A stretch of 64,000 nucleotides of DNA from an uncultured Alphaproteobacteria bacterium (GTDB lineage: Bacteria > Pseudomonadota > Alphaproteobacteria > HIMB59 > GCA-002718135), in the NCBI GenBank assembly GCA_902622475.1, contig CACNPW010000001.1, positions 2,217 through 66,216 on the forward strand, read 5' to 3'. Within the stretch, counting starts at the first letter, position 1; every line of letters begins with the position of its first letter. The notes under the pieces were generated by a model. The model saw only the letters and a program-made list of their open reading frames with translations. It was not told the DNA's origin and did not search any database. Of the stretch, positions 1 to 64,000 are shown piece by piece. A program made the position numbers and the translations under genes.

Positions 1-1028
1 ATGTTAGGGATGAACTGACAAGTATATTTTCAAGATTTTCTAATAGAATTGTTGTTACTTGTTTTTCTTCAAATATTGCAAGAATGAAAAATATTATTCA
101 AGCAGCAAAAAAAAATAAAAGAAAGGTCGCTCTCGTTGGTAGGAGTATGAAAAAAAATATCGAAGTAGCAAGAAAATGTGGTTATGTTGCAGATGATGAA
201 ATTTTTATCAGTGAAGATGAAGCGTCTTATATACCAAGAGAAAATTTAGTCATAATTTGTACTGGAAGTCAGGGTGAAAAAAGATCTGCTCTTTTCAGAA
301 TAGCTTATAATTCTCATCAGCATTTACATTTAGAGCCTGAAGATGTAGTAATTTTTAGCTCTAGAGATATTCCTGGTAATGAAAAATCAATAAATAATTT
401 AAAGAACTTACTTATTAGACAAAGAGTTGAGATTGTAACAGCTGATGATGATTTAGTACATGTTTCAGGTCATGGTTATGCAGATGAGATAAAACAAATG
501 TATAATTGGACAAAACCGTATTTATCTATACCTGTCCATGGTGAACCCATGCATCTAGAGGCGCATAAACAATTATCTAACTCATCTCAAGTACCATTTA
601 CTAAAATTTTAGAAAATGGAAAATGTCTCAAAATTGCACCAGGTGAACCTAAAATTGTAGAAAAATTTGAAACTGGAAAATTAATTGTTGAGGGTAAAAA
701 TCTTTACGACTCTGAATCTGCATTTATTAAGGAAAGAAGGAAATATTCATTTGAGGGGTTAGTTTTAATCTCTTTAATTATCAATGATGGTGACTATTCA
801 ATTAATAAAAATATGTTTCTTACCTTAAAAGGATTGCCGGGGATAGATGAAGAAAATATTAAAAATGATTTTAAAATACTTTTCATAGAAAACTATACAA
901 AACTTAACAAAGATCAAAAATCTTCAGATCTTATAGTATCTGACTTAGTTAAAAGTAGTTTTAGAAAGATTATAAAAAATTCAATTCAAAAAAAACCAGA
1001 AATTGAAGTTCATTTAATACGATCTTAA
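1..1028 (+). CDS. rnj: Ribonuclease J, C-terminal ~340 aa (5' end lies upstream of window)
   Basis: The frame is open from base 3 (VRDELTSIFSRFSNRIVVTCFSSNIARMK...), so the M at 84 is internal. Metallo-beta-lactamase/beta-CASP motifs HVSGHG and PVHGE are present. Confidence 0.85.
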   Translation, partial: VRDELTSIFSRFSNRIVVTCFSSNIARMKNIIQAAKKNKRKVALVGRSMKKNIEVARKCGYVADDEIFISEDEASYIPRENLVIICTGSQGEKRSALFRIAYNSHQHLHLEPEDVVIFSSRDIPGNEKSINNLKNLLIRQRVEIVTADDDLVHVSGHGYADEIKQMYNWTKPYLSIPVHGEPMHLEAHKQLSNSSQVPFTKILENGKCLKIAPGEPKIVEKFETGKLIVEGKNLYDSESAFIKERRKYSFEGLVLISLIINDGDYSINKNMFLTLKGLPGIDEENIKNDFKILFIENYTKLNKDQKSSDLIVSDLVKSSFRKIIKNSIQKKPEIEVHLIRS

Positions 1029-1261
1029 TGGCATTATTTACTCATGTTCTAATTTTTATCCTTGTTTGGTGGATTTTATTTTTCATACTTCTACCGATTA
1101 AGATAAAAGTACCCCAAAAAGTAGAATCTGGACATGCAAAAAGCGCTCCAAGTAAGCCATATCTTCTAATAAAATTTATAACAACTTCATTAATATCAGC
1201 TTTAATTTTATTTTTTTTGATTTTATTTGGATTTGATTTATCAAATATATTTAATAAATGA
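1028..1261 (+). CDS. DUF1467-like small membrane protein
   Basis: 77 aa with two hydrophobic helices flanking a KSAPSKP segment. It matches my recollection of the alphaproteobacterial DUF1467 pattern. ATGA-type overlaps link it to both neighbours. Confidence 0.65.
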   Translation: MALFTHVLIFILVWWILFFILLPIKIKVPQKVESGHAKSAPSKPYLLIKFITTSLISALILFFLILFGFDLSNIFNK

Positions 1262-2553
1262 AATATTCTAATTTTTTTCTTCCCACTATTAAAGATGCAC
1301 CATCAGATGCTGAAATAATTTCACATAAATTAATGATCAGAGCTGGCATGATTAAACAATCTAGCGCAGGTATTTATTCGTGGTTACCCCTAGGTCTACT
1401 TGTATTAAAAAAAATTGAGCAGATTGTTAGAGAAGAACAAAATAATGCAGGTGCAGTAGAACTGCTTATGCCTACGATTCAATCTTCTGATTTATGGATT
1501 AAATCAGGAAGATACGATGATTATGGTAAAGAAATGTTAAGGATTACAGACAGAAGTGGAAGAGAAATGCTTTACGGCCCAACAAATGAAGAATTAATTA
1601 CGGATATATTTCAATCACATATAAATTCTTACAAAGATCTTCCAAAAAATCTTTATCATATTCAATGGAAATTTCGAGACGAGGTAAGGCCTAGATTTGG
1701 AGTAATGCGAGGAAGAGAATTCTTAATGAAGGATAATTATTCATTTGATCTTGATGAAAACGAAGCAAAAAAATCTTATGACAATATGTTTAAAGCATAC
1801 ATAAAAACTTTTATTAGAATGGGATTAACGCCAATTTCCTTAAGAGCAGAAACAGGACCAATTGGTGGTAATTTAAGTCATGAATTTCAAATACTAGCTA
1901 AGACAGGTGAAAGTACACTTTATTATGATAAAAAATTAGAAACACTAAACCCTGAAACTATAGACCCAAATGAGTTGCAGTCATTTTATGCTGCAGTTGA
2001 TGATCAACATGATGAAAAAAATTGCCCAATTTCAAATGAAGATTTAAAAATTTCTAAGGGCATTGAAGTGGGTCATATATTTTATTTTGGAACAAAATAT
2101 TCTGAGAAATTAAATGCATTTGTTCAAGATAAAAGTGGGAAAAATATTCCAGTGCATATGGGATCATATGGCATTGGTGTCTCAAGACTGGTGGGTGCAA
2201 TTATAGAAGCTTATCATGATGAAAAAGGAATTAGGTGGCCTTTAGAGGTTGCTCCATTTAAGGTTTCCATAGTTAATTTAATGCCAGATGATCAAGATTG
2301 TGCCATAAAGTCATCAGAGTATTATGAATATTTTATGAAAAATAATATTGAAATTATTTTAGATGATAGAATCTGCAGTATAGGAAAAAAATTATCTGAT
2401 AATGAGTTAATTGGTACTCCTTATCAAATTGTTATTGGCAAAAGAGATTTAAAAGATAATTTAGTAGAAATAAAAAACCGTCAAAATAATGAAAGTAAAA
2501 AAATTTCATCTAGTGGTGTAATTGATTTTATTATCAATAAATTAAAAAAATAA
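1258..2553 (+). CDS. proS: Prolyl-tRNA synthetase (short type without the large insertion/editing domain)
   Basis: N terminus FLPTIKDAPSDAEIISHKLMIRAGMIKQSSAGIYSWLPLG. Class II motif FRDEVRPRFGVMRGREFLMKD. 431 aa. Confidence 0.95.
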   Translation: MKYSNFFLPTIKDAPSDAEIISHKLMIRAGMIKQSSAGIYSWLPLGLLVLKKIEQIVREEQNNAGAVELLMPTIQSSDLWIKSGRYDDYGKEMLRITDRSGREMLYGPTNEELITDIFQSHINSYKDLPKNLYHIQWKFRDEVRPRFGVMRGREFLMKDNYSFDLDENEAKKSYDNMFKAYIKTFIRMGLTPISLRAETGPIGGNLSHEFQILAKTGESTLYYDKKLETLNPETIDPNELQSFYAAVDDQHDEKNCPISNEDLKISKGIEVGHIFYFGTKYSEKLNAFVQDKSGKNIPVHMGSYGIGVSRLVGAIIEAYHDEKGIRWPLEVAPFKVSIVNLMPDDQDCAIKSSEYYEYFMKNNIEIILDDRICSIGKKLSDNELIGTPYQIVIGKRDLKDNLVEIKNRQNNESKKISSSGVIDFIINKLKK

Positions 2554-3804
2554 ATGATTTCTAAATCAGAACAATTACTGATTTTTAGGTTTCTATTCTC
2601 TAAGAAATCTGATGGCTATGTTTCTATTTTCGCTTGGTTTTCAATAATAGGTATTAGTTTAGGAGTAGCAGCAATTATTATAGTAATGTCTGTTATGAAT
2701 GGTTTTAGAATTGATCTAACTAATAGAATAATTGGACTTAATTCACATCTCAATATTTATAGTTTTGATAATGAGATAACAAATAAGCAAGCTGATGAAC
2801 TCATATTGAATATTGATAATTCTTTGTTTTACCAACACTACAAATCTATTGAAACAAATGGATTAATTATAAAATCAAATAACTCAAAAGGTGTTATGAT
2901 CAAAGGTTATGATGAATATGATAAAAATCATTATTTGTTTAATTCAATTAATAGGGGGGCATTAATTCAAAATACAAAAAGTGAAATATTAATTGGAGAT
3001 TCCTTAGCGAACGAAATGAATTTAAATGTGGGAGACAAAGTTAAAATTGCTATTCCTAAGACTGATAAAACAATATTAGGTAATATTCCAAGATTCAAAA
3101 CATTGGAAGTAATAGGTATATTTGATCTAGGTTTATATGAATATGATTCAAATTTAATTTTTATATCTTCTGAACTTGTTAGAAAATTACTTTTATATGA
3201 TAAAGATGTATATAACAAAATTGAATTCTTTATATCGTCTCCTAATGACATCGAATTATTTAAAAATAAAGCTGAATTAGCAACATCTAATCTTTTATTA
3301 AATTTTTATTCAATTTCTTGGAAGGATCAAAACAAAACTCTAATAAATGCGCTCAAAGTAGAAAAGAATGTTATGTTTATTATTCTTTCTTTAATTATAT
3401 TAGTTGCATCATTAAATATAATTTCAGGGCTAATTATATTTGTAAAAGAAAAAAACAAAGATATTGGTATTTTAAAAACTATTGGAATGAGTGATAAAAG
3501 TATTATAAAAATATTTTTTTCTATTGGAATCTCAATCGGTTTGATTGGATCTTTAATAGGATTAATAATTGGAATACTTTTCACAGTAAACATTAAATCA
3601 ATTCAAAGGTTGTTAGAATATTTACTTGGAACAAAACTGTTTTCTGAAGAAGTGTATTACTTATCATCTTTACCTTCCAAAATTAGCATAAATGAGGTTG
3701 TTTACGTACTTTGTGTAGCAATAATCATATCAATAATTTCAACTATTTTTCCAGCTTTAAGCTCAGCTAGAATAGACCCTGTTAAAAGTTTAAGAAGTGA
3801 ATAA
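2554..3804 (+). CDS. lolC: Lipoprotein-releasing ABC transporter permease (LolC/E family)
   Basis: FtsX/MacB-type topology: N-terminal TM, large periplasmic loop, three C-terminal TMs. C-terminal ARIDPVKSLRSE. Followed by lolD. Confidence 0.85.
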   Translation: MISKSEQLLIFRFLFSKKSDGYVSIFAWFSIIGISLGVAAIIIVMSVMNGFRIDLTNRIIGLNSHLNIYSFDNEITNKQADELILNIDNSLFYQHYKSIETNGLIIKSNNSKGVMIKGYDEYDKNHYLFNSINRGALIQNTKSEILIGDSLANEMNLNVGDKVKIAIPKTDKTILGNIPRFKTLEVIGIFDLGLYEYDSNLIFISSELVRKLLLYDKDVYNKIEFFISSPNDIELFKNKAELATSNLLLNFYSISWKDQNKTLINALKVEKNVMFIILSLIILVASLNIISGLIIFVKEKNKDIGILKTIGMSDKSIIKIFFSIGISIGLIGSLIGLIIGILFTVNIKSIQRLLEYLLGTKLFSEEVYYLSSLPSKISINEVVYVLCVAIIISIISTIFPALSSARIDPVKSLRSE

Positions 3805-4486
3805 CAAATATTTATTAGAGATATCCAATTTAAGTAAATATTATTCAAATGAAAATAATTTAAAAATTGAGATAATTAAAAATCTAAATTTTAAATTAAT
3901 GCAAAACACTAAAGTTTCGATTGTCGGGCCTTCAGGTTCAGGCAAAACAACTTTTCTGAATATTATTGGTTTACTTGATTCAGAATATGATGGAAGCTTT
4001 TATTTTAAGAATAAAGATATTTCTTTATGCTCTAAAGATGAAACGAATAAAATTAGAGGATTATCAATTGGTTTTATTCATCAATTTTTTCATCTTATAC
4101 CTGAACTTACTGTGATCGAGAATGTTATGCTACCATTATTAATAAATAAAAATGAAAGGAAAAGTTATGAAATTTCTAAAAAACTACTTCTTGAATTTGG
4201 TTTAGATGATAGGATTAATTATAAACCTTTAAAATTATCAGGAGGAGAGCAACAAAGGGTCGCTATTGCAAGATCTTTAGTAAATAATCCAGATTTAATT
4301 TTAGCTGATGAGATGACTGGAAATCTTGATGAAGACACTGCTAACAACATTTTTAAATTTTTTATTAATTATATCGAACAAAATAAAAAAACTTTAGTAT
4401 ATGTTACTCATAACAAAACTTATTCTTTATTAGCTGATGAAATTTATTATTTTAAAAATAAAAAAATACATTTGACAAATGAATAA
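3797..4486 (+). CDS. lolD: Lipoprotein-releasing ABC transporter ATP-binding protein
   Basis: Walker A GPSGSGKTT, signature LSGGEQQRVAIAR, Walker B LILADE. 8-nt overlap with the permease gene. Confidence 0.9.
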   Translation: MNNKYLLEISNLSKYYSNENNLKIEIIKNLNFKLMQNTKVSIVGPSGSGKTTFLNIIGLLDSEYDGSFYFKNKDISLCSKDETNKIRGLSIGFIHQFFHLIPELTVIENVMLPLLINKNERKSYEISKKLLLEFGLDDRINYKPLKLSGGEQQRVAIARSLVNNPDLILADEMTGNLDEDTANNIFKFFINYIEQNKKTLVYVTHNKTYSLLADEIYYFKNKKIHLTNE

Positions 4487-7400
4487 TCCTTTTATTCATT
4501 TAAGATCTTTATCTTCATATTCTTTATCTGAAAGTACGCTAAAAATTACTAATTTAGTAGATCTTGCTAAAAAAAATGAAATGCCTGCAATCGCCATTAC
4601 AGATAATAATAATATGTTTGGAGTATTTGAATTCTCCAAAGAATGTGTTAAAAATAATATTCAACCTATAATTGGAACTTCAATAAATTTATTGGATATT
4701 ATTGTAAATAATCAAATTTCCCAAGTTACATTTTTAGTCAAAAATGAAATTGGGTATAGAAATCTATTAGAATTAAGCTCACTTTCTCATCTTAATGAAG
4801 GACATAATGTTGGTATATATTTTTCTCAATTAGAAAAATTTTCTGAAGGTTTATATTGTTATATAGGTGGTGAGTTTAATCCTTTACTTTTATTAAACAA
4901 AGAAAACAAAAAAAAAGATATCATTCAATTAATAGGTAATTTTAAAAAAGTTTTTAATCAAAATTTTCTTTTTGAAATTCAAAGAATAAATGATCAAAAT
5001 ATCGATGTTTTTGAAAAAGAATTTATAAATTTATCAAAAGAATTTGACGTACCTCTTATTGGTTCAAATAATATTAAGTACGCTAATAAAGATGATTATT
5101 CAGCTCATGATGCATTACTATGTATTGCCCAAAAATCTACAATTAACAATTCTCAAAGAAATACTTCTAATGAAAATATTTATTTTAAGTCAAATGAAGA
5201 AATGTATGCAAATTTTGAAGATATTCCAGAGATAATACTAAATAATTTAAATATTTCTCTATCTTGTAATTATTTTCCTGAATCAACAAAACCACAATTA
5301 CCCGAATTTAAAAATAATCAAAATTTATCAGCTGAAGATTTTTTATTAAAATCATCAGAGTTAGGCCTTGATAAAAAAATAAAGGAAAAGGATATTAAAA
5401 ATGTAGAAATTTATACTGATAGATTGAAATATGAAAATGAAATAATAATTAGAATGGGTTTTGCAGGATACTTTTTAATAGTAGCAGACTTTGTTAATTG
5501 GGCTAAAGCACAGCATATCCCAGTTGGTCCTGGACGAGGATCTGGTGCTGGAAGCTTGGTTGCTTGGTCTTTAGGTATAACTGATTTAGATCCATTGGAG
5601 TATGATTTATTATTTGAACGATTTTTAAACCCAGAAAGAGTATCAATGCCAGATTTCGACATAGACTTTTGTCAAACTAGAAGAGATGAAGTTATTGAAT
5701 ATGTAAATAATAAATATGGAAGTGAATGTGTTGCTCACATAATTACATTTGGTACTCTGGCATCAAGAGCTGCGGTAAGAGATATTGGTAGAGTTTTAGA
5801 AGTTCCGTATGGAGAAGTAGATTCTTTTGCTAAACTGATACCTTTTAATCCATCAAATCCACTTACTTTAAGTGAGTCAATTAAATCTGAAAGAAGCTTA
5901 CAAGAAAGAATAAGCAGTGATGAAAGAATTTCAAATATTATTGATGTAAGTCTAAAAATTGAAGGAACTCATAGACATGCTTCTACTCATGCTGCTGGCG
6001 TTGTAATTGGTCATGAAAAATTGTCTAAAGTAGTTCCTTTATATAAAGATCAGAATACTAATACTAATGCAACGCAATTTTCAATGAAATATGTTGAAGA
6101 GGCAGGTTTAATAAAATTTGATTTTCTTGGCCTGACTACATTATCCATTATAGATGATTGCACAAAATTAATAGTCAAAGAAAATAAAAATTTTTTAATA
6201 AGTAAGATTCCTCTTAATGACAACAAAACTTATGATCAGTTAAGTAAAGGAGATACAGTGGGAATATTCCAATTAGAAAGTAACGGTATGGGTAGCGTTC
6301 TTCGCCAATTACAACCTGATAGATTTGAAGAAATAATTGCTGTGGTTGCTTTGTTTAGACCTGGTCCAATGGATAATATTCCTTCTTTTTGTAACAGAAA
6401 ACATGGACGTGAAAAAATTAAATATCTTCATTCGATGTTAGAAAATGTATTAAAAGAAACTTATGGAATTATTGTCTATCAAGAACAAGTAATGAAAATA
6501 GCACAAGTTTTATCTAATTATTCTTTGGGTGAAGCAGATTTATTAAGAAGGGCAATGGGAAAAAAAATTCAAAAAGAAATGGATATGCAAAAATCAAGAT
6601 TTATTGAAGGTGCAATCCAAAATAATATTGAAAAAAAAGAGGCTTCGAAAATTTTTGATTTAGTCGATAAATTTGCAGGTTATGGCTTTAATAAAAGCCA
6701 CGCCGCTGCATATGCTTTGATATCTTATCAAACAGCTTATCTAAAAGCTAATTTTCCACATGAATTTCTTACAGCTACACTAAACTATTCTATTGATAGA
6801 ACAGATAAAATTATCTTACTTAAACAAGAAATAGAGAGATTAAATATAGAATTTTTAAAACCAGATATAAATTTTTCAAACTCTTTATTTTCAATTGAAA
6901 TAAATGAGAATGGAAAATCAATTAGATTCGGTTTAGCGGCAATTAAAGGAGTGGGGCTTAAATCGATTTCAAGTATGGTAGATGAAAGAAATAAAAATGG
7001 CAAATTTAAGAGTATTATTGATTTTATGACAAGGGTTTCAAAAGAAGTTATAAACAAAAGACAGCTTGAAAAGCTTATACAAGCTGGAGCTTTTGATAGC
7101 ATTGAATTAAATAGAGCAAAATTATTTAATAACGTCACAAAATTTGTCGATTTATTTGGCGTTGATAAAAATCTAAATCAGCATATGCTTTTTGAAGATA
7201 ATGAAATTTCATTTGATGATAAAAATCTTTTTAAGCAAAATTATTATAAATGGAAGAACTCAGAAATTTTATCAAATGAATTAGAGGTAATTGGATTTTA
7301 TTTTTCTGATCATCCTCTGAATTACTATCCTAAAAAATTTTTCGAGTTGGAAAAAATTTTTAAATTTAAAGATTTTTCAGAAAATACTGAAATTAACTCA

Positions 7401-7883
7401 ATAAACGTTTGTGGAGCAATCTTAGATATTAAAGAAAGATCTAATAAAGATGGTAAAAAATATGCATTTATAACGGTTTCAGAAATTAGTTATCAGTATG
7501 AGCTAACAATATTTAGTGAAAATCTTTATAAGTATCGATCAATTTTAAAAGAAGGTAATTTATTAATATTTACAATTGATATTATAAAAAATAACACTGA
7601 TACCCGTTTTATCATTAAAAATATATCTTCACTCAGAGATATTTTTGCCAAAAATAAATATAAGTTTAATATTTATACAAACACTAATAATATTATTGAA
7701 TTAAAGGACAAAATTTTTGAAAAAAAACAGAATAATAACTCTAATAATAGAATTGAGCTTTTTGTAACACTAGATCAAAAACTAATAAATTTTGATTTTA
7801 ATAAATATTCCATTAAATCATTCAAAAAACTTGACGAATTAAATAAATCTAAAATTTTAGATTATTCTTTAGAAATCTCTTGA
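4479..7883 (+). CDS. dnaE: DNA polymerase III alpha subunit
   Basis: 1134 aa. N-terminal PHP domain (FIHLRSLSSYSLSES). Contains GPGRGSGAGSLVAWSLGITDLDP, the catalytic PDFDIDF, and FNKSHAAAYA. Confidence 0.97.
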   Translation: MNNPFIHLRSLSSYSLSESTLKITNLVDLAKKNEMPAIAITDNNNMFGVFEFSKECVKNNIQPIIGTSINLLDIIVNNQISQVTFLVKNEIGYRNLLELSSLSHLNEGHNVGIYFSQLEKFSEGLYCYIGGEFNPLLLLNKENKKKDIIQLIGNFKKVFNQNFLFEIQRINDQNIDVFEKEFINLSKEFDVPLIGSNNIKYANKDDYSAHDALLCIAQKSTINNSQRNTSNENIYFKSNEEMYANFEDIPEIILNNLNISLSCNYFPESTKPQLPEFKNNQNLSAEDFLLKSSELGLDKKIKEKDIKNVEIYTDRLKYENEIIIRMGFAGYFLIVADFVNWAKAQHIPVGPGRGSGAGSLVAWSLGITDLDPLEYDLLFERFLNPERVSMPDFDIDFCQTRRDEVIEYVNNKYGSECVAHIITFGTLASRAAVRDIGRVLEVPYGEVDSFAKLIPFNPSNPLTLSESIKSERSLQERISSDERISNIIDVSLKIEGTHRHASTHAAGVVIGHEKLSKVVPLYKDQNTNTNATQFSMKYVEEAGLIKFDFLGLTTLSIIDDCTKLIVKENKNFLISKIPLNDNKTYDQLSKGDTVGIFQLESNGMGSVLRQLQPDRFEEIIAVVALFRPGPMDNIPSFCNRKHGREKIKYLHSMLENVLKETYGIIVYQEQVMKIAQVLSNYSLGEADLLRRAMGKKIQKEMDMQKSRFIEGAIQNNIEKKEASKIFDLVDKFAGYGFNKSHAAAYALISYQTAYLKANFPHEFLTATLNYSIDRTDKIILLKQEIERLNIEFLKPDINFSNSLFSIEINENGKSIRFGLAAIKGVGLKSISSMVDERNKNGKFKSIIDFMTRVSKEVINKRQLEKLIQAGAFDSIELNRAKLFNNVTKFVDLFGVDKNLNQHMLFEDNEISFDDKNLFKQNYYKWKNSEILSNELEVIGFYFSDHPLNYYPKKFFELEKIFKFKDFSENTEINSINVCGAILDIKERSNKDGKKYAFITVSEISYQYELTIFSENLYKYRSILKEGNLLIFTIDIIKNNTDTRFIIKNISSLRDIFAKNKYKFNIYTNTNNIIELKDKIFEKKQNNNSNNRIELFVTLDQKLINFDFNKYSIKSFKKLDELNKSKILDYSLEIS

Positions 7884-7925
7884 AAAAATAATACATTATA
7901 ATATTAAGTCAGCAAATTAAATCTA

Positions 7926-7980
7926 GCACACAGAAAAAACCGGTGTTTTTGTTTCTGTGGAGGTTAAACCGGGGGTTATT
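7926..7980 (+). promoter_or_regulatory. Structured, locally GC-rich 5' leader of rpsB-tsf (imperfect hairpin plus duplicated AACCGG next to the SD)
   Basis: CACAGAAA (7929-7936) pairs with TTTCTGTG (7952-7959) around AAAAC-CGGT-GTTTT. A second AACCGG (7966-7971) can pair with CCGGT (7940-7944) and abuts the GGGGG Shine-Dalgarno sequence 5 nt before ATG 7981. Confidence 0.35.
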
Positions 7981-8736
7981 ATGAATTTACCAGAAGTTAA
8001 ACTAGAAGATCTTCTTGAGTCAGGCGTTCACTTTGGACATAATGTTAGAAGATGGAATCCAAAAATGAAAGAATATATTTATGGTGTTAGAAATAACATA
8101 CATATTTTTGATTTGAGAATAACATTAGAATTATTAAATTCCGCACTTGTCAAAATCCATGAAACTGTTTCTAAATCAGGAAAAGTTCTATTTGTTGGAA
8201 CAAAAAAACAATGTAGTGATGTTGTTAAAGATTTAGCAATGCTGAATAACAATTTTTATGTAAACAAAAGGTGGCTAGGGGGTACTTTAACTAATTGGAA
8301 AACAATCTCAAATTCTATAAAACGTTTAGACGAAATTGAATTATTTCTAAAGGATAATGAGTCTTCAAAAAACTTATCAAAAAAAGAATTATTAGATATT
8401 TCAAGAGAAAAACAGAAACTTGATTTAAATATTGGTGGTATCAGAACTCTTAATGGAAAACCAGATCTGTTAGTTGTTTTTGATGTAATTAAAGATAAAA
8501 TTGCTGTTCGAGAAGCCGCTAAACTTAATATACCTGTTGTAGCTATTGTAGATTCAAATGCTGATCCAGAAAATATTGATTATATAATTCCAGGTAATGA
8601 TGATGCTCTAAGATCAATCAATCTCTACAAAAATTATTTTACAAAAACTATTGAAGACGCAGTAAATTTTCAAAATGAAATGTCTAACAAAGATGAAGTT
8701 GAAATTGAAGATAAAATAACTCAAGGTGATAAATGA
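7981..8736 (+). CDS. rpsB: 30S ribosomal protein S2
   Basis: [20 protein letters not shown] chose ATG 7981 with the upstream GGGGG SD over the GTG at 7957 listed in the track. Confidence 0.95.
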
Positions 8737-9587
8737 TGATGAATATTACAGATCTTATTAAAGAATTGAGAAATAAAACTGGAGCAGGTTTTTTAGATTG
8801 TAAAAAATCTTTAGAGGAAAATAACAACGATATTGAAAAATCTATTGAATCATTAAGAAAAAAGGGTTTAGCTAAAGCATCTAAAAAAAGTGATCGAGCA
8901 GCAAATGAAGGTGCCGTGGGAATATATACTAATGAGAATATTACTGCATTAATTAAGGTTAACAGTGAAACTGATTTTGCCGCAAAAAGCGAAACTTTTT
9001 TAGACTTTCTTGATAGCTTGGGAAAACTAATTTTAGAAAACAATATTAATTTAGATAAAAATCAATTTTTAAATTTAAAATATGAACAAGGAACAGTTCA
9101 AGATTACTTTAATACAATGATATCAAAAATTGGAGAAAATCTCATTTTAAATGATTTAACTATTAAGGAAAACAAAAATTCTAATTTTGCATTTTATATA
9201 CATAATAGTTATAGAAACAATATTGGTAAAATAATATCATTACTAGAATATTCTTGTAATAATAAGGATTCTAAAATTGAAAATTTATCTAAAAACTTAT
9301 GTATGCACATTGCAGCAATGAAGCCTGAGTCTATAGATGTTGACGATTTGGATAAAAGTTTAGTTACTAATGAAGAAAAAATTCAAAAAGATTTAATTTT
9401 AAATTCAGGTAAACCTTCTAATATAGCTGAGAAGATTTTGGAAGGTAAGATGAAAAAATTCTACGGTGAAGTTACTTTGCTTAACCAATCATATATCTTA
9501 GATCAGGATAAGACAGTTAAACTAGTTTTAGATGAATATTCTGAAAATGATTTTAAGATAAATTCGTTTGAATTAATTAGCCTATAG
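8733..9587 (+). CDS. tsf: Translation elongation factor Ts
   Basis: UBA-like N terminus [22 protein letters not shown]. Conserved position after rpsB. Confidence 0.95.
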
Positions 9588-9588
9588 A

Positions 9589-10290
9589 ATGCAAAAGCGT
9601 ATATTACTTAAAATATCTGGTGAATCACTTATGGGATCTTCTACCTATGGGATAGATGTATCTACTATAAATCAGATATCTAATGAAATAAAAAATGTTT
9701 ATAAAAAAAAATATCAAATTTGTTTAATAATTGGTGGCGGAAATATATTTAGAGGTATCAAGGGTGCATCTGAAGGAATTGATAGATCTACATCAGATTA
9801 TATGGGAATGCTAGCTACAGTAATGAATGCCTTATCTTTACAAAGTAGTTTAGAAAAGATAAATGTTCCAACCAGAGTACAATCTGCAATAAATATGTCT
9901 CAAATTGCTGAACCGTATATAAGGAGAAGAGCAATAAGACATCTAGAAAAAAATAGAATTGTAATTTTTGCTGCGGGTACTGGAAACCCTTTCTTTTCAA
10001 CTGATACCGCCGCTTCTTTGAGAGCCTCTGAGTTGGATTGTAAATTAATAATAAAAGCAACTAAGGTAGATGGAATTTATAACAAAGATCCTATAAGATT
10101 TAAAAATGCTAAACTTATTAAAAATATCTCTTACAACCAGGTAATAAATAAAAATTTGCATGTAATGGATCTGACTGCAATTAGCTTAGCTAAAGACACA
10201 AAAATACCAATATACATAACAAATATATTTAAAAAAAACTCTCTAATTAATGTTTTGAATCGTAAGGGATCATATAGTAAGATAAGTTAA
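9589..10290 (+). CDS. pyrH: UMP kinase
   Basis: [11 protein letters not shown] and GGGNIFRG motifs, plus synteny. Confidence 0.95.
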
Positions 10291-10292
10291 TT

Positions 10293-10835
10293 ATGAGTGA
10301 AGTTGAAAGTAAAATGAATTCAGCTCTTCTACATTTTGAAAAAGAATTGAATTCTTTAAGAACCTCAAGAGCCAACCCTGCAATGCTAGACAATATATTA
10401 GTAGATGCATATGGAACAAAAACCCCACTAAATCAATTAGGAAACATTTCTGTACAGGATGCAATTACAATAACAATACAAATTTGGGATTCATCTCTTA
10501 TAAAAAATATAGAAAATGCTATTACTGAATCTAATTTAGGTATTAATCCACAAACTGATGGTCAATTAATTAGATTACCGATACCCAAGTTAAGTGAAGA
10601 AAGAAGAAAAGAAATCATTAAAATTGCATCTCAGTTTGCTGAAAATTCAAAAGTTACTGTAAGAAATATTAGAAGAGATTTTATTGATAGTTCAAAAAAT
10701 GAAAAAAAAACATCTAATCTTTCTGAAGATGAATTAAAAAGAAAAATTGATGAAATTCAAAAAATAACAGATATCAAAATTAAGGACATAGATAAAATTT
10801 TAGAAGAAAAAAAAGTTGATATTCTGAAAGTTTAG
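10293..10835 (+). CDS. frr: Ribosome recycling factor
   Basis: LRTSRANPAMLDNILVDAYG and VRNIRRD motifs. Confidence 0.95.
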   Translation: MSEVESKMNSALLHFEKELNSLRTSRANPAMLDNILVDAYGTKTPLNQLGNISVQDAITITIQIWDSSLIKNIENAITESNLGINPQTDGQLIRLPIPKLSEERRKEIIKIASQFAENSKVTVRNIRRDFIDSSKNEKKTSNLSEDELKRKIDEIQKITDIKIKDIDKILEEKKVDILKV

Positions 10836-10837
10836 GT

Positions 10838-11521
10838 TTGAAAAATAAATTAAACCATATAGCCTTAATTCTTGATGGTAACAAAAGGTGGGCACAAAAA
10901 AATAATTTAAGAAACATTTATGGATATACTAAAGGTTTTGAAAATATAAAAAAAATTGTAAAATATTCATTATCTTTGAAAATTTCGAACTTAACATTGT
11001 TTACCCTGTCCTCTGAAAACTACAATAGATCTTCAGTAAATTTAATTTATAAAATAATATATGAAAACTTTACTAATGTATTTGAAGAATTAGTAAGAAA
11101 AAATGGAGTTAAGGTAAATATATTTGGAGATAGAAAAAACTTACCAACTAAAATTATTGATATTTTTGATAAAATTGAAAATTTATCATCAAATAATAAA
11201 TCACTTAATTTACATATTGCTTTCAATTATGGATTTAAAAATGAAATCAAGGATGTTTTAGAAAAGATAAAAAATAATGATGTAAAAATTAATTTAAAAA
11301 AAAAAATTGATGTAGATAAGCTTTTTTACCTAGGCACAATTCCAGATCCGGATATACTAATAAGAACTGGTGGGTATCAAAGATTAAGTAATTTTATAAT
11401 GTATAAACTCACTTATACAGAATTATTTTTTACTAAAACATTGTGGCCAGAATTTTCAGAGAGTGAATTATCATCAATTATTAATAAATTTCTTATAATT
11501 GACAGAAAATATGGTTTATAA
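10838..11521 (+). CDS. uppS: Undecaprenyl diphosphate synthase (TTG start)
   Basis: HIALILDGNKRWA and IRTGGYQRLSNF motifs. Confidence 0.92.
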   Translation: MKNKLNHIALILDGNKRWAQKNNLRNIYGYTKGFENIKKIVKYSLSLKISNLTLFTLSSENYNRSSVNLIYKIIYENFTNVFEELVRKNGVKVNIFGDRKNLPTKIIDIFDKIENLSSNNKSLNLHIAFNYGFKNEIKDVLEKIKNNDVKINLKKKIDVDKLFYLGTIPDPDILIRTGGYQRLSNFIMYKLTYTELFFTKTLWPEFSESELSSIINKFLIIDRKYGL

Positions 11522-12134
11522 AAATTTTTTTTTAAGATCTGTATTTTCATTCTTGTTTATAATTATTTATCTGATTATTTCATTTATAAATTTTAGTTAT
11601 TTTTTCTATGTAATATTTTTCATATACGCTTTGATAATTTTTGAAATTTTTATTTATTTTAAAAAAAATAAATTATTCCCTATTTTATATATTTTAATAT
11701 CTTTTGTATTTTTTTTAATGATAGAGTTTAGGAATTTTGAATTTAAAGTATTTAATTTATTTATATTCTCTATTATTATGTTTGATACATTTTCTTATTT
11801 GACTGGAAAAATTTTAGGAAAAAATCAATTAATAAAAATAAGTCCGAATAAAACTATTGAGGGATTTGTAGGTGGTTTTATTTTATCTTTTGTGCTAAGT
11901 ATTCTTTTTTCGTATTTTCTTAAAATTAATATAAATTTATACTTATTTTTATTTATTATTTTAATTATACTAACCGGTTTTGTAGGAGATATCATTCAAT
12001 CATATTTTAAAAGAATTAATCATCTTAAAAATTCTAGTGAATTTATACCAGGTCATGGAGGAGTTTTTGATAGGTTTGATAGTTTTTTATTTTCAATAAT
12101 TTTTTATTCTATATCTATAAATTTTTTATTATGA
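11511..12134 (+). CDS. cdsA: Phosphatidate cytidylyltransferase
   Basis: Polytopic membrane protein. C-terminal signature SYFKRINHLKNSSEFIPGHGGVFDRFDS. The start is either ATG 11511 or TTG 11499. Confidence 0.9.
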   Translation: MVYKNFFLRSVFSFLFIIIYLIISFINFSYFFYVIFFIYALIIFEIFIYFKKNKLFPILYILISFVFFLMIEFRNFEFKVFNLFIFSIIMFDTFSYLTGKILGKNQLIKISPNKTIEGFVGGFILSFVLSILFSYFLKININLYLFLFIILIILTGFVGDIIQSYFKRINHLKNSSEFIPGHGGVFDRFDSFLFSIIFYSISINFLL

Positions 12135-13282
12135 ATATTAATATTTACGGAAGTACAGGAATTATAGGTAAAAAAACGCTTGAACTTATTGATAGTAATT
12201 TTCCAAATTTAAAAATTAATTTGTTATGCGCAAAATCAAATTCCAAATTATTAAAAAAACAAATTATTAAATTTAAACCAAAATATGCTTTTCTTGATGA
12301 AATAAATAAATTTGCAAAATATAATTACAAAATTAATAAAACAAAAATTCTTAATTTTGAAGAACTACTAAGTTATTTAAAGTCTAGTAAATCTGATTTT
12401 AGTATATTAGCTATATCAGGTTATAAATCTTTATACTTTTTAGATAGTATAATTCAAAACACTAATAATTTAGGTATTGTAAGTAAAGAAGCCATAGTTT
12501 CGGCTGGGCATATTTTTAAAAAAAAAAAATATTTTATCAAAACAAATATTTATCCTTTAGATTCTGAGCATTTCTCACTACATGAATTTTTTAAAAAAAA
12601 AGAAATTAATAATTCAATAAAAAATATTATTCTAACTGCCTCTGGCGGACCATTTTATAAAAAGAAATTTAGTACTTTAAAAAACATTAATTTTTCTCAA
12701 GCAATAAAACATCCAAAATGGGAAATGGGTTATAAAAACAGTATTGATTCTGCTACTCTTGTTAACAAATGTTTAGAGTTAATTGAAGCACATTACCTGT
12801 TTGATATTCCTTTTGAAAAGTTAAAAATTTTAATTCATCCTGAAGCTATTGTACATTCTATTGTTGAATATGATAATTTTGTAACACATTTTAATTTATT
12901 CAAAAATGATATGAAAATTCCTTTATTAAATTTTTTGAACTCATCTAGTCTAAAATCAATAAAGAAAAATAATGTATTATTTCTTAAAAAATACGAGACA
13001 TTAGATTTTCAAGATGTAAAAAATGAAATTTTTCCAATTTATAAATTTTTTCTAAAAATTGATAAGAAAAGACCAGAAAATATAATTAAATTTAATATCG
13101 GAAATGAATTTGCCGTTAATTTATTTAAAAATAAAAAAATTAACTATACAGATATTTACAAGATTATCAAAAAAGTAACATCTTTAAATTTGTATTCTTC
13201 AGTAAACACCATTAAAGGTATAATTAAATATCATGAAGAAATTGAAAACAAATTACAAAAAATTTCACTTAATAATTTATAG
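12131..13282 (+). CDS. dxr: 1-deoxy-D-xylulose-5-phosphate reductoisomerase
   Basis: IYGSTGIIGKKTL, LDSEHFSL, LTASGGPF and HPKWEMG motifs. Confidence 0.93.
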   Translation: MNINIYGSTGIIGKKTLELIDSNFPNLKINLLCAKSNSKLLKKQIIKFKPKYAFLDEINKFAKYNYKINKTKILNFEELLSYLKSSKSDFSILAISGYKSLYFLDSIIQNTNNLGIVSKEAIVSAGHIFKKKKYFIKTNIYPLDSEHFSLHEFFKKKEINNSIKNIILTASGGPFYKKKFSTLKNINFSQAIKHPKWEMGYKNSIDSATLVNKCLELIEAHYLFDIPFEKLKILIHPEAIVHSIVEYDNFVTHFNLFKNDMKIPLLNFLNSSSLKSIKKNNVLFLKKYETLDFQDVKNEIFPIYKFFLKIDKKRPENIIKFNIGNEFAVNLFKNKKINYTDIYKIIKKVTSLNLYSSVNTIKGIIKYHEEIENKLQKISLNNL

Positions 13283-15506
13283 TTTATTTCTTATTCTTTT
13301 TATATGCAGAACTACATTTTCAAATGATATTATTTTTAATATTCAAGGTAATAAATTTACAGATTCTGATGCTATACTTTCTTTATTAAAAGAAATTCCA
13401 CAAACTACTAATTTAGATTATAGCAATGAGATAATCAAAACTTTAAATAATTCTAATTTATTTTCAAATGTTGAAATTTTATTCAAAGAAAATATTTACA
13501 CAATAATTGTAAAAGAATATCCAAATATTAACAAAATTAAATTTGATAATAACGATAGGTTAAAAGATGATGATCTGGAATTAATAATTAAAGAAATTAA
13601 TTATAATACATATAATGATGTTCAAACAAAAATCTTCATAAATGAAACTATAAAATTATATGAGTCTTTTGGTTATAACAATGTAAATATCACTTACTCT
13701 AAAAAATTAAATAACGAAAATAACACAGTTGATTTATTTTTTGATATAGACGAAGGAAAGATTACAAAAATAAATAAAATATTAATATATGGTAATAAAT
13801 CAATTAAGTCACAAGAAATAATAAATTTAATAACTTCAAAAACAAAATCATTAAAAAATTTATTTGCTAACAATAATTTTAAGCCTGCAATAGTTGAAAG
13901 AGATAAATTTATAATTACTAATTATTATAAAAATCAAGGTTATATTGACATAAATGTGCAATATAAAATTGAATATCTTCAAAATAATAAAGTTGATATT
14001 TACTTTTATTTAGAAGAAGGTAATTCTTATCAACTATCTAAAGTAGATATAATTGATAGTAAAAATATTTTAAGTAAAGAAATAATTGATTTAATAAATT
14101 CTGAAAAAAATTCTTTTCAATCTGATCAAAAATTTTTCTCTGCAGATAATATTAAAAATTTCAGGCAAAAAATTTCTGATATTATTATAAATAGTGGAAT
14201 TGATTTTTTTGAAATAGTAACTTTGGATCAAGTTTCAGAAAATAAAGTAAATATATTATTTCAGATTAAACCTATTTCACCTAAATACACAAAACAAATT
14301 AATATTATTGGCAATAATAGAACGTTTGATTATGTGATTAGAAGAGAGCTTAGCCTAGCTGAAGGCGATGCTTTCAATGATATTCAATTAAAGAATATAA
14401 GAGATAAATTACTTTCCTTAAAACTTTTTGAAACTGTAGATATTAATGAGGAAGAACTTGATGATAATTTAAGTAATTTAACAATAGTTGTAAAAGAGAA
14501 ACAAACTGGTAGTTTTAATGCAGGAGTTTCGATTGGTACTTTAGATGGTTTTGCGATTGTAACTGGATTGAGTGAGAAAAACTTTTACGGTACTGGTAGA
14601 TCTTTAGATGTACTTGTTAATACCTCCAATGATAATAATGAATATAAAATTATTACAACAGATAGATTATCTTATGAAAATGATGCAGATATCAGTTACA
14701 AAATTAATTATAAACAAAGAGATTATTCTAAATCAAGTTCTTATAAATTAGATACCTTAAGCTCTGGTGTTGGTTTAGGTTATAAATTGAATAATAATTT
14801 CTACCATAGTTTTGATCTAGAATACGTATTAAAAGATTATAAGATAACTGATAACACTAGTGTTTCTAAATCTATTTTAGACTCTTCAGGTGGAAATATG
14901 AGCTTTTTAATTAAGAATAATTTCCGATACTCCACACTTAATCCAGGATTCATATCAAGAAAAGGAAATTATTTAAATTTTAATAACACAATTGAAACAC
15001 CAACAAGCTCAGCTAATGGATTTGTGAGAAATATCATTTCTTTAAAGAAATTTTATACATTATCAAATAAAGATATATTTGCGATACAATCAAAAATTGG
15101 GAATATTTTTTCACTAAATAATAATGATATTTTAACTGATGATAAGTTTTCTCTTGGAGGCAGATGGTTAAGAGGTTTTGATAATTATGGAGTGGGACCT
15201 CGTAATTCTAGAAGTTCATATATCGGAGGTAATAACTTAATAGCAACAAAATTTGATTATTCACATGAAATTACCAATAACACTAATTTTCCTATCTTTC
15301 TCAATGTTTTTAACGATTATGGTATAATATGGGAAAATAAAACTAAACCAACTCATAGTGATAATAGCTTAAGATCATCAGCCGGTTTTGGTTTAAAGTT
15401 TTATTCAGCAATAGGCCCAATTGGATTTACTTGGGGTTTTCCGATTTTAGACAAAGAATATGATATTAAACGAATGTTTTTATTTTCTATAGGAAATATA
15501 GATTGA
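13233..15506 (+). CDS. bamA: Outer membrane protein assembly factor BamA
   Basis: Signal peptide, POTRA-like repeats, and an Omp85 barrel with GGRWLRGF and GPIGFTWGFP. 50-nt overlap with dxr. Confidence 0.92.
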   Translation: MKKLKTNYKKFHLIIYSLFLILFICRTTFSNDIIFNIQGNKFTDSDAILSLLKEIPQTTNLDYSNEIIKTLNNSNLFSNVEILFKENIYTIIVKEYPNINKIKFDNNDRLKDDDLELIIKEINYNTYNDVQTKIFINETIKLYESFGYNNVNITYSKKLNNENNTVDLFFDIDEGKITKINKILIYGNKSIKSQEIINLITSKTKSLKNLFANNNFKPAIVERDKFIITNYYKNQGYIDINVQYKIEYLQNNKVDIYFYLEEGNSYQLSKVDIIDSKNILSKEIIDLINSEKNSFQSDQKFFSADNIKNFRQKISDIIINSGIDFFEIVTLDQVSENKVNILFQIKPISPKYTKQINIIGNNRTFDYVIRRELSLAEGDAFNDIQLKNIRDKLLSLKLFETVDINEEELDDNLSNLTIVVKEKQTGSFNAGVSIGTLDGFAIVTGLSEKNFYGTGRSLDVLVNTSNDNNEYKIITTDRLSYENDADISYKINYKQRDYSKSSSYKLDTLSSGVGLGYKLNNNFYHSFDLEYVLKDYKITDNTSVSKSILDSSGGNMSFLIKNNFRYSTLNPGFISRKGNYLNFNNTIETPTSSANGFVRNIISLKKFYTLSNKDIFAIQSKIGNIFSLNNNDILTDDKFSLGGRWLRGFDNYGVGPRNSRSSYIGGNNLIATKFDYSHEITNNTNFPIFLNVFNDYGIIWENKTKPTHSDNSLRSSAGFGLKFYSAIGPIGFTWGFPILDKEYDIKRMFLFSIGNID

Positions 15507-16036
15507 AAATAACTTATTTAATAATTTTTATTATATTAAATAGTTTCTGTTCAACTTTAGTAGCGCAATCAATAGTTGTTGTGAATATACAATTATTAAT
15601 AGATAAAAACCCCAATTATCTCGCCTCATTAGAATCTTTAGAAAAAAGTCAAAAAAAATACTTAAATGATTTTAAAGAACAAGAAAATAAGTTAAAAAAA
15701 ATGTTAGAAGATATAGAAACATCAAAATTAATTTTAAATGAAAATGAAATCAATACTCAAATTGAAAGTTATAATAAGCAGCTTAACGAATTCTCAATTC
15801 TTGTAGAAGAGTTTAATTTTCATTACCAGAATCAAATAATTGAAATGAGGGAAAGTTTGCTTAAAGAAATAATTAGTTTATTGGAATACTATGCTATTAG
15901 TAATAAAATTGATCTAATTTTGGATTCAACAAGTTATTTGATTGCTTCAAATACAATAGATATAACTGAAGACATTAAAAAAAAGCTAGATGAAATAAAT
16001 ATTAATTTGGAATACAGAGACTTTGAAAAAAATTAA
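15503..16036 (+). CDS. skp: OmpH/Skp-family periplasmic chaperone
   Basis: Signal peptide followed by a long coiled-coil-like region. Conserved position between bamA and lpxD. Confidence 0.8.
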
Positions 16037-17012
16037 GTATACAGATATAAAAAATATATTAGAATCTAACTCCTTAGAAGTAAAGTCTAATATTTCTAAT
16101 CAAGAAATATTTAATAAAATTAAAACTTTATCTAATGCATCAGAAAAAGATTTATCCTTTTTTTCTAATCAAAAATATTTTAAAGATTTAAAAAAAACTA
16201 AAGCTAAAGCATGTTTAATTCAAGAAAAGTTTGCTGAGTTTTTACCTATTTCTTGCTCACCAATTATAGTAGAAGATCCATATTTAGCTTTGGCTTTAAT
16301 AAGTTATCTTTTCAATAATGAAAATCAATTAATTTCTAATGGTATTATTTCAAAAAACTCTATGATTAGCTCTAAAAGTAAAATTCATGATAATGTTCAA
16401 ATTAATTCTTACACAATTTTAAATGAAAATTGTGAGATAGGTAAAAATGTATTTATTGGATCAAATTCTAATATTGGACCAAATGTAAAAATAAATAATA
16501 ATGTAATTATTCACGATAACGTATCTATTGCAAATGCAATTATAATGGAAAATTGTATAATACAATCTGGAGTTAGAATTGGCGGTACAGGCTTTGGTTT
16601 TGAAATGCAAACTAAGCAAAAAATATACCATAGTGGAAATGTGATTATCGGAAAAAATTCATCAATTGGATCAAATACTACAATTGATAGAGCAGTTTTT
16701 GATTCCACTTCTATAGGAGATTTTGCTAATATAGATAATTTAGTTCAAATAGCTCATAATGTTATTATTGGCGATAATGCAATTATAGCCGCTCAAGTTG
16801 GTTTTGCAGGTAGTACAAAAATTGGCAATAATGTTAAAATTGGAGGACAAGCTGGTATTGCAGGCCATTTAATTATTGGTGATAATGTAACTATAGCTGC
16901 TAAAAGTGGAGTAACAAAAAATATACCTGATAATAAAATTGTTGCGGGATTTCCTGCTAAAGATATTAAATTATGGAAAAAAGAGGTAATTAAAAATAGT
17001 TTAAGAAAATGA
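16023..17012 (+). CDS. lpxD: UDP-3-O-acylglucosamine N-acyltransferase (TTG start)
   Basis: Long run of hexapeptide repeats (IGxNxxI), an LpxD-type N-terminal domain, and synteny. Confidence 0.92.
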
Positions 17013-17443
17013 TATTAAATATTAATGAAATTAAAGAATTAATTCCTCATAGAGATCCATTTTTATTTGTAGATACTTGTGAAATAGTAGTGCCAGGTGC
17101 TCATGGTAAATCACAAAAAATTTTTTCTAATAATGAATATTTCTTCAAAGGTCATTTTCCAAATAATCCAATTGTTCCAGGTGTAATTATTGTTGAGGCG
17201 ATGGCTCAAACTGCTGGTATTGTAGTGTCATATAAACTAAAAGAGTTTAAAGAAAAATCAGTGTTATTTATGAGTGTTAATAAAGCAAAGTTCAGAAAAC
17301 CTATCTTACCAAATGAAATGGTGTCGTTTGAAGTTAAGTTTATGAATAGTGTTAGAGATGTCTATAAATTTGAAGGTAATTGCTATAAAGAAAATATAAA
17401 AGTAAGTGAAGCTGAATTTTCAGCTATGATAACGTATAAGTAA
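17009..17443 (+). CDS. fabZ: 3-hydroxyacyl-ACP dehydratase
   Basis: [12 protein letters not shown] and [20 protein letters not shown] motifs. Confidence 0.95.
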
Positions 17444-17503
17444 TAATTAGAAATATATTATTTATTTTAAGTTATATATTCATAATTTAATAGAGTTATA
17501 CCT

Positions 17504-18289
17504 ATGATACATCCTTCAGCTATTATTGCAAAAAATGCAGAAATTCATGAAACAACAAATATTGGCCCTTTCTGTATCATTGGGGATGGCGTTAAAATTG
17601 GAGAATATAATAATATAATTTCTCATGTTTCTATCGTTGGTGATACAACTATAGAAAATAGTAATACTTTTTATCCATTTTGCTCAATTGGATCTGAACC
17701 TCAAGATTTAAAATATAATAAAGAAAAATCGTATTTAAAAATCGGCAGTAATAATAAATTTAGAGAAAATGTTACCGTAAATCCAGGAACATCTGGTGGA
17801 GGCTTAAATACAATTATAGCTGATAATTGTTTATTTATGGTAGGTTCGCATGTGGCACATGATTGTATTATTAAATCAAATGTTATTTTAGCCAATAATG
17901 CCACTCTTGCAGGACATGTAGAAATTGATCATAATGCAATTTTAGGAGGTAATTCAGCAATTCATCAATTTGTTAGAATAGGAAAATATGCAATGATTGG
18001 TGGTATGAGCGGTGTTGAAAAAGATATCATTCCATATGGTTTATATACAGGAATAAGAGAAAATTTGAAAAGCTTAAACCTTATTGGTTTAAAAAGAAAA
18101 GGCTTAACATCTAATGCAATCAATGAAATTAAAAATCTCATAAATATAATTTTTGATAACAATGATACAATTGAAAATAATATTAAAAATAATTTTGTTG
18201 AAAGTTCTGAAATTTTAGAAATTAAGGAAGTAATTGAATTTCTGAACTCAAATTCAAAAAGAGGTATTACCACTTTTGAAAATGACTAA
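17504..18289 (+). CDS. lpxA: Acyl-ACP--UDP-N-acetylglucosamine O-acyltransferase
   Basis: IHPSAII start, hexapeptide repeats, helical C-terminal domain. Confidence 0.93.
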   Translation: MIHPSAIIAKNAEIHETTNIGPFCIIGDGVKIGEYNNIISHVSIVGDTTIENSNTFYPFCSIGSEPQDLKYNKEKSYLKIGSNNKFRENVTVNPGTSGGGLNTIIADNCLFMVGSHVAHDCIIKSNVILANNATLAGHVEIDHNAILGGNSAIHQFVRIGKYAMIGGMSGVEKDIIPYGLYTGIRENLKSLNLIGLKRKGLTSNAINEIKNLINIIFDNNDTIENNIKNNFVESSEILEIKEVIEFLNSNSKRGITTFEND

Positions 18290-19094
18290 AATAGGAATAA
18301 TTGCTGGAGATGGTAATTTGCCTCTATATATTGGTAAATCACTATTAAGTAAAAATTACGATGTTACATTTTTATCTTTAAATAATAAAAATAATAAATT
18401 TTATAATAACCATCATGTTGTAGATTTAGATATCTTATCAGTAAAAAAAATTTTTAAAGTTTTAGATTCAAATAAAATAAAACATATAATATTTGCAGGA
18501 AGTATAAAAAGACCTGGTATTAAAGATTTAGGTTTTGATTTGCCAACATTGTTACTTGCTAAAAGTCTTTTATTAGAAAAAAAAGGAGACAACAATCTTT
18601 TAATGAGCTTGAAAAAATACTTTGAAACTAAAGGATATATTTTTTTTAATTGGACTAAACATTGCAAAGAATTATTTTCAACTGAAATAAATTTAACAAA
18701 AATCAAGCCTTCTAAAAATGCAATTCTAAATTTAAAAAAAGCAAAATCAATATATCATATTTATAAGAAATTAGATGTTGGTCAGGCTATGATAATTCAA
18801 AATCAATTAGTTTTAGGATTAGAAGCTATAGAAGGCACAGATGAATTGTTAAAAAGATGCAAAGAATATAAAAGAAAAGATGATAATGGTGTACTATTTA
18901 AATTTTCAAAACAAAACCAGAGTAACCTAATTGATATTCCTTTAATTGGCTTAGATACTATGAAAAATTTAAAAAAATATAATTATGAAGGTGTATTTTT
19001 GCAAAAAAATAAGTGTTTAATTTTAGATAAGAAAAAAATTATTGATTATGCTAGTCAAAATAACTTATTTATCTCATCAGTCGATCTAAATTGA
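18282..19094 (+). CDS. lpxI: UDP-2,3-diacylglucosamine hydrolase, LpxI (DUF1009) type
   Basis: IGIIAGDGNLP and GQAMIIQNQLVLGLEAIEGTDELLKR motifs. It sits between lpxA and lpxB, as in Caulobacter-type clusters. Confidence 0.85.
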   Translation: MTKIGIIAGDGNLPLYIGKSLLSKNYDVTFLSLNNKNNKFYNNHHVVDLDILSVKKIFKVLDSNKIKHIIFAGSIKRPGIKDLGFDLPTLLLAKSLLLEKKGDNNLLMSLKKYFETKGYIFFNWTKHCKELFSTEINLTKIKPSKNAILNLKKAKSIYHIYKKLDVGQAMIIQNQLVLGLEAIEGTDELLKRCKEYKRKDDNGVLFKFSKQNQSNLIDIPLIGLDTMKNLKKYNYEGVFLQKNKCLILDKKKIIDYASQNNLFISSVDLN

Positions 19095-20218
19095 AAAAAA
19101 TAAAAATTTTTGTTTGTTGTACTGAACAATCTGGTGAAAATATTTGTTCAAATATTTTATCAAGAATGAATATAGATAAATACCAATTTGATGGAGTTTG
19201 CGGCAAACAATCTGAAAAATATATTTCTAACAAAATTTATGATTTATCAGAATTTAAATCTATTGGGCTTTTTGAAATAATACTTTCAATTTCAAAATAT
19301 TTAAAAATGATAAGAAGATTAAAAAACTATATTATTAAAAATGATTATGATTTAGTTTTAACCATAGATTCACCAGATTTTAATTATAACCTTGTAAACC
19401 AATTAAGAAAATCAAATTATAAAAATAAAATAATACATGTAGTTGCTCCAACTGTTTGGGCTTGGAGATCATATAGGGCGAGGAAATTTGCAAATATTTT
19501 TGATGAAATTTTTCTATTGTTTAATTTTGAAAAAAAATATTTCAATTTTGATAATATAAATAAAACTTTTATTGGACATCCAATTTTTCATATAAAAAAA
19601 AGAGAGAATAAAGGTAAATATCAGTACCTCTCTTTTTTACCAGGTAGTAGACAAAATGAAGTATTAAAACTTATGAAATATTTCAGTTATATAGAAAAAT
19701 ACATATCTAAGAATAATTTTAATTATAAAATATTTATTCCAACTTTGCCTCATCTAGCCTCTTTAATTAAAGAAAATACTAAACAATGGAAAACAGAGAC
19801 TATAATCTCAACTGATATGAGTAAATTTGATGAATATTATGAAGATGTCTATATAAGTATAACTTGCTCTGGTACTGCCTCTTTAGAAATTGCCAAAAGG
19901 AATATTCCTCAAATAGTAATCTATAAACTTAATTTTTTCACAGAAATTTTAATCAAGCCTTTTGTAAGAGTGAAATACGCAAATCTTATAAATATTATAA
20001 GTAACAAAATGATTATTCCAGAAGTTGTGAACTCAAATTTAAATGAAAAAAAGTTATTAAATATTTTTATAAATTTATTTAATGATAGAAAAAAACAAGA
20101 AACTCAAATTAACTCAATTAATATGCATCTTAAAGAAATTGTTAATGATTTTAGTCCTTATGATGTGAGTGTTAATCGTATAAATAAGTTAATTAATCCT
20201 TCTTCCAAAGCCAATTAA
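19091..20218 (+). CDS. lpxB: Lipid-A-disaccharide synthase (TTG start)
   Basis: GT19-like: EQSGENI near the N terminus, [17 protein letters not shown]. Confidence 0.9.
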
Positions 20219-21551
20219 AAATTGATTTTTTTTCTCTAGAAGATTCAACTTGATAAGGCCTAGCTTTATAACCAGTGTATAATTGACGAGGTCTGCCAAT
20301 TTTATTAATAGGATCTTCTATCATTTCTTTCCATTGTGATATCCATCCTACAGTTCTTCCTATTGCAAATAGCACTGTAAACATGCTTGTAGGGAAACCT
20401 AATGCTTTTAGAATTATACCTGAATAGAAATCTACATTTGGGAATAATTTTTTACTAATAAAATATTCATCTTTCAGAGCTATTTTTTCTAATTCTATTG
20501 CAATTTTAAGTAATGGATCATCTTGCATATTTAACTCTTCTAAAACCTCATGTGCACTTTCTTTCATCACAGTGGCTCTTGGATCATAGTTTTTATAAAC
20601 TCTATGCCCAAAACCCATTAATCTAAAAGAGTCATTTTTATCTTTAGCCTTATCTATAAATTTTTGTATATTTGATACATCCCCAATCTCTTCTAACATT
20701 TTAATTACTGCTTCATTAGCTCCACCATGAGCAGGTCCCCATAAAGATGCAATACCAGCAGCAATACAAGCAAAAGGATTTGCGCCTGAGGAACCTGCCA
20801 ATCTTACTGTTGAAGTGGATGCATTTTGTTCATGATCAGCATGTAATGTAAAAAATCTATCCATTGCTCTAACAATTTTTGGATTCACCTTGTAATCTTC
20901 TGATGGTACAGAGAATGTCATGTATAAAAAATTTTCAGCATATGAAAGGTCATTTCTTGGATAAACAAATGGTTGACCAATGGAATATTTATAAGCCATT
21001 GCACCTATTGTGGGAATTTTTGCTATTAATCTATGACAGGCAATCATTCTTTGATTAATGTCTGAAAAATCAGTACTGTCATGATAAAAGGCGGAAAGGG
21101 CACCAACAACACCTACCATAATTGCCATAGGGTGCGCATCTCTACGAAAACCTCTGTATAAATTTACTAGTTGCTCATGCAACATTGTATGATTGGTTAT
21201 TACATCTTTAAATTTCTGCTTGTCTTCAGGTGAGGGTAATTCACCGTGCAGTAAAAGATAACAAACTTCAAGAAATTCACTTTTAGATGCCAAATCGTGT
21301 ATATCATAGCCTCTATGACGAAGAATTCCTTTTTCACCATCTATATATGTTATTCCAGATTCACATGATGCAGTTGAAGTAAAACCGGGATCAAAAGTAA
21401 ATAAACCTGTTTCTTGATAAAGTTTACGAATATCCAAAACATTTGGACCATCTTTACTTTCAATAAGTGGAATTTGATACGATTTACCACTCTCATTGTT
21501 GAATAGAGTAAACTGTTTATCGTTAACTTTTTTATCTTCGTAATCAGCCAT
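20193..21551 (-). CDS. gltA: Citrate synthase
   Basis: Signature [14 protein letters not shown], plus [10 protein letters not shown]. The 3' end overlaps the lpxB 3' end by 26 nt. Confidence 0.96.
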
Positions 21552-21553
21552 AT

Positions 21554-22954
21554 TTAATTATCTCTATATTGATTTAATCTATCAATAGTATCTTTTTTAC
21601 CTAATATTACAAAAATATCAGAAATTGAAGGCCCTTGATAGGAATTTATTAGTAAAAATCTTATTGGTTTACCTAAAACAGGGAATTTAATTTTATTATT
21701 TTTTAAAAAATCATTTATGACATTTTGAATATTATCCCTATTCCAATCATTTATTTCCATAATTAAATTTAAAAATTCTTTAAAAATACTATCAAATTCT
21801 GAGGTCAGTTTTTCTGTCTTATTTATTTTATAATTTTCATCAAAATAAACTTTAATTGTATCATGCAAATCACTTAGTTTCTTAATATCTTTTTTATAAA
21901 CATTAAAAATATTTTTCATTTTTATCTCATCTTTTTGTAGAAATTTATTTAATTCAACATCACTTTCACAAAAGTTTATGAATTCTTCTATTCCGTTTTC
22001 TTTTCTTAAATAAAAATTATTAAAAAAATCTAATTTATCAAAACTAAATATACTAGATGATTTAGATAAATTTGATATTTCAAAATTTTCAATTATTTCC
22101 TCTAATTCAATAGTTTCTGATTTCTCTTGGTTATTTGACCAACCTAAAAGTATAAGATTGTTAATAATTGCTTCTTTTAAATAACCGTCTTTTTTTAAAT
22201 CTAAAATATTTACGGCACCATGTCTTTTTGATAATTTTGTTCTATCTTCACCGTGAATAAGAGGAATATGAGCATATTGAGGTATATCCCAATTCATAAA
22301 TTTATATATGTAGTATTGTCTAAAAGTATTAATAAAATGATCGTCACCTCTAATAATATAATTGACTCCTAAATCATGATCATCCACTACTACAGATAAC
22401 ATATACGTTGGTGATTGATCTTTTCTTAGTAGAATGAAATCATCTAACTCTAAATTTGCTACTGTAACGTCTCCTTGAATTGTATCTTTAATTTTTAAAT
22501 TGCCTTCATCCGGTACATCTAATCTAACTACAAAACCTTCATCTCTACTTTGAATATCATTATCATTTTTACATTCAGTACATATTTTTTTAGAATAATT
22601 TTTATTTTCTTTAATTAACTTTCTTTGGTTAGCTATTTTTTCTTCAGAACATACGCATTTAAAAGCTTGTTTTTTTTGAAGTAATTCTCTAGCAATTTTT
22701 TGATGCCTTGATAATCTTTTAGATTGAACTTGAATTTCCTCATCCCAATTAAGCCCAAGCCATTTTAAAGAATTAGTTATGTTATCTGTGTACTCTTGTT
22801 TTGATCTTTCATGATCTGTATCCTCAATTCTCAAGTAAAATTTAGATGATGCTGATTTTTTACTTACAATATAATTAATTAAAGCAGTTCTAGCACCTCC
22901 AAGATGTAGATTGCCAGTAGGAGAGGGCGCAAATCGTGTTTTTAACATAGTCAT
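21554..22954 (-). CDS. gltX: Glutamyl-tRNA synthetase
   Basis: HIGH region [16 protein letters not shown] and KMSKS-like KLSKRHG. Confidence 0.95.
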
Positions 22955-22974
22955 CTAAAAATTAAGATAAACTA

Positions 22975-23601
22975 TTAATTATATTTTCTTATAATACCAG
23001 ATAAAGTCCCTTGGACTTGTATTTCACCTGCTTCATATTCCTTTGTTTGAAAACTTTGATTAGCAGGAATTAACAAAACCTTGTTTCGATCAAATTTAAT
23101 AGTTTTTAGAGTAACCTCGTTATCTTGTGTAATAACAGCTGCAATTTTTCCATTTTCAACATTATTTGTCTTTTTTATCACAGCAATATCACCGTCAAAT
23201 ATTCCTTTATCTATCATAGATAGACCTTTTACTTTTAATCCAAAATATTTAGCATTTGGCGATGTCATCGAAGAGGGTACAGAAACAAATTCATCAGCAT
23301 TTTCAATAGCTTCTATTGCTTCACCTGCAGCTATTGCACCAATTAATGGGATATTAATGCTATTTGACAAAGAATTTTCATTATCAATATTATCTTTATT
23401 AATAATTTCCATTGCTCTTGCCTTGTGCTTTAATCTTTTAATAAAACCTCTTTCTTCTAGACTTGTTATTAATCTATGAATACCTGACTTTGATTTCAGA
23501 TTAACTGCACTTTTCATTTCCTCAAAAGAAGGGGAAATTTCATTACTTGAAATGTAATTTTTTAAATAATCGTATAGCTCTTTTTGTTTTTTAGTAAGCA
23601 T
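22975..23601 (-). CDS. lexA: LexA repressor (S24 peptidase)
   Basis: MLTKKQKELYDYL winged-helix N terminus, an Ala-Gly cleavage region (IAAGEAIEAI), and GLSM serine and lysine segments. I preferred the start at M11 of the listed ORF because the SOS boxes lie just upstream of it. Confidence 0.9.
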   Translation of the reverse strand: MLTKKQKELYDYLKNYISSNEISPSFEEMKSAVNLKSKSGIHRLITSLEERGFIKRLKHKARAMEIINKDNIDNENSLSNSINIPLIGAIAAGEAIEAIENADEFVSVPSSMTSPNAKYFGLKVKGLSMIDKGIFDGDIAVIKKTNNVENGKIAAVITQDNEVTLKTIKFDRNKVLLIPANQSFQTKEYEAGEIQVQGTLSGIIRKYN

Positions 23602-23605
23602 TATC

Positions 23606-23620
23606 GTTCTATATATGTTC
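23606..23620 (-). promoter_or_regulatory. Alphaproteobacterial-type SOS box, GTTC-N7-GTTC (perfect)
   Basis: The plus strand reads GTTCtatatatGTTC. It ends 4 nt upstream of the lexA ATG at 23599-23601. Confidence 0.6.
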
Positions 23621-23625
23621 TTTAA

Positions 23626-23640
23626 GATCAAAACAAGAAC
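23626..23640 (-). promoter_or_regulatory. Second, imperfect SOS box in inverted orientation (GATC-N7-GAAC)
   Basis: The plus strand reads GATCaaaacaaGAAC, 5 nt from box 1. It has one mismatch to the reverse complement of GTTC-N7-GTTC. Confidence 0.4.
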
Positions 23641-23669
23641 AAATATAAATATCTATATTTTTCAGTTAT

Positions 23670-24125
23670 TTAAATATTAGATTTACCACCTGTTTTCGAA
23701 ACAAGGTGTATATTTTGAATTATAATTTTTTTATTTAAGTACTTACACATGTCATAAATTGTCAGACAGCTAATTGTAACTGCAGTTAATGCCTCCATTT
23801 CCACACCAGTATTTGCATTTGTTTTTACTGTACTTTTGATAATAAAACTAAATTTTTTATTATTTTTTATAACCTCAATATTTATGTGATTGATTGGAAT
23901 ATTATGACAAAGCGGTATCAATCTAGAAGTTTCTTTTGCTCCCATAATACCACCAATTATTGCAGTTTTTTCTAGATTCCCTTTTTTTGTCTCAAATGAT
24001 TTTATTTTTTTAAATGTTTCTTTATCAAATTTAATTTCACCAGAGGCTACTGCTACTCTTTCTGTGACATCTTTATTTGATACGTCAATTATATAAGGAT
24101 TTCCTTTTTTATTAATATGACTCAT
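23670..24125 (-). CDS. moaC: Cyclic pyranopterin monophosphate synthase MoaC
   Basis: 151 aa. Typical MoaC segments LIPLCHNIPI and GVEMEALTAVTISCLTIYDMCK. Confidence 0.9.
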   Translation of the reverse strand: MSHINKKGNPYIIDVSNKDVTERVAVASGEIKFDKETFKKIKSFETKKGNLEKTAIIGGIMGAKETSRLIPLCHNIPINHINIEVIKNNKKFSFIIKSTVKTNANTGVEMEALTAVTISCLTIYDMCKYLNKKIIIQNIHLVSKTGGKSNI

Positions 24126-24912
24126 TTAAAAGCAATTCTCCAATTTTCTTTTCTTTATCTTTAGATTTTAACAAACTTTCTCCAATTAAAAAATTATATA
24201 TCCCTGTCGAATTAAATTTTTTTATATCATCAGAAGTTTTAATTCCACTCTCTGCAATTAAAATATAATCATTAATTAAATTTTTATTCAAATTTATTGA
24301 GTTATTTAAATTGATTTCAAGACTTTTAAGGTTTCTATTATTAATTCCAATCACAGGGTAGTCTAATTTGATTGCTCTTTTTAGTTCGTCTTCATCATGG
24401 ACCTCTATAATACAATCTAATTTTAACTCATTTGCATAATTTATAAATTCTTTTGCTTGATCATCTGATAGTATTGATAAAATTAATAATATACAATCAG
24501 CTTGATAAATCTTACTTTCTAAAATTTGATATTTATCAATAATAAAATCTTTTCTTAAAATAGGTAAATTTGTTTTCTTTTTTACCAGCGATAAATGATC
24601 AATATTTCCTAAAAAATATTTACTTTCTGTTAAAATCGATAACGCTCCAACACCAGATCTTTCATATAAAATTGCAATGTCTTCTGGTTTGTAATCTGAA
24701 ATTATTTCACCTGCACTTGGACTTTGTTTTTTTACTTCGCCAATTATAAAATTTTTTTTATTTTTTTGAGCTGAAATTAATTGATCTTTAAATTCACGTT
24801 TCTCTAATTTTGAGGAAATTAATTTTTCTAATGTTTTAAAAGAACATCTTTTTTTTGTTTCTTCTAATTCTTTTAATTTATCTTCACAAATTTTTTGAAG
24901 TATATTACTCAT
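24112..24912 (-). CDS. trpC: Indole-3-glycerol-phosphate synthase
   Basis: IGEVKKQSPSAG, a GINNRNL-like motif, and an ESGI segment. Lies in the trpE-G-D-C order. Confidence 0.92.
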   Translation of the reverse strand: MSNILQKICEDKLKELEETKKRCSFKTLEKLISSKLEKREFKDQLISAQKNKKNFIIGEVKKQSPSAGEIISDYKPEDIAILYERSGVGALSILTESKYFLGNIDHLSLVKKKTNLPILRKDFIIDKYQILESKIYQADCILLILSILSDDQAKEFINYANELKLDCIIEVHDEDELKRAIKLDYPVIGINNRNLKSLEINLNNSINLNKNLINDYILIAESGIKTSDDIKKFNSTGIYNFLIGESLLKSKDKEKKIGELLLNESY

Positions 24913-25906
24913 TAATTAGAGAGTTTACAAAATTTTTTGTAATTCCTTCTTCAATTGTTTTTTTTGCTAATTCAAAACTATCTTTTAGATTATTTCTTAA
25001 ATTGGATAAATATATTGCCGCTCCTGCATTTATCTCTACAATCATTTGAAATTCTCTGTAGTCGCCGTTAATCATTTTATTAAAACATTTTGCATTATAT
25101 TCTGGATCTCCACCTTTAATATCTTCTAATTTAATTAAATCATAACCATAGTCTCTTGGATCAAAACTATATTCCAGAATTTTATTATCTTTCAATTCAT
25201 TTATAAGAGTATTATCTGATAAACTTATTTCATCTAAACCATCCAATCCGTGAACAACCATTGCTTTTTCAGATCCTAATTCTTTTAAACAATTGCAATG
25301 CGTAGAAACTAAATTTTTTGAATAGACGCCTAGAAGTTGTTTACTTGCTTTAGCAGGATTAGTAAGAGGACCTAATAAATTAAAAATTGTGCGCGTAGCT
25401 AAATTCTTACGAACGTTAATTACATTCTTCATGGCTGAATGGTGATTTTGAGCAAATAAAAAGCAAAAATTTTTATTGGATAATGAGTTTTCTAAATCTT
25501 CTACATCATTCGAAATCTTATAACCTATTTTTTCTAGCATATCTGCAGAACCTGATTTTGAACTAACCGAACGATTGCCATGTTTTGCTATAGTAACGCC
25601 AGCACTTGCAGCAACTATTGCTGCACTTGTTGATATATTTAATGTGTCTTTCATATCTCCACCAGTGCCACAAGTATCAATTGTATTTTCAGGAGAGTTT
25701 ATTTTTAGAGATTTCTCTCTCATTACTTTGGCTGCACCGATAATTTCTTCTTTTGTTTCACCTTTTAACTTTAAACCAATTAGTATTGATGTAATTTTAA
25801 TATCATCTAACTCTCCACTCATAATTTTATTGAATACATACATACTCTCTTCAATATTCAGATTTTGTTGTTCGAGAATTTTATTTAATATTAAAGTTTG
25901 ATCCAT
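24905..25906 (-). CDS. trpD: Anthranilate phosphoribosyltransferase
   Basis: CGTGGD, KHGNRSVSSKSGSAD and FNLLGPLTNPA motifs. Confidence 0.95.
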   Translation of the reverse strand: MDQTLILNKILEQQNLNIEESMYVFNKIMSGELDDIKITSILIGLKLKGETKEEIIGAAKVMREKSLKINSPENTIDTCGTGGDMKDTLNISTSAAIVAASAGVTIAKHGNRSVSSKSGSADMLEKIGYKISNDVEDLENSLSNKNFCFLFAQNHHSAMKNVINVRKNLATRTIFNLLGPLTNPAKASKQLLGVYSKNLVSTHCNCLKELGSEKAMVVHGLDGLDEISLSDNTLINELKDNKILEYSFDPRDYGYDLIKLEDIKGGDPEYNAKCFNKMINGDYREFQMIVEINAGAAIYLSNLRNNLKDSFELAKKTIEEGITKNFVNSLINE

Positions 25907-26475
25907 TATTTTGCTAAGTTTAAAAAGTTTTTTAAAATAATTTTACCCATATCAGTACCTATACTTTCTGGATGAAATTGTAGTCCAAATATTGGTAATT
26001 TTTTATGTGCAATACCCATTATAATCTTATTATTTGTTTCAGCAGTAATTAAAAAATCTTTAGGCATAGTTCTTTTATCAATTATAAGTGAGTGATATCT
26101 AGTTGCTTTAAATTTTCTTTCTACATTTTTAAATATAGAGTGTCCAAAGTGATTAATTGTATCAACTTTTCCATGCATGATTTCTTTGCATTTAATGATT
26201 TTACCTCCAAAAGCTTGACCAATAGTTTGATGTCCTAAACAAATGCCAAGTATAGGAAATTGTTTTGATAATTCTGCAACGATATTAAGACTTATTCCAG
26301 CTTCATTTGGTGTGCACGGACCTGGTGAAATAACTATTGATTTAGGTTTTAATTTACGAATTTTATTTATAGAAATCTTGTCATTTCTAAAAACAACAAC
26401 CTTCTGATTTAAATCCAATAAGTAGTGTTTTACATTGTAAGTAAAACTATCATAATTATCTATCAGCAATATCAT
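25906..26475 (-). CDS. trpG: Anthranilate synthase component II (glutamine amidotransferase)
   Basis: ISPGPCTP, GICLGHQ and QFHPES triad motifs. Confidence 0.93.
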   Translation of the reverse strand: MILLIDNYDSFTYNVKHYLLDLNQKVVVFRNDKISINKIRKLKPKSIVISPGPCTPNEAGISLNIVAELSKQFPILGICLGHQTIGQAFGGKIIKCKEIMHGKVDTINHFGHSIFKNVERKFKATRYHSLIIDKRTMPKDFLITAETNNKIIMGIAHKKLPIFGLQFHPESIGTDMGKIILKNFLNLAK

Positions 26476-27950
26476 ATATCGAATTTGTATGAATCCTCTG
26501 CAGCTGCCATTAAAGCACTAGCTTTATTCAAAATTTCTTGATGTTCATTTTTTGGGACTGAGTCATAAACTATTCCAGCACCAGCCTGAATGTATAATTT
26601 ACTATCTTTTACAAGCCCAGTCCTCAAACTAATACAAGTATCCATGTCTCCATTAGAATCAAAATAACCCATACAACCAGCATAAAAACTTCTATTTAAA
26701 TTTTCAAGTTCCTCTATGATTTCCATCGCTCTTATTTTTGGTGCACCAGAAACTGTACCTGCTGGAAATCCAGCCATTAAAGCATCTAGAGCATCTAAAT
26801 TATTATCTATTTTTCCCTCAACGTTTGAAACAATATGCATTACATGAGAGTAGTATTCTATAATCATCTTTTCAGTAACATTCACTGTTCCTTTTTTTGC
26901 AACGCGACCAACATCGTTCCTTCCTAAATCTAAAAGCATTAAGTGTTCTGCGAGTTCTTTGTTATCATTCAGTAAGTCATTAGATAAATAAAGGTCTTCA
27001 GAGGCATTCTTTCCTCTTTTTCTTGTTCCAGCAATTGGTCTTATCGTAACTTTTTTGTTTCTTAATTGAACCATTAATTCTGGACTAGATGCAACAAGGC
27101 CAATTTTATCGAAGTTAAGATTTACAAGATAAGGAGATGGATTTAGTCGTCTTAACGATCTATAAAGATTGACTGCCTTTAAATTGTATTTTGTTTCAAA
27201 TCTCTGTGAAGGCACAACTTGGAAGATATCTCCATTTTTAATATATTCTTTTGCTTTATTTACAATTTTATAAAATTGTTCTTTCTTGAAATTTGATTTA
27301 AATTTTAATTTAGATTTTTTATTTTTCTTTTGCGCAGGTTTTAAAATACTTTTTTCTAACTTTTTAATTGTTTTATCAATAAGTAATTTATTTTTTCTAT
27401 AGGCTTTTTCTGCTGAGATTTTTTTACTTGGATACGTAACTGTCATAAGTGAAATAATATCTTTAATATTATCAAAAACTGCGACAATTTTTGGTCTGAT
27501 TAAAATTGCATCAGGTATTCTTATATTGTCCTTATTACTTAGTTTAATTTTTTCAATATATTGAATCATTGGATATCCTAGATATCCAACTAGTGTTGGG
27601 AAAGGAACGTCAATTTCATTATTTTTAAATTTTGAAATTTTTACAAGTTCTTTAAGACTATGAATTGGTTTTTGATCTAGTTTATAATCAAAATTATGAT
27701 CCAAATATTTTATTTTTGCCTTACCTTTTTCAACTGTCCAAATTAAATCTGGATCACAACCAAGTAATGAGTAACGCCCTCTTTTACTTCCACCCTCTAC
27801 TGACTCTAATAGAAAGGAATATTTTTCTGATTTACTAATTTTTAATAATGATGAAAATGGTGTTTCAATATCAGCAATAAGATTTTTTTTTAATATCTGA
27901 GGTAAGCCTTTATTATATTGACTTATAAAATTTTTTTTTTCTAGACTCAT
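26472..27950 (-). CDS. trpE: Anthranilate synthase component I
   Basis: Chorismate-binding domain with RRLNPSPY, GAPKIRAMEIIEELE and GAGIVYDS motifs. Confidence 0.95.
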   Translation of the reverse strand: MSLEKKNFISQYNKGLPQILKKNLIADIETPFSSLLKISKSEKYSFLLESVEGGSKRGRYSLLGCDPDLIWTVEKGKAKIKYLDHNFDYKLDQKPIHSLKELVKISKFKNNEIDVPFPTLVGYLGYPMIQYIEKIKLSNKDNIRIPDAILIRPKIVAVFDNIKDIISLMTVTYPSKKISAEKAYRKNKLLIDKTIKKLEKSILKPAQKKNKKSKLKFKSNFKKEQFYKIVNKAKEYIKNGDIFQVVPSQRFETKYNLKAVNLYRSLRRLNPSPYLVNLNFDKIGLVASSPELMVQLRNKKVTIRPIAGTRKRGKNASEDLYLSNDLLNDNKELAEHLMLLDLGRNDVGRVAKKGTVNVTEKMIIEYYSHVMHIVSNVEGKIDNNLDALDALMAGFPAGTVSGAPKIRAMEIIEELENLNRSFYAGCMGYFDSNGDMDTCISLRTGLVKDSKLYIQAGAGIVYDSVPKNEHQEILNKASALMAAAEDSYKFDI

Positions 27951-29767
27951 TTATACTGAGATAAAAGACCATTTATCAGTTCATCATTGAACGAAATCTC
28001 TTTTGTCTTAATAATCTCACTACCAAATGCTGTTTTCAAATCACCTATTAAATTAATTTTTGATGTATTTTCACCTTCTTCAGGCATCTTTATACTTTTA
28101 ATATTAGCAAAATAAATAGCATTTTCATCTGATCCAAAAGCTACTTTATCAATATCAGTTTCAAAAATCTTTTGTTTAAAAGATATTGGTAATTCATCAT
28201 TAGTCTTTAAAGATAAAATTAAATTTTCCGGATTAGTTGCATAAAATTTACTTATATCTGTGAAGGTCTCTTTATTATTTTCAAAAATATTTTCTGCTTG
28301 TTCAGTTTTTTTTGTAAAAATAAAATCATTTAAAACACTGTCAAAGATATTATCAATACTCTCTATTTTTGACGGATAAATGTCATCAATGTTTACAATA
28401 AAAGAAGTATCATTATCAATGTCTACTAAATCACTAACAAAATCTTTATTTTGTGTAAAAGAAAATGAAATGACGTTGCTTAAAGTAGGGTCATCTTCGT
28501 TAGTATTATTAATAATTTTTTTCTTAATGATTAATTTCAGATTATTTTGATCTGCTATTTCATTAATTGAAAACCCATCAAGTATTTGTTGGTCGAGGCT
28601 TGATTTTAATTCATTAAAGTAATTATCTACTTCAAAATTGATTAATGTATTATTTATTTCATTCTTCACTTCATCAAATGTTAATTCTTTTTCTGGGAAA
28701 ATTTCATCCAAAATAATTATATGATATGCCAAGGTTGTTTGTACTACATCTGACATACTTCCTTTGTCTAATTCAAATATTGCATTTGCAAGTTGTTCTA
28801 AAACTTTATTTTTATCAACATTTTTGAAATCATTAAAAACTATATTATTTTCTTCTGCATATTTAATAATTTCTTCATTAGTTTTTCCAGAAACTTTTAT
28901 TTTAAAATCATCTGCTTCTTCTTTTGATTTAAAATTAAATTGTTTAAAACTTCTCTCTTCTAGATTAATAAATAAGTTTTTATTATTATTATAATAATCA
29001 TTAAGACTATTTTCTGAAGGTAAAAAATTGTTGCGATAATCACTTTTGCTTATTAATATGTATGAAATATCTCTTTCTTCTTTTGTCATATATGCAGCAG
29101 AGTTATTATTAAAGTAATCTAATAGTTCATTATTATCTTTGGAAATTTGATCTTTACTATAGTTTTCAAGTTTAATTTCGTCGTAAGGTATTTTAAGCAA
29201 CTCTATGTCTCTACTCTGATTATCATACTTATTAAAATTTATTTGTAATTGTAATGGATAATTTTTTTGAAAGAAAAGCTGATCAAATACAATCGATCTA
29301 GTTTCAAAATCTATTAAGTCGACAAGATCCTCAATTTTTAAGCCTTGCCTTCTTAAAAATGTATTCAACATTTCATCATCTAATTTATTGTTGATGTAAA
29401 GATCTGGAAAATTCCTTTTTGTTTCTTTTGCAATTGTGGTGTCATCTAGAATAAAATTTATTTTCTCAAACTCATTTTCAAAGACTGCATTATTAACTAA
29501 ATTTTGAAGAGCAATTTGATGAACTTGAAAGCTTCTTACTTGATCACCAGTTAATTTACTTCCAATCATTTGAGAAAATTGATTAATGTTCAAATCCATT
29601 GATCTAAGAAATTTTGTTGTAGAAATAGGAGTGCCTGAAATATTCGCTACAAAATTATCAGAATTAAATAAATTAGAATATCTTTGTGAGCCACGAAAAA
29701 AGAATAAGCTTGCTGCAAAAAGTATGGCTAGTCCAATGCCAATCCAAGAATTTCTAATAGCTCTCAT
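27947..29767 (-). CDS. ppiD: PpiD/SurA-like periplasmic chaperone (membrane-anchored, parvulin-like domain)
   Basis: N-terminal TM anchor (WIGIGLAILFAASLFFF), SurA_N-like region, and a parvulin remnant ending TTLAYHIIILDE. Conserved position upstream of trpE. Confidence 0.75.
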   Translation of the reverse strand: MRAIRNSWIGIGLAILFAASLFFFRGSQRYSNLFNSDNFVANISGTPISTTKFLRSMDLNINQFSQMIGSKLTGDQVRSFQVHQIALQNLVNNAVFENEFEKINFILDDTTIAKETKRNFPDLYINNKLDDEMLNTFLRRQGLKIEDLVDLIDFETRSIVFDQLFFQKNYPLQLQINFNKYDNQSRDIELLKIPYDEIKLENYSKDQISKDNNELLDYFNNNSAAYMTKEERDISYILISKSDYRNNFLPSENSLNDYYNNNKNLFINLEERSFKQFNFKSKEEADDFKIKVSGKTNEEIIKYAEENNIVFNDFKNVDKNKVLEQLANAIFELDKGSMSDVVQTTLAYHIIILDEIFPEKELTFDEVKNEINNTLINFEVDNYFNELKSSLDQQILDGFSINEIADQNNLKLIIKKKIINNTNEDDPTLSNVISFSFTQNKDFVSDLVDIDNDTSFIVNIDDIYPSKIESIDNIFDSVLNDFIFTKKTEQAENIFENNKETFTDISKFYATNPENLILSLKTNDELPISFKQKIFETDIDKVAFGSDENAIYFANIKSIKMPEEGENTSKINLIGDLKTAFGSEIIKTKEISFNDELINGLLSQYK

Positions 29768-29816
29768 AAAATTTCTATTGCTTCTATAATATTAGTTTCT
29801 ATAAATAAAAGTAATT

Positions 29817-30536
29817 ATGGTAAATCTTGATAAATATTCCTCAATTTTTATAGCAAATTGGAAATTAAATGGAAATTCCTCATTTTTAAAAGATTATTAT
29901 GAAAAATTAAAAGTTAATTCTAATAATTGTACGATTATCTGCTCACCTTCAATTTACTTAAAATCATTAAAAGGAAATAATAAAAACTTATTTTGTGGCG
30001 CACAAGATGTTTCTTCTTATAAAGAGGGTGCTTACACAGGAGAATTATCCGCCTCAATGCTGAGAGATAATAATATAGATTTTTGTTTGGTTGGACATTC
30101 TGAGCGAAGACAATACTTTGCCGAAACAAATAATAACGTAAACATTAAAAGCTCAAACCTTATTGAGGAAAATATTATACCAGTGATATGCATTGGCGAA
30201 ACCTTAGAGCAGAAAGAAAAAAACTTAACAGAAGAAATCTTATCTAAACAAATTAAAGATAGTATTCCAAATTTAGCAAATCATCAAAATGCGTTAATTG
30301 CTTATGAGCCAGTTTGGGCAATTGGAACAGGATTAACACCAACTTTGGATGAGATAAATCAAGTACACGAACTCATAAAAAATTTTGACACTAGATTTAG
30401 CAACTTTAAAGTTCTCTATGGTGGTTCTGTAAAATCTGCAAATTCTAAAGAAATTAATGATTTAAAACATGTTGATGGTTGTTTAATTGGTGGAGCTTCT
30501 CTAAAAGTTGATGAATTCAATATAATTATATCTTGA
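29817..30536 (+). CDS. tpiA: Triosephosphate isomerase
   Basis: NWKLNG, GHSERR and AYEPVWAIGTG motifs. Confidence 0.95.
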   Translation: MVNLDKYSSIFIANWKLNGNSSFLKDYYEKLKVNSNNCTIICSPSIYLKSLKGNNKNLFCGAQDVSSYKEGAYTGELSASMLRDNNIDFCLVGHSERRQYFAETNNNVNIKSSNLIEENIIPVICIGETLEQKEKNLTEEILSKQIKDSIPNLANHQNALIAYEPVWAIGTGLTPTLDEINQVHELIKNFDTRFSNFKVLYGGSVKSANSKEINDLKHVDGCLIGGASLKVDEFNIIIS

Positions 30537-30567
30537 TAAATTAAATCTAATAAATATAAGCCAAATA

Positions 30568-30873
30568 ATGACTACTCTTATTGTAATTCAACTCATACTA
30601 GCAATTGCTCTTGTTATTTTAGTTTTATTGCAAGGATCAGATAATGAAGGTTTGGGTCTTGGTGGAGGAACTTTTGGTGGAATGATGTCAGCTAGAGGCT
30701 CAGCTAATCTTCTTTCAAGATTAACAGCTATTACAGCAACTTTATTCATGATTATGAGTGTTGTACTAACAATAACTGCATCCGTTGGATCAGATCGTAA
30801 TGTATTAGAGTCACTTCCTTCAATAAATACCGAAGAAACTTCTGAAGAACCATCTATACCAGAAAATAATTAA
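30568..30873 (+). CDS. secG: Preprotein translocase subunit SecG
   Basis: 101 aa, two TMs, LLQGSDNEGLGLGGG motif. Confidence 0.9.
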   Translation: MTTLIVIQLILAIALVILVLLQGSDNEGLGLGGGTFGGMMSARGSANLLSRLTAITATLFMIMSVVLTITASVGSDRNVLESLPSINTEETSEEPSIPENN

Positions 30874-30920
30874 TTATATCTTGCTATAAATAGATCTATT
30901 ATGTATCACGGTATTCCGTA

Positions 30921-32534
30921 ATGCATTTTGTTTTTATTACGGGTGGTGTCGCGTCATCTCTTGGAAAAGGTATAGCCTCAGCCTCACTAGCAACTCTTTT
31001 AAAAAGTAGAAAATTTAAAGTAAGGATAAGAAAGTTAGATCCGTATTTAAATGTGGATCCCGGAACAATGAGTCCATATCAACATGGTGAAGTATATGTT
31101 ACAGATGATGGTGCAGAAACAGATTTAGACCTTGGTCATTACGAAAGATTCACAAATCAGTCTGCTAAACAATCAGATAGCGTGTCGTCAGGTAAAATTT
31201 ATTCCAATGTTCTCCTAAAAGAAAGGAAGGGGGATTACCTTGGTTCAACAATTCAGGTAATTCCTCATGTTACCAATGAAATAAAATCGTTTATTAATAG
31301 TGATTTAAAAAATGAAGATATCGCAATTTATGAAATAGGAGGAACAGTTGGAGATATTGAATCTCTACCTTTTTTAGAAGCAATAAGACAAATTAGAAAT
31401 GATAAAAATATTTCATCAGCATTAATTCATATGACTTATATTCCATATTTAAGTTCAGCAGGTGAGTTAAAAACGAAACCTACTCAACATTCAGTTAAAG
31501 AACTTCTCAATGCTGGTATTCAGCCTGATATAATTATGTGTAGATCTGAACAACCAATTGATAATGATTCAATTTCTAAAATATCTTTATTTTGTAATGT
31601 TAAAAAAGAGTCAGTAATTCCTGCATTGAATGCTAAATCAATTTATGAAGTTCCTTCATTATATTCTAAATATGGTTTGGATGAAGCTCTCCTTAAACAA
31701 TTGGGCTATAAACCAAAAAATCATAAATTAAATTTAAAACCTTGGATCGATCTTCAAAAAAAAATTAAAAAAAGAAAACATAAAGTAAAAATTGCAGTAG
31801 TTGGAAAATACACAAATCTTAAAGATAGTTATAAATCACTTAATGAAGCATTGATACATGGGGGAATAGAAAATTCTGCTGAAGTAGATATTCAATGGAT
31901 TAATTCTGAAAAAGAAAACAATATCAATTTAATGAAAAAATTAAAAGGTTGTGATGGTATTCTTATTCCGGGTGGTTTTGGTATTCGTGGTATTAATGGA
32001 AAAATTAGTGCTATCAAATACGCGAGAGAAAACAATATTCCTTTTTTTGGAATATGTCTTGGAATGCAGTTAGCAGTTATTGAAATAGCACAAAATGTTC
32101 TCAAAATTAAAAATGCTCACTCTTCAGAATTTAAGAAAACTACTAAATCAGTTGTAGGATTAATGACAGAATGGGTAAATAAAAACAAGATTGAAAAAAG
32201 AGATAAAAATAGTGATAAGGGTGGAACGATGCGTCTTGGAGCATACAAAGCTATTTTGAAAAAAAATTCAAAAATCTTTTCGATATATAAAAATAGAGTA
32301 ATTAGTGAGAGACACAGACATAGATACGAAGTAAATCAGAAATTTCTATCTAAATTTGAAAACAAAGGTTATTATTTCAGCGGTATGTCGCCAGATGGAT
32401 TATTGCCTGAAGTACTCGAGAGTAAAAAACATAAATGGTTTATAGGCGTTCAATTTCATCCAGAGTTAAAATCAAGACCATTAGATCCACACCCTCTTTT
32501 TGTATCATTTATAAAGGCTGCAATTAATGATTAA
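30921..32534 (+). CDS. pyrG: CTP synthase
   Basis: FITGGVASSLGKG and DPYLNVDPGTMSP motifs, plus a GATase domain with GICLGMQ and QFHPE. Confidence 0.97.
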   Translation: MHFVFITGGVASSLGKGIASASLATLLKSRKFKVRIRKLDPYLNVDPGTMSPYQHGEVYVTDDGAETDLDLGHYERFTNQSAKQSDSVSSGKIYSNVLLKERKGDYLGSTIQVIPHVTNEIKSFINSDLKNEDIAIYEIGGTVGDIESLPFLEAIRQIRNDKNISSALIHMTYIPYLSSAGELKTKPTQHSVKELLNAGIQPDIIMCRSEQPIDNDSISKISLFCNVKKESVIPALNAKSIYEVPSLYSKYGLDEALLKQLGYKPKNHKLNLKPWIDLQKKIKKRKHKVKIAVVGKYTNLKDSYKSLNEALIHGGIENSAEVDIQWINSEKENNINLMKKLKGCDGILIPGGFGIRGINGKISAIKYARENNIPFFGICLGMQLAVIEIAQNVLKIKNAHSSEFKKTTKSVVGLMTEWVNKNKIEKRDKNSDKGGTMRLGAYKAILKKNSKIFSIYKNRVISERHRHRYEVNQKFLSKFENKGYYFSGMSPDGLLPEVLESKKHKWFIGVQFHPELKSRPLDPHPLFVSFIKAAIND

Positions 32535-33357
32535 TATTAATTTAAAAGATTATTCTATCTCAAATAATTCTCAATTTATTTTAATTGCTGGTCCATGCGT
32601 AATAGAAAACGAAAGTCACTCACTGATGATTGCAGAAGAGCTATGTAAGATATGTGATGATGTTGGTATTAATTTAATTTTTAAATCTAGCTTTGATAAG
32701 GCAAATCGATCAAGTATTAAAAGTGATAGAGGTATAAAACTCGATGACGCATTAAAAATCTTTGAAAAAATTAAAACTAATTTAAATTTACCAATTTTAA
32801 CAGATGTGCATAATGAAGAGCAATGTAATCAATTAAAAAAAGATAGTATTATCGATATTATTCAAATTCCTGCGTTTCTATGCCGTCAAACAGATTTATT
32901 ATTAGCTGCGGGTAATACAAATAAAATTATTAATGTAAAAAAAGGTCAATTTTTATCACCAAACGATGTAAAAAATATTTTCACAAAAATTGAAACTACA
33001 AATAATAAAAACATAATGATCACTGAAAGAGGAACATCTTTTGGTTACAATACACTTGTTAATGATTTTAAAGGTTTAGATATCATGAAAAAATATAAGT
33101 ATCCTGTAATTTTTGATGCAACTCATTCTGTGCAACAACCAGGAGGCTTGGGTGATAAAAGTGGTGGTCAAAGAGAACATATCCCTTCTTTATGCAAAGC
33201 TGCTATATCTATTGGTGTAGCTGGTTTATTTTTAGAAACACATAATGATCCGGATAATGCTCCTAGTGATGGACCAAACATGATTAATATAAAAGATTTA
33301 AAAAATTTATTAGTTCAACTTAAAAAATTTGATGATATAGCGAAAAACAATGCCTAA
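32527..33357 (+). CDS. kdsA: 3-deoxy-8-phosphooctulonate synthase
   Basis: [20 protein letters not shown] and FDATHSVQ motifs. Confidence 0.95.
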
Positions 33358-34630
33358 AATAACTAATATAAAAGCAAGACAAATAATAGATAGCAGAGGA
33401 AATCCTACTGTTGAGTGTGATATAGAATTTGAAAATTCTACATTTGGAAGAGCTGCGGTTCCAAGTGGAGCATCTACTGGAGTGCATGAGGCTCTAGAAT
33501 TGCGAGATAATGATAAATCCAAATATATAGGTAAAGGAGTTTTGAAAGCGGTAGGAAATATTAATGATACAATTTCTAATGAACTAGTTGGAAAATCATT
33601 TGAAGATATTTCTTCTTTTGATGATTTTTTATTAGAACTAGATGGTACGGAAAATAAATCCAATTTAGGTGCTAATGCAACTCTTGCTGCAAGCTTGGCT
33701 TTTGCAAAATGTTTAGCTTCCTCTGAAGGTCATGAATTATATTCTTTTCTTGGCAAGGAGCATACAATGAGTCTTCCAGTTCCAATGATGAACATTATTA
33801 ATGGAGGATCACATGCAGATAACGACGTTGATATTCAAGAATTTATGGTTGCTCCTATAGGTGCAAATAATTTTTCAGATGCACTTCAATATGGTTGCGA
33901 AATATTTCATTCATTAAAGTCACTTTTAAAATCAAAAGGCTTAAACACAAATGTTGGTGATGAAGGTGGATTTGCTCCTAACATAAATAGTTCTAGTGAA
34001 GTCATAGAAACAGTTTTGAAATCAGTGGAGGATGCAGGTTTTAAACCTGGAAAGGATATTTATCTTTCACTTGATGTTGCCTCAACTGAATTTTACAAAA
34101 ATAATAAATATGATTTACAGGGAGAAAAAATTGTTTTGTCTTCTGACGAGATGATTAAATATCTGGAGAAATTGGTAAATGCTTATCCAATTTATTCTAT
34201 TGAAGATGGAATGTCAGAGGATGATTGGGATGGTTGGTCAAATTTAACATCAACAATAGGAAAAAAAGTTCAGTTAGTTGGTGATGATTTATTTGTTACA
34301 AACAAAAAAAGATTACAAAAAGGTATTGCAGAGGGTGCGGGTAATTCTATTTTAGTTAAAGTAAATCAAATAGGTACACTAAAAGAAACTTTGGAGTCGA
34401 TTAAATTAGCAAAAGAAAATAATTTCACTACTATAATTTCACATCGTTCTGGTGAGACTGAAGATACGACGATTGCTGATTTATCAGTTGGTGTTTCAGC
34501 AGGTCAAATTAAAACAGGATCATTATCGAGAACAGATAGAACAGCAAAATATAATCAATTGTTAAGAATTGAAGAAGCATTACAAGGTAAAGCAAATTAT
34601 GCTGGATCATCTATCTTAAATAATAAATAA
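33350..34630 (+). CDS. eno: Enolase
   Basis: [23 protein letters not shown] and [11 protein letters not shown] motifs. Confidence 0.97.
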
Positions 34631-34669
34631 TTGACAGTTTCGATCGTAAATATGCTATTTGTATAATAA

Positions 34670-34981
34670 ATGAATAAATCTTTAGTTTTAAAAAATAAAT
34701 TTTATTTCTATTTATCTTTTTTGTTTACTTTTTTTCTATTTGTTTATCTTCTCTATTTTCTTATAAATGGTGAGAGGGGATTACTGAAATATTTTAGTCT
34801 TAAAAATCTTAATGCTCAATACAATGGACAATATATGTCCTTAAAAAAAGAAAATGAATTTTACCTAGATAGAATTAAAAGATTACAACCAAATACTATA
34901 GATTTGGACTATTTAGATGAGACATTTAGGAAAGTTACAGGATTTACTTCAGAAAACGAAACAGTTATAATTATAGAATAG
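34670..34981 (+). CDS. ftsB: Septum formation initiator (FtsB/DivIC family)
   Basis: One N-terminal TM followed by a coiled coil. Conserved alphaproteobacterial position between eno and pdhA. Confidence 0.75.
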   Translation: MNKSLVLKNKFYFYLSFLFTFFLFVYLLYFLINGERGLLKYFSLKNLNAQYNGQYMSLKKENEFYLDRIKRLQPNTIDLDYLDETFRKVTGFTSENETVIIIE

Positions 34982-34991
34982 ATTGATTTAT

Positions 34992-35018
34992 TTGACAAAA
35001 AATCACCCTAATTATAAT
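34992..35018 (+). promoter_or_regulatory. Candidate sigma-70 promoter for the pdh operon (TTGACA-N15-TATAAT)
   Basis: Perfect -35 (34992-34997) and perfect -10 (35013-35018) hexamers in the 50-nt ftsB-pdhA spacer. The spacer is short at 15 nt and the implied leader is very short. Confidence 0.35.
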
Positions 35019-35031
35019 TAAAGATTATCAT

Positions 35032-35994
35032 ATGAAGAAACTTCAAAAAGCCGATTACATTAAAATGTATTCTTTTATGCTCAAAATTAGAAGATTTGAG
35101 GAAAGAGCAGCTCAACTTTACGGAATGGGTAAAATAGGTGGTTTTTGTCATTTGTATATTGGTCAAGAAGCTGTTGTTGTTGGGATTTTAATGACAATTG
35201 ATAAGAATGACTCAGTTGTAACAACTTATAGAGATCATGGCCATATGATTGCTAGGGGATTAGATCCAAAACGTATTATGGCAGAATTGACTGGTAGAGA
35301 AGATGGTTATTCAGCAGGTAAGGGTGGTTCAATGCATATGTTCTCTAAGGAAAATAATTTTTATGGCGGTCATGGTATTGTAGGAGCTCAAGTACCAATT
35401 GGAACAGGTATAGCATTCACACATAAATATAATGGAGAAAAAAATATATGCAGAACATATATTGGTGATGGAGCAATGAATAACGGACAAGTTTTTGAAG
35501 CTTTTAATTTAGCTGCTTTATGGAAGCTTCCTGTTTTATATATTATTGAAAATAATAAATATGGAATGGGCACATCTGTAGATAGAGCAGCAGCTGGATT
35601 AGATTTATATAAAAGAGGAGAGGCATTTGGTATTCCTGGTGAGAAGGTAGATGGGATGAATGTTTTCTCTGTTATAGAAGCAGCAGATAAAGCAGGTAAG
35701 TATGTCAGAGAAGGTAATGGACCTTATATTATTGAAGTACAAACATATCGATATAGAGGACATTCAATGTCAGATCCTGCAAAATATAGAACGAAAGAAG
35801 AATTAGATAACTATAAGCAAACTGATCCAATTGAAATAGTTAAAGCAGAAATTTTAAAGAAAAAAATTGCAACTAATGATGAAATTGAAAAAATTAATAA
35901 AGATACTTTAGAAGAAATAAAAAACGCTGCTGAATTTGCAACTAATAGTCCTTTTCCAAAGGACAGTGAGCTTTATACGGACGTTTATTTATAA
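35032..35994 (+). CDS. pdhA: Pyruvate dehydrogenase E1 alpha subunit
   Basis: TPP motif GDGAMNNGQVFEAFN and YRYRGHSMSDP. Confidence 0.95.
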   Translation: MKKLQKADYIKMYSFMLKIRRFEERAAQLYGMGKIGGFCHLYIGQEAVVVGILMTIDKNDSVVTTYRDHGHMIARGLDPKRIMAELTGREDGYSAGKGGSMHMFSKENNFYGGHGIVGAQVPIGTGIAFTHKYNGEKNICRTYIGDGAMNNGQVFEAFNLAALWKLPVLYIIENNKYGMGTSVDRAAAGLDLYKRGEAFGIPGEKVDGMNVFSVIEAADKAGKYVREGNGPYIIEVQTYRYRGHSMSDPAKYRTKEELDNYKQTDPIEIVKAEILKKKIATNDEIEKINKDTLEEIKNAAEFATNSPFPKDSELYTDVYL

Positions 35995-35997
35995 ATT

Positions 35998-37377
35998 ATG
36001 AGCACAGAAATTTTAATGCCTGCATTATCTCCAACAATGACTGAGGGTAATCTGTCTAAGTGGTTAATTAAAAAAGGGGATACTGTTAAAGCTGGTGATT
36101 TGATTGCAGAAATTGAAACTGACAAAGCAACAATGGAGGTAGAAGCGGTAGATGAAGGTGTTGTTCTTGATCTTTTATTTAAAGAAGGAGAAGCAAATAT
36201 TCCAGTAAATAAAGCTATAGCTATTATTGGCGATCCAAATGAAAAAGTTGAAGTAAAAAAAGAATCTCCCATTGAAAAAGTGATTGAAGAAAAAAAAATT
36301 GAAAAAAATATTGAGACAAAAGTTGAGAATAAGAAAGCTGATATAATTGATACACCATCACCTAAAATAGAAGAAGACAGAAACTTAAGTTCAGAAGAAA
36401 TTACTATGCGCCAAGCTCTAAGGGACACAATGGCAGAAGAAATGAGAAAAGATAATAAAGTTTTCATACTTGGTGAGGAAGTTGCCGAGTATCAAGGTGC
36501 ATATAAAGTAACACAAGGTTTACTTCAGGAATTTGGCAAAGAAAGAGTATTAGATACTCCTATTTCCGAACATGGATTTACTGGATTAGCAGTTGGAGCA
36601 GCATTTAAGGGATTGAGACCAATCTTAGAGTTCATGACTTTTAATTTTTCTATGCAAGCAATTGATCAAATTATAAATTCAGCTGCAAAAACTCTTTACA
36701 TGTCTGGAGGGCAAATTAATTGCCCTATTGTTTTCAGAGGACCTAATGGTGCTGCTGCCCAAGTTGCTGCACAACATAGTCAGGATTTTTCTTCTTGGTA
36801 TTCTCAAGTCCCAGGTTTAAAAGTTATAGCGCCATCTACTCCTTATAACGCAAAAGGTTTGTTAAGATCTGCAATATCAGACCCAAATCCTGTAATTTTT
36901 CTAGAAAATGAAATTCTTTATGGATTAAAAGGTCTCGTTAACAATGATATTAACTTCTCAATACCAATTGGAAAAGCAAATATAGAAAAAGAAGGGAATG
37001 ATTTAACGATCGTAACGTATTCAATAATGTTGCAGAAATCAAAAGAAGCTGCACTAAGACTAAAAGAGGAATACAATTTAGATGCAGAAATTATTGATTT
37101 ACAAACTTTACGACCTTTGGATACGGAAACAATTTTAAATTCAGTTAAAAAAACTAATAGACTAATCACTGTAGAAGAGTCATGGCCATTTGGTAGTGTT
37201 GGTTCTGAAATTGCAAATATTGTTCAAAGGGATGCATTTGATTATTTAGATTCACCAGTAATAAAAGTTAATAGTGCGGATGTTCCAATGCCATACGCAT
37301 TGAGCTTAGAAAAATTATATCTTCCTCAAGTTGATGATATTATAAATGCTGCAAAAAAAGTAAGTTATATAAAATAA
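35998..37377 (+). CDS. pdhB: Pyruvate dehydrogenase E1 beta subunit with N-terminal lipoyl domain
   Basis: Residues 1-~80 form a lipoyl domain ([12 protein letters not shown]). A charged linker follows, then the transketolase-like E1-beta core ([18 protein letters not shown]). Confidence 0.95.
36010..36160 (+). repeat. Lipoyl-domain coding repeat, copy 1 (in pdhB)
   Basis: Hand alignment to 37390-37540 gives about 32 mismatches in 150 nt. The offset is exactly 1380 nt. Confidence 0.8.
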
Positions 37378-38607
37378 ATGGCAATTAAAGTTTTAATGCC
37401 TGCATTATCACCCACAATGTCAGAGGGTATAATTAATAAGTGGTTAGTTAATGTTGGTGATACTGTTTCAGCTGGAGATATATTAGCTGAAATTGAAACA
37501 GATAAAGCAACAATGGAAGTTGAGGCAGTCGATGAAGGAGAAATTACACATTTAATTGATTCAACACCTGATAAACAAATTGCTGTTAATTCTGTCATTG
37601 CTTTAATCAATGGTAGCAAAGATGAAAGATTAGAAGATTATAATGATAAAGATCATATTGTAACCAGTGAAGAAAAACATGAAATTTCAGAAACACCTAA
37701 AGTAAATAGTGAAGTAGATAACAGTCAAATAATAGAAAGAAGTAAAGATTCAAACACTAAACAAAATACTAATTTTGCCTCACCGTTTGTTAAAAAATTT
37801 TCTAAAGATAACAATATTGATCTAACTCTTATTAAAGGATCTGGACCTGATGGTAGGATAATAAAAAAAGATCTGCAAAATTTTGAACTTCATATCAATG
37901 ATGAAAATATTTCTGTAATTGAGCCATCTAGTATTAGAAAAATAATTGCTGAAAGAACAACACAAACAAAAAATGAGATTCCTCATTTTTATCTTACTAT
38001 TGAAACAAGAATGGATAAGCTAATAAATTTAAGAAAAAAAATTAATTTAAATAGTGATGTCAAAATCTCTTTTAACGACCTAATTGTTAAAGCATGTGCA
38101 ATGGCAATGGCCAAAAATCCAGATACAAATATTTCTTGGGTTAATGGTAAAATTCACAAATATAAAAATATCGATATTGCAATTGCGGTAGCTTTAAAAG
38201 AAGGATTGATCACTCCTATTGTCAAAGAAGCTGATACAAAAGGATTAGCTGAAATTTCAACAGAAATTAAATCACTAGTCAAAAAAGCTAATCAAAATAA
38301 ACTATTACCAGAAGAGTATAGTGGAGGATCTATAACTATTTCTAATTTAGGCATGTTTGGAATCACAGAATTTCAAGCAATTATTAATCCGCCACAATCA
38401 AGTATTATTGCAATTGGATCTATAATTGAAAAACCCGTTGTTAACGCTAGCAATATTGAAATAGGGCATACAATGAAATCTACGATTTCAGCAGATCACA
38501 GATCATTAGATGGTGCCGTTGCGGCAAAATTACTCAAAGATTTTAGCGATATTTTAGAGGATCCTTTTCAAATATGGTTGAATAGCTTGGATATGGAAGT
38601 TATTTAA
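37378..38607 (+). CDS. pdhC: Dihydrolipoamide acetyltransferase (PDH E2)
   Basis: Lipoyl domain, E3-binding-like segment ([28 protein letters not shown]), and catalytic DHRSLDG. Confidence 0.95.
37390..37540 (+). repeat. Lipoyl-domain coding repeat, copy 2 (in pdhC)
   Basis: See copy 1. The shared strings are TTAATGCCTGCATTATC and GATAAAGCAACAATGGA-like. Confidence 0.8.
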
Positions 38608-38612
38608 CTCAT

Positions 38613-39548
38613 ATGAATGGACCAAGACATCCTGAAAAAGTAAAAAATAAATCAAATCCAATACCAAAAAAACCAAGTTGGATTAGAGTAAAGGCGCCAA
38701 CTTCAAAATTTTTTAAAGAAACAAACAAGCTTTTAAAAGAAAAGAAAATTGTAACTGTTTGCGAAGAAGCAGCATGTCCAAATATAGCGGAGTGTTGGCA
38801 AAAAAAACATGCAACATTTATGATACTAGGAGATATTTGTACGAGAGCTTGTGCATTTTGTAATATTAAAACTGGTAAACCTCATTTTATTGATCACGGT
38901 GAAGCTATTAGAATTGCAGAATCAGTTAAACAATTAAACTTAGAGCATGTTGTTATTACTAGTGTTGATAGAGATGACTTAATAGATGGTGGAGCATTAC
39001 ACTTTATTAATGTGATTGATTCAATTAAATCCCTGAACCCAAATTGTACAATTGAAATATTAACACCTGATTTTAAAAATAAACCTGAAGCAATAGATAT
39101 TTTATCAAAAAATTTACCTGATGTTTTTAATCACAACTTAGAAACAGTGCCAAGATTATATCCATCAATTCGACCGGGCTCAAGATACTTTGTAAGTTTA
39201 AATTTACTTAGTCAAATTAAAGATAAAAATCCAAGTATATTTACGAAATCAGGTCTAATGGTTGGTTTGGGTGAAACTAAAGAAGAAGTTTATCAAGTAA
39301 TGGATGATTTAAGAGCAGCTAATGTTGATTTTATTACAATAGGGCAATACTTACCTCCAACACCAAAACACGCTAAGCTAGAAAAATTTATTACTCCTCA
39401 AGAATTTGATGAATATAGAAAAATGGCATACGCAAAAGGATTTCTGATGGTGGCATCATCACCGCTAACTCGTTCAAGTTACCATGCTTCTGATGATTTT
39501 AAAATCATGCAAGAAAACAGAAAAAATAAACTTTACTCAATTCAATGA
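38613..39548 (+). CDS. lipA: Lipoyl synthase
   Basis: Cys clusters [13 protein letters not shown] and CTRACAFC (radical SAM). Confidence 0.96.
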
Positions 39549-39982
39549 AGTCATCAAATAGAGAGGAGATAGTCGATCATGACGCAAAGGGTCTTTTTGA
39601 TATCGTTTTAGATATTGAGAGTTATCCTTATTTTATCCCTTGGTGTTCTGCAATGAAAGTACATTCAAAAAGTGAAAAGGAAATCTATGCAGACATGGTT
39701 GTTTGGTACAAATATTTTATGCCTCAAACTTTTGGTTCACACGTAACTTTTAATAAAAAAAAACTCTCAATTACCACAACATATATTGAAGGACCTTTAA
39801 AAGATTTAAAAACCAGTTGGATTTTTGAATCATTAAAAAAAAACCAAACACGAATTCATTTTAATGTGGAATTTGAGTTTAAGAGATTTTTTCATCAAAA
39901 AATTGCTGAGGCTTTTTTTCCTTTAATTGAAAACAAAATGATTGAATCATTCAAAGTTCGTGCTGATGAAATTTTAGATTAA
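39545..39982 (+). CDS. SRPBCC-family protein (RatA/Coq10-like polyketide-cyclase fold)
   Basis: 145 aa with YPYFIPWC near the N terminus. Conserved alphaproteobacterial position after lipA. Confidence 0.7.
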
Positions 39983-40438
39983 TTGATTAATTTTTCTAAA
40001 TATAAAATCTCTAGTTTTTCTCTGTATTTCCAATCGTTTTCCTTTGTATAATTTCTTGAAAATATAATTACTTTTATTAACTTTAATTCCAATATACACT
40101 AATCCTACTGGCTTTAACTTTGTCCCACCATTAGGACCTGCTATCCCAGTTGTAGAAATGCAGATTTGTGTTTTTTCATTTTTGTGCAAACCATTTATCA
40201 TGTCCTCAGCAACTTCTTTACTTACAGCTCCAAATTTAGAGAGATTACTTTTTGAAACAGATAAATATTTAGATTTAGCTTTATTAGAATAACTAATAAT
40301 CCCGTAAGAGAAAATTTTTGAAACTCCACTATATTTGGTAATAGTATTTGCTATTAGTCCACCTGTGCAAGACTCAGCAACTGAAATTGAGATATTTTTT
40401 TTTATTAATTTATCTATAACTTTTTTAAAAATAGGCAT
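39974..40438 (-). CDS. pncC: CinA C-terminal-domain protein / nicotinamide-nucleotide amidohydrolase
   Basis: SVAESCTGGLIA and STTGIAGPNGG motifs. Confidence 0.85.
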   Translation of the reverse strand: MPIFKKVIDKLIKKNISISVAESCTGGLIANTITKYSGVSKIFSYGIISYSNKAKSKYLSVSKSNLSKFGAVSKEVAEDMINGLHKNEKTQICISTTGIAGPNGGTKLKPVGLVYIGIKVNKSNYIFKKLYKGKRLEIQRKTRDFIFRKINQLI

Positions 40439-40901
40439 TTACAATATAAAGAATTATTATTGTATATATTCCTGCTATTAAATCATCAAGAATTACGCCA
40501 AAAGCTGATTTAAGTTTCTTATCAACAATATTTGCGGGAAATATTTTTAAAATATCAAAAAAACGAAACAAAATAAAAATTAATATTAATGTGACATAAA
40601 GATTTATTATTTTAATTTGATCATAAAATATTAAAATTAAGTATACTCCTAAGAATTCATCAATAACTATAATTTTTGAGTCATATGATTGTGTATGTGC
40701 AGAGAATTTATTAATAAAAAATAATGATAATAAAAAAATTACAATAAAAAAAAATACAAGTATTTCAAAAGAAATAATTTTGTATTCAACAATGGGAAAT
40801 AAAATAACTATTGATAAAAAAGTTGCAAAGGTTCCTGGCGGTATTATTTTAATATATCCAGCAAATGATAACGATACAAAAAAATTAGTTAATTTTATCA
40901 T
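40425..40901 (-). CDS. pgpA: Phosphatidylglycerophosphatase A
   Basis: AGYIKIIPPGTFATF N terminus and DILKIFPA / DDLIAG motifs. Confidence 0.85.
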   Translation of the reverse strand: MIKLTNFFVSLSFAGYIKIIPPGTFATFLSIVILFPIVEYKIISFEILVFFFIVIFLLSLFFINKFSAHTQSYDSKIIVIDEFLGVYLILIFYDQIKIINLYVTLILIFILFRFFDILKIFPANIVDKKLKSAFGVILDDLIAGIYTIIILYIVNAYF

Positions 40902-42024
40902 TTGTTACATGAACTATTGATTCAGCTGCAATTCCTTCACCATTTCCAATAAAACCAATCTTCTCATTTGTAGTTGCTTTAATAGACACAGAGTTATTTT
41001 TAATCTGAAGTAATTTTGAAATATTTTTAATCATTTTTGAAACATACTTATTAATTTTAGGTTTTTCAGCTATTATATTTATATCTAGATTGATTATAGA
41101 ATAACCTTTTTCTTTGAGTTTATTTCTACAATAAATAATGAACTTAGATGAATCTGCATTTTTCCATTTTTTAGCTGTGTTGGGAAAGTGATAACCTATA
41201 TCTCTCATAGAAAGTGCTCCAAAAATACTATCACAAATTGCATGTAGTACAACGTCTGCATCAGAATGACCAATCAATTTAGAGAAAGGAATTTTAATGC
41301 CTCCTAATTTTAATCCATTTTTGGTATTTTTATCAATTTGATGAATATCGTAACCAATACCGTACTTTGTTATCGGTTTTTTGTATAAATTAAATAACTG
41401 AATATCTTCTGGATAAGTGATTTTTATATTATTTTTCTCTCCTTTGATAAAATTTATTTTCATTTTTGATTTTTGTAATAATCCTGCATCATCATTAAAT
41501 TCAAAATTTTTATATTTGATATGTTCTTTTAATATTAAATTGTAATTAAAACCCTGAGGTGTTTGTACGTTAATTGCTTTTGTCTCCAATTTACTTTTCT
41601 TTATTAATTGTCTGTCATTATATTCAATATACGGAATTGCATTAGTATTTTTATCTAATTTAGAAATAATTTTTTTAATTAATATATTACTACATAAAGG
41701 ACGTGCAGCATCATGTATTAATACATTTTTAATTTTAAATTTTTTTAAATTTTTAAGAGCATTAAAAGAAGAAATTTGTCTTGTATTGCCAGGTTTTGAA
41801 AACGTAATTTTTATTTTCTCAGACACTACCTTATGATTAAAGTAATTATTTCGATATTTTTTATCTATTGAAATATTTATAATATCAAAGTTTGATAAGT
41901 CTAGATTTGAAACAAAATAATTTAAAAAATTTGTATCCCCTATTTTTAAGAATTGTTTAGGAATTTTTTGACCAAATCTCTTTCCTTTTCCGCCAGCTAG
42001 AATTACAAGTGCATTTTTCATCAT
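40885..42024 (-). CDS. ispDF: Bifunctional IspD/IspF (MEP cytidylyltransferase / MEcPP synthase)
   Basis: N-terminal ILAGGKGKRFG (IspD). C-terminal GIGYDIH...GHSDADVVLHAI (IspF). Confidence 0.93.
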   Translation of the reverse strand: MMKNALVILAGGKGKRFGQKIPKQFLKIGDTNFLNYFVSNLDLSNFDIINISIDKKYRNNYFNHKVVSEKIKITFSKPGNTRQISSFNALKNLKKFKIKNVLIHDAARPLCSNILIKKIISKLDKNTNAIPYIEYNDRQLIKKSKLETKAINVQTPQGFNYNLILKEHIKYKNFEFNDDAGLLQKSKMKINFIKGEKNNIKITYPEDIQLFNLYKKPITKYGIGYDIHQIDKNTKNGLKLGGIKIPFSKLIGHSDADVVLHAICDSIFGALSMRDIGYHFPNTAKKWKNADSSKFIIYCRNKLKEKGYSIINLDINIIAEKPKINKYVSKMIKNISKLLQIKNNSVSIKATTNEKIGFIGNGEGIAAESIVHVTNDKIN

Positions 42025-42084
42025 TTTAATTTATAAATAATATTATTTTATAATCATTATTTGAAAAATTAACTAAAGTACACA

Positions 42085-44229
42085 GTGTTTGACCTATCAA
42101 AATTACTTAAATCTATTCATCTATCTAGATTATCTTTTTATTTTTTAATTTTTTTAATCATACTAAGTTTTTCGATTACATTCTATTTAATGCTACCAAA
42201 TAATGATTTAGTAAAAGATCCTAGAAGACTCCAATTTTTTTTATTGGCTGATGTTATTTTTGTCATTTTATTGATTTCAATAATTGTTAGACAAATTGTC
42301 CTTATTTTAGTTAGAAGAAGAAAAAGTTATGATGAATCGCGATTATATATAAAATTTGTTAATTTATTTGCTGCAATGGCTTTGGGTCCAGCCATTGGAT
42401 TAGTTATCATTACATCACTTTTCTTCAATTTAGAGTTAAGAACTTGGTACGGAGATGCTGTAAGAGACGCAGTTGTCAATTCTAACATTGTAGCAAAAAA
42501 TTATGAAAATGAGATTCAGGCAGAAATAGTTTCTGATACACAATTAATAATGAGAGAAATATTAAAAGCTTCTCAAAATAATGAAGTAAATATTCAATCA
42601 ATAAGAGTAGCTTTAAGTGAGTTTATTAATTTGAGAACAATTTCAAGTATCTATATTTTTAATACTGAAGGAAATATTTACTTAAGTTTAAAAGATCCTG
42701 ATAATGAAAATTTTTCTCTTCCGTCAAATGAAATATTTAAAGTTGTTAATCAAAACCAAGTTTACATTTTTCAATTAGATAAAAATTCTATCACTGCCTA
42801 TAAAAAAATAAATTTTTTAAATGATGTTTACATGCAAGTTAATAGAAATTTGAATACAAATATTTGGGATCATATTAGTGCTACAAAAGAGGCATTTGAA
42901 ATTTATACTTTGAAAGAAGAGGAAAGTTCAGGAATTCAAATAACTTATTCAATGATATTTGTTCTTTTCTCCATTTGTTTTATATTAGTGGCAATTTTGA
43001 TTGGGTTTAATTTAGCAAGTAACCTTAGTAAGCCAATTACAAACTTAATCAAATCAGCAAATAAAATATCTGAAGGAAATTTTGATGCTAAAGTTAGTGA
43101 AACAGATCAATTTCAAGAGATTAAAGTATTACTATCGTCTTATAATAAAATGATTTCTGAAATTGAGAATAAACAAAATGAATTAATATCAAAAAGTCAA
43201 GAAGATGAAGAAAAAAGAATTTTTATAGAGGCGATCTTAAGTCTTTTAACAATTGGTGTAATTTCTTTAGATAAAAATTTTAATATTTTGTTATACAATA
43301 AAACTTTAACAAAATTATTTAGAAGCACTAAAAATTTTAAAATTAATGACAATTTTCTATCCTATTTCCCTGAATGGAAAAAGATATTTGAGAATTTTGA
43401 AACTTCAAACAAAGTATTATTAAATTTTCAATACGATTTTACATTGTTTGATGATCAAAGAAATTTTAACATTAGAATTATTAAAGAAATTAATGATAAT
43501 AAAATTGAGGGATATGTTGTTGCTCTAGATGATGCTACATCTCTAATTTTAGCAGAAAAACATGCTGCTTGGTCTGATATTGCGAGAAAGATAGCGCATG
43601 AAGTTAAAAATCCCCTAACCCCAATTAAACTTTCTGCTGAAAGAATAGAAAAGAAATTTTTAGATGCAAAAACAGATAAAGAGGATATTTCACTTTTAAC
43701 TAAAACAATATCAAGACAAGTAGATGATATTGGAAAGTTAGTTGATGAATTTTCATCTTTTGCAAGAATGCCTGAGGCAGAAATCAAGCTTGATAACCTA
43801 TCAAAATGTTTAGAAGAGGCATACCTTCTCTATTTTAATACAAGGAAGGATATAAAGCTTAACTTAATTAAACCTGAAAATGATATTTATTTTCACTTTG
43901 ATGCCCTTCAAATCTCAAGATGTTTTAATAATATAATTAAAAATGCTATTGAAGCTGTGGAAAAAATACCCAATCCTGCAGTCGAAATATTATTAGCTAC
44001 TGATGCGAAAAATATAAAAATTGAAATAAAAGATAATGGTGTGGGAATTGATGAAAAAATGTTGAGTAAAATATTTGAGCCTTATTTTACAACTAAAACA
44101 AAAGGAACCGGTCTTGGTTTATCTATTGTAAAAAGAATTATTGAAGATCATGGTGGTAAAATAAAAATTGAGAAAAATAAAAATATGGCAGGAACAAAAT
44201 CACTAATTAATTTTGAATACAATGCATAA
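42085..44229 (+). CDS. ntrY: Sensor histidine kinase NtrY (GTG start)
   Basis: N-terminal TM helices, HAMP, PAS-like region, H-box IAHEVKNPLTPI, and ATPase G-boxes DNGVGI and GTGLGLSIV. Confidence 0.88.
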   Translation: MFDLSKLLKSIHLSRLSFYFLIFLIILSFSITFYLMLPNNDLVKDPRRLQFFLLADVIFVILLISIIVRQIVLILVRRRKSYDESRLYIKFVNLFAAMALGPAIGLVIITSLFFNLELRTWYGDAVRDAVVNSNIVAKNYENEIQAEIVSDTQLIMREILKASQNNEVNIQSIRVALSEFINLRTISSIYIFNTEGNIYLSLKDPDNENFSLPSNEIFKVVNQNQVYIFQLDKNSITAYKKINFLNDVYMQVNRNLNTNIWDHISATKEAFEIYTLKEEESSGIQITYSMIFVLFSICFILVAILIGFNLASNLSKPITNLIKSANKISEGNFDAKVSETDQFQEIKVLLSSYNKMISEIENKQNELISKSQEDEEKRIFIEAILSLLTIGVISLDKNFNILLYNKTLTKLFRSTKNFKINDNFLSYFPEWKKIFENFETSNKVLLNFQYDFTLFDDQRNFNIRIIKEINDNKIEGYVVALDDATSLILAEKHAAWSDIARKIAHEVKNPLTPIKLSAERIEKKFLDAKTDKEDISLLTKTISRQVDDIGKLVDEFSSFARMPEAEIKLDNLSKCLEEAYLLYFNTRKDIKLNLIKPENDIYFHFDALQISRCFNNIIKNAIEAVEKIPNPAVEILLATDAKNIKIEIKDNGVGIDEKMLSKIFEPYFTTKTKGTGLGLSIVKRIIEDHGGKIKIEKNKNMAGTKSLINFEYNA

Positions 44230-45553
44230 AGTTTTAATTATAGATGATGAAAAAGATATTTGTTTTCTTATTTCAGAAATTTTAAAAGATGAAAATTATA
44301 ATACTTCAATTGCTCTTAATTCAGAAGAAGCAATTACTAAATTCAATCAAATTAAACCTGATTTAGTTATTTTAGATGTATGGTTATCTAACAGTAAATT
44401 AGATGGTATTGAAATTTTAAAAGAATTTAAATCAATTAATAATAATATTCCAATTATTATTATTAGTGGTCATGGTACTGTTGACCTTGCAGTAAAATCT
44501 ATAAAAAATGGAGCATATGACTTTTTAGAAAAGCCATTCAATAGTGATAAATTAATTATCCTTACTAAGAGAGCTATAGAAAGTTCATCATTATTGAATG
44601 AAAATAAAAATTTAAAAGATACCTTAATTCAAACTATACCACTAATAGGAAATTCAGAATTCATTAAAAAAATTAAAAAACATTTAAATGAGCAGAGTTC
44701 AAGTAATTCAAGATTATTAATTGAAGGACCATTTGGAACAGGAAAAAAACATTTTACAAATTTAATACATCAAAATTCACAATATAAAGATAAGCTTCCC
44801 ATATCAATTGATTTTAAAAAACTTACAAATGAAGCATTGGATAATATGTTTGTGGAAAATAAAAACGCAATTAATGAAAATATCTTTTATCGATCAAACA
44901 ATAATTCATTAATACTGCTCAATATTGAAACTCTGCCAAATATTTATCAAAAAAAACTTTTAAATTTTCTAGAAAACAAAAAATTTTTTGAAGATCTTGA
45001 TATTAAATTAAATCATAAAATTATTACAATTACTGAGAAAAATTTAGGAATAGAAATTGAAAAAGGTAATTTTATTAAAAGACTATATGATAGGATTTCA
45101 ACAGACTTTATTAAATTTAAATCTCTCTCTGATAGAAGAGATGATGTTCTTCCTATCCTTGATTTTTATTTAAATGAAAAAAGTGGAGGAAATTTAAATT
45201 TTAAATTTTCTTCTAGAGCTTTAACAAAGTTACAAATGTATGATTGGCCTGGAAATATATCTCAACTAATTAATTACGTAGAGAAAAGTCTGATACTTAA
45301 CCAAGATCAAAATATAAAAGAGTTAGAGGTTGATGATTTAGCTTTACAGATGGGAGATGAAACTGCGTCAAATTCTTCCAATAATTCACTGGATTTATCT
45401 TTAAAAGAAGCAAGATCCGAGTTTGAAAAAAATTATTTAATATCGCAAATTAAGAGATTTAATGGTAATATAACAAAGGTTTCTGAATTTACAGGAATGG
45501 AAAGAACTGCTCTTTATAGAAAATTTAAATCACTAGACATTAAAGTAGAATAA
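44222..45553 (+). CDS. ntrX: Response regulator NtrX (receiver + degenerate AAA+ + HTH)
   Basis: Receiver domain (VLIIDDE...ILDVWL). Walker A-like GPFGTGKK. C-terminal Fis-type HTH (GNITKVSEFTGMERTALYRKFK). Confidence 0.85.
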   Translation: MHKVLIIDDEKDICFLISEILKDENYNTSIALNSEEAITKFNQIKPDLVILDVWLSNSKLDGIEILKEFKSINNNIPIIIISGHGTVDLAVKSIKNGAYDFLEKPFNSDKLIILTKRAIESSSLLNENKNLKDTLIQTIPLIGNSEFIKKIKKHLNEQSSSNSRLLIEGPFGTGKKHFTNLIHQNSQYKDKLPISIDFKKLTNEALDNMFVENKNAINENIFYRSNNNSLILLNIETLPNIYQKKLLNFLENKKFFEDLDIKLNHKIITITEKNLGIEIEKGNFIKRLYDRISTDFIKFKSLSDRRDDVLPILDFYLNEKSGGNLNFKFSSRALTKLQMYDWPGNISQLINYVEKSLILNQDQNIKELEVDDLALQMGDETASNSSNNSLDLSLKEARSEFEKNYLISQIKRFNGNITKVSEFTGMERTALYRKFKSLDIKVE

Positions 45554-45560
45554 CTAATCA

Positions 45561-46925
45561 ATGAAAACAATTATTTGTGGAGCTGGGGATGTTGGATATA
45601 GCATAGCCGATAAACTATCACGCGAAAACTTTGAAGTTACAGTTATCGATGAAGATGAAAATAGATTAAGTAAAGTGTCTGAAACGTTGGATGTCAAAAC
45701 AATAAATGGTATTCCTAGTATGCCATCAGTTTTAGAGAGCGCCGGTGCAAAAGACTGTGAAATACTAATTGCAGTTACTAAGAGTGATGAAACTAATATG
45801 GTTACTTGTCAAATTGGTCACTCTTTATTTAAAATAAAAAAGAAAATTGCAAGAATAAGACAACAAGATTATTTAAAAAATGATTGGAAAAATTTATATA
45901 ATGATGAAAATTTTCCAATAGATGCAATTATTTCTCCCGAACAAGAAGTTGCTAAGGGTATATTTAGAAGATTAATTTCTCCTGGAACAATAGATATGGT
46001 TGAATTATCAGATAAAAAATTGAAATTAATTGGATTAAAATGTGAGGATAATTTTTCACATTCAGGTCTATCTGTAAGAGAATTATCAGAAAAATTTCCT
46101 AACTATTTAGCTAACATAATGTTTATATTTAGAGGTGATAAAAAATTTACAGTAAATTCTTCAACTAAAATTGAAAAGAAAGATACCATCTTTCTGGTTG
46201 TGGAAACTGATAATTTGACAGACGTGTTATCTGAATTTGGTCATCAAGAATTGCAGGCAAAAAAAGCTGTGATTATCGGTGGTGGAAATATAGGATTTTC
46301 ACTTGCACAATTAATTGAAAATTCTGAAACATATATAAAAACTGAACTCATTGAAGCCAATAAAGTACGTGCAGAATTTCTTGCATCAAATTTAGAAAAT
46401 ATCACAGTGACATGTGGAGATGGTTTGGACAATCAGATACTTGAAGAGGTAAACATATCAGATTCAGGATACTGTATATCAATTACAGAAGACGATGAAG
46501 TTAATATACTATCATCCTTATTAGCTAAAAGAGCAGGAGCTGATACATCAATAACTTTGATTAATAACAGTAATTATTCATCTTTGTTATCTAATATAGG
46601 TGTTGATATGACCATAGATCCAAAAATAATAACAATTTCTAAAATTTTAGAAAAAGTAAGAGGTGTAAAAATACGAAACGATTATTCTATAGGTGAAGGT
46701 TTTGGAGAAGTAATAGAGGCAGATATTCAGTCAGAATCATTTCTTTGTAATAAAAACCTCAAAGAATTAGAATTACCAAAAGGTATACGTATTGGCTCTA
46801 TTGTTAGGGATAAAAAAATTATAATCCCTAATAGTCAAACTATTTTTAAAGAAAATGATGATGTTGTTTTTTTTGCTGAAACAAACTGCATAAAAAAACT
46901 TGAAAAACTTTTATCAAAAGTTTAA
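45561..46925 (+). CDS. trkA: Trk potassium uptake system protein TrkA
   Basis: Two tandem RCK/NAD-binding halves (ICGAGDVG and IIGGGNIG). Confidence 0.9.
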   Translation: MKTIICGAGDVGYSIADKLSRENFEVTVIDEDENRLSKVSETLDVKTINGIPSMPSVLESAGAKDCEILIAVTKSDETNMVTCQIGHSLFKIKKKIARIRQQDYLKNDWKNLYNDENFPIDAIISPEQEVAKGIFRRLISPGTIDMVELSDKKLKLIGLKCEDNFSHSGLSVRELSEKFPNYLANIMFIFRGDKKFTVNSSTKIEKKDTIFLVVETDNLTDVLSEFGHQELQAKKAVIIGGGNIGFSLAQLIENSETYIKTELIEANKVRAEFLASNLENITVTCGDGLDNQILEEVNISDSGYCISITEDDEVNILSSLLAKRAGADTSITLINNSNYSSLLSNIGVDMTIDPKIITISKILEKVRGVKIRNDYSIGEGFGEVIEADIQSESFLCNKNLKELELPKGIRIGSIVRDKKIIIPNSQTIFKENDDVVFFAETNCIKKLEKLLSKV

Positions 46926-46929
46926 TTTA

Positions 46930-47775
46930 ATGCCTAATTTTGCTTATATAAATAACAAATTTGTAAATTTTAAATCAGCAAAAATTCATATAGAGGATAG
47001 AGGATTACAATTTGCAGATAGTGTTTATGAAGTTATCGCAGTTTTAGATAATAATTTAATTGATTTAGATTTTCATCTTAAGAGATTAAAATATTCTCTT
47101 CGTGAATTAGATATTAAATTTACAATCAATAAAAAAAAACTAACCAATATTTTTCTAAATCTAATAAAGAAAAATAAAACAAGAAATGGTATAATTTATT
47201 TACAAATTACAAGAGGTATTCAATTTAGAGAACACAAATATCATAAAAATTTAATTCCAACTTTGATTGTATATACAAGAAATAAAAGTTTTAATTTACC
47301 TGGAAAAAAATTTGTAGGAGTAAAAGCAATTACATACCAAGACCTTCGATGGAAAAGACGTGATATTAAAACAGTAAATTTACTTCCAAATATTATAGCT
47401 GCAAATATGGCCAAAAAGAAAAACGCATATGAGGCAATTTTAATACAAAATGGAAAAGTAACTGAGGGCACATCTTCTAATATTTGGATTATAAAAAGAA
47501 ATAATTTAATAACTCATCCAGCTAATTCCGATATTTTAAAAGGAGTAACTAGAACATCTCTTCTTAAAATTATAAAAAAAACCAGCCTTAAACTAATAGA
47601 AAAACAATTTACCCATAAGCAATTAATTAATGCTGACGAAGTATTTTTAACAAGTTCTGGGAGTTTTATTACTCCTATTCTAAAAATTGATAATAAAAAA
47701 ATAAATAATGGTAAAATTGGCTATATCACACTGAAACTAGCAGAAATGTATACTGAAGCATGTATAAATGGATAA
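46930..47775 (+). CDS. Class IV (D-amino-acid / branched-chain) aminotransferase
   Basis: RGLQFADSVYEV, EGTSSNIWIIK and ILKGVTR motifs. I preferred ATG 46930 over 46900. Confidence 0.85.
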   Translation: MPNFAYINNKFVNFKSAKIHIEDRGLQFADSVYEVIAVLDNNLIDLDFHLKRLKYSLRELDIKFTINKKKLTNIFLNLIKKNKTRNGIIYLQITRGIQFREHKYHKNLIPTLIVYTRNKSFNLPGKKFVGVKAITYQDLRWKRRDIKTVNLLPNIIAANMAKKKNAYEAILIQNGKVTEGTSSNIWIIKRNNLITHPANSDILKGVTRTSLLKIIKKTSLKLIEKQFTHKQLINADEVFLTSSGSFITPILKIDNKKINNGKIGYITLKLAEMYTEACING

Positions 47776-48571
47776 TATAAAGCAAGAGGACATTGAAGAC
47801 ATTTGTTTTAATGTAAGTCAAAATATTATCTTGCCAAAATATAAAAATTTATCAGAGGATGAAATTAATTATAAAAATGGATCTGATTTGGTAACAGCAG
47901 CTGATATTGAAGCAGAAAAAGAATTAAAAAAAAATCTCTTGAAAATTTTACCTACTTCAAATTTTATAGGTGAAGAGGAATATTCTAAAAATCAAAATAT
48001 ATTAAATTTTTATAACGAAGATGAATATTGTTGGACTGTTGATCCAATAGATGGGACAACAAATTTCACTAATGGTAGAGATAAATTTGCAATTATGATA
48101 GCTCTAACATTTAAAGAAAAAATTTTACGTTCTTGGATTTATAAGCCATTAGAAAAAATTATGTGTTCAGCAATTGTAAATGAGGGTGCTTATATTAATA
48201 ATAATAAAATTATTACAAAAGGTGAAAATATAATTGAAGAGACTATAGGATCAATAAGCACAAAGTATTGGGAACCAGGATTTAAAGATAAGTTAAAGAA
48301 ATTCAAAAACATATTTAAGGAAGTTAATTCTTATAGATGCATTGGTTTTGAATATATAGATATAGGTATTGGAATTAGAAATTTTGCTATTTTATCTAAA
48401 CTATCTCCCTGGGATCATATTCCAGGTATTCTTTTTATCAGGGAAGCAGGTGGTGCCGACATAGATTTTGCTAAAAATAAATATGACTTTACAAAAAAGA
48501 ATAAGAATTTAATTGTAAGTAATTCAGAAGATTTGAATTTAAAAATTTTAGAAAAATTAGGAGAATATTAA
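47768..48571 (+). CDS. Inositol monophosphatase-family phosphatase
   Basis: WTVDPIDGTTNF metal-binding motif and SPWDHIPG. Confidence 0.85.
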   Translation: MDNIKQEDIEDICFNVSQNIILPKYKNLSEDEINYKNGSDLVTAADIEAEKELKKNLLKILPTSNFIGEEEYSKNQNILNFYNEDEYCWTVDPIDGTTNFTNGRDKFAIMIALTFKEKILRSWIYKPLEKIMCSAIVNEGAYINNNKIITKGENIIEETIGSISTKYWEPGFKDKLKKFKNIFKEVNSYRCIGFEYIDIGIGIRNFAILSKLSPWDHIPGILFIREAGGADIDFAKNKYDFTKKNKNLIVSNSEDLNLKILEKLGEY

Positions 48572-49443
48572 TGAGTATTAAAAATGTTTCTTTTATTGGC
48601 TTAGGAGTAATGGGTTATCCAATGGCAGGTCATCTTCAAAACAAAGGTTATAATGTAACTGTATATAATAGAACAACTGCTAAAGCAGAAAAATGGGTAG
48701 AAGAATATAAAGGTATCATTGCTAAAACTCCTGGTGAAGCTTCTCAAAATTCTGAAATTGTTTTTATGTGTGTTGGACGCGATGAAGATATTATTGAAGT
48801 AATGGAAGGTGAGGATGGAATTCTTTCAAAAGTAACTGAAGGATCAATAATTGTTGATCACACAACAGCTTCCGCAGAGATAGCAAGAAATTATTATCAA
48901 AAACTTAAAGATAAAAAATTGAGTTTTCTTGATGCCCCTGTATCTGGCGGTCAAGCAGGTGCAGAAAATGGTGTTCTTTCTATTATGATTGGCGGCGATG
49001 AAAAAGATTATAATACTGTTAAACCAGTTCTCACATCTTATGGAAAAGCAGTTGAACTTATAGGTCCATCTGGATCAGGTCAAATAGCTAAAATGATAAA
49101 TCAAATTTGTATTGCGGGATTAGTTCAAAGTTTATCTGAAGCAATGGCTTTTGGAAAAAAATCCAATGTAGACATGGAAAAAGTTCTTAGCGTAATATCC
49201 AAAGGCGCAGCACAATCATGGCAAATGGAAAATAGATATAGAACTATGCTTGATGGAAAGTTTGATTACGGTTTTGCCGTAGATTGGATGCGTAAGGATT
49301 TATCAATTTGTTTTAATGAAGCTAATAAAAACGGTGCCAACCTTCCTATTACAAAAATAGTTGATAAATATTATGAAGAAGTTCAAAACAATGGTGGTAA
49401 TAGATTTGACACGTCATCTTTAATGACGCTAGTTGATAAATAG
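48571..49443 (+). CDS. NAD(P)-dependent beta-hydroxyacid dehydrogenase (3-hydroxyisobutyrate dehydrogenase family)
   Basis: FIGLGVMGYPMAGHL Rossmann motif, DAPVSGG and GSGQIAKMINQ. Confidence 0.88.
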   Translation: MSIKNVSFIGLGVMGYPMAGHLQNKGYNVTVYNRTTAKAEKWVEEYKGIIAKTPGEASQNSEIVFMCVGRDEDIIEVMEGEDGILSKVTEGSIIVDHTTASAEIARNYYQKLKDKKLSFLDAPVSGGQAGAENGVLSIMIGGDEKDYNTVKPVLTSYGKAVELIGPSGSGQIAKMINQICIAGLVQSLSEAMAFGKKSNVDMEKVLSVISKGAAQSWQMENRYRTMLDGKFDYGFAVDWMRKDLSICFNEANKNGANLPITKIVDKYYEEVQNNGGNRFDTSSLMTLVDK

Positions 49444-50360
49444 TGGTAAATAAATATTTATTAGCTTTTATTTTATTAATTGCCTCCTCTTTTTTTTGGT
49501 CTGGAAATTTTTTCGCTGGTAAAATTGCATATAATACAGACTTGTCTCCATTTAAATTAAGTTTTTTTCGATGGACTTTAGCTTTTATTATACTTTTACC
49601 TTTTACGTATAAGGAGATAAAAAAAAATTTAAAATATTATAAAGAAAATTTTTTATTAATTAGTTTGATTGCATTTCTTGGTGTAACAATCTTTAATTCG
49701 TTTACTTACATATCTTTACAAACAACACTTGTAATTAATTCCGCTTTAATGAATTCTGTGACACCAGTTCTAATAATTGGTTTCTCATGGTTAATATTTA
49801 AAACAAAGACAAGTTTACTTCAATTTATTGGAATATTTTTATCAGTTATTGGTGCATTTTGTATAATTTTAAAAGGGAATTTAAATAATCTTTATTCTTT
49901 TCAATTTACAAGTGGTGATATTTGGATGTTTATTGCTGCACTATCATGGTGTGTATATTCAGTACTATTAAGAAAAATTGATAAAAATCTATCCCAACTT
50001 GCAACTTTAGAAGTGCTTATATTCGTTGGTTTAATTTTTCTCATACCTTTATATTTATTAGAATCTTCAAATTCTACTTTTATTCCTGATAATAGCACTG
50101 ATTACTTGATAATTATTTATGTGGCTATATTTGCAAGTATTGTTTCTTTTTTTTCATGGAATATGGGAGTTTCAATTGTAGGTGCTAACAGAGCTGGATT
50201 ATTTTTACACTTAATACCTGTATTTAGTTCAATTTGGGCAATAAGTTTTTTAGGAGAACAATTTGCTTTATTTCATTTAATTGGAACTATATTTATATTA
50301 TTGGGAATAATACTCTCAAACTTAAATTTTAAATATGTCAAAAATAATCAAAACAGATAA
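49443..50360 (+). CDS. DMT-superfamily (EamA-like) transporter (GTG start)
   Basis: About 10 TM helices in two EamA repeats. Confidence 0.85.
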   Translation: MVNKYLLAFILLIASSFFWSGNFFAGKIAYNTDLSPFKLSFFRWTLAFIILLPFTYKEIKKNLKYYKENFLLISLIAFLGVTIFNSFTYISLQTTLVINSALMNSVTPVLIIGFSWLIFKTKTSLLQFIGIFLSVIGAFCIILKGNLNNLYSFQFTSGDIWMFIAALSWCVYSVLLRKIDKNLSQLATLEVLIFVGLIFLIPLYLLESSNSTFIPDNSTDYLIIIYVAIFASIVSFFSWNMGVSIVGANRAGLFLHLIPVFSSIWAISFLGEQFALFHLIGTIFILLGIILSNLNFKYVKNNQNR

Positions 50361-50730
50361 AGAATGGAAATCTCTTCTAACAGAGGATGAATATTATATA
50401 ACAAGACAAAAGGGAACAGAACCTCCTTTCTCTGGTAAAAATTTTGAAATTATTAATGGTGGTATTTTTAAATGTAAATGCTGTGGTAATGAATTATTTA
50501 ATAGTTCAACGAAATATGATTCTTATTGTGGATGGCCAAGTTTTTTTGAACAAATATCTCCTGAAGCAATTAAAACTGAAACTGATAGATCGCATGGGAT
50601 GGTGCGTATCGAAATTATGTGTGCCAAATGTGATGCCCATTTAGGTCATGTCTTTGATGACGGTCCTGAGCCTACAGGCAAAAGATACTGTGTAAATTCT
50701 CTTTCTATTAATTACGAAGAGTTTGAATAA
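50335..50730 (+). CDS. msrB: Peptide-methionine (R)-S-oxide reductase
   Basis: CxxC pairs CKCC...CAKC, GWPSF, and GHVFDDGP...RYCVNS. Confidence 0.95.
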   Translation: MSKIIKTDKEWKSLLTEDEYYITRQKGTEPPFSGKNFEIINGGIFKCKCCGNELFNSSTKYDSYCGWPSFFEQISPEAIKTETDRSHGMVRIEIMCAKCDAHLGHVFDDGPEPTGKRYCVNSLSINYEEFE

Positions 50731-51904
50731 TACTTTTAATACACTCCTATTTTCATCAATAGGTCATGCGCTCATGCATATGTTTGCAGCATTTTATTTT
50801 GTAATTGTTCTAACTATAGAAAAAGAATGGAATATTTCCTATGATCAATTAATAAGACTATGGTCTCTTGGAGCCCTACTAATTGGTTTAGGGGCAATTC
50901 CTTTTGGGTGGTTAAGTGATAAATGGTCTCGTTCAGGAACAATGACAATTATGTTTATTGGAATGGGATTGGCTTCAATATTATGTGGTTTAAGCACATC
51001 AGTTTCTTTTTTATTTTTTTCATTATCACTTCTTGGACTTTTCTGTTCAATCTATCATCCTGTTGGTATTCCATGGGTAATTCATGCAGCTAACAAACAA
51101 GGAAGAGCTCTTGGAGTAAATGGTATTTTTGGTGGAGTAGGAATAGGATCCGGCGCATTTGTAGCTGGCACTCTAACGGAATTACTAACTTGGCAACTAG
51201 CTTTTATATTACCTGGTTTGATATCTATTGTTATAGGATTTTATCTTATCTACTTAATTTTAATTAATAAAATATCTTATAAAAATTATTTTATTAAAAA
51301 TGATGATCAAGTTCATTCTCGTAATGAAATGATTTTAATTGCATTAATAATGCTTTTATCAATGTTTGCTCTTGGATTATCTTTTCATAATACACAAACA
51401 GCATTACCTAAAGTTTTTGAAATACGAATTGGCAATATAAACTCAATTCAAATTGGATTTATGATAGCAATTATTTATTTTATTTCTGGTGCTACAACAT
51501 TTGTTGGAGGATTACTTGCTGATCGTTTTAATCTAAAAACTATTTATTTAATTGGTATTTTTCTTCAGTTTCCTTGCTACCTAGGTATAGCTTACATATT
51601 TGGTTACTCTTTAGTAGTGTTATGTATTCTTGCTGCCGTATTTAATGCAAGTATTCTTCCTACAGAAAACCTCTTACTTGGAAGATTTACACCTCAAAAG
51701 TATCATGGTGTAGTATATGGAATTAAGTTTATTCTTGCATTTGGATCGGGACCAATTTCGGTATTTTTAATTTCAGAAATTTACTCCATAACTTTAGAGT
51801 TTACTTATTTGTTTTTAATTAATGCAATAATGATGGCTATAGTTTCAGTTTTTATTATTTTTTTACCCATTCAAAGTAATCAAAGAATAGCTACTCAGGA
51901 TTAG
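50723..51904 (+). CDS. MFS transporter (TTG start)
   Basis: About 12 TM helices and a LSDKWSR-type loop motif. Confidence 0.85.
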   Translation: MNNTFNTLLFSSIGHALMHMFAAFYFVIVLTIEKEWNISYDQLIRLWSLGALLIGLGAIPFGWLSDKWSRSGTMTIMFIGMGLASILCGLSTSVSFLFFSLSLLGLFCSIYHPVGIPWVIHAANKQGRALGVNGIFGGVGIGSGAFVAGTLTELLTWQLAFILPGLISIVIGFYLIYLILINKISYKNYFIKNDDQVHSRNEMILIALIMLLSMFALGLSFHNTQTALPKVFEIRIGNINSIQIGFMIAIIYFISGATTFVGGLLADRFNLKTIYLIGIFLQFPCYLGIAYIFGYSLVVLCILAAVFNASILPTENLLLGRFTPQKYHGVVYGIKFILAFGSGPISVFLISEIYSITLEFTYLFLINAIMMAIVSVFIIFLPIQSNQRIATQD

Positions 51905-52118
51905 ATTTTATTTCTTCAAGATAATTAATAACATCATTAAATTTTTCATCAGGTATATTTTTATAAGACATGCCAAAATGATTTTTTACTTCTAATGCAA
52001 CATGAGCATAAGGATTTCTCCCTTTTGGATGATTTGGATGATCTGGCAATTTCCCTTTTAAAAAATCTCCTGTTTTTTGGATTTCTTTCCATATTATTTT
52101 TGCATTATTTACATTCAT
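51891..52118 (-). CDS. Hypothetical 75-aa protein with ORF6C-like C-terminal motif
   Basis: Not low-complexity and does not shadow another gene. The C terminus VKNHFGMSYKNIPDEKFNDVINYLEEI recalls the phage ORF6C motif (FGV-SYKDIP...F..A..fl). Confidence 0.5.
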   Translation of the reverse strand: MNVNNAKIIWKEIQKTGDFLKGKLPDHPNHPKGRNPYAHVALEVKNHFGMSYKNIPDEKFNDVINYLEEIKSNPE

Positions 52119-52238
52119 ATTGATACAAATTCCCTAATAAATTGACATTTTTTATTAAATATTATTCTTACTTATTTAAGTATATTTTTAATAACAAAAT
52201 AATTGCAATTTTTTTTATTATTATTAAATAATTTAGAT

Positions 52239-53228
52239 ATGCACGTAGATTCTAGTATTTGGTTCAAACCTAAAATCGATCGAAAGAAATTAAAGGAATT
52301 ATCTATAAGAAGTGATTTTCCAGGATTAATTCATTTTGCGATTTATTTTTCTTCACTTATATTCTTCGGATACCTATCTTATATTTTTTGGGGTAGTTGG
52401 TTTTTTATACTGTTCTACTTTATTTATTCAACAATCTATGCTTTTAACGTTGCGAATTGGCATGAGACAGTTCATCGTACTGCTTTTAAAACTAGGTGGA
52501 TAAATGAAATTTTTTATTATCTTAGTAGTTTTCAAGGTATGGCAGAACCTCTAAGCTTAAGATGGTCACATAGTTTTCATCATTCTAATACTCTACAAAC
52601 AGAAGAAGAGTATGATCACGAAATTGAGGTATCGAGACCTACTGATCTTTTTAGATTTTTTTTGAAATTTATTCCTTTAACTGATTTAATTTATATTCAT
52701 CAATCTCCATTTGTTCATATATTTAAACTTTCATTTGGTAAATTAAGTCCAGGAATAAAAATTTCTGTGCCAGTAAGTGATATTAAAAAAATAATTAGAA
52801 ATGCAAGAATTTATTTACTAATTTGGTTTGCTATTATTTTATCTTGTTTTTATTTTGATACTATTTTACCAATTTTGTTTTACTTTTTGCCATCATACGT
52901 AGGTAAACCTATACAATTTGCTGTCAATGTTACACAGCATCTTGCTGCTAAATTTGATTCAAAGGATCACCGATTAAGCACACATACAGTAATATTAAAT
53001 CCTATATTTAGCTTTTTATACTGGCATATGGAATATCATTTAGAGCATCATATGTTTCCAATGGTTCCTTCATATAATTTAAAAAAATTGAGAAAGGAAA
53101 TTGAAAGTCAGCTACCTAGACCTTTCAATGGATTGTTTGATTTTTACAAGACAATTCTACCATATTTGATTAAACTTGCTTTTAACTCAAATGATTACTA
53201 TCGAGTAAAATTGCCAGAAAATACCTAA
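52239..53228 (+). CDS. Membrane fatty-acid-desaturase-family protein
   Basis: Three His boxes: HETVH, HSFHH and HLEHH. Has TM helices. I preferred ATG 52239 over TTG 52203. Confidence 0.85.
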   Translation: MHVDSSIWFKPKIDRKKLKELSIRSDFPGLIHFAIYFSSLIFFGYLSYIFWGSWFFILFYFIYSTIYAFNVANWHETVHRTAFKTRWINEIFYYLSSFQGMAEPLSLRWSHSFHHSNTLQTEEEYDHEIEVSRPTDLFRFFLKFIPLTDLIYIHQSPFVHIFKLSFGKLSPGIKISVPVSDIKKIIRNARIYLLIWFAIILSCFYFDTILPILFYFLPSYVGKPIQFAVNVTQHLAAKFDSKDHRLSTHTVILNPIFSFLYWHMEYHLEHHMFPMVPSYNLKKLRKEIESQLPRPFNGLFDFYKTILPYLIKLAFNSNDYYRVKLPENT

Positions 53229-53297
53229 AAGTCTCAATTTTCTTTATATTACCAAAATTTAAAACAACATTTATAAACATTATTCAATCTATAATGT

Positions 53298-53326
53298 TTG
53301 ACAGAAAATCTTTCTTATATTTCAAT
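53298..53326 (+). promoter_or_regulatory. Candidate sigma-70 promoter of the ABC operon (TTGACA-N17-TTCAAT)
   Basis: Perfect -35 at 53298-53303, a 17-nt spacer, and a 4/6 match at -10. About 25 nt upstream of a strong GGGAGG SD. Confidence 0.3.
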
Positions 53327-53357
53327 AAATTATACATTAATTTATTGGGAGGTAAAA

Positions 53358-54768
53358 ATGTTAAAAAAAATAATCGTACTTATTAGTACAACTACTATTT
53401 TTTCTTCATTTATATTTTCAAGCTCTCATGCATTTGAATGTGATATTCCAATTTTAGAAAGTTCATCAGATGCTGTTAAAGCTTATTATATACCTGAAAA
53501 AAAAATTTGAAGGAATGAGTATAAATGTACCAAAGGAAAATGTTGAGAACGATATTGAAAAGGGTTGCAGAGAAAAATTTGAAGAATTATCTGGAGCTAA
53601 AGTAAATGTAATAGTTTTTCCAAAACAAAAAGATATGCTTGATGCAATCAATCTAGCTTTAGCAACTAATAGCGGAGAATTTGATGTTATGACATCAGGT
53701 GCAGGTGGAGCAAAGGAGTATGGCTTAGGTGGACATCTAAACCCTTTACAAACACCACCAGATATAGATGATTTTTATACTGGTGATATTAATCAATATA
53801 GTATTGGTGGAAAACTTATGGGTATACCTAGTATAGCTGATACTAATATATTGTATTGGAGAACTGATTTATTTGAACAAGCAGGTTTGGATCCAAACAA
53901 ACCACCTAAAACATATTCAGAATTAACTGAATATGCAAAACTGTTAACAATAGATAAAAATGGTAAAAATAGCACTGAAGAGGGATTTGATAAAAATAAT
54001 ATTGATATCTATGGTTATGGTTTTAGAGGTGAAGCAAGTTTAGCAAGCCCTTGGCAATGGTATAACTATCTCTTTGCATTTGGTGGAGATTTATTTGATA
54101 GCGAATATAATATTATTATTGATCAGCCAGAGTCCGTAGCTTCACTACAATGGGTTGTAGATAATTACAGAGTGCACAATATTATGCCAGCTGACACACC
54201 TGTTTATGACTATGGCGCATTCCACACTTTGTTTATACAGGGCAAAATGGCTATGGCTGTAAATTGGCCATATATGTATGGTATGTCTCAAGACCCTGAA
54301 CAATCAAATGTTGTAGGCAAGGTAGCTGTAGGAAGAAAACCTATGGAAGTGAGACATGCTGGTAATATGGGCGGATGGTCTTGGAGTGTTTTGAAAATGT
54401 CTCAGAAACAAGAACTAGCTGAGGCTTATGCAAAATGGAATGGTAATCCTGACATGGCAGTTTATAATGCTGTTTTAAGGGGAAATGCTCCTGCTAGAAG
54501 ATCTGCTACTGAAAGAATGATAGAAGAAAATCCAGTTATTGCCGGTGCTATTGCTCAAAACTTACCTGATAATATGGGAGTTAAGTGGATAGATACAGGA
54601 CCTTCATGGATGGCACTAGAAAAAGAAACTTGGAAGTTCATCCAATTTGCTTTGACAGGAGAAAAAACACCTGAACAAGCTTTAAAGGATGCAAAAGTTG
54701 AAATGGAGAAAATTCTCAAAAGAGATAGATTCTATGAGGAAATTGCTCCACAACTTCTAGGGAATTAA
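53358..54768 (+). pseudogene. ABC transporter substrate-binding protein (family 1, sugar-type), reading frame broken at an A9 tract
   Basis: The GGGAGG SD, ATG 53358 and signal peptide MLKKIIVLISTTTIFSSFIFSSSHA lie in frame 0 and stop at 53508. The mature SBP domain (to 54768) is in frame +1. The frames meet at A9 (53497-53505), and A8 would give ...YYIPEKKFEGMSINV... Confidence 0.8.
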
Positions 54769-54785
54769 TTCAAATAAAAATTATC

Positions 54786-54808
54786 ACAGGCAGCATATTG
54801 CTGCCTGT
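54786..54808 (+). other. GC-rich intercistronic stem-loop after the SBP gene
   Basis: ACAGGCAGCA-tat-TGCTGCCTGT forms a perfect 10-bp stem. It is followed by an A-run, not a U-run. Confidence 0.6.
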
Positions 54809-54816
54809 AAAAAAAT

Positions 54817-55704
54817 ATGAAATTTATAAACTCTTCTTCTTTTTTTGGTGGGGCAATAATACTACCAGGTGTAATAATTTTATTGTTATTTTATTTATAT
54901 CCATTAGCTTATTCTCTTTTTATAAGTTTACATGATTTTAGGTTAATAAGACCAGATTTAACTCAATTTGTTGGTTTTAGAAATTATTTTGAAATTTTTT
55001 ATGATGATGAGTTCCTTAACGCTTTCATTAATACTCTTATTTATGTTGGAATATCTTTACCTTTTGAATTAGTAATTGGCCTTTTTTTGGCTTTAGCTTT
55101 GGATAAAATTACAAGAGGAAAAAATATAATTAGAGCTTTTTTAATCGTTCCACAATTTTTGGCTCCTCTTGCCATGGGTTTCATATGGAAATTTATGTAC
55201 AATGATGATTTAGGAATAATAAATTTTTTTCTTCGTTTTGTAGGAATGGAAAGGCCACCATTGTGGATAGCTGATCCTGCAATATCCTTGTACAGCTGTA
55301 TAATTGTTGAGATTTGGGCTTGTGTTCCTATTTTTATGCTTTTGCTTTCTGCAGGGTTAACAACTTTATCAACTGAAATTATTGATGCTGCAAAAATTGA
55401 TGGTGCGAATGCTTATCATCGTCTTCGCTATATAATACTTCCTCATTTAAAACCTATTATTCTTGTGACATTATTAATAAGAGGAATGGATTCATTTAGA
55501 ATATTTGATTTAATTTATGGACTCACGCAAGGTGGCCCAGCCATGAGTAGTGATGTTTTATCATTGTACATGTATAGGTCAGGAATGTTGGATCGACAAT
55601 TTGGTTATTCAGCAAGCGCAGGATGGATTATGGTATTTATGATGTTAATTGCATCTTATATTCTTATTAAACTTATGTACAGAGATGGGATCAACAAACA
55701 ATGA
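54817..55704 (+). CDS. ABC transporter permease (MalF/UgpA-like)
   Basis: Six TMs and an EAA-loop region IIDAAKIDGANAYHRLRYIILP. Confidence 0.9.
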   Translation: MKFINSSSFFGGAIILPGVIILLLFYLYPLAYSLFISLHDFRLIRPDLTQFVGFRNYFEIFYDDEFLNAFINTLIYVGISLPFELVIGLFLALALDKITRGKNIIRAFLIVPQFLAPLAMGFIWKFMYNDDLGIINFFLRFVGMERPPLWIADPAISLYSCIIVEIWACVPIFMLLLSAGLTTLSTEIIDAAKIDGANAYHRLRYIILPHLKPIILVTLLIRGMDSFRIFDLIYGLTQGGPAMSSDVLSLYMYRSGMLDRQFGYSASAGWIMVFMMLIASYILIKLMYRDGINKQ

Positions 55705-56522
55705 ATAAGAGTGAAAAAAGATTAACAACAATAAGTTGGTTCTTTATTAGCTTATCTCTGTTTATATGGTTATTTCCAATTATCTGGTTCGCATTGGCTT
55801 CTTTTAAAAATCCAAAAAATTTATATGATATTTTTTCATTTGAATTTAGTTTGTATAACTACAGAGAGGTCTTTAATACATATCCAATTGCAACCTATAT
55901 GAAAAATAGCTTAATTTTAGCAATTTCAGCAACGTTATTTGCTGTTACAATAGGTACTTTAGTTGCTTACGGCTTAAGTCATACTCGTTTTCGATTTAAG
56001 ACACAAACAACTGTTTTTATCTTTTTATTAAGACTTATTCCAGGAATGGCTGTAATGGTTCCTCTATTTATAATTTTTTCATCATTAGGATTAACAAATA
56101 CCTATCATGGATTAATTTTTGCTCATACAACTATGTCAATTCCTTTGGTTGTTATAATAATGCTTGGATATTTATCAGATTTTCCAAAAGAACTTTTAGA
56201 TGCAGCTTATATTGATGGATGTAATAAATTTAATGTAATTTATTTAATAGTTTTCCCACTTATTAAACCTGGGTTAGCAGTTGTAGCAATTTTTACATTT
56301 ATTGGTAGCTGGAATAATTTTGATATTGCATTGATTCTTGGTTACATGCCTGAATATAAGACTCTACCACTTGGTCTTGCTGGTATGGGAAATAGATATG
56401 GAATATTATGGCATCATGTTGCAGCTGCAGGTGCAGTATACATAATTCCAACAGTAATTATGGCCATAACACTTTCCAAATATGTAATTAGTGGATTAAC
56501 TGTTGGAGCAATTAAAGGATAA
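55701..56522 (+). CDS. ABC transporter permease (MalG/UgpE-like)
   Basis: Six TMs and an EAA-loop LLDAAYIDGCNKFNVIYLIVFP. Confidence 0.9.
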   Translation: MNKSEKRLTTISWFFISLSLFIWLFPIIWFALASFKNPKNLYDIFSFEFSLYNYREVFNTYPIATYMKNSLILAISATLFAVTIGTLVAYGLSHTRFRFKTQTTVFIFLLRLIPGMAVMVPLFIIFSSLGLTNTYHGLIFAHTTMSIPLVVIIMLGYLSDFPKELLDAAYIDGCNKFNVIYLIVFPLIKPGLAVVAIFTFIGSWNNFDIALILGYMPEYKTLPLGLAGMGNRYGILWHHVAAAGAVYIIPTVIMAITLSKYVISGLTVGAIKG

Positions 56523-56549
56523 AAAAAAATAACATCTATATTATTTTTT

Positions 56550-57510
56550 ATGAATTCTAATTCGAAAATAAAATACTTTAATTTAAATGAATTTGAGCTT
56601 TCAGATGGAGATAAAAAAAAGGAATTAATAATAAATTTAGATAATGTCTGTAAAGATACTGGTTTTTTATTAATCACAGGCCATAATATAGATAGAAAAA
56701 TAATTGATAATATTTGGTCAGTGGTAGATCTTTTTTTTGAACAACCGATTGAATTTAAGCTAAAAATTAGTCCTCCATATAAGGGGTATCCATACGGCTA
56801 TCTTGCTAAAGGTTTAGAGGCTTTAGCTTATTCTAAGGGAGAAAAAACACCTCCTGATTTAAAGGAAAGTTTTAATGCTGGACCATTATTAATTCCTGAT
56901 TCTATATCTGATAAAGAAGCACTTGAATTTTGCTATGCTCCTTCATTATGGCCAGAAATATTAAATTTTCAAAAATATTGGAGTGAATACTATAATTCGA
57001 TGCAAAAATTATCTACACGCGTAATGAGATCTTTCGCATTGGCATTGAATCTTGATGAAACTTATTTTGACCAATACATAGACAAAAATATTTCAGCTTT
57101 AAGAGCACTTAATTATCCTCCAGTTCAAAAAATTTTACCAAAACAACAGATGGCAGGTGCCCATACTGATTATGGTAGTCTTACAATATTACTACCAAAG
57201 GATAATACCAGTGGACTTCAAATTAAAAATCTTGCAGGAGAATGGATAGATGTACCTAGTGATCCTAATATTTTTGTCTGCAATATTGGAGACTTGATGG
57301 CCCAATGGACAAATAATAGATGGGTTTCTACTTTACATAGAGTGGTACCTAATAAAAAAAAATAATAATAGAAGGTCACTTGCTTTTTTTCATCAACCTA
57401 ATTGGGATGCAGAGATAAAATGTTTAGAAAGTTGTAGAGGAAAGAAAGAAAATTATAAACCAGTTCAATCAGGGCCATATTTAATGTCAAAATTTAAGTC
57501 TACTTTATAA
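56550..57510 (+). pseudogene. 2-oxoglutarate/Fe(II)-dependent oxygenase (isopenicillin-N-synthase family), reading frame broken at an A9 tract
   Basis: The HxD motif (AHTDYG) and distal His (LHRV) lie in frame 0, which stops at 57363. The expected C terminus RRSLAFFHQPNWDAEIKCL...YLMSKFKSTL continues in frame +1 to 57510. The junction is at A9 (57354-57362). Confidence 0.8.
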
Positions 57511-57527
57511 AAAATAAATTATAAAAT

Positions 57528-58850
57528 TTATCTAGCAAGTGCCCCCATAGGATCCCAAGGCGCTAAAGCAACTGGTTCCATATCTAAATATTTTAAAAGT
57601 CTCTTGTTAAGGTATTTTTTATCAATGACAACTTCATAGGTATATTCATCAAACCATTCATCAGTCATCATCATATATCCTTGATTACCACTTTTTGTTC
57701 CCCAGCTATTTTCAATTTTCCATTTTGTTGAATTTCTTTTTTTTATATCAACACCCGTTAAAAGCATGGCATGAGTCATTTCACTATCACCGTACTCTAA
57801 ACGTGTTTGTTTATTCATCTTAAAAGATGTTTGAAACACATTTTCATAATCGTAAATACCCATATCAAGAACACCCATATCACGACTAAAACGCTTCCCA
57901 ACATCACAACCAAACCATACAGCTTCATTATTTTTTATAGAGTCCATTGCAGATTTTTTTAATTCTTTAATATCTACATTTAAATATTTAATAATTTGTC
58001 CCTCAACAACGTTACCAAGATATTCAACTGTGTACATTGTATTAAATTTTTTATTGCTCATTGGAGCGTGAATTAAGCAAACTTTATCTTTAATATTGAT
58101 ATCAGCATATTTTTTGCAGAAATCAATTGGTGTCATATCTGAAATGACAATGTGTCTATTATCTTTATTTCTAGTAGACCAATTGATAACATCTGGCGGT
58201 TGACCAAGGAACATTGCTAGTAGATTATAAATTGTTTTCATCATTTCTTTTTTTAGAGCTGAGGAATTTTTAGCTGGTTTCTTTCTTAATATAGAAGCAA
58301 ATTCTCTTAGTTTGTGTGTAAGAATATAATTCATAGCACCAGATTTACTGCTATGATTTGTTTCAGGCATTACATCTTTTGGAACAGCACCATACTTATT
58401 AATTAAATTTACAAACATATCCCACTGCCCACCATCTTGCACTGGTGCTTTTAAGAGATGTGTTATTAGTCTGCTCTCAAATGATTCATCTCTAGATTTG
58501 ATAATATTCTCTAAAAAATAGTTAGCTTTCTCTAACTTATCCCAAAACATGAAATAATTTTGTGAAAATTCAAATGTATTTAGTTCAAGGCTATCAACAA
58601 CTTGTAGTCGCATAAGATTTAATCCTGCAAATCCCCAACATCTCCCTGATGCCATTTGATTTGTTGCAGGTAGTTCTTTTTTTATTAGATTAGAAAAATT
58701 ATGATTGATTTGACTAAAGTTTTCCCAATTGAGTGCAACATTGGCTAAATCATTTTTAATTAATGCATTTCTTGATGCTGTATTTTTATTATTTCTAAGA
58801 AATTTATTTTTGAAAGTTTTAATTGTTGATAGAGATATATTTTTTGCCAT
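57528..58850 (-). CDS. pepC: Aminopeptidase C / bleomycin-hydrolase-type cysteine peptidase (family C1B)
   Basis: Active-site region NQMASGRCWGFAGLN and a C-terminal HAMLLTG...ENSWG segment. 440 aa. Confidence 0.85.
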   Translation of the reverse strand: MAKNISLSTIKTFKNKFLRNNKNTASRNALIKNDLANVALNWENFSQINHNFSNLIKKELPATNQMASGRCWGFAGLNLMRLQVVDSLELNTFEFSQNYFMFWDKLEKANYFLENIIKSRDESFESRLITHLLKAPVQDGGQWDMFVNLINKYGAVPKDVMPETNHSSKSGAMNYILTHKLREFASILRKKPAKNSSALKKEMMKTIYNLLAMFLGQPPDVINWSTRNKDNRHIVISDMTPIDFCKKYADINIKDKVCLIHAPMSNKKFNTMYTVEYLGNVVEGQIIKYLNVDIKELKKSAMDSIKNNEAVWFGCDVGKRFSRDMGVLDMGIYDYENVFQTSFKMNKQTRLEYGDSEMTHAMLLTGVDIKKRNSTKWKIENSWGTKSGNQGYMMMTDEWFDEYTYEVVIDKKYLNKRLLKYLDMEPVALAPWDPMGALAR

Positions 58851-58880
58851 GTTCTCTATTTAAAACTATTTCAGCTTAAT

Positions 58881-61406
58881 TCAATTCTTAACTGTTTTTT
58901 TCTTTTTTTTGAGACCCATTTTAGCTTTTCTTTCATCAATTAACCTAATGGCATCTTCTAGTTTTAAGCTATCTATAGATTGATCACCAAGAATTGAAGC
59001 ATTTATTTTTCCACATTTTACATATGGTCCAAATTTTCCATCATGAGCAGTAATGTTTTTCTTTTCTGTTGGATGCTCACCAAATGTTTTTAACGTCGCA
59101 TTACCTCTCTGTGTAGGTTTAGCAATTAATTCAATTGCTCTTTCAAGTTCAATATCAAGAATATTATCTGTTTTTTCTAGAGCTTTATATTTTTTATCGT
59201 GAAGAATATATGGTCCATACATTCCAATACCGGCACTAACTGTTTTATTTGTTTCAGGATGAAATCCTAATTTACGTGGCAAACCAAGTAATTGAATAGC
59301 TGTGTTTAATCCTATTTCATCTGGTTCAAAATTCTTAGGAATAGAAACTCTTTTTGGTTTCTTTTCTTTTGTCCCTTCACCAACTTGCATATAAAATCCA
59401 TAAGGACCTTTTCGAAGAGTAATCATTTCACCTGTTTCAGGATAAATACCAATTTCTTTTGGTCCGCTAAGAGCAGTACCATCTTTATCGTTTAATTGAT
59501 TAAACTGAACTGTATATTTGCAATCAGGATAATTAGAGCAGCCAATAAATCCTCCAAACTTTCCAACTTTAATTCCTAGTCTTCCATTATCACAGGTTGG
59601 ACATTTCCTTTTTTCATCTGCTCCTTTTGGTGGAAAGAAATGCGGACCTAGTGCTTCATCTAACACATCAATGACCTCTCTATTTGATTTGCCTACAGTT
59701 TCATCGCAAAGTTGTTTAAATGTTTCCCAAAATTTTCTTAGAACTTCTTTCCAATCAAGCTTACCATCAGAAATTTCATCAAGTTGATTTTCAAGATCAG
59801 CAGTAAAATCATATTCGACATATTGATTGAAATATTTTTCTAAAAATATCGATACTATTCGTCCTCTATCATGAGGATTAAAACGTTTTTTATCTAAAAT
59901 TACATAATCTCTATCTTGTAGAACTTTAATAATAGAAGCATAGGTAGATGGTCTGCCAATACCAAGTTCTTCAAGTTTTTTAACTAAGCTAGCTTCGGTG
60001 TAACGAGGAGGAGGGGAGGTAAAATGTTGTGTCTTTTCAACTTCTTTGAGATTTAAACTCTCTCCTTCACTCATGGAAGGAAGAATTGTTTCTTTTTCTT
60101 CATCTTTGTCATCATCTTTAGCTTCTTGATAAACTTTGTACATCCCAGGAAACTTAATTGTTGATCCATTTGCTCGTAAAACAATTTTTTTATCTTCGTT
60201 TGTAATATCAACTGCTACTTGATCTAATACAGCACTTGCCATTTGTGAACTTACCGCTCTTTGCCATATAATTTCATATAACTTGTATTCTTCTAAAGTA
60301 ATGTATTGCTTAATATCTTTTGGTGTTAAGTAAATATTTGTTGGCCTAATGCATTCATGTGCTTCTTGGGCATTTTTAGCTTTAGATTTATAAACTCTTG
60401 GTGCTTCTGGTAAATAGTTTGCACCATAATTATCAGTAACAAAACCTCGAACTTGGTTAATAGCTTCTTTAGACATGACGACACTGTCTGTTCGCATATA
60501 AGTTATTAATCCAGTTGTTTCTCCTTTAATATCTGCTCCTTCGTATAAACGTTGAGCTGTTCTCATTGTTTGACTCGCACTAAGACCAAGTTTACGACTA
60601 GATTCAATTTGCATTGTAGATGTAGTAAAAGCAGGGTAGGGATTTCTTCTAGCTTCTTTTTTTGTGATATTTCCAACAGTGTAAGTAGAATTTTTAATAT
60701 CATTAAATATTTTTGTCGCTTCACTCTCATTTTTAATATCAAGTTTATCTACTTTATTCCCATCATAAACTGTTAGTCTAGAATTAATAATTTTATCTTC
60801 TTTATTTCTAAACTCGCCTTGTAAAGACCAATATTCCTGTGGAATAAATTTTTCTATTTCAAGTTCTCTTTCACTTATTATTCTTAAAGCAACAGATTGA
60901 ACTCTACCTGCTGATTTTGATCCTGGTAATTTTCTCCATAGTACTGGAGAAAGTGTAAAACCGACAAGAAAATCTAAAGCTCTTCTTGCAAGATAAGCAT
61001 TAACTAGATTTTCATCTATTTCTCTTGGCTGTTTAAGACTATCAAGAACTGCATTTTTTGTAATTTCATTAAATGTTACTCGGTGAATATTTAATTTTGA
61101 AAGTGATGAATTATCTCTAAGTAGTTTTTCTACATGCCAAGCTATGGCCTCACCTTCACGGTCGGGGTCAGTGGCTAGATATAAATTTTCAGATTTTTTT
61201 GCAGCATCTGTTATTTCCTTTATCACTTTTTTTCCACGATCACTTGTTTCCCATTTCATTTGGAAATCATTTTCAGTATCTATCGCATCATTTTTTGCTG
61301 ATAAATCTCGGACATGCCCAATACTTGCTAGAACTTTGAAGTCAGAGCCTAAATATTTATTAATTGACTTTGCCTTCGATGGTGATTCAACAATTAATAC
61401 ATTCAT
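58881..61406 (-). CDS. topA: DNA topoisomerase I
   Basis: TOPRIM domain (LIVESPSKAK, LATDPDREGEAIAWH), active-site region TYMRTDS, and C-terminal Cys4 zinc-ribbon repeats. I preferred the start at MNVLIV. Confidence 0.95.
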   Translation of the reverse strand: MNVLIVESPSKAKSINKYLGSDFKVLASIGHVRDLSAKNDAIDTENDFQMKWETSDRGKKVIKEITDAAKKSENLYLATDPDREGEAIAWHVEKLLRDNSSLSKLNIHRVTFNEITKNAVLDSLKQPREIDENLVNAYLARRALDFLVGFTLSPVLWRKLPGSKSAGRVQSVALRIISERELEIEKFIPQEYWSLQGEFRNKEDKIINSRLTVYDGNKVDKLDIKNESEATKIFNDIKNSTYTVGNITKKEARRNPYPAFTTSTMQIESSRKLGLSASQTMRTAQRLYEGADIKGETTGLITYMRTDSVVMSKEAINQVRGFVTDNYGANYLPEAPRVYKSKAKNAQEAHECIRPTNIYLTPKDIKQYITLEEYKLYEIIWQRAVSSQMASAVLDQVAVDITNEDKKIVLRANGSTIKFPGMYKVYQEAKDDDKDEEKETILPSMSEGESLNLKEVEKTQHFTSPPPRYTEASLVKKLEELGIGRPSTYASIIKVLQDRDYVILDKKRFNPHDRGRIVSIFLEKYFNQYVEYDFTADLENQLDEISDGKLDWKEVLRKFWETFKQLCDETVGKSNREVIDVLDEALGPHFFPPKGADEKRKCPTCDNGRLGIKVGKFGGFIGCSNYPDCKYTVQFNQLNDKDGTALSGPKEIGIYPETGEMITLRKGPYGFYMQVGEGTKEKKPKRVSIPKNFEPDEIGLNTAIQLLGLPRKLGFHPETNKTVSAGIGMYGPYILHDKKYKALEKTDNILDIELERAIELIAKPTQRGNATLKTFGEHPTEKKNITAHDGKFGPYVKCGKINASILGDQSIDSLKLEDAIRLIDERKAKMGLKKKKKTVKN

Positions 61407-61471
61407 AAATTTTGGCCCCAAATTTCAGTTTAAAGATAATTCGTCAAGAAATTTTAAAAAAAAGTATATTT

Positions 61472-62077
61472 TTACTTGGATAATTTAATTTTACTTTCAG
61501 TTTTGTTTATGAGTCTTTTAATGTTTTCTGTGTGTTTATGATAAATAATTAAAGTTAAATAAATAAAGAAAATTAGAATATAAAAATTAAAATTAATAAA
61601 AATATAATAAGATGGAGCTACTAAAATTCCAATTAAAGATCCAAGAGAAGAGTATTTACTTACAAAAGCTGTTACGAGCCATACTAATAAAAATAATATT
61701 CCAATATAAGGATTAAAACCAAATAAAAAACCAATATACGTTGCTACTCCTTTTCCACCTTTAAATTTCAACCAGACAGGATAGATGTGACCTAATATGG
61801 CAAAGTGACAGAGAAGTATTTTATTCAATAAAGAAATATCTTGAAAATACATTTGTAAAATGAGGAACGGAAGAAAGCCTTTAAAAATATCAAAACAAAG
61901 AACAATGAATGCTACAAATTTATTTCCTGTTCTTAAAACATTTGTTGCACCTACATTTCCAGAACCAACCTTTCTAATATCTCCCAAGCCAAATAATTTT
62001 GTAAAAATCAATGCAAAGGGTAATGATCCTATTACATAAAACAATATGATTAATGATAAACTACTTACTAAAGTCAT
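61472..62077 (-). CDS. plsY: Glycerol-3-phosphate acyltransferase PlsY
   Basis: GSGNVGATNVLR and KGGKGVAT motifs. Polytopic membrane protein. Confidence 0.93.
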   Translation of the reverse strand: MTLVSSLSLIILFYVIGSLPFALIFTKLFGLGDIRKVGSGNVGATNVLRTGNKFVAFIVLCFDIFKGFLPFLILQMYFQDISLLNKILLCHFAILGHIYPVWLKFKGGKGVATYIGFLFGFNPYIGILFLLVWLVTAFVSKYSSLGSLIGILVAPSYYIFINFNFYILIFFIYLTLIIYHKHTENIKRLINKTESKIKLSK

Positions 62078-63215
62078 CTCTGTTTTTAATAATTAAGTCT
62101 AAGCATGCCATTCGTACTGCAACACCCATAGCGACCTGTTCTTGTATTAAGCTCCTCGTGACGTCATCGGCAAGTTTTGAGTCTATTTCTACGCCACGGT
62201 TCATTGGACCTGGATGCATGACGAAAGCATTTTTTTTTGCATATTTAAGTTTATTGTAATCTAAACCATACTTTTTAAAATAAGTCTTTTGATTTGGCAT
62301 TATTTTCCCAACTATTCTTTCTTTTTGAATACGTAGCATCATAACAATATCACAATTCTGTAATCCCTTTTTCATTTCTGTATAAACGTTCACAGGTAGT
62401 TTATTTAAACTTTTTGGTAACCATTCTTTAGGCCCAATAACATTTATTTTTGCACCTAACTTTGATAGTATGATTATGTTTGATCGAGCAACACGGCTAT
62501 GTAAAATATCCCCGCAAATAGCAATTTTTAATTTTGCGAAATTTTCAAATTTATTTTTAATAGTAAGTGCATCTAATAACGCTTGTGTGGGATGCTCATG
62601 ACTTCCATCACCAGCGTTTATTACAGACGCATCTACTGTTTCTGAAATTTTTTTACTAATTCCTTCCTCTGGATGTCTGACAATTAAAACGTCAGGATTC
62701 ATTGAATTAATAGTAGTCATAGTATCGAGTAAGGTCTCACCTTTGTTAATAGAACTATCTTTTACCACTACATTAATGAGATCTGCTCCTAGCCTTTTAG
62801 CAGCAACTTCAAAACTTGTTCTTGTTCTTGTTGAATCTTCAAAAAAAAGATTAAATATTGTTCTTCCTTCTAAAATATTAATTTTTTTAATTTTCCTTTT
62901 ATTAAAAGTTATATATTTTTTAGATTCATCTAAAATGTGCTCAATTTCTTTCTTGGTTAAATCAGCTGTTTCTACTAAATGAATTTTTTTAAAAATATTT
63001 TTACTTCTTTTTAATTTGATATTTGTTTTTGAAGAAATTGATGAATAATATTTTAAAGCTATTTTTTCTGCATCTTTAAGAATTTTTGAACCTGTAGATG
63101 ATCTGATTGCTTTTAATTTTGGCATTTTCACTTTCATTTGCCAATATTTTGAATTTTCTCTTTTATATAATTTTATGTGTCCTGATTTAAGTAGCTTTGA
63201 ATTCATATGTGTCAA
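62061..63215 (-). CDS. pyrB: Aspartate carbamoyltransferase catalytic subunit with an unusual ~75-aa N-terminal extension
   Basis: STRTRTSFE, HPTQALLD and HPGPMNRG motifs. The ATCase core begins near residue 78, and no ATG, GTG or TTG lies close to that point. Confidence 0.9.
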   Translation of the reverse strand: MTHMNSKLLKSGHIKLYKRENSKYWQMKVKMPKLKAIRSSTGSKILKDAEKIALKYYSSISSKTNIKLKRSKNIFKKIHLVETADLTKKEIEHILDESKKYITFNKRKIKKINILEGRTIFNLFFEDSTRTRTSFEVAAKRLGADLINVVVKDSSINKGETLLDTMTTINSMNPDVLIVRHPEEGISKKISETVDASVINAGDGSHEHPTQALLDALTIKNKFENFAKLKIAICGDILHSRVARSNIIILSKLGAKINVIGPKEWLPKSLNKLPVNVYTEMKKGLQNCDIVMMLRIQKERIVGKIMPNQKTYFKKYGLDYNKLKYAKKNAFVMHPGPMNRGVEIDSKLADDVTRSLIQEQVAMGVAVRMACLDLIIKNRDDFSK

Positions 63216-63233
63216 TAATGTGTAAGTATGTGT
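63207..63233 (-). repeat. Three phased direct repeats ATGTGT(A/C)A (11- and 10-bp spacing) at the pyrB 5' end
   Basis: ATGTGT occurs at 63207-63212, 63218-63223 and 63228-63233 on the plus strand. In pyrB sense this reads TTACACAT/TTACACAT/TGACACAT. Confidence 0.5.
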
Positions 63234-63244
63234 AAACTAATTTA

Positions 63245-63703
63245 TTAATTATTTCTATATCTATCTAAATATCCTTGTAAAATATAAGCAGCCGATTGTT
63301 GATCAAGTTTACTTTTTATCTTTGTTTTACTTAAATCGGCTTTTCTCATTTCTTTAAAGATTACATCTGATGAAAATCTTTCATCCCAAAGAGCTGTAGG
63401 TTTCTTAAAAAAGGTTTGAAGATTCATATTAAAATCTCTTACTAATTGGCTTTGTTTGTTTTCACTATTATCTAGGCTAATCGGTAGACCAAGAATAAAT
63501 CCACCAATTTCATACTCTTTCAAAATATCTTTCATGATAATTAAATCTTTATTAGTTCCTTTTCTTTGGATAATTGAAAGAGGTGTAGCGATTATTTTCG
63601 ATCTATCGCTTACTGCAACACCAATCGTTTTAGTTCCTAGGTCTAGACCTACAAGTATTTGTGATGTATTAAGGCCATCGATTAAATTATTTTGATCATT
63701 CAT
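63245..63703 (-). CDS. ruvX: Holliday-junction-resolvase-like putative pre-16S rRNA nuclease (YqgF/RuvX)
   Basis: ILVGLDLGTKTIGVAVSD and DERFSS motifs. I preferred the start at M14 (63703) to avoid overlapping the gatC start. Confidence 0.88.
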   Translation of the reverse strand: MNDQNNLIDGLNTSQILVGLDLGTKTIGVAVSDRSKIIATPLSIIQRKGTNKDLIIMKDILKEYEIGGFILGLPISLDNSENKQSQLVRDFNMNLQTFFKKPTALWDERFSSDVIFKEMRKADLSKTKIKSKLDQQSAAYILQGYLDRYRNN

Positions 63704-63720
63704 ATAATGGAGCTCATAAA

Positions 63721-64000
63721 TTGAAGATTGATAAAAATACAATAAATAAAATTGCTCGTCTATCTAGAATAAAGTTAGATGATAAAGAATCTGAAGATTA
63801 TATTAAGGATCTTAATTCCATTTTAGACTGGGTAGAGCAGTTAAATGAAGTAAATACTGAAAATGTAGAACCGTTAAGTAACATATCATCATCAATTTTA
63901 CCTAAAAGAGAAGATGTATCTAATGATACTAATTCTAGTGAGGAAATTCTTGAAAATGCTCCTGATAAACTCGAGGGTTTTTTTGCGGTACCAAAGGTGG
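63721..64000 (+). CDS. gatC: Glu/Asp-tRNA amidotransferase subunit C (TTG start; 3' end just beyond window)
   Basis: My own translation gives (M)KIDKNTINKIARLSRIKLDDKESEDYIKDLNSILDWVEQLNEVNTENVEPL...LEGFFAVPKV. It is absent from the ORF track because no stop codon falls inside the window. Confidence 0.85.
   Translation, partial: MKIDKNTINKIARLSRIKLDDKESEDYIKDLNSILDWVEQLNEVNTENVEPLSNISSSILPKREDVSNDTNSSEEILENAPDKLEGFFAVPKV

Follow-up and report, generated by a model that had tools for sequence, protein, structure and literature searches.

Private A9 frameshifts at both ends of a conserved CUT1-type importer and oxygenase cassette in a SAR11-like genome

Why are the first and the last gene of one importer cassette both frameshifted at a run of nine adenines, when the two permease genes between them are intact? 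The first-pass annotation of this locus had proposed three answers: coincidence, early decay of a dispensable pathway, or a slippage-gated expression switch. We examined these possibilities within the window (the whole 64 000-nt stretch of DNA that was analysed) and in related contigs; the features of the locus are listed in Table 1.

Table 1. Features of the importer cassette and its surroundings, in window positions
Feature	Position	Strand	Remarks
Conserved 75-aa ORF	51891..52118	-	Left edge of low-diversity cassette; called 74-75 aa in all relatives
FA_desaturase-family membrane di-iron gene, 329 aa	52239..53228	+	PF00487, E = 1e-28; ORF opens at TTG 52203
Promoter candidate, TTGACA-17 nt-TTCAAT	53298..53326	+	Read from sequence
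Shine-Dalgarno sequence, GGGAGG	53347..53352	+	5 nt 5΄ of binding-protein ATG; invariant in alignment with L046 and L007
CUT1-type periplasmic solute-binding protein gene, interrupted	53358..54768	+	ATG 53358; 469 aa if A8
A9 tract in binding-protein gene	53497..53505	+	+1 relative to A8 of relatives; stop TGA 53508-53510
GC-rich stem-loop, 10-bp stem, between binding-protein and permease genes	54786..54808	+	-17.2 kcal/mol
Permease 1, MalF/UgpA-like, 295 aa, intact	54817..55704	+	BPD_transp_1 (PF00528); EAA-type loop DAAKIDGANAYHRLRYIILP from translation
Permease 2, MalG/UgpE-like, 273 aa, intact	55701..56522	+	BPD_transp_1 (PF00528); EAA-type loop DAAYIDGCNKFNVIYLIVFP from translation
Intergenic A9 tract, from permease-2 stop codon into spacer	56521..56529	+	Polymorphic: A8 in 10 related contigs, A9 in 5
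IPNS-like 2-oxoglutarate/Fe(II) oxygenase gene, interrupted	56550..57510	+	DIOX_N + 2OG-FeII_Oxy; 319 aa if A8
A9 tract in oxygenase gene	57354..57362	+	+1 relative to A8 of relatives; stop TAA 57363-57365

We identify the locus as an importer cassette of the CUT1 type (MalEFG/UgpBAE-like), binding-protein-dependent and ordinary in kind, from a Pelagibacteraceae (SAR11-like) host; the nearest named ribosome recycling factor, 84% identical, is that of a Pelagibacteraceae bacterium. ORFs and Pfam profiles agreed with the gene list of the first-pass annotation (an SBP_bac_1 protein, a GC hairpin, two permeases and an IPNS-like 2-oxoglutarate (2OG) oxygenase) and with its assignment of the transport genes to the CUT1-like type. 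The binding protein matched PF01547 (SBP_bac_1, E = 5.5e-28) and PF13416 (SBP_bac_8), and its translation, as read from the sequence, begins with a hydrophobic export signal ending in SHA. Its closest solved relatives bind maltose, trehalose, sorbitol or sulfoquinovosyl-glycerol, and the best solved matches of its profile are Thermotoga MalE3 and archaeal TMBP. The best NCBIfam matches of the permeases (UgpA, GlcT and MalF for permease 1; GlcU, PotC, MalG and UgpE for permease 2) were all below the cutoff, and a protein identical to permease 1 is indexed in 190 blocks of the sequence collection. The 75-aa ORF matched no Pfam or NCBIfam family.

As in the IPNS/thymine-7-hydroxylase-like oxygenases, the oxygenase family studied here conserves the domain pair (PF14226, and PF03171 with E = 4.8e-21), the HxD...H iron triad of the double-stranded beta-helix domain and the RxS site for 2OG: H205, D207 and H263 are invariant in 15 orthologs, and R274 and S276 are likewise kept across the family. 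Among solved structures, thymine dioxygenase matches best (profile E = 1.6e-51). Unlike those enzymes, this oxygenase has no NCBIfam equivalog, and its linkage to the transporter is confined to nearer lineages: it still holds at 80% identity (L048) but no longer at 73%.

As for the promoter candidate that precedes the binding-protein gene, its TTGAC box is kept in L046, a lineage with an 88% identical binding protein in which the surroundings have diverged, but promoter-like sites were no commoner in the scan than expected by chance (36 found, 40 expected), so that the candidate is not statistically distinguishable. The GC hairpin was confirmed: the stem is kept in two diverged lineages (L046 and L048) with one compensatory change of G-C to A-T, and distant orthologs likewise have strong hairpins in the spacer between the binding-protein and permease genes. 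No T-run follows it on the plus strand. The stem-loop probably serves as an mRNA 3΄ stabiliser or an attenuator and would thereby increase binding protein relative to permease.

The cassette had also been described as lacking a gene for the nucleotide-binding subunit, so that the transporter must borrow one encoded elsewhere. Both statements hold, since no MalK-type ATPase was found in the cassette or in the 64-kb window (using a MalK probe sequence), or within 10 kb in any ortholog locus. The only ABC ATPase in the window is a 229-aa gene (PF00005, ABC_tran; positions 3797-4486) immediately upstream of a 1134-aa ORF. However, the absence is no special trait of this genome: every ortholog shares it, and CUT1 loci as a rule show it too, as 21 of 23 unrelated loci had no ATPase within 10 kb and 2 of 23 had one. 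CUT1 systems with shared ATPases are documented (PMC4519317, PMC8579813) and, as far as these loci indicate, transporters of this class ordinarily have no linked ATPase and commonly make use of a shared one.

We then turn to the frameshifts. Both end genes do need a one-A contraction, as first noted: deletion of one A from each A9 gives uninterrupted products of 469 aa (binding protein) and 319 aa (oxygenase). Three single-cell genomes encode a binding protein 100% identical to the repaired one, and the gene matches contig L039 at 1410/1410 nt, tract excepted. The tract occupies codons 47-49, and the frameshift, as read from the sequence, splits the signal peptide (in a first 50-aa ORF) from the mature domain. 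In the oxygenase, the tract lies 48 codons from the 3΄ end. Because R274 and S276 are encoded downstream of the frameshift, the 271-aa product of this genome lacks the R274-x-S276 motif (RxS, which binds the C5 carboxylate of 2OG and is encoded only in the A8 allele), along with 48 highly conserved C-terminal residues.

To place these lesions, we compared the window with 16 independent contigs from relatives (drawn from single-cell genomes, TARA and other metagenomes), which were retrieved via the intact permeases, so that the sample was not biased towards intact end genes. The cassette was intact in all 16, with full-length genes of 469 and 319 aa, and the tract was A8 in every contig covering it (12/12 for the binding protein and 12/12 for the oxygenase). 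In the closest contigs, L008 and L010 (99.2-99.3% identical), the only indels relative to the window were the two A9 tracts. Among the cluster members listed (15 per cluster; 40 read per cluster; 76 and 88 in all), every one was full length or a read-through fragment at a contig edge. A scan of low power for the A9 allele did not find it. The first-pass annotation had held that uniformly intact orthologs with an adjacent ATPase would indicate a strain-specific accident; the orthologs were uniformly intact, whereas an adjacent ATPase was seen in none. Because the relatives are all intact, the frameshifts are most probably a private accident or a sequencing error and not a built-in switch.

dN/dS was 0-0.26 wherever enough substitutions existed for an estimate, which gives no sign of general decay, and pseudogenisation across the cassette was therefore not supported. 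The cassette contained nine substitutions private to the window: none was in the binding-protein or permease coding sequences, one was within the promoter candidate, and four were in the oxygenase (three synonymous and one non-synonymous). The window branch thus shows no surplus of non-synonymous changes, such as would have pointed independently to relaxed selection. As judged from these alignments, the cassette is whole in the natural population, evolves under purifying selection and hardly differs between genomes that have diverged elsewhere.

One explanation of the private A9s is that the DNA of the organism is A8 at both sites and that the extra adenines are homopolymer over-calls from amplification, platform or polishing; if so, the cassette is simply intact. 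Homopolymer assembly error is a serious rival of private slippage, and we accord it a considerable chance, although one clearly short of even. It is favored by the A8 of every relative, by flanks otherwise identical to environmental contigs, and by the nature of the change, since +1 at a homopolymer of 8-9 nt is the classic error type. Furthermore, the window copy shows no independent sign of relaxed selection, and in the related single-cell genome AG-422-N03 the essential topA is split at a T8 tract, a frameshift that is very probably an artefact; data of this kind do contain such homopolymer errors, which is a counterpoint to slippage. However, errors would be expected at random over the about 60 coding A/T tracts of at least 8 nt in the window, preferably at the longest, whereas both frameshifts fall among the five such tracts of the binding-protein and oxygenase genes, within one dispensable 4.2-kb operon (p ~0.006 for this particular operon and ~0.07 for any one). 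The A9, A11 and A12 tracts of essential genes all keep the reading frame (A11 and A12 in uppS and dxr), and no other broken gene is visible in the 64 kb, which ORFs tile densely; this argues against a generally error-prone assembly. In addition, 21 tracts could be compared with relatives, and the only length differences were inside the cassette.

On balance, we favor with a modest degree of confidence the interpretation that the two A9s are private, non-programmed replication-slippage mutations, by which an accessory cassette very recently lost its function. SAR11 lacks mismatch repair (Viklund 2012, cited in PMC3616963); given this, and given that the permease genes have no A/T tract of at least 8 nt (none is longer than 7), the two +1 events are most likely real and recent. 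The same distribution of tracts explains why the permeases were spared. The pattern of broken ends and an intact middle is thus genuine, but its cause is trivial. Within the cassette, the coding tracts are invariant among relatives and the intergenic tract at 56521 varies. This variation shows that tracts do slip in nature and that the resulting changes endure where they are neutral, and the contrast with the coding tracts indicates that slippage is frequent and purged only where harmful.

Under the slippage interpretation, the functional cassette and its loss may be outlined as follows. The periplasmic binding protein would capture a neutral sugar or glycoside-like solute, which the two permeases, with intact EAA coupling loops, would translocate using energy from a MalK/UgpC/MsiK-type ATPase whose gene presumably lies at another site in the genome, the usual arrangement in this class. 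The conserved stem-loop probably keeps the binding-protein message in excess. Synteny suggests that the soluble oxygenase may modify the imported compound, as probably would the upstream membrane di-iron desaturase-like enzyme. The A8 tracts would be incidental products of Lys/Asn codons at 27% G+C, and each would have gained one A here, since the longest homopolymers are expected to mutate first in a genome without mismatch repair. The first insertion would cut the signal peptide off the binding protein and the second would delete the RxS motif and C-terminus of the oxygenase; with the binding protein dead, the remaining operon would be free to drift. Two independent fixations with almost no substitutions would require a very high mutation rate of the tracts or selection for loss, and SAR11 genomes are reputed to hold very few pseudogenes, which counts against real lesions. 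Of the options raised at the outset, coincidence or a very early private decay remain, and decay across all genes is unsupported in view of the low dN/dS. A further possibility, on which the first-pass annotation had barely touched, is sequencing error.

The third option was a switch. In the contingency loci of Haemophilus, Neisseria and Campylobacter, coding homopolymers cause phase variation by +1/-1 changes. By analogy, selected hypermutable tracts might toggle the importer and oxygenase between OFF and low-level ON, either through the population or through the transcript pool by slippage of RNA polymerase or ribosomes on A9. In both cases the gain or loss of one base in a coding homopolymer turns a gene off, and the binding-protein tract does lie near the 5΄ end. 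With no mismatch repair in SAR11, tracts are hypermutable (PMC3616963); the intergenic tract is polymorphic in nature, and A-runs of about 9 promote transcriptional slippage (PMC5574713, PMC5009743).

Nevertheless, such a switch was not borne out, and we regard it as very improbable. Neither coding tract varied in length among the relatives, although these were consensus assemblies, which would hide low-frequency length variants within clonal populations. The tracts are also missing in the nearest sister lineages, at protein identities of 88% (binding protein) and of 96% and 80% (oxygenase), and they are therefore not conserved features. For example, GAAAATAAA and AATAAATAT stand in place of the A-runs in sister lineages: GAAAATAAA occupies the binding-protein site in L046, AATAAATATAAT the oxygenase site in L048, and NKNNNN that site in the 96% identical ortholog; L046, L048 and P0068 all lack the tracts. 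The position of the oxygenase tract near the 3΄ end would be odd for a switch. Because about 70 A/T tracts of equal length occur in the 27% G+C window, tracts of this length are background. Thus, unlike contingency loci, the cassette shows no population polymorphism, tract conservation or enrichment over the genomic background. Finally, rescue would need the loss of one base, but slippage during transcription of A/T runs mainly adds bases (PMC5574713). We give correspondingly little credence to the broader idea that, in a streamlined bacterium poor in regulation and without mismatch repair, ordinary A8/A9 coding tracts might be reversible ON/OFF switches for accessory uptake cassettes. If it were true, clonal SAR11 populations would harbor, at low frequency, OFF (or slippage-leaky) variants of a binding protein that is costly and strongly expressed, and the sequenced genome would be one caught in a double-OFF state.

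We also considered that A9 and its adjacent stop might form a conserved site of programmed recoding, by +1 ribosomal frameshifting or transcriptional slippage, of the kind known from prfB, dnaX or IS elements. The zero frame reaches a stop at the run or one codon past it in both genes (AAA AAA AUU UGA in the binding protein and AAA AAA AAA UAA in the oxygenase). However, out-of-frame stop codons are abundant in AT-rich DNA, and the out-of-frame arrangement occurs in no ortholog, all being in frame with A8 or without a tract. Programmed recoding is exceedingly improbable and is effectively refuted by these comparative data.

Genes frameshifted at poly(A) tracts in AT-rich reduced genomes, with rescue by polymerase slippage, were reportedly described by Tamas et al. 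in 2008. For Buchnera and Blochmannia, such rescue has been proposed (PMC3017870, PMC5574713), although no frame-restoring slippage events were seen in Buchnera (PMC5574713). The present case shares an AT-rich, mismatch-repair-poor genome and genes that a single-base change within about nine consecutive adenines has put out of action, and some slippage-derived full-length product is conceivable here too. However, the frameshifts of Buchnera and Blochmannia span strains, whereas the lesion here is private to one genome, would need contraction instead of insertion, and falls in an accessory cassette of which all relatives have an intact copy.

Among transporters, the closest parallel is with CUT1 (TC 3.A.1.1) importers served by a multitask ATPase, which likewise combine an SBP_bac_1 protein with two MalF/MalG-type permeases carrying EAA loops. 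In the shared-ATPase systems of Streptomyces (MsiK), and of Streptococcus and Bacillus (MsmK/MsmX), the operon has no ATPase gene of its own, as here (PMC4519317); MalEFGK2 and ThuEFGK are the complete archetypes. A stem-loop follows the binding-protein gene in CUT1 systems and in the present cassette alike. Unlike in shared-ATPase systems, the neighbors here are two oxygenases, and this lineage has no linked glycosidase; orthologs further away adjoin a GH13 enzyme, and L048 adjoins ThuA and a GFO/IDH/MocA dehydrogenase. SAR11_0769, the D-glucose-binding CUT1 protein of Ca. Pelagibacter ubique HTCC1062 (Clifton et al. 2024, PMC11485210), is likewise sugar-type, accessory and patchily distributed, but the two binding proteins are not evidently orthologs, given the solved matches of the present one.

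The FA_desaturase-family gene probably belongs to the same module as the importer genes. It lies inside the block of 99% identity, and its ortholog in L046 is directly 3΄ of the permeases instead of upstream. Together with this gene, the cassette makes up a 5.4-kb block in which diversity is unusually low; for L008 and L010, alignment to the window begins at 51941, and the gene further upstream differs.

We located every gene of the cluster described in the first-pass annotation, together with the two A9 tracts that each need a one-A contraction and the two unbroken permease genes between them (see the table below). At 53497–53505, the first A9 tract leads the frame of the binding-protein gene into a TGA (53508–53510) directly after it, so that the signal peptide (a 50-aa ORF) is cut off from the mature protein as encoded. 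The second tract, at 57354–57362, leads the oxygenase frame into a TAA (57363–57365), with loss of the invariant R274-x-S276 2OG-binding motif and of 48 highly conserved C-terminal residues. Removal of one A per tract restored an uninterrupted 469-aa binding protein and a 319-aa oxygenase. No NCBIfam equivalog was found for the binding protein, the oxygenase, the desaturase-like gene or the 75-aa ORF.

Features of the importer cluster, its upstream neighbours and two long in-frame tracts elsewhere in the window
Feature	Position	Strand	Remarks
In-frame A11 tract	11296–11306		uppS (essential); longer than the importer-breaking tracts
In-frame A12 tract	12518–12529		dxr (essential); longer than the importer-breaking tracts
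75-aa ORF	51891–52118	minus	without family match; kept beside the desaturase-like gene in all relatives
FA_desaturase-family gene	52239–53228	+	
Binding-protein gene	ATG at 53358	+	GGGAGG before start
Stem-loop	54786–54808		between binding-protein and permease genes
Permease 1	54817–55704	+	BPD_transp_1
Permease 2	55701–56522	+	BPD_transp_1
Oxygenase gene	56550–57510	+	DIOX_N and 2OG-FeII_Oxy

Relatives were fetched via the intact permeases, so that the condition of the end genes had no influence on retrieval; the public collection has the identical permease-1 protein in 190 of its blocks. The 469-aa binding-protein gene and/or the 319-aa oxygenase gene was present in all 16 contigs examined, which came from GORG single-cell genomes, TARA and other marine metagenomes, and each of the two tracts was A8 in every contig covering it (12/12 in both cases). 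The two closest metagenome contigs, L008 and L010 (99.2–99.3% identity over 5.8–6.1 kb), differed from the window by exactly two indels, namely the two A9 lesions, and the binding-protein gene of the window matched that of a further related contig, L039, at all 1410 nt except the tract. The uniformly intact orthologs that the annotation had associated with a strain-specific accident were thus observed. Of the 90% clusters, which had 76 and 88 members, 40 members per cluster were read and 15 of each were listed; those listed were full length or contig-edge fragments. Short members (149–171 aa) were considered as frameshift alleles and rejected, being such fragments; both oxygenase fragments read through the tract. 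Exact look-up of the truncated products (the 271-aa oxygenase and a 432-aa binding-protein fragment) and of two other window proteins in the public collection returned no record; the source genome is therefore absent from the collection, which contains no identical broken allele. Metagenome contigs were also scanned for the A9 allele of the binding-protein gene, and none carried it; the power was low, as the control scan (A8–A10 at the oxygenase tract) caught one population contig only. We conclude that the two one-base homopolymer expansions are non-programmed and confined to this genome; conserved programmed recoding is excluded, since the orthologs are in frame.

We lean towards the view that the lesions are real private mutations. 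SAR11 lacks mismatch repair (PMC3616963), and homopolymer changes are therefore expected as the first lesions once selection is lifted. A sequencing or assembly artefact is nevertheless a serious possibility, though a less probable one: a private +1 change at a run of 8–9 is a textbook error, the sequence flanking the tracts is otherwise the same as in the wild, and the essential gene topA is broken at a T8 run in a related single-cell genome. However, no further broken gene was found in the 64 kb, where runs of A9 to A12 in essential genes remain in frame, and among 21 tracts comparable with relatives, differences occurred only inside the cluster. Moreover, both hits fell in one dispensable operon, for which random error gives p ~0.07 for any operon and ~0.006 for this operon. 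Two gene junctions were considered as additional frameshifts, uppS/cdsA (T9 at the junction, 11525) and dxr/bamA (50-nt overlap), and both were rejected because Pfam recognizes separate full genes. The topA split itself (AG-422-N03, contig L002, 16372–16427) involves T8 where the single-cell genome L001 has T6, yielding 787-aa and 72-aa products, and is probably an artefact of amplification or assembly; it shows that such data do contain frameshift errors at homopolymers.

Of the options raised in the annotation, coincidence and very early private decay still stand, whereas a slippage-gated switch or leaky expression from the A9 tracts is very improbable, as it failed the tests of both polymorphism and conservation. 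Rescue would also require contraction, whereas transcript slippage at A/T runs mostly inserts, and in Buchnera restoration of the frame was not observed (PMC5574713). The window has a G+C content of 27.3% and harbours approximately 70 homopolymers of A or T that are at least 8 nt long. At the binding-protein site, the next lineage out has GAAAATAAATTT (PENKF) with no A run; at the oxygenase site, L048 (a lineage with an 80% identical oxygenase) has AATAAATATAAT and a 96% ortholog has NKNNNN. Because the tracts are absent in sister lineages, both runs are specific to this lineage and are by-products of AAA/AAT codons within variable loops. The cluster contains 16 tracts of 7 or more, of which the coding ones are invariant among relatives, whereas the tract at 56521, which begins in the stop codon of permease 2 and extends into the spacer, varies naturally, with A8 in 10 contigs and A9 in 5. 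Slippage is thus common, being tolerated if neutral and purged if gene-breaking. In the permease genes the tracts do not exceed 7, and the binding-protein and oxygenase genes together have five tracts of 8. The matching lesions at both ends of the module are accordingly explained by the placement of long homopolymers in these two genes only, and were seen in one genome only. In genomes of 27% G+C, interpretation of A8-to-A9 frameshifts should await comparison with reads and population data.

General pseudogenisation of the cluster was not borne out. The dN/dS values of the five cassette genes were 0–0.26 against relatives, where substitutions sufficed for an estimate, and 0.06–0.10 against the diverged sister lineage L046, whose binding protein is 88% identical. 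Only nine point substitutions in the cassette were private to the window: none fell in the binding-protein and permease coding sequences, one hit the promoter candidate that precedes the binding-protein gene, and four fell in the oxygenase gene, where only one alters the protein. The frameshifts, if real, are very young.

The cluster does lack an ATPase gene, as had been noted, but this cannot be taken as a sign of non-function, since the layout is conserved in orthologs and usual for CUT1 importers. In tblastn searches with a MalK query, no ortholog had a MalK-type gene closer than 10 kb; this includes three distant orthologs (52–56% identical) on long contigs, where a GH13 enzyme accompanies the binding protein and the two permeases. 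Orthologous clusters with an adjacent ATPase, as the annotation had envisaged, were therefore not encountered within that distance. A linked MalK-type gene was present in 2 of 23 unrelated CUT1 loci fetched by chance, and 'multitask' ATPases common to several CUT1 systems are well documented (PMC4519317, PMC8579813). Both permeases retain their EAA coupling loops. The ATPase-less layout is a conserved, ordinary CUT1 arrangement and no mark of defect. The sole ABC ATPase gene of the window (3797–4486) encodes 229 aa (PF00005, ABC_tran) and has a 1134-aa ORF directly downstream. The two span 3797–7883, and the 1134-aa product is not in the public collection in its exact form.

The assignment of the transporter to the CUT1 type holds. 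The binding-protein profile is nearest to maltose-, trehalose/maltose- and sorbitol-binding proteins, with weaker similarity to a sulfoquinovosyl-glycerol-binding protein. Distant orthologs adjoin GH13 enzymes and sugar-acid genes, and in L048 a ThuA-family gene and a GFO/IDH/MocA dehydrogenase lie between the oxygenase and a C1 peptidase (2923–4793). Together, the profile and these neighbours suggest that the solute may be a neutral glycoside or sugar-like compound. The L048 dehydrogenase is most similar, below cutoff, to levoglucosan and glycoside 3-dehydrogenase models, and its sequence hints that the imported substrate might follow a 3-keto-glycoside route. In the three distant loci (L043, L044 and L049), the transporter is followed by a GH13 (alpha-amylase family) enzyme of ~505 aa and preceded by RraA-like, enolase-superfamily (MR_MLE) and SDR genes; the regulator is of the GntR type in L043 and L044 and of the LacI family in L049, and none of the three has a linked ATPase.

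The oxygenase resembles IPNS and thymine dioxygenase; in L048 it still adjoins the permeases, whereas a 73% ortholog is not adjacent to them. A TauD-type sulfoquinovose dioxygenase was considered as an analogue and rejected, since it belongs to a different family from IPNS-like oxygenases. The desaturase-like gene lies upstream of the transporter in the window and downstream in L046, and this relocation with retained adjacency provides independent support for a functional link with the transporter. The locus is an uncharacterised ATPase-less CUT1 importer with neighbouring oxygenases, and its binding protein, distinct from the SAR11 glucose binder SAR11_0769 (PMC11485210), belongs to an uncharacterised family widespread in tropical SAR11-like populations.

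The GC hairpin claimed for the cluster is real: the stem-loop that follows the binding-protein gene has been kept across lineages, one G-C pair having undergone a compensatory change to A-T, and it has equivalents in distant orthologs. It has no U-run downstream on the + strand, and is therefore more likely to act as a 3΄ stabiliser or attenuator than to terminate transcription. The terminator scan scored it on the minus strand only, where no gene ends. The promoter candidate is plausible in having a conserved TTGAC box, but is without statistical support, and the promoter/terminator scan of the window showed no enrichment.

The more interesting feature of the locus is a low-diversity block. 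From 52000 to 57350 (5.35 kb), mean identity was 99.1% (minimum 98.3%) among 10 genomes or contigs (L001–L010), compared with 92–95% in the flanks, and synonymous divergence (dS) was 0.003–0.09, compared with 0.26–0.54 in the adjacent MFS gene. The block contains the 75-aa ORF, the desaturase-like gene, the binding protein, both permeases and the oxygenase. In L008 (1–1445) and L010 (1–532), the cassette stands behind a different left neighbour, a Methyltransf_21 gene replacing the MFS transporter; their alignment to the window begins at 51941, inside the 75-aa ORF, and the shared sequence thus begins there. These patterns suggest that an accessory cassette, a putative uptake and oxidation module for a marine solute in which two oxygenases travel with the binding-protein family, has spread recently through recombination, a mode of spread already known in SAR11. 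The 75-aa ORF is retained also in relatives whose gene further upstream differs. Outside the block, an EamA-family region (49300–50300) is 76–77% identical to the single-cell genomes L001, L002 and L004, with adjoining segments at 90–95%, and is either an allele that has diverged strongly or a segment that was replaced.

Follow-up and report, generated by a model that had tools for sequence, protein, structure and literature searches.

The gene for a solute-binding protein (SBP) in the stretch of DNA analysed here (64 kb, hereafter the window) is divided between two reading frames that meet at a run of nine adenosines, which raises the question of whether the cell makes one protein from two frames, has recently lost the gene, or never carried the ninth adenosine. 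The original prediction had set three readings side by side: a sequencing error, a recent inactivating mutation, and expression that depends on slippage of RNA polymerase. The first two survive the analysis below and share nearly all of the probability between them; the third is not supported.

The divided layout is present as it had been described. A Shine-Dalgarno sequence, GGGAGG (53347-53352; the coordinates of genes, tracts and cassette are all given on the + strand), stands 5 nt upstream of ATG 53358; the same hexamer is found in the relatives L002 and L003, and TGGAGG in L001. The ATG opens a frame whose first 25 codons (53358-53432) translate into a putative Sec-type signal peptide (MLKKIIVLISTTTIFSSFIFSSSHA), with a KK n-region, a hydrophobic core and an S-H-A cleavage motif as its predicted features, and an equivalent signal peptide is predicted at the start of every full-length SBP orthologue. 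This frame crosses the tract of exactly nine A (53497-53505) and is closed after 50 codons by TGA 53508-53510, giving the C-terminal end ...YYIPEKKI (...AVKAYYIPEKKI, followed by the stop). The mature part of the protein (53506-54768) is read in the +1 frame, within a long open reading frame (ORF) of 432 codons that extends from 53470 to 54768 (53470 - 53358 = 112 = 3 x 37 + 1). The downstream ORF alone appears to have no export signal, in agreement with the earlier claim that the protein would lack one without its upstream part.

Deletion of one A from the SBP tract gives a continuous protein of 469 aa with the junction ...AVKAYYIPEKKFEGMSINVPKE..., across which the predicted peptide is YYIPEKKFEGMSINVPK. 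The seamless product that had been expected from this change is also what the orthologues encode, all of which read through the junction (for example P0001, 469 aa and 99% identical). The repaired protein matches the Pfam profiles SBP_bac_1 (PF01547; 5.5e-28, 99.3 bits) and SBP_bac_8 (PF13416; 2e-25, 90.6 bits), against curated cut-offs of 26 and 27 bits, and its nearest solved structures in the PDB are MalE3 (6dtq, 2e-30) and a trehalose/maltose-binding protein (1eu8, 5e-24). With this domain score, a predicted N-terminal export signal and adjoining genes for MalF/MalG-type permeases, it has every mark of a CUT1 sugar-type ABC SBP.

The SBP gene is the first of four in an operon, followed by permease 1 (54817-55704), permease 2 (55701-56522) and a 2OG-Fe(II) oxygenase gene. 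Both permeases are intact BPD_transp_1 proteins by their domain matches, and a protein identical to permease 1 was read on 23 contigs. Between the SBP and permease genes lies a GC-rich hairpin with a 12-bp stem (54784-54810, strand not assigned). In its SBP and two BPD_transp_1 permeases the operon resembles CUT1 sugar ABC importers, with their MalE/UgpB-like SBPs and MalF/MalG-like permeases, and like many CUT1 systems it has no ATPase gene; it differs from them by its IPNS/EFE-like 2OG oxygenase and an adjoining desaturase-like gene. For the importer genes of the window, all NCBIfam equivalogs stay below their cut-offs. Together with the desaturase-like gene and a 75-aa ORF, the SBP, permease and oxygenase genes form a cassette of ~6 kb (51400-57400), in which sliding identity between genomes reaches 98-100%, against 90-96% in the flanks. 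The cassette is patchily distributed, being carried by only three GTDB species representatives. A sister lineage, whose SBP is 88% identical and lies in the same synteny, has ThuA-like and Gfo/Idh/MocA genes 3′ of the oxygenase that the window is without; these neighbours suggest the catabolism of a sugar or sugar derivative. Proteins exactly matching those of the window share clusters with proteins that bear the name Pelagibacteraceae, which supports the SAR11 affiliation originally proposed.

The window has a GC content of 27.3% and contains 69 A/T runs of at least eight, including 23 of at least nine. Given this low GC content and the many long A/T runs, an A9 is in itself ordinary here; the unusual part is the breakage of a gene. 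When all homopolymers in the 64-kb window were checked for gene fusion upon a change of ±1, a second gene-breaking A9 was found in the same operon, 3.9 kb downstream of the SBP tract, which had been absent from the original prediction. The other fusions in this check were trivial ones at gene boundaries, and no third broken gene was found at any homopolymer of the 64-kb window. Gene-breaking runs thus number two among the 66 coding runs of at least eight.

The second tract (57354-57362) lies in the oxygenase gene. The N-terminal 271 codons (56550-57365) cover DIOX_N and 2OG-FeII_Oxy and end in ...HRVVPNKKK and a stop, and the C-terminal 48 codons, which contain the RRS (RxS) motif, follow in the +1 frame (57363-57510, with the stop TAA at 57508-57510). 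The frameshift therefore cuts off the RxS 2-oxoglutarate-binding motif. Deletion of one A yields 319 aa with the junction ...HRVVPNKKNNNRRSLAFFHQPNWDAEI..., and the Pfam match to 2OG-FeII_Oxy then reaches 101/101 of the profile at 75.4 bits, compared with 89/101 and 63.9 bits for the truncated product. The repaired protein aligns with PDB 9ovh through the junction, with matches at HTD, HRV and RRS, the RxS being 3′ of the frameshift. Only after removal of one A does the protein combine PF14226, PF03171, the His-x-Asp...His triad and RxS, as in an IPNS/EFE-like oxygenase. The SBP and oxygenase lesions are both of the A8-to-A9 type and call for the same correction.

Relatives of the locus were gathered by a genome scan and by exact-protein look-ups through the permeases, giving an orthologue set of five distinct single amplified genomes (SAGs) together with Illumina metagenome contigs (Tara, Logan, ENA and JGI). 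The genome scan found a full-length SBP gene in three GORG single-cell genomes, AG-422-N03, AG-891-E15 and AG-457-C19. In all 13 independent orthologous sequences the SBP tract is A8 and the gene intact at 469 aa; the oxygenase tract is likewise A8, and the gene intact at 319 aa, in 12 of 12. Length polymorphism at the coding tracts was accordingly 0/13 and 0/12 among these consensus assemblies, in which minor alleles are invisible. The closest relatives are 99.2-99.7% identical to the window. Compared with two relatives, L034 and L037, the two tracts are the only gaps in 5.8 kb, and over the whole SBP gene contig L046 differs from the window by the additional A alone. Across all relatives, pairwise BLAST over 16.5-38 kb and 45-62.8 kb showed uncompensated coding indels in the window at the two A9 tracts only, and within the operon the comparison showed no other indel or stop and no further decay.

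The broken products themselves (SBP pieces of 432, 417 and 50 aa, and the 271-aa oxygenase) have no exact match on record in other assemblies, and members of the SBP protein clusters are nearly all 467-471 aa long. The short members of these clusters were considered as further broken genes and rejected, because they sit on short contigs or miss only termini. Among the JGI metagenome contigs an A9-specific pattern gave no matches and a variable-length pattern found the locus on one contig only, with A8, which leaves this collection uninformative for the lineage. A third A9 tract, which runs from the stop codon of permease 2 into the spacer (56521-56529), is A9 in five relatives and A8 in nine; the length of this run is a natural polymorphism.

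The sister lineage has neither coding run. Its SBP gene reads GAA AAT AAA TTT (ENKF; GAAAATAAATTT / GAAAATAAA) at the site of the tract and its oxygenase gene AAT AAA TAT AAT CAA AAT (NKYNQN; AATAAATATAAT), without a long run, and the same holds for all five sister-lineage loci examined. Remoter SBP homologues have YYVPENKYAGK, YYMPGSFEGQ and similar sequences at this position, always in one frame. Because the sister lineage lacks the homopolymer, the tract is young and does not represent a conserved recoding signal. Comparing tract length at orthologous loci had been put forward as a check on the split gene, and its outcome, 13/13 with A8, points away from recoding. In sum, the lesions are private, the orthologues intact and the tracts young.

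A number of rare point variants of the window turn up mosaically in independent metagenome contigs, indicating that they are real alleles. The two additional A's recur nowhere. The SBP gene carries zero private substitutions, and the operon's four remaining private substitutions are all in the oxygenase gene (two synonymous, two nonsynonymous); a private SNP, 57411A, follows the last A of the oxygenase tract (57362) by 49 bp. The ratio of synonymous to nonsynonymous changes among the operon's rare variants was considered as a test of selection on the window's branch and dropped, because these are mostly shared alleles and the four private ones are too few.

We favour, with modest confidence, a homopolymer-length artefact, with A8 truly present at both sites. 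On this view the SBP A9 has grown by one base from a young A8 in an ordinary single-frame gene, an expansion confined to one assembly, and a matching A8-to-A9 change breaks the oxygenase in the same operon. The cause would most likely be an error in homopolymer length during single-cell genome amplification, sequencing and assembly; the real cell would carry A8 at both tracts and produce a normal exported SBP. The window's long-contig relatives are all GORG-Tropics SAGs, and we infer that the window also derives from a single amplified genome and that its extra A's are artefacts. In the sister SAG AG-422-N03, topA, a normally essential gene, has T8 in place of T7 and is split into 72 + 787 aa, compared with 841 aa in two other SAGs. 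Benchmarking of the SCGC SAG workflow gave 3.0 indels per 100 kb (PMC11247762, PMC8443664), which translates to ~1.9 expected per 64 kb against two observed, provided that the source is, as inferred, a SAG. A similar rate of artefacts, ~26 frameshifts per genome, is seen in ONT assemblies of Pelagibacter (10.64898/2026.04.03.716430).

The two lesions resemble the homopolymer indel artefacts of single-cell (MDA/WGA-X) and long-read assemblies from AT-rich genomes in several respects: each adds one base to a long A/T run, is confined to one assembly, and affects a gene that does not otherwise differ from its relatives; their rate in the window would fit the SCGC and ONT benchmarks if the source is of such a type; and a comparable frameshift affects topA in a sister SAG. 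They differ from such artefacts in that both are clustered in one accessory operon. MDA-amplified single-cell DNA has regional coverage troughs, however. These could cluster errors, and the clustering is therefore not decisive for biology.

The same clustering speaks for a second explanation, to which we give a lesser though still substantial share of belief, namely that the two A9 tracts are genuine mutations of very recent date, private to the cell or clone, and that an accessory sugar-uptake cassette is starting to become a set of pseudogenes. One frameshift would silence the transporter operon, the rest would become neutral, and a second slippery run would then mutate. Both lesions fall in one four-gene accessory operon, with none in 61 other coding runs of at least eight and none in a core gene; the chance of two random lesions sharing a transcription unit is ~0.11, and exactly such a pattern is expected if selection removes real mutations from core genes. 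The patchy distribution of the cassette, the absence from the window's lineage of the ThuA-like and Gfo/Idh/MocA genes retained by the sister lineage, the placement of all four private substitutions in the oxygenase, and the genuine A8/A9 variation among Illumina contigs at the neighbouring intergenic tract 56521 are all in keeping with a real loss. SAR11 is without mutS and mutL (PMC12374537), which should make genuine indels in homopolymers common, and ~127 kb of sister SAG sequence has one frameshift only, a rate below the window's. Yet decay is otherwise missing, the SBP gene being free of private substitutions and L046 identical save for the indel, and the A9 allele occurs in no sampled consensus sequence at either site. 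The operon's rare variants (seven synonymous and three nonsynonymous, mostly shared alleles) are distributed as under purifying selection, two independent real frameshifts in so short a divergence would imply a high rate, and the type and rate of the lesions fit the known artefact profile, including the frameshift in essential topA. Among the marks of a decaying pseudogene, the disrupted frame is present, and neither further lesions nor relaxed selection was found in the operon. That the two runs are replication-slippage switches by which SAR11 populations vary the expression of the cassette between ON and OFF (phase variation) seems to us highly doubtful, even though both A8 runs arose recently in the cassette clade (the sister lineage interrupts them with AAT and TAT), the SBP tract lies early (5′) in its gene, the cassette itself shows recent spread among diverged genomes, and the neighbouring intergenic run is A8 or A9. 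Homopolymer tracts have reportedly been proposed in one paper as general switches, and phase-variable contingency genes with such tracts are known from Neisseria, Haemophilus and Campylobacter. The window shares with these genes a mutable 5′ homopolymer and an ON/OFF outcome, but its coding tracts show no length variation in the 13 and 12 independent sequences (consensus assemblies), and its gene classes are atypical, the products being a periplasmic SBP and a cytoplasmic enzyme, unlike the surface structures of contingency loci. Two separate switches per operon would be redundant, and lysine-rich, AT-rich genomes make such runs by chance, as the window's own coding runs of at least eight illustrate. 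We see a small chance that both A's are real and that mismatch-repair-less SAR11 cells switch long coding homopolymers reversibly and at high rates, with private ON/OFF states of accessory cassettes in individual wild cells hidden by consensus assemblies; here the cassette would be one for sugar-type uptake and oxygenation that has just swept diverged genotypes, and occasional A8 transcripts might allow slight leakage.

A real A9 could also be compatible with expression if the frame were restored, either by RNA polymerase slippage from A9 to A8 or by a +1 ribosomal slip on AAA-AAA-A, which we regard as very improbable. Bacterial RNA polymerase starts slipping at around nine A/T, and A9 is present at both sites; indel frequency climbs exponentially with run length (PMC5574713). 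The SBP and oxygenase genes are otherwise intact, and by our reasoning either site would, after a +1 slip, encode a wild-type or near wild-type sequence. The shifted arrangement, however, is unconserved: orthologues are in one frame at both genes, and the sister lineage is without the run. A conserved shifted arrangement is the defining mark of a selected recoding site, and since it is missing here the site, even with real lesions, would not be a new expression mechanism. For rescue, the mRNA would also have to lose one base or gain two, whereas in transcriptome-wide data slippage of bacterial RNA polymerase in A/T runs mostly adds bases (PMC5574713). In Buchnera, 151/157 insertions as against 16/57 deletions are in homopolymers, and of the deletions in E. 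coli less than 1% are (PMC5574713); in reporter assays with E. coli RNA polymerase, deletion rescue was undetectable for poly(A) runs of up to 8 and 10% on T8 (PMC6260861). On the ribosome, -1 frameshifting on A-AAA-AAA was considered and rejected, as it gives the wrong frame where +1 is required. Familiar examples of programmed ribosomal frameshifting are prfB (+1) and dnaX (-1). The window shares with them an A-rich slippery sequence at a two-frame junction and, at the oxygenase site only, a run followed immediately by a stop. It differs from them in lacking conservation and in having a sense codon in the SBP A site (AUU 3′ of the run, with UGA one codon on); no Shine-Dalgarno-like stimulator was seen upstream of the SBP tract, and downstream RNA folding is no better than in shuffled controls (z = -1.36 and +1.88 at the two tracts). 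The closest precedent comes from Buchnera and Blochmannia, where poly(A) frameshifts are rescued by transcriptional slippage, as Tamas et al. reportedly described in 2008. These hosts, too, offer an AT-rich reduced genome and a one-base indel in the poly(A) of an otherwise intact gene. Frameshifted genes of insect endosymbionts yield ~30% full-length transcripts, and such frameshifts persist across populations or species, as with an 11-A tract in visC (PMC3017870). In contrast to these conserved frameshifts, the window's lesion is private, its run is nine long, its host is a free-living organism of huge population size, and a deletion slip would be needed. A private lesion, a tract missing in the sister lineage, the lack of downstream RNA structure at both tracts and of an A-site stop at the SBP tract, and the rarity of deletion slips together weigh against slippage-dependent expression as originally suggested. 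A trace of corrected transcript may nevertheless be made, and nothing hints that the cell depends on it.

Considered as biology, then, the split gene is most likely not real, and if it is real it would be a homopolymer frameshift of an ordinary and familiar type. Should the extra A's be artefacts, split or truncated genes at A/T runs of at least eight in SAR11 single-cell and long-read assemblies need checking against population sequences before pseudogenes or recoding sites are called, and the window offers two neighbouring examples. If they are real, the locus would show directly how the loss of an accessory operon begins in a single wild SAR11 cell, and would be relevant to how a genome deficient in mismatch repair and rich in homopolymers copes with its mutability.

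A second A9 tract, at 57354-57362, disrupts the 2OG-Fe(II) oxygenase gene (56550-57510), which lies in the same operon as the solute-binding protein (SBP) gene. The corresponding site is A8 in 12/12 relatives (orthologous loci from SAR11 single-cell genomes and metagenome contigs), and the RxS motif of the oxygenase lies past the break. This gene also carries all of the operon substitutions that are still private to the window (n = 4, at 56678, 56726, 56761 and 57411), comprising two synonymous changes, one Q→L and one G→R, compared with none in the remaining 3.1 kb of the operon. These substitutions could derive from an unsampled recombination donor, or could reflect selection that is starting to relax.

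Homopolymer length also differs among these genomes at other positions. A run at 56521-56529, which begins inside the permease-2 stop codon and is A9 in the window, is A9 in five relatives and A8 in nine; the run shows that A8/A9 length varies naturally where no reading frame needs protecting. In the sister GORG single-cell genome AG-422-N03, a T8 run aligned to window position ~61226 divides DNA topoisomerase I into 72 and 787 aa, while the other genomes carry T7 or T6. This T8 is probably a homopolymer artefact of the same class as the A9 breaks in the window.

Between the binding-protein and permease genes lies a GC-rich hairpin with a perfect 12-bp stem (54784-54810), which has a terminator score on the minus strand only. 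On the plus strand, it may be a stem with a stabilising or attenuating effect on the mRNA, of the kind typical in ABC operons that begin with the SBP gene.

Two further loci differ among the genomes compared. Window positions 49359-50358, overlapping an EamA-family gene (49443-50360), show ~71% identity to relatives that reach 90-95% on both sides, and this stretch appears to be a transporter allele that is either hypervariable or replaced. Upstream of trpE, the window and all other relatives have a SurA-like gene, but one single-cell genome (GCA_902535885.1, positions 1-1824 of locus L041) carries a Capsule_synth gene there instead; this difference is due either to rearrangement or to a chimera formed during amplification.

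Downstream of the oxygenase, the sister lineage (L050-L054) carries two additional genes before peptidase C1, encoding a ThuA-like protein and a Gfo/Idh/MocA oxidoreductase; the window lacks both at this site, where the oxygenase-to-peptidase C1 gap is 17 bp. This comparison hints at a sugar-related role for the cassette and at gene loss at an earlier stage. The cassette itself spans ~6 kb (~51400-57400) and contains a 75-aa ORF, a desaturase-like gene, the ABC transporter and the oxygenase. It is 98-100% identical among SAR11 genomes, whereas the flanking DNA reaches just 90-96%. Given this excess of identity over the flanks, the cassette looks like the product of recent spread by recombination, or of a gene-specific sweep.

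Follow-up and report, generated by a model that had tools for sequence, protein, structure and literature searches.

In this window (the whole 64,000-nucleotide stretch of DNA that was analysed), the gene for a 2-oxoglutarate/Fe(II) oxygenase has one A too many in a run that would otherwise have eight, which breaks its reading frame. The interruption is most probably technical, a single-base difference in homopolymer length that is private to this assembly and lies in an ordinary conserved gene. The sequence-only reading that drew attention to the site had located it exactly, and all of its coordinates and peptides for the A9 run, the end of frame 0 and the course of the +1 frame proved correct. 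Its view of the lesion as a notable biological feature did not hold up, as the A9 state is private when set against 21 of 21 relatives, the gene shows no decay, and two indels in 64 kb are about what the documented error rate of the single-cell workflow predicts.

The upstream part of the oxygenase gene lies in frame 0 on the forward strand (56550–57365) and encodes 271 amino acids, comprising the DIOX_N domain and most of the 2OG-FeII_Oxy domain with its HxD...H triad. Its 3′ end reads ...STLHRVVPNKKK, followed by a TAA at 57363–57365 that falls immediately after the distal iron-ligand histidine (H263). The switch point is the A9 run at 57354–57362 on the same strand, a run length seen at this site in no related contig, and the downstream part of the gene occupies the +1 frame (57364–57510, forward strand) with 48 codons and a stop, including the RxS motif (R274 and S276). 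That frame is free of stops from 57298 to the TAA at 57508–57510 and translates as NNRRSLAFFHQPNWDAEIKCLESCRGKKENYKPVQSGPYLMSKFKSTL. Deleting a single A, so that A9 becomes A8, gives one product of 319 amino acids that reads ...VVPNKKNNNRRSLAFFH... across the junction; conversely, A9 in place of A8 brings the TAA into frame and thereby cuts off the 2-oxoglutarate-binding RxS strand. The G+C content of the window is 27.3%, and at its base composition 48 open codons past the junction would be expected by chance with p ~0.013. It is homology, rather than open-frame length, that is decisive in marking the downstream frame as the predicted C-terminus of the oxygenase, as this part holds, besides the RxS, the final strands of the double-stranded beta-helix core and, at the C-terminus, the conserved SGPYLMSKFKST.

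Domain searches place the enzyme where the earlier reading had placed it, in the isopenicillin-N-synthase family of 2OG/Fe(II) oxygenases, with PF14226 (DIOX_N) and, after repair, a full-length PF03171 (2OG-FeII_Oxy). The frame-0 product matches 2OG-FeII_Oxy only over profile positions 6–89 of 101 (63.9 bits), whereas the repaired product matches positions 6–101 of 101 (75.4 bits), so that the profile alignment proposed as a check shows a frame-0 product short of full length and a downstream frame that completes the domain. DIOX_N is present in the truncated and repaired products alike (56.8 bits for the repaired protein). In an alignment of 13 sequences (the repaired oxygenase and 12 homologues at 54–96% identity), the iron triad H205, D207 and H263, all encoded in the frame-0 part, is invariant in 13 of 13; of the two residues encoded only in the +1 frame, R274 never varies and S276 is conserved to at least 90%. 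The RxS motif binds the C5 carboxylate of 2-oxoglutarate and lies about 10 residues past the distal histidine. Solved structures align straight through the junction (9ovh_A, the best PDB match, with E = 3e-41; thymine dioxygenase 5c3p_A with E = 3e-35), and the RxS of the repaired oxygenase aligns with the R and S of both; the suggestion that the +1 frame supplies the missing RxS/2OG strand is thus upheld by Pfam, alignment and structure matches across the junction. Since it would be without the co-substrate-binding strand, the frame-0 product alone should be inactive. The enzyme shares its domain pair, HxD...H and RxS with family members such as the ethylene-forming-enzyme-like 9ovh and the thymine-7-hydroxylase 5c3p, but differs from them in having no NCBIfam equivalog and a best PDB E-value of only 3e-41; a search of NCBIfam left the oxygenase, and likewise the neighbouring desaturase and peptidase, without a specific name. 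Homologues of the repaired oxygenase number in the thousands, and the nearest of them are intact proteins of 319 amino acids.

Identical proteins encoded elsewhere in the window carry the NCBI name Pelagibacteraceae, which places the lineage in SAR11 (Pelagibacteraceae). Its nearest genomes are single amplified genomes from GORG-Tropics (AG-457-C19, AG-422-N03, AG-891-E15 and others), and many Tara Oceans metagenome contigs share the gene order with up to 99.4% DNA identity over a 5.3-kb cluster that includes the oxygenase gene. Distinct related contigs were compared at two runs, 21 of them covering the oxygenase run and 20 the run in the binding-protein gene described below. At the oxygenase site every one of the 21 has one base fewer than the window (A8 in 18 and A5TAA in the other three), and at the binding-protein site all 20 have A8 and an intact protein of 469 amino acids. 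The truncated 271-aa oxygenase and a 432-aa binding-protein fragment were each found in one contig only, the window's own (74,051 bp), and each is a singleton in its protein cluster, of 88 members for the former and 76 for the latter. The A9 state is therefore private to one assembly. A search of JGI metagenome contigs for the oxygenase run at whatever length gave one match (L084), which has A8; this search was too shallow to give an allele frequency. Two 169-aa members of the oxygenase cluster (P0124 and P0125) were considered as natural truncated variants and rejected, since they carry the A8 allele on short Tara contigs; they look like C-terminal pieces starting at an internal methionine. 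As a separate observation on the assemblies, proteins from about 2.5–42 kb of the window occur on two NCBI contigs and those outside this stretch on one, which points to a further assembly of that part, either nearly clonal or a duplicate.

The nearest allele gives the most direct view of what the gene would be without the extra base. It is also the closest substitute for the resequencing that had been named as a refuting test, being a near-identical allele from a different cell that carries A8. Another single-cell genome (L110) encodes the exact A8-repaired protein (P0317) on its contig CACCQI010000020.1, so that the earlier expectation that A8 would restore a full-length protein was matched letter for letter in a sister genome. 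Only five positions separate the window from L110 between 56321 and 59046, and within the oxygenase gene these are one synonymous site and the extra A. From 59047 on (compared to 62969) the divergence jumps to ~4%, which probably reflects a recombination breakpoint within topA, towards its 3′ end. Recombination mosaics of this kind are typical of SAR11. A substitution was counted as private when the window had it and at least five comparators all lacked it. The five genes from desaturase to oxygenase together have 13 synonymous and 3 non-synonymous private substitutions, and in the oxygenase there are 5 synonymous and 1 non-synonymous, with one of the synonymous changes in the downstream frame. 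Pseudogene decay, sought through these substitution counts and through further lesions in the genes, was not seen, each broken gene having a single lesion. Because the private changes are mostly synonymous and one of them falls in the downstream frame, purifying selection has acted on both halves of the gene practically up to the present, and a long-standing pseudogene was rejected on the same counts. As judged from these comparisons, the living population would carry an ordinary, intact and selectively maintained oxygenase of 319 amino acids.

The oxygenase is the last gene of a forward-strand cluster that begins with a fatty-acid desaturase (52239–53228) and continues with a substrate-binding protein of the SBP_bac_1 family (53358–54768) and two permeases (54817–55704 and 55701–56522), and that is followed on the minus strand by a C1 peptidase and topA. 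The binding protein and permeases form a sugar-type ABC importer. The binding-protein gene is itself split by an A9 run (53497–53505, forward strand), which parts a signal-peptide piece, running from the ATG at 53358 to a TGA at 53508–53510, from a 432-aa body in the +1 frame (53470–54768). This companion run lies 3,857 bp upstream of the oxygenase A9 and shifts the frame in the same +1 sense; the matching change that had been described 3.9 kb upstream was thus seen again here as A8 to A9. Repaired to A8, the binding protein has 469 amino acids and is 100% identical to its counterpart in the single-cell genome AG-422-N03. A third A9 run lies between the permease stop and the oxygenase start (56521–56529, forward strand), outside the lesion. 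Here A9 is present in the window, L110, L084/L102 and L104, A8 in ~16 distinct contigs, and a version 6 nt shorter in three more distant contigs. Because it is common to L110 and two metagenome contigs, the intergenic A9 is an inherited natural polymorphism, and for the same reason we rejected the notion that three A9 runs within 3.9 kb constitute a cluster of private events; the two coding A9 runs are the only private indels.

Two further features of this region were noted in passing. An open reading frame of 75 amino acids on the minus strand (51891–52118), in the gap between an MFS transporter gene and the desaturase, recurs at the same position in nearly all related contigs that cover the site; it has no Pfam match and is likely to be a conserved small protein with no assigned function. 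The EamA/DMT-family transporter gene at 49440–50360 has ~66% protein identity to the copies in sister single-cell genomes, against 93–99% for the flanking genes, and would be an allele that is either hypervariable at this spot or acquired through recombination.

The origin of the data bears directly on how the two coding runs should be read. All genome-derived contigs retrieved with the exact window proteins, including every one longer than 10 kb, are unannotated GORG single-cell assemblies, the sole exception being a metagenome-assembled-genome contig of 9.4 kb (L109); the window proteins themselves are known only from NCBI and have no accessions. Because nearly all contigs with its exact proteins come from GORG single-cell assemblies, the window is probably itself the assembly of a single amplified genome. 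On the reading that we favor, DNA from one cell would have been amplified, sequenced and assembled, and an A8 run (...N-K-K-N...) recorded as A9, the extra base arising through polymerase slippage or a homopolymer miscall; the A9 in the binding-protein gene would have the same origin. Benchmarked per 100 kb, the single-cell workflow makes 1.5 misassemblies, 3.0 indels and 5.0 mismatches (PMC9771814), and whole-genome amplification is known to inflate loss-of-function indels specifically in homopolymers (PMC5467262). At 3.0 indels per 100 kb, 1.9 would be expected in 64 kb, with a probability of 0.57 for two or more, and two were observed. We simulated a change of ±1 at all 175 homopolymers in the window (A/T runs of at least 7 and G/C runs of at least 5) and found only two real frame-breaking sites, those in the oxygenase and the binding protein. 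The other sites flagged by the scan were rejected as lesions, as 16026, 46892 and 54809 are overlaps at gene junctions and 53363 lies in the start region of the binding protein.

A comparable lesion was found in a sister genome. In AG-422-N03 a T7 run has become T8 (A7 to A8 on the coding strand; L005 position 14677 and L096 position 16410, corresponding to ~61227 in the window), which splits topA into pieces of 72 and 787 amino acids, while the window, L004 and L097 have T7. The topA gene is presumed essential in bacteria, and no viable cell would be expected to have it split in this way; at least some indels of this kind are therefore not genuine genotypes. No other comparable lesion turned up in the ~150 kb of sequence from sister single cells that was aligned to the window, and ~125 kb of metagenome contigs, whose consensus assemblies hide private variants, had none. 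With an indel private to one assembly, at a frequency that fits the error rate, and with the same class of error in a sister topA, we infer that the extra A is technical rather than biological, and on balance we consider it probable that it arose during amplification or assembly and is absent from the cell. Some observations go against this. The window is somewhat richer in such lesions than the sister single-cell sequence, and both indels fall in one five-gene cluster, which the co-inactivation of a module would fit more naturally; by chance, a pair of events in 64 kb would fall this close together (within 3.9 kb) with p ~0.12.

The alternative that deserves the most attention, while still rather unlikely in our estimation, is a real and very recent loss of function private to the cell, in which slipped-strand mispairing took A8 to A9 in both the binding-protein and the oxygenase genes. 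A SAR11 cell without mismatch repair would then have had its importer–oxygenase module knocked out, in that cell or in a small clone, by alleles too young or too deleterious to show in the population consensus, and some full-length protein might still be made through RNA-polymerase slippage or ribosome sliding on the AAA codons. The location of both lesions in a single functional cluster favors this account, as does the absence of mutS and mutL from SAR11 (PMC12374537), and the adjacent intergenic run, with its A8/A9 polymorphism in Illumina metagenome contigs and an A9 shared with L110 by descent, shows that real slippage at such runs occurs in the population. In reduced, AT-rich genomes, moreover, gene erosion classically begins with homopolymer frameshifts (PMC3017870). 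Against these points, the A9 allele occurs just once, whether set against 21 distinct contigs or counted within an 88-member cluster, and there is no excess of non-synonymous change. By our own rough reasoning, private lesions would number well below one per 64 kb even without mismatch repair, whereas the artefact rate predicts ~2; the weights that we give to an artefact and to a real mutation rest partly on such rough rate estimates of our own. The lesion in the presumed-essential topA of a sister single-cell genome likewise shows that at least some of these indels are not viable genotypes. As for residual expression, ribosomes slide on iterated AAA codons (PMC4363877), and poly(A) frameshifts in endosymbionts can be rescued by transcriptional slippage (PMC3017870), so that leaky full-length expression is conceivable if A9 is real; a +1 shift at AAA-TAA would yield ...PNKKKNNRR..., equal in length to the A8 product. 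Transcriptional slippage at A/T runs, however, mostly adds a base (PMC5574713), and a +1 lesion at the DNA level would rarely be corrected by it.

Readings in which the A9 run has a function fare far worse, and we give almost no credence to an obligatory transcriptional slippage site, a +1 ribosomal frameshift at AAA-TAA, or a phase-variable run that turns the transporter and oxygenase on and off. Such proposals can draw on the fact that A9 runs are known sites of RNA polymerase slippage, on the hungry stop codon right after AAA, which makes a plausible context for a +1 shift, and on the presence of two runs of equal length and direction in one cluster. Yet the frameshift is conserved in none of the 21 distinct related contigs, all of which read through in one frame, and three relatives have the non-slippery A5TAA at the oxygenase site, so that a programmed frameshift failed the test of conservation and was rejected. 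By eye, the sequence upstream holds no strong Shine-Dalgarno-like stimulator at prfB-type spacing. Phase variation would call for polymorphism in the length of the coding homopolymers; we found none among 20–21 independent contigs, whose consensus assemblies may hide low-frequency variants, while the intergenic run does vary. Because no relative is frameshifted, three are without the homopolymer, and the coding runs are constant in length, programmed frameshifting, obligatory transcriptional slippage and phase variation are, on these comparisons, effectively excluded. A broader version of the last idea, that A8 runs in SAR11 accessory uptake modules serve as high-rate switches by which cells stochastically silence the module, with some leakiness from slippage, seems to us highly improbable; if it were true, it would amount to a contingency-locus strategy in a free-living oligotroph.

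Among known systems, the closest resemblance is to the homopolymer errors of single amplified genomes and amplified DNA, where, as here, a single-base change in an A/T run is confined to one assembly and gives an apparent loss of function in a conserved gene. The frequency agrees with the workflow benchmark of 3.0 indels per 100 kb, and the change fits the excess of homopolymer loss of function reported for amplified DNA. Compared with random single-cell error, the occurrence of two events in one gene cluster is slightly unusual. The poly(A) frameshifts of the endosymbionts Buchnera and Blochmannia, which are tolerated through transcriptional slippage, also have much in common with this case, being ±1 changes in runs of about nine A within undegraded genes of AT-rich genomes (27% G+C here). 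Some of those frameshifts are conserved across populations or species and have been demonstrated to give a full-length product, whereas the A9 allele in the oxygenase is a singleton whose relatives are in frame, and a +1 lesion in the DNA would need a −1 or +2 change in the transcript, which is the rarer outcome. In phase-variable contingency loci, the length of a coding homopolymer sets the open frame, as it does here; those differ from the present case in that the coding runs show no polymorphism, the organism is a free-living oligotroph and not a pathogen adapted to a host, and the run is interrupted in some relatives.

For the interpretation of SAR11 genomes, the break is mainly a caution that apparent frameshifts at A8–A9 runs in AT-rich single-cell assemblies should not be equated with pseudogenes, recoding or pathway loss before the reads have been checked. 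To take this one as real would wrongly drop the transporter–oxygenase module from the metabolic reconstruction of a SAR11 lineage. Should the indels nevertheless prove to be real, they would add modestly to the picture of homopolymer mutational load in SAR11 cells, which lack mismatch repair; frameshifts of this type are as such already known.

Follow-up and report, generated by a model that had tools for sequence, protein, structure and literature searches.

The ATCase gene pyrB of a HIMB59-type ocean bacterium encodes a fusion of two domains. Profile comparisons indicate that the first shares its ancestry with the N-terminal domain of tyrosine integrases, and three short direct repeats lie between its start codon and the gene upstream. 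The favoured reading, with a probability of roughly 60%, is that the 5' end of an integrase gene was captured together with its arm-type sites, was retained, and came to serve the negative autoregulation of pyrB. The parts of this reading differ in strength. An integrase origin with functional retention of the domain is highly probable. Autoregulation of pyrB through the repeats, as suggested by the sequence, has odds that are even or slightly better. Positions are those of the window, the whole 64-kb stretch of DNA that was analysed.

A two-domain PyrB

The open reading frame of pyrB runs from 63215 to 62061 on the minus strand and has 384 codons (Table 1). Its 381-aa product is present in a public collection, in a cluster of 719 members, and NCBI names it as the ATCase catalytic subunit only. 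By hmmscan, the Pfam families PF02729 (OTCace_N, 1e-42) and PF00185 (OTCace, 2e-21) match the product, which also scores 405 bits with NCBIfam model NF002032 (PRK00856; cut-off 263) and 313 bits with TIGR00670 (cut-off 237). The core therefore exceeds the equivalog cut-offs for ATCase and is a member of the PyrB family. The translation contains EDSTRTRTSFE, HEHPTQALLD, and MHPGPMNRG; S-T-R-T-R, H-P-T-Q, and H-P-x-P are the motifs that bind carbamoyl phosphate and aspartate.

Because the Pfam and NCBIfam matches begin at residue 79 of the reading frame, where the NCBIfam alignment is at model position 2, about 75 residues stand ahead of the core. An earlier note on this DNA, made by reading the letters alone, had described an in-frame extension of this length, and its description is borne out. 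The in-frame start-type codons are TTG1, ATG4 (63206), ATG27, GTG29, and ATG31, and codons 32-77 contain none. The earlier note was right that the stretch before the core is free of start codons, but the methionine that it placed first is a TTG and not a start. This TTG is not conserved and is replaced by Phe in several relatives. As far as the aligned sequences tell, ATG4 is the only conserved start codon, and the extension supplies it, as had been proposed. The alignments of the extension to two integrases, P0123 and P0121, start at Met1 of both proteins.

The first residue of the core is Ile78. Across the genomes, its codon is ATT in 70, ATG in 4, ACT in 1, and ATA in 1. These counts, and the alignment with ATCase model position 2, fit a former initiator ATG that has become dispensable, and ATT78 is probably the former pyrB start codon.

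The four genomes with ATG at codon 78 (L058, L059, L060, and L062; KKMHLVE, column 75 of the codon alignment) keep the N-terminal domain (NTD). In these, a PyrB without the NTD could also arise from the ATG at the start of the core.

The possibility that the product is itself a tyrosine recombinase was rejected, since the R-H-R-Y catalytic domain is absent and only ATCase domains follow the NTD. The annotation should read as a two-domain fusion, not as plain PyrB.

Table 1. Features of the pyrB region, with their positions in the window.
Feature	Position	Strand	Basis or remark
ruvX (yqgF)	63245-63742	-	PF03652, E 1e-37; directly upstream, 38 nt from the pyrB ATG
Three ACACAT direct repeats	63207..63233 (63233-63228, 63223-63218, 63212-63207)	-	Proposed arm-type binding sites
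pyrB fused gene	ATG 63206 to stop 62061	-	381-aa product
ATG start codon of the fusion (codon 4)	63204..63206	-	Kept in 77/77 sequences
N-terminal domain, ~57 aa, putative integrase-type beta3-alpha (arm-binding-like)	63036..63206	-	Net charge +12
Variable basic linker, ~17-20 aa	62985..63035	-	In-frame indels, dN/dS ~0.5, low pLDDT
ATT, Ile78, first core residue	62982..62984	-	Codon counts across relatives
ATCase catalytic core (OTCace_N + OTCace) and stop codon	62061..62981	-	Pfam, NCBIfam
plsY	61472..62077	-	Start overlaps the pyrB end by 17 nt

Neighbouring genes

The genes are ordered ruvX, pyrB, plsY, topA. The earlier note had listed plsY and then topA, with neither a pyrC-like gene nor dprA between the genes, and the neighbourhood is as it described. 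Neither pyrI nor pyrC' adjoins pyrB, whose immediate neighbours are ruvX and plsY, and the locus has no partner gene of a class A/B ATCase holoenzyme.

Two observations concern the surrounding annotation. The listed ruvX frame starts at a TTG at 63742, and the RuvX Pfam match starts only at residue 29. An ATG at codon 14 (MNDQNN..., in the region 63703-63742) is probably the real start, which leaves space for a divergent gatC start near 63740. On the other side, directly 3' of topA, lies a peptidase C1-like protein of the bleomycin hydrolase/PepC type (57528-58850; PF03051, E 7e-166).

Homology to integrase N-termini

An alignment of 24 PyrB domain sequences (A1) was used for a profile search against 1.84 billion representative proteins. 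Apart from fragments of PyrB, the matches are N-termini of integrases, with E values from 2e-6 to 1e-3. They include P0116 (126 aa, 2e-6), P0118 (118 aa, 1e-5), P0121 (413 aa, 6e-5), and P0123 (387 aa, 2.5e-4), together with the fragments P0122 and P0125-P0130 (2e-4 to 8e-4). The match always lies at the extreme N-terminus. In the longer proteins it is followed directly by Phage_int_SAM_3/5 domains, and these proteins match PHROG 1, 'integrase', over their whole length (E 4e-25 and 3.5e-30).

A second alignment, A2, was assembled from the integrase N-termini matched by A1. Comparison of the two by hhalign gives a probability of 99.5% (E 3.7e-22), and the A2 profile recovers a PyrB fragment, P0058, at 1.4e-14 among 5.8 billion sequences; given how A2 was assembled, these values are not fully independent of the first search. 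Pairwise identity between the PyrB domain and the integrase N-termini is 28-50% over 47-56 residues. The two sets have R16, S19, W22, Q23, R35, S37, and T38 in common, and these residues fall on the predicted strands and the following turn. The resemblance to the N-terminus of a tyrosine integrase that the earlier note had seen by eye is thus upheld.

One match was rejected as a false positive. P0120 (938 aa; E 2e-5, in 6 stretches) is a repeat protein with repeated VYKNxxGxWxQ motifs. The pattern G-x-V-[KR]-[VI]-Y-K-N-x-x-G-x-W-x-Q-[IV]-G occurs in it more than 15 times, and the protein probably represents a beta-hairpin repeat family that has no relation to the domain but imitates its strands 1-2.

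The AF2 model of the domain has a short helix, strands at residues 11-15, 22-26, and 32-36, a long helix at 39-60, and a disordered tail, with pLDDT of 79-87 over residues 1-50. Full-length PyrB, modelled from a shallow alignment, has a pLDDT of 44. Lambda Int and Tn916 Int are examples of integrases whose arm-binding domains have this beta3-alpha topology. The extension is predicted to have this type of fold, with a three-stranded sheet and a helix.

Curated libraries do not contain the domain. With residues 1-82 and E<=10, PHROGs, NCBIfam, and Pfam give zero relevant matches. The earlier note had likened the extension to the P4-type, or DUF4102, family. Membership of that family is not supported, as no Arm-DNA-bind family is matched by hmmscan at this threshold. 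It had also regarded a profile search with residues 1-80 as decisive. Such a search is silent in the curated libraries, yet the large-scale profile search finds integrases; the silence would have spoken wrongly against an integrase origin, because the libraries miss the subfamily. The profile matches suggest that the domain belongs to a subfamily of integrase arm-binding domains for which Pfam has no model.

Other searches were negative. Foldseek against solved structures gave no significant match for the N-terminal domain, and a profile search of PDB sequences gave only chance matches to ribosomal eL20 (E of at least 1). When cultured phages were searched by tblastn, neither the domain nor integrase P0123 had a match, and scans of IMG/VR with P0116 and P0121 gave no relatives. 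The 64-kb window contains no paralogue of the domain elsewhere.

Conservation and selection

Relatives were collected by scanning one genome per species. All 80 loci obtained lie in single-cell or metagenome assemblies of HIMB59-type, 'Pelagibacteraceae', or MarineAlpha5 bacteria, and 76 of them span the 5' end of pyrB. The alignment of these 5' regions, a comparison that the earlier note had recommended, finds that 75 of these 76 relatives (76/77 with the window) keep extension and core in one frame, at identities down to 70%, which is well beyond chance. Even the most distant relatives, L071 and L073, with 70-74% identity overall, keep LYKRENSxxWQxKxKLP...IRxSxGxKIL..A. The linker between this motif and the core varies in both sequence and length, and its indels comprise whole codons only.

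Estimates of dN/dS (Nei-Gojobori) come from 15 divergent representatives, at a saturating dS of about 1.2. They are 0.14 for the domain (residues 1-54 from ATG4), 0.54 for the linker, and 0.07 for the core. The domain has 16 invariant alignment columns. Since the linker evolves about four times as fast, the domain is specifically constrained, and these estimates indicate that it is under purifying selection across an order-level clade. Conservation of the frame and purifying selection together largely refute both a neutral remnant and an untranslated upstream frame. 'Remnant' was the earlier note's word, and it does not suit a domain with this dN/dS that stays in frame in 76 of 77 sequences. 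The extension is also strongly basic: the NTD and linker carry a charge of +19 in 74 residues, versus +13 in the 307 residues of the core.

Only one relative, L063 (4001-5150; CACNLM010000007.1), has domain and core out of frame. It contains a 1-nt frameshift in the linker, and the domain is called there as a 71-aa protein, P0016. This may be either an error of single-cell assembly or real pseudogenisation.

Among the database 'proteins' that match the domain (P0001-P0082), many end in a translated adapter (for example VSYTHLTLPT) or in unrelated sequence. Chimeric or adapter-contaminated short metagenome contigs therefore inflate the count of stand-alone domain genes. The idea that the domain exists as a small gene of its own was rejected, since the short 'proteins' turn out to be cut off at contig ends, chimeric, or extended into adapter sequence.

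Repeats in the pyrB leader

The 38-nt spacer between ruvX and pyrB reads TAAATTAG-TTT-ACACAT-ACTT-ACACAT-TATTG-ACACAT-ATG. The three ACACAT repeats are spaced 10 and 11 nt apart, and the last abuts the pyrB ATG. ACACAT occurs 21 times in the window, counting both strands, and the pyrB leader is the only site in the window with even two relaxed copies 9-12 nt apart. Comparison of the 77 sequences (50 distinct) shows essentially invariant CACA cores separated by bases that vary. The divergent lineages L375 and L376 keep the layout of ruvX, three repeats, and domain.

L375 (1458-1826) is from an ENA scaffold of 2.3 kb, which has gatC, ruvX, the three repeats, and the NTD. Past the linker, a 122-aa reading frame runs into non-ATCase sequence, and a convergent gene fragment comes next. 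Either the scaffold is chimeric, or it represents a variant whose domain is not joined to PyrB.

Scans around the pyrB leader for a sigma-70-like promoter, a terminator, or an Rfam element were negative. The leader is without a Shine-Dalgarno sequence, and the genome is AT-rich. The only other pyrimidine gene in the window, pyrG (CTP synthase, 30921-32534), has no ACAC repeats upstream; there is therefore no sign of a regulon within the window. The spacer before pyrG (30537-30920) holds a small, unlisted SecG-like reading frame (MTTLIVIQLILAIALV...) and is likewise without ACAC repeats. When metagenomes were scanned for the triple-repeat pattern, unrelated CA-rich repeats dominated among the matches listed.

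Repeats beside homologous integrases

Integrase P0123 is encoded on marine podovirus-like contigs of ~31.8 kb with a T7-type terminase and a head-tail connector. At its locus, exact TTACACAT occurs in 4 copies in 11 kb, all on the strand of the gene, arranged as two pairs whose repeats are 11 nt apart. One pair is just 3' of a tRNA-Thr that is likely the attP core; the second runs up to the start codon of int, TTTACACATATTTTACACATG.

On these and related contigs (L082, 4716-5002, and L370-L374), a complete tRNA-Thr(TGT) stands between a small reading frame and int. It is flanked by two pairs of TACAC-core repeats, and the whole looks like a full attP.

The leader of pyrB in L071, TTTACACATATTTTACACAT, equals the int leader of the L082 phage at 20/20 nt. 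Despite the identical leaders, the proteins are only ~35% identical. In phage relatives that are 85% identical, the TACAC cores are kept at both places and the flanks have changed.

Similar repeats accompany other integrases with this domain. L285 has TTGGTTACAC in two pairs, L081 has GCACACT repeats between pieces of a tRNA-Arg, L377 has three copies of TAGCACAC after a tRNA-Met, and L380/381 have three copies of GCACACC directly ahead of the start codon. Five integrase lineages (L082/L370-374, L285, L081, L377, and L380) thus carry ACAC-core repeats on the same strand with 11-nt spacing, located beside the tRNA or attP and just before the start codon. At each locus, same-strand pairs 10-11 nt apart are confined to these places, with one stray exception. 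No such pair was found upstream of the integrase gene on the short contigs L287, L288, and L289, or on L379.

What these loci have in common is an ACAC core with 11-nt phasing, as would be expected if the repeats were arm-type sites for this domain family. The ACAC-core repeats are likely the binding sites of this family, although what the sequences document is association and not binding.

Proposed origin and mechanism

The fusion would have arisen in an ancestor of the HIMB59-type clade, when pyrB acquired the 5' end of a tyrosine-integrase gene from a phage or island. With it would have come the start codon, the arm-type domain of ~57 aa from the N-terminus, and, just upstream, the arm-type sites. 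Some 20 codons of the former spacer, now read through, would have become the flexible basic linker; the old pyrB ATG would have drifted to ATT after the fusion, and the captured module would then have been kept by selection.

PyrB would today be translated from the ATG at 63206 as NTD, linker, and ATCase. The catalytic chains of ATCase form trimers, so that each enzyme would carry three tethered, putatively DNA-binding domains. These would match the three ACACAT sites, which lie one helical turn apart and end at the start codon. Occupancy of the leader would lower pyrB expression, either by occluding a promoter or by blocking read-through from ruvX. The control point may be a promoter inside the 3' end of ruvX, or the bound protein may act as a roadblock to read-through. 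That the NTD binds the leader repeats and that three sites correspond to a trimer is what we infer, and the regulatory outcome would follow from it.

A more detailed version can be offered tentatively, as a possibility that falls short of even odds. In it, PyrB of the HIMB59/AEGEAN-169-type lineage would be a trigger enzyme assembled from parts of phage origin. The trimeric enzyme would clamp the three ACACAT sites with its three arm domains, and expression would be tied to the level or state of the enzyme. Because integrases of co-occurring marine phages recognise the same motif in this version, there could be mutual interference between the host enzyme and the machinery of phage recombination.

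Alternative explanations

The domain could be translated and functional without acting on its own leader. It might help to assemble the oligomer, replace PyrI or PyrC' in allostery, or bind RNA or a partner, and ACACAT would be kept on other grounds, for instance as a CA-rich region for translation initiation. Purifying selection proves only that the peptide matters, and such a role would suit a pyrB that adjoins neither pyrI nor pyrC', has no promoter found at the repeats, and lies in an AT-rich genome with a leader lacking a Shine-Dalgarno sequence. However, the residues common with integrase N-termini are those of the predicted beta-sheet, and within the window such a leader is confined to pyrB. 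The same ACAC repeats at five domain-carrying integrase lineages are also hard to account for unless domain and repeats belong together. A role away from the leader is possible but unlikely.

Cross-talk between host and phage is attractive but improbable. Here the PyrB domain would bind the arm sites of temperate phages and hinder their integration or excision, or a phage integrase would bind the pyrB leader. The podovirus-like contigs (L082-84/L370) do carry TTACACAT pairs identical to the motif in the leader, but L082-type contigs have a GC content of 37% versus 27% for the window, and the phage tRNA-Thr is absent from all fetched HIMB59 loci. Three conserved sites at pyrB would also be left unexplained.

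A neutral remnant that merely supplies a start codon is very improbable, even though the integrase origin is supported, ATG4 is the sole conserved start, and the old start is now ATT. Neutrality is contradicted by the low dN/dS of the domain at a saturating dS, by its invariant columns, and by the faster evolution of the linker. The genomes are streamlined, with tiny spacers, and the four genomes with an ATG at the start of the core still keep the domain.

Least credible of all is an artefact of annotation, with two genes or an untranslated upstream frame and a PyrB starting at the non-canonical ATT78: ATT can initiate weakly, four genomes have ATG there, and many metagenome gene calls give the domain as a short stand-alone protein, but these are the contig-end fragments, chimeras, and read-throughs described above, no stop separates domain and core in 76/77 sequences, indels keep the frame, codon 78 takes the forms ACT and ATA in one genome each, and coding-type selection upstream of the core means that the frame is translated.

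Comparison with known systems

Canonical PyrB. The core resembles PRK00856/TIGR00670 proteins in exceeding the equivalog cut-offs and in its STRTR, HPTQ, and HPGP motifs. It is unlike them in the 75-aa N-terminal extension and in having no adjacent pyrI or pyrC'.

P4-type and DLP12/P22-type integrases. Compared by hhalign with 14 P4-like N-termini from IMG/VR, the domain gives probabilities of 40-57% and P values of 1e-4 to 3e-4, over 16-24 columns. The likeness to the P4-type N-terminus (DUF4102/PF13356) is local, a SKYW-x-MK-x-x-x-P pattern on the second strand (P ~1e-4), whereas hmmscan finds no match of that family to the PyrB domain. The N-terminus of DLP12/P22-type Int is equally weak as a match, at 2-81% depending on the query profile. 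Kinship with DUF4102 is at most at the level of a superfamily.

Heterobivalent integrases. The arm domains of lambda Int and Tn916 Int are similar in the predicted sheet and helix and in lying at the extreme N-terminus, from Met1 onward. The PyrB domain is homologous to N-termini that precede SAM-like and integrase catalytic regions, and short direct repeats with ~11-nt phasing lie nearby. In integrases, however, a core-binding or catalytic domain follows, whereas ATCase follows in PyrB, and the Pfam Arm-DNA-bind models miss the PyrB domain.

KplE1 IntS. Integrase genes associated with tRNAs can be negatively autoregulated, with att and arm sites overlapping the promoter Pint (PMC2951348). The pyrB locus is comparable in that putative arm sites overlap the 5' control region, and the phage and island homologues show the same layout, which pyrB would have inherited. 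The differences are that pyrB encodes a metabolic enzyme and that a partner site for recombination is lacking.

Trigger enzymes. Fusions of enzyme and regulator include PutA, BirA, and NadR. PyrB is like them an enzyme with a putative DNA-binding domain, which may repress its own gene. It is unlike them in that its domain would come from the integrase of a mobile element, with the operator captured alongside.

A literature search brought up no account of an ATCase with an extension or with DNA-binding activity from the HIMB59-type lineage. Enzyme-regulator fusions and co-opted DNA-binding domains of mobile elements are kinds already known; what appears to be new, as read from these genomes, is an ATCase with an integrase arm-binding domain and co-captured sites.

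Significance

The pyrB fusion is an apparently clean natural case of a mobile-element DNA-binding domain and its sites welded to an enzyme of core metabolism, and it has long been kept in an abundant, genome-streamlined group of ocean bacteria. It also delimits a subfamily of integrase arm-binding domains that is absent from current domain libraries, and a recognition motif is proposed for this subfamily. If the autoregulation is true, the fusion would show how cells with very few transcription factors can gain gene-specific control, and would provide a ready pair of operator and domain, the ACAC repeats and the 57-aa domain, for study.
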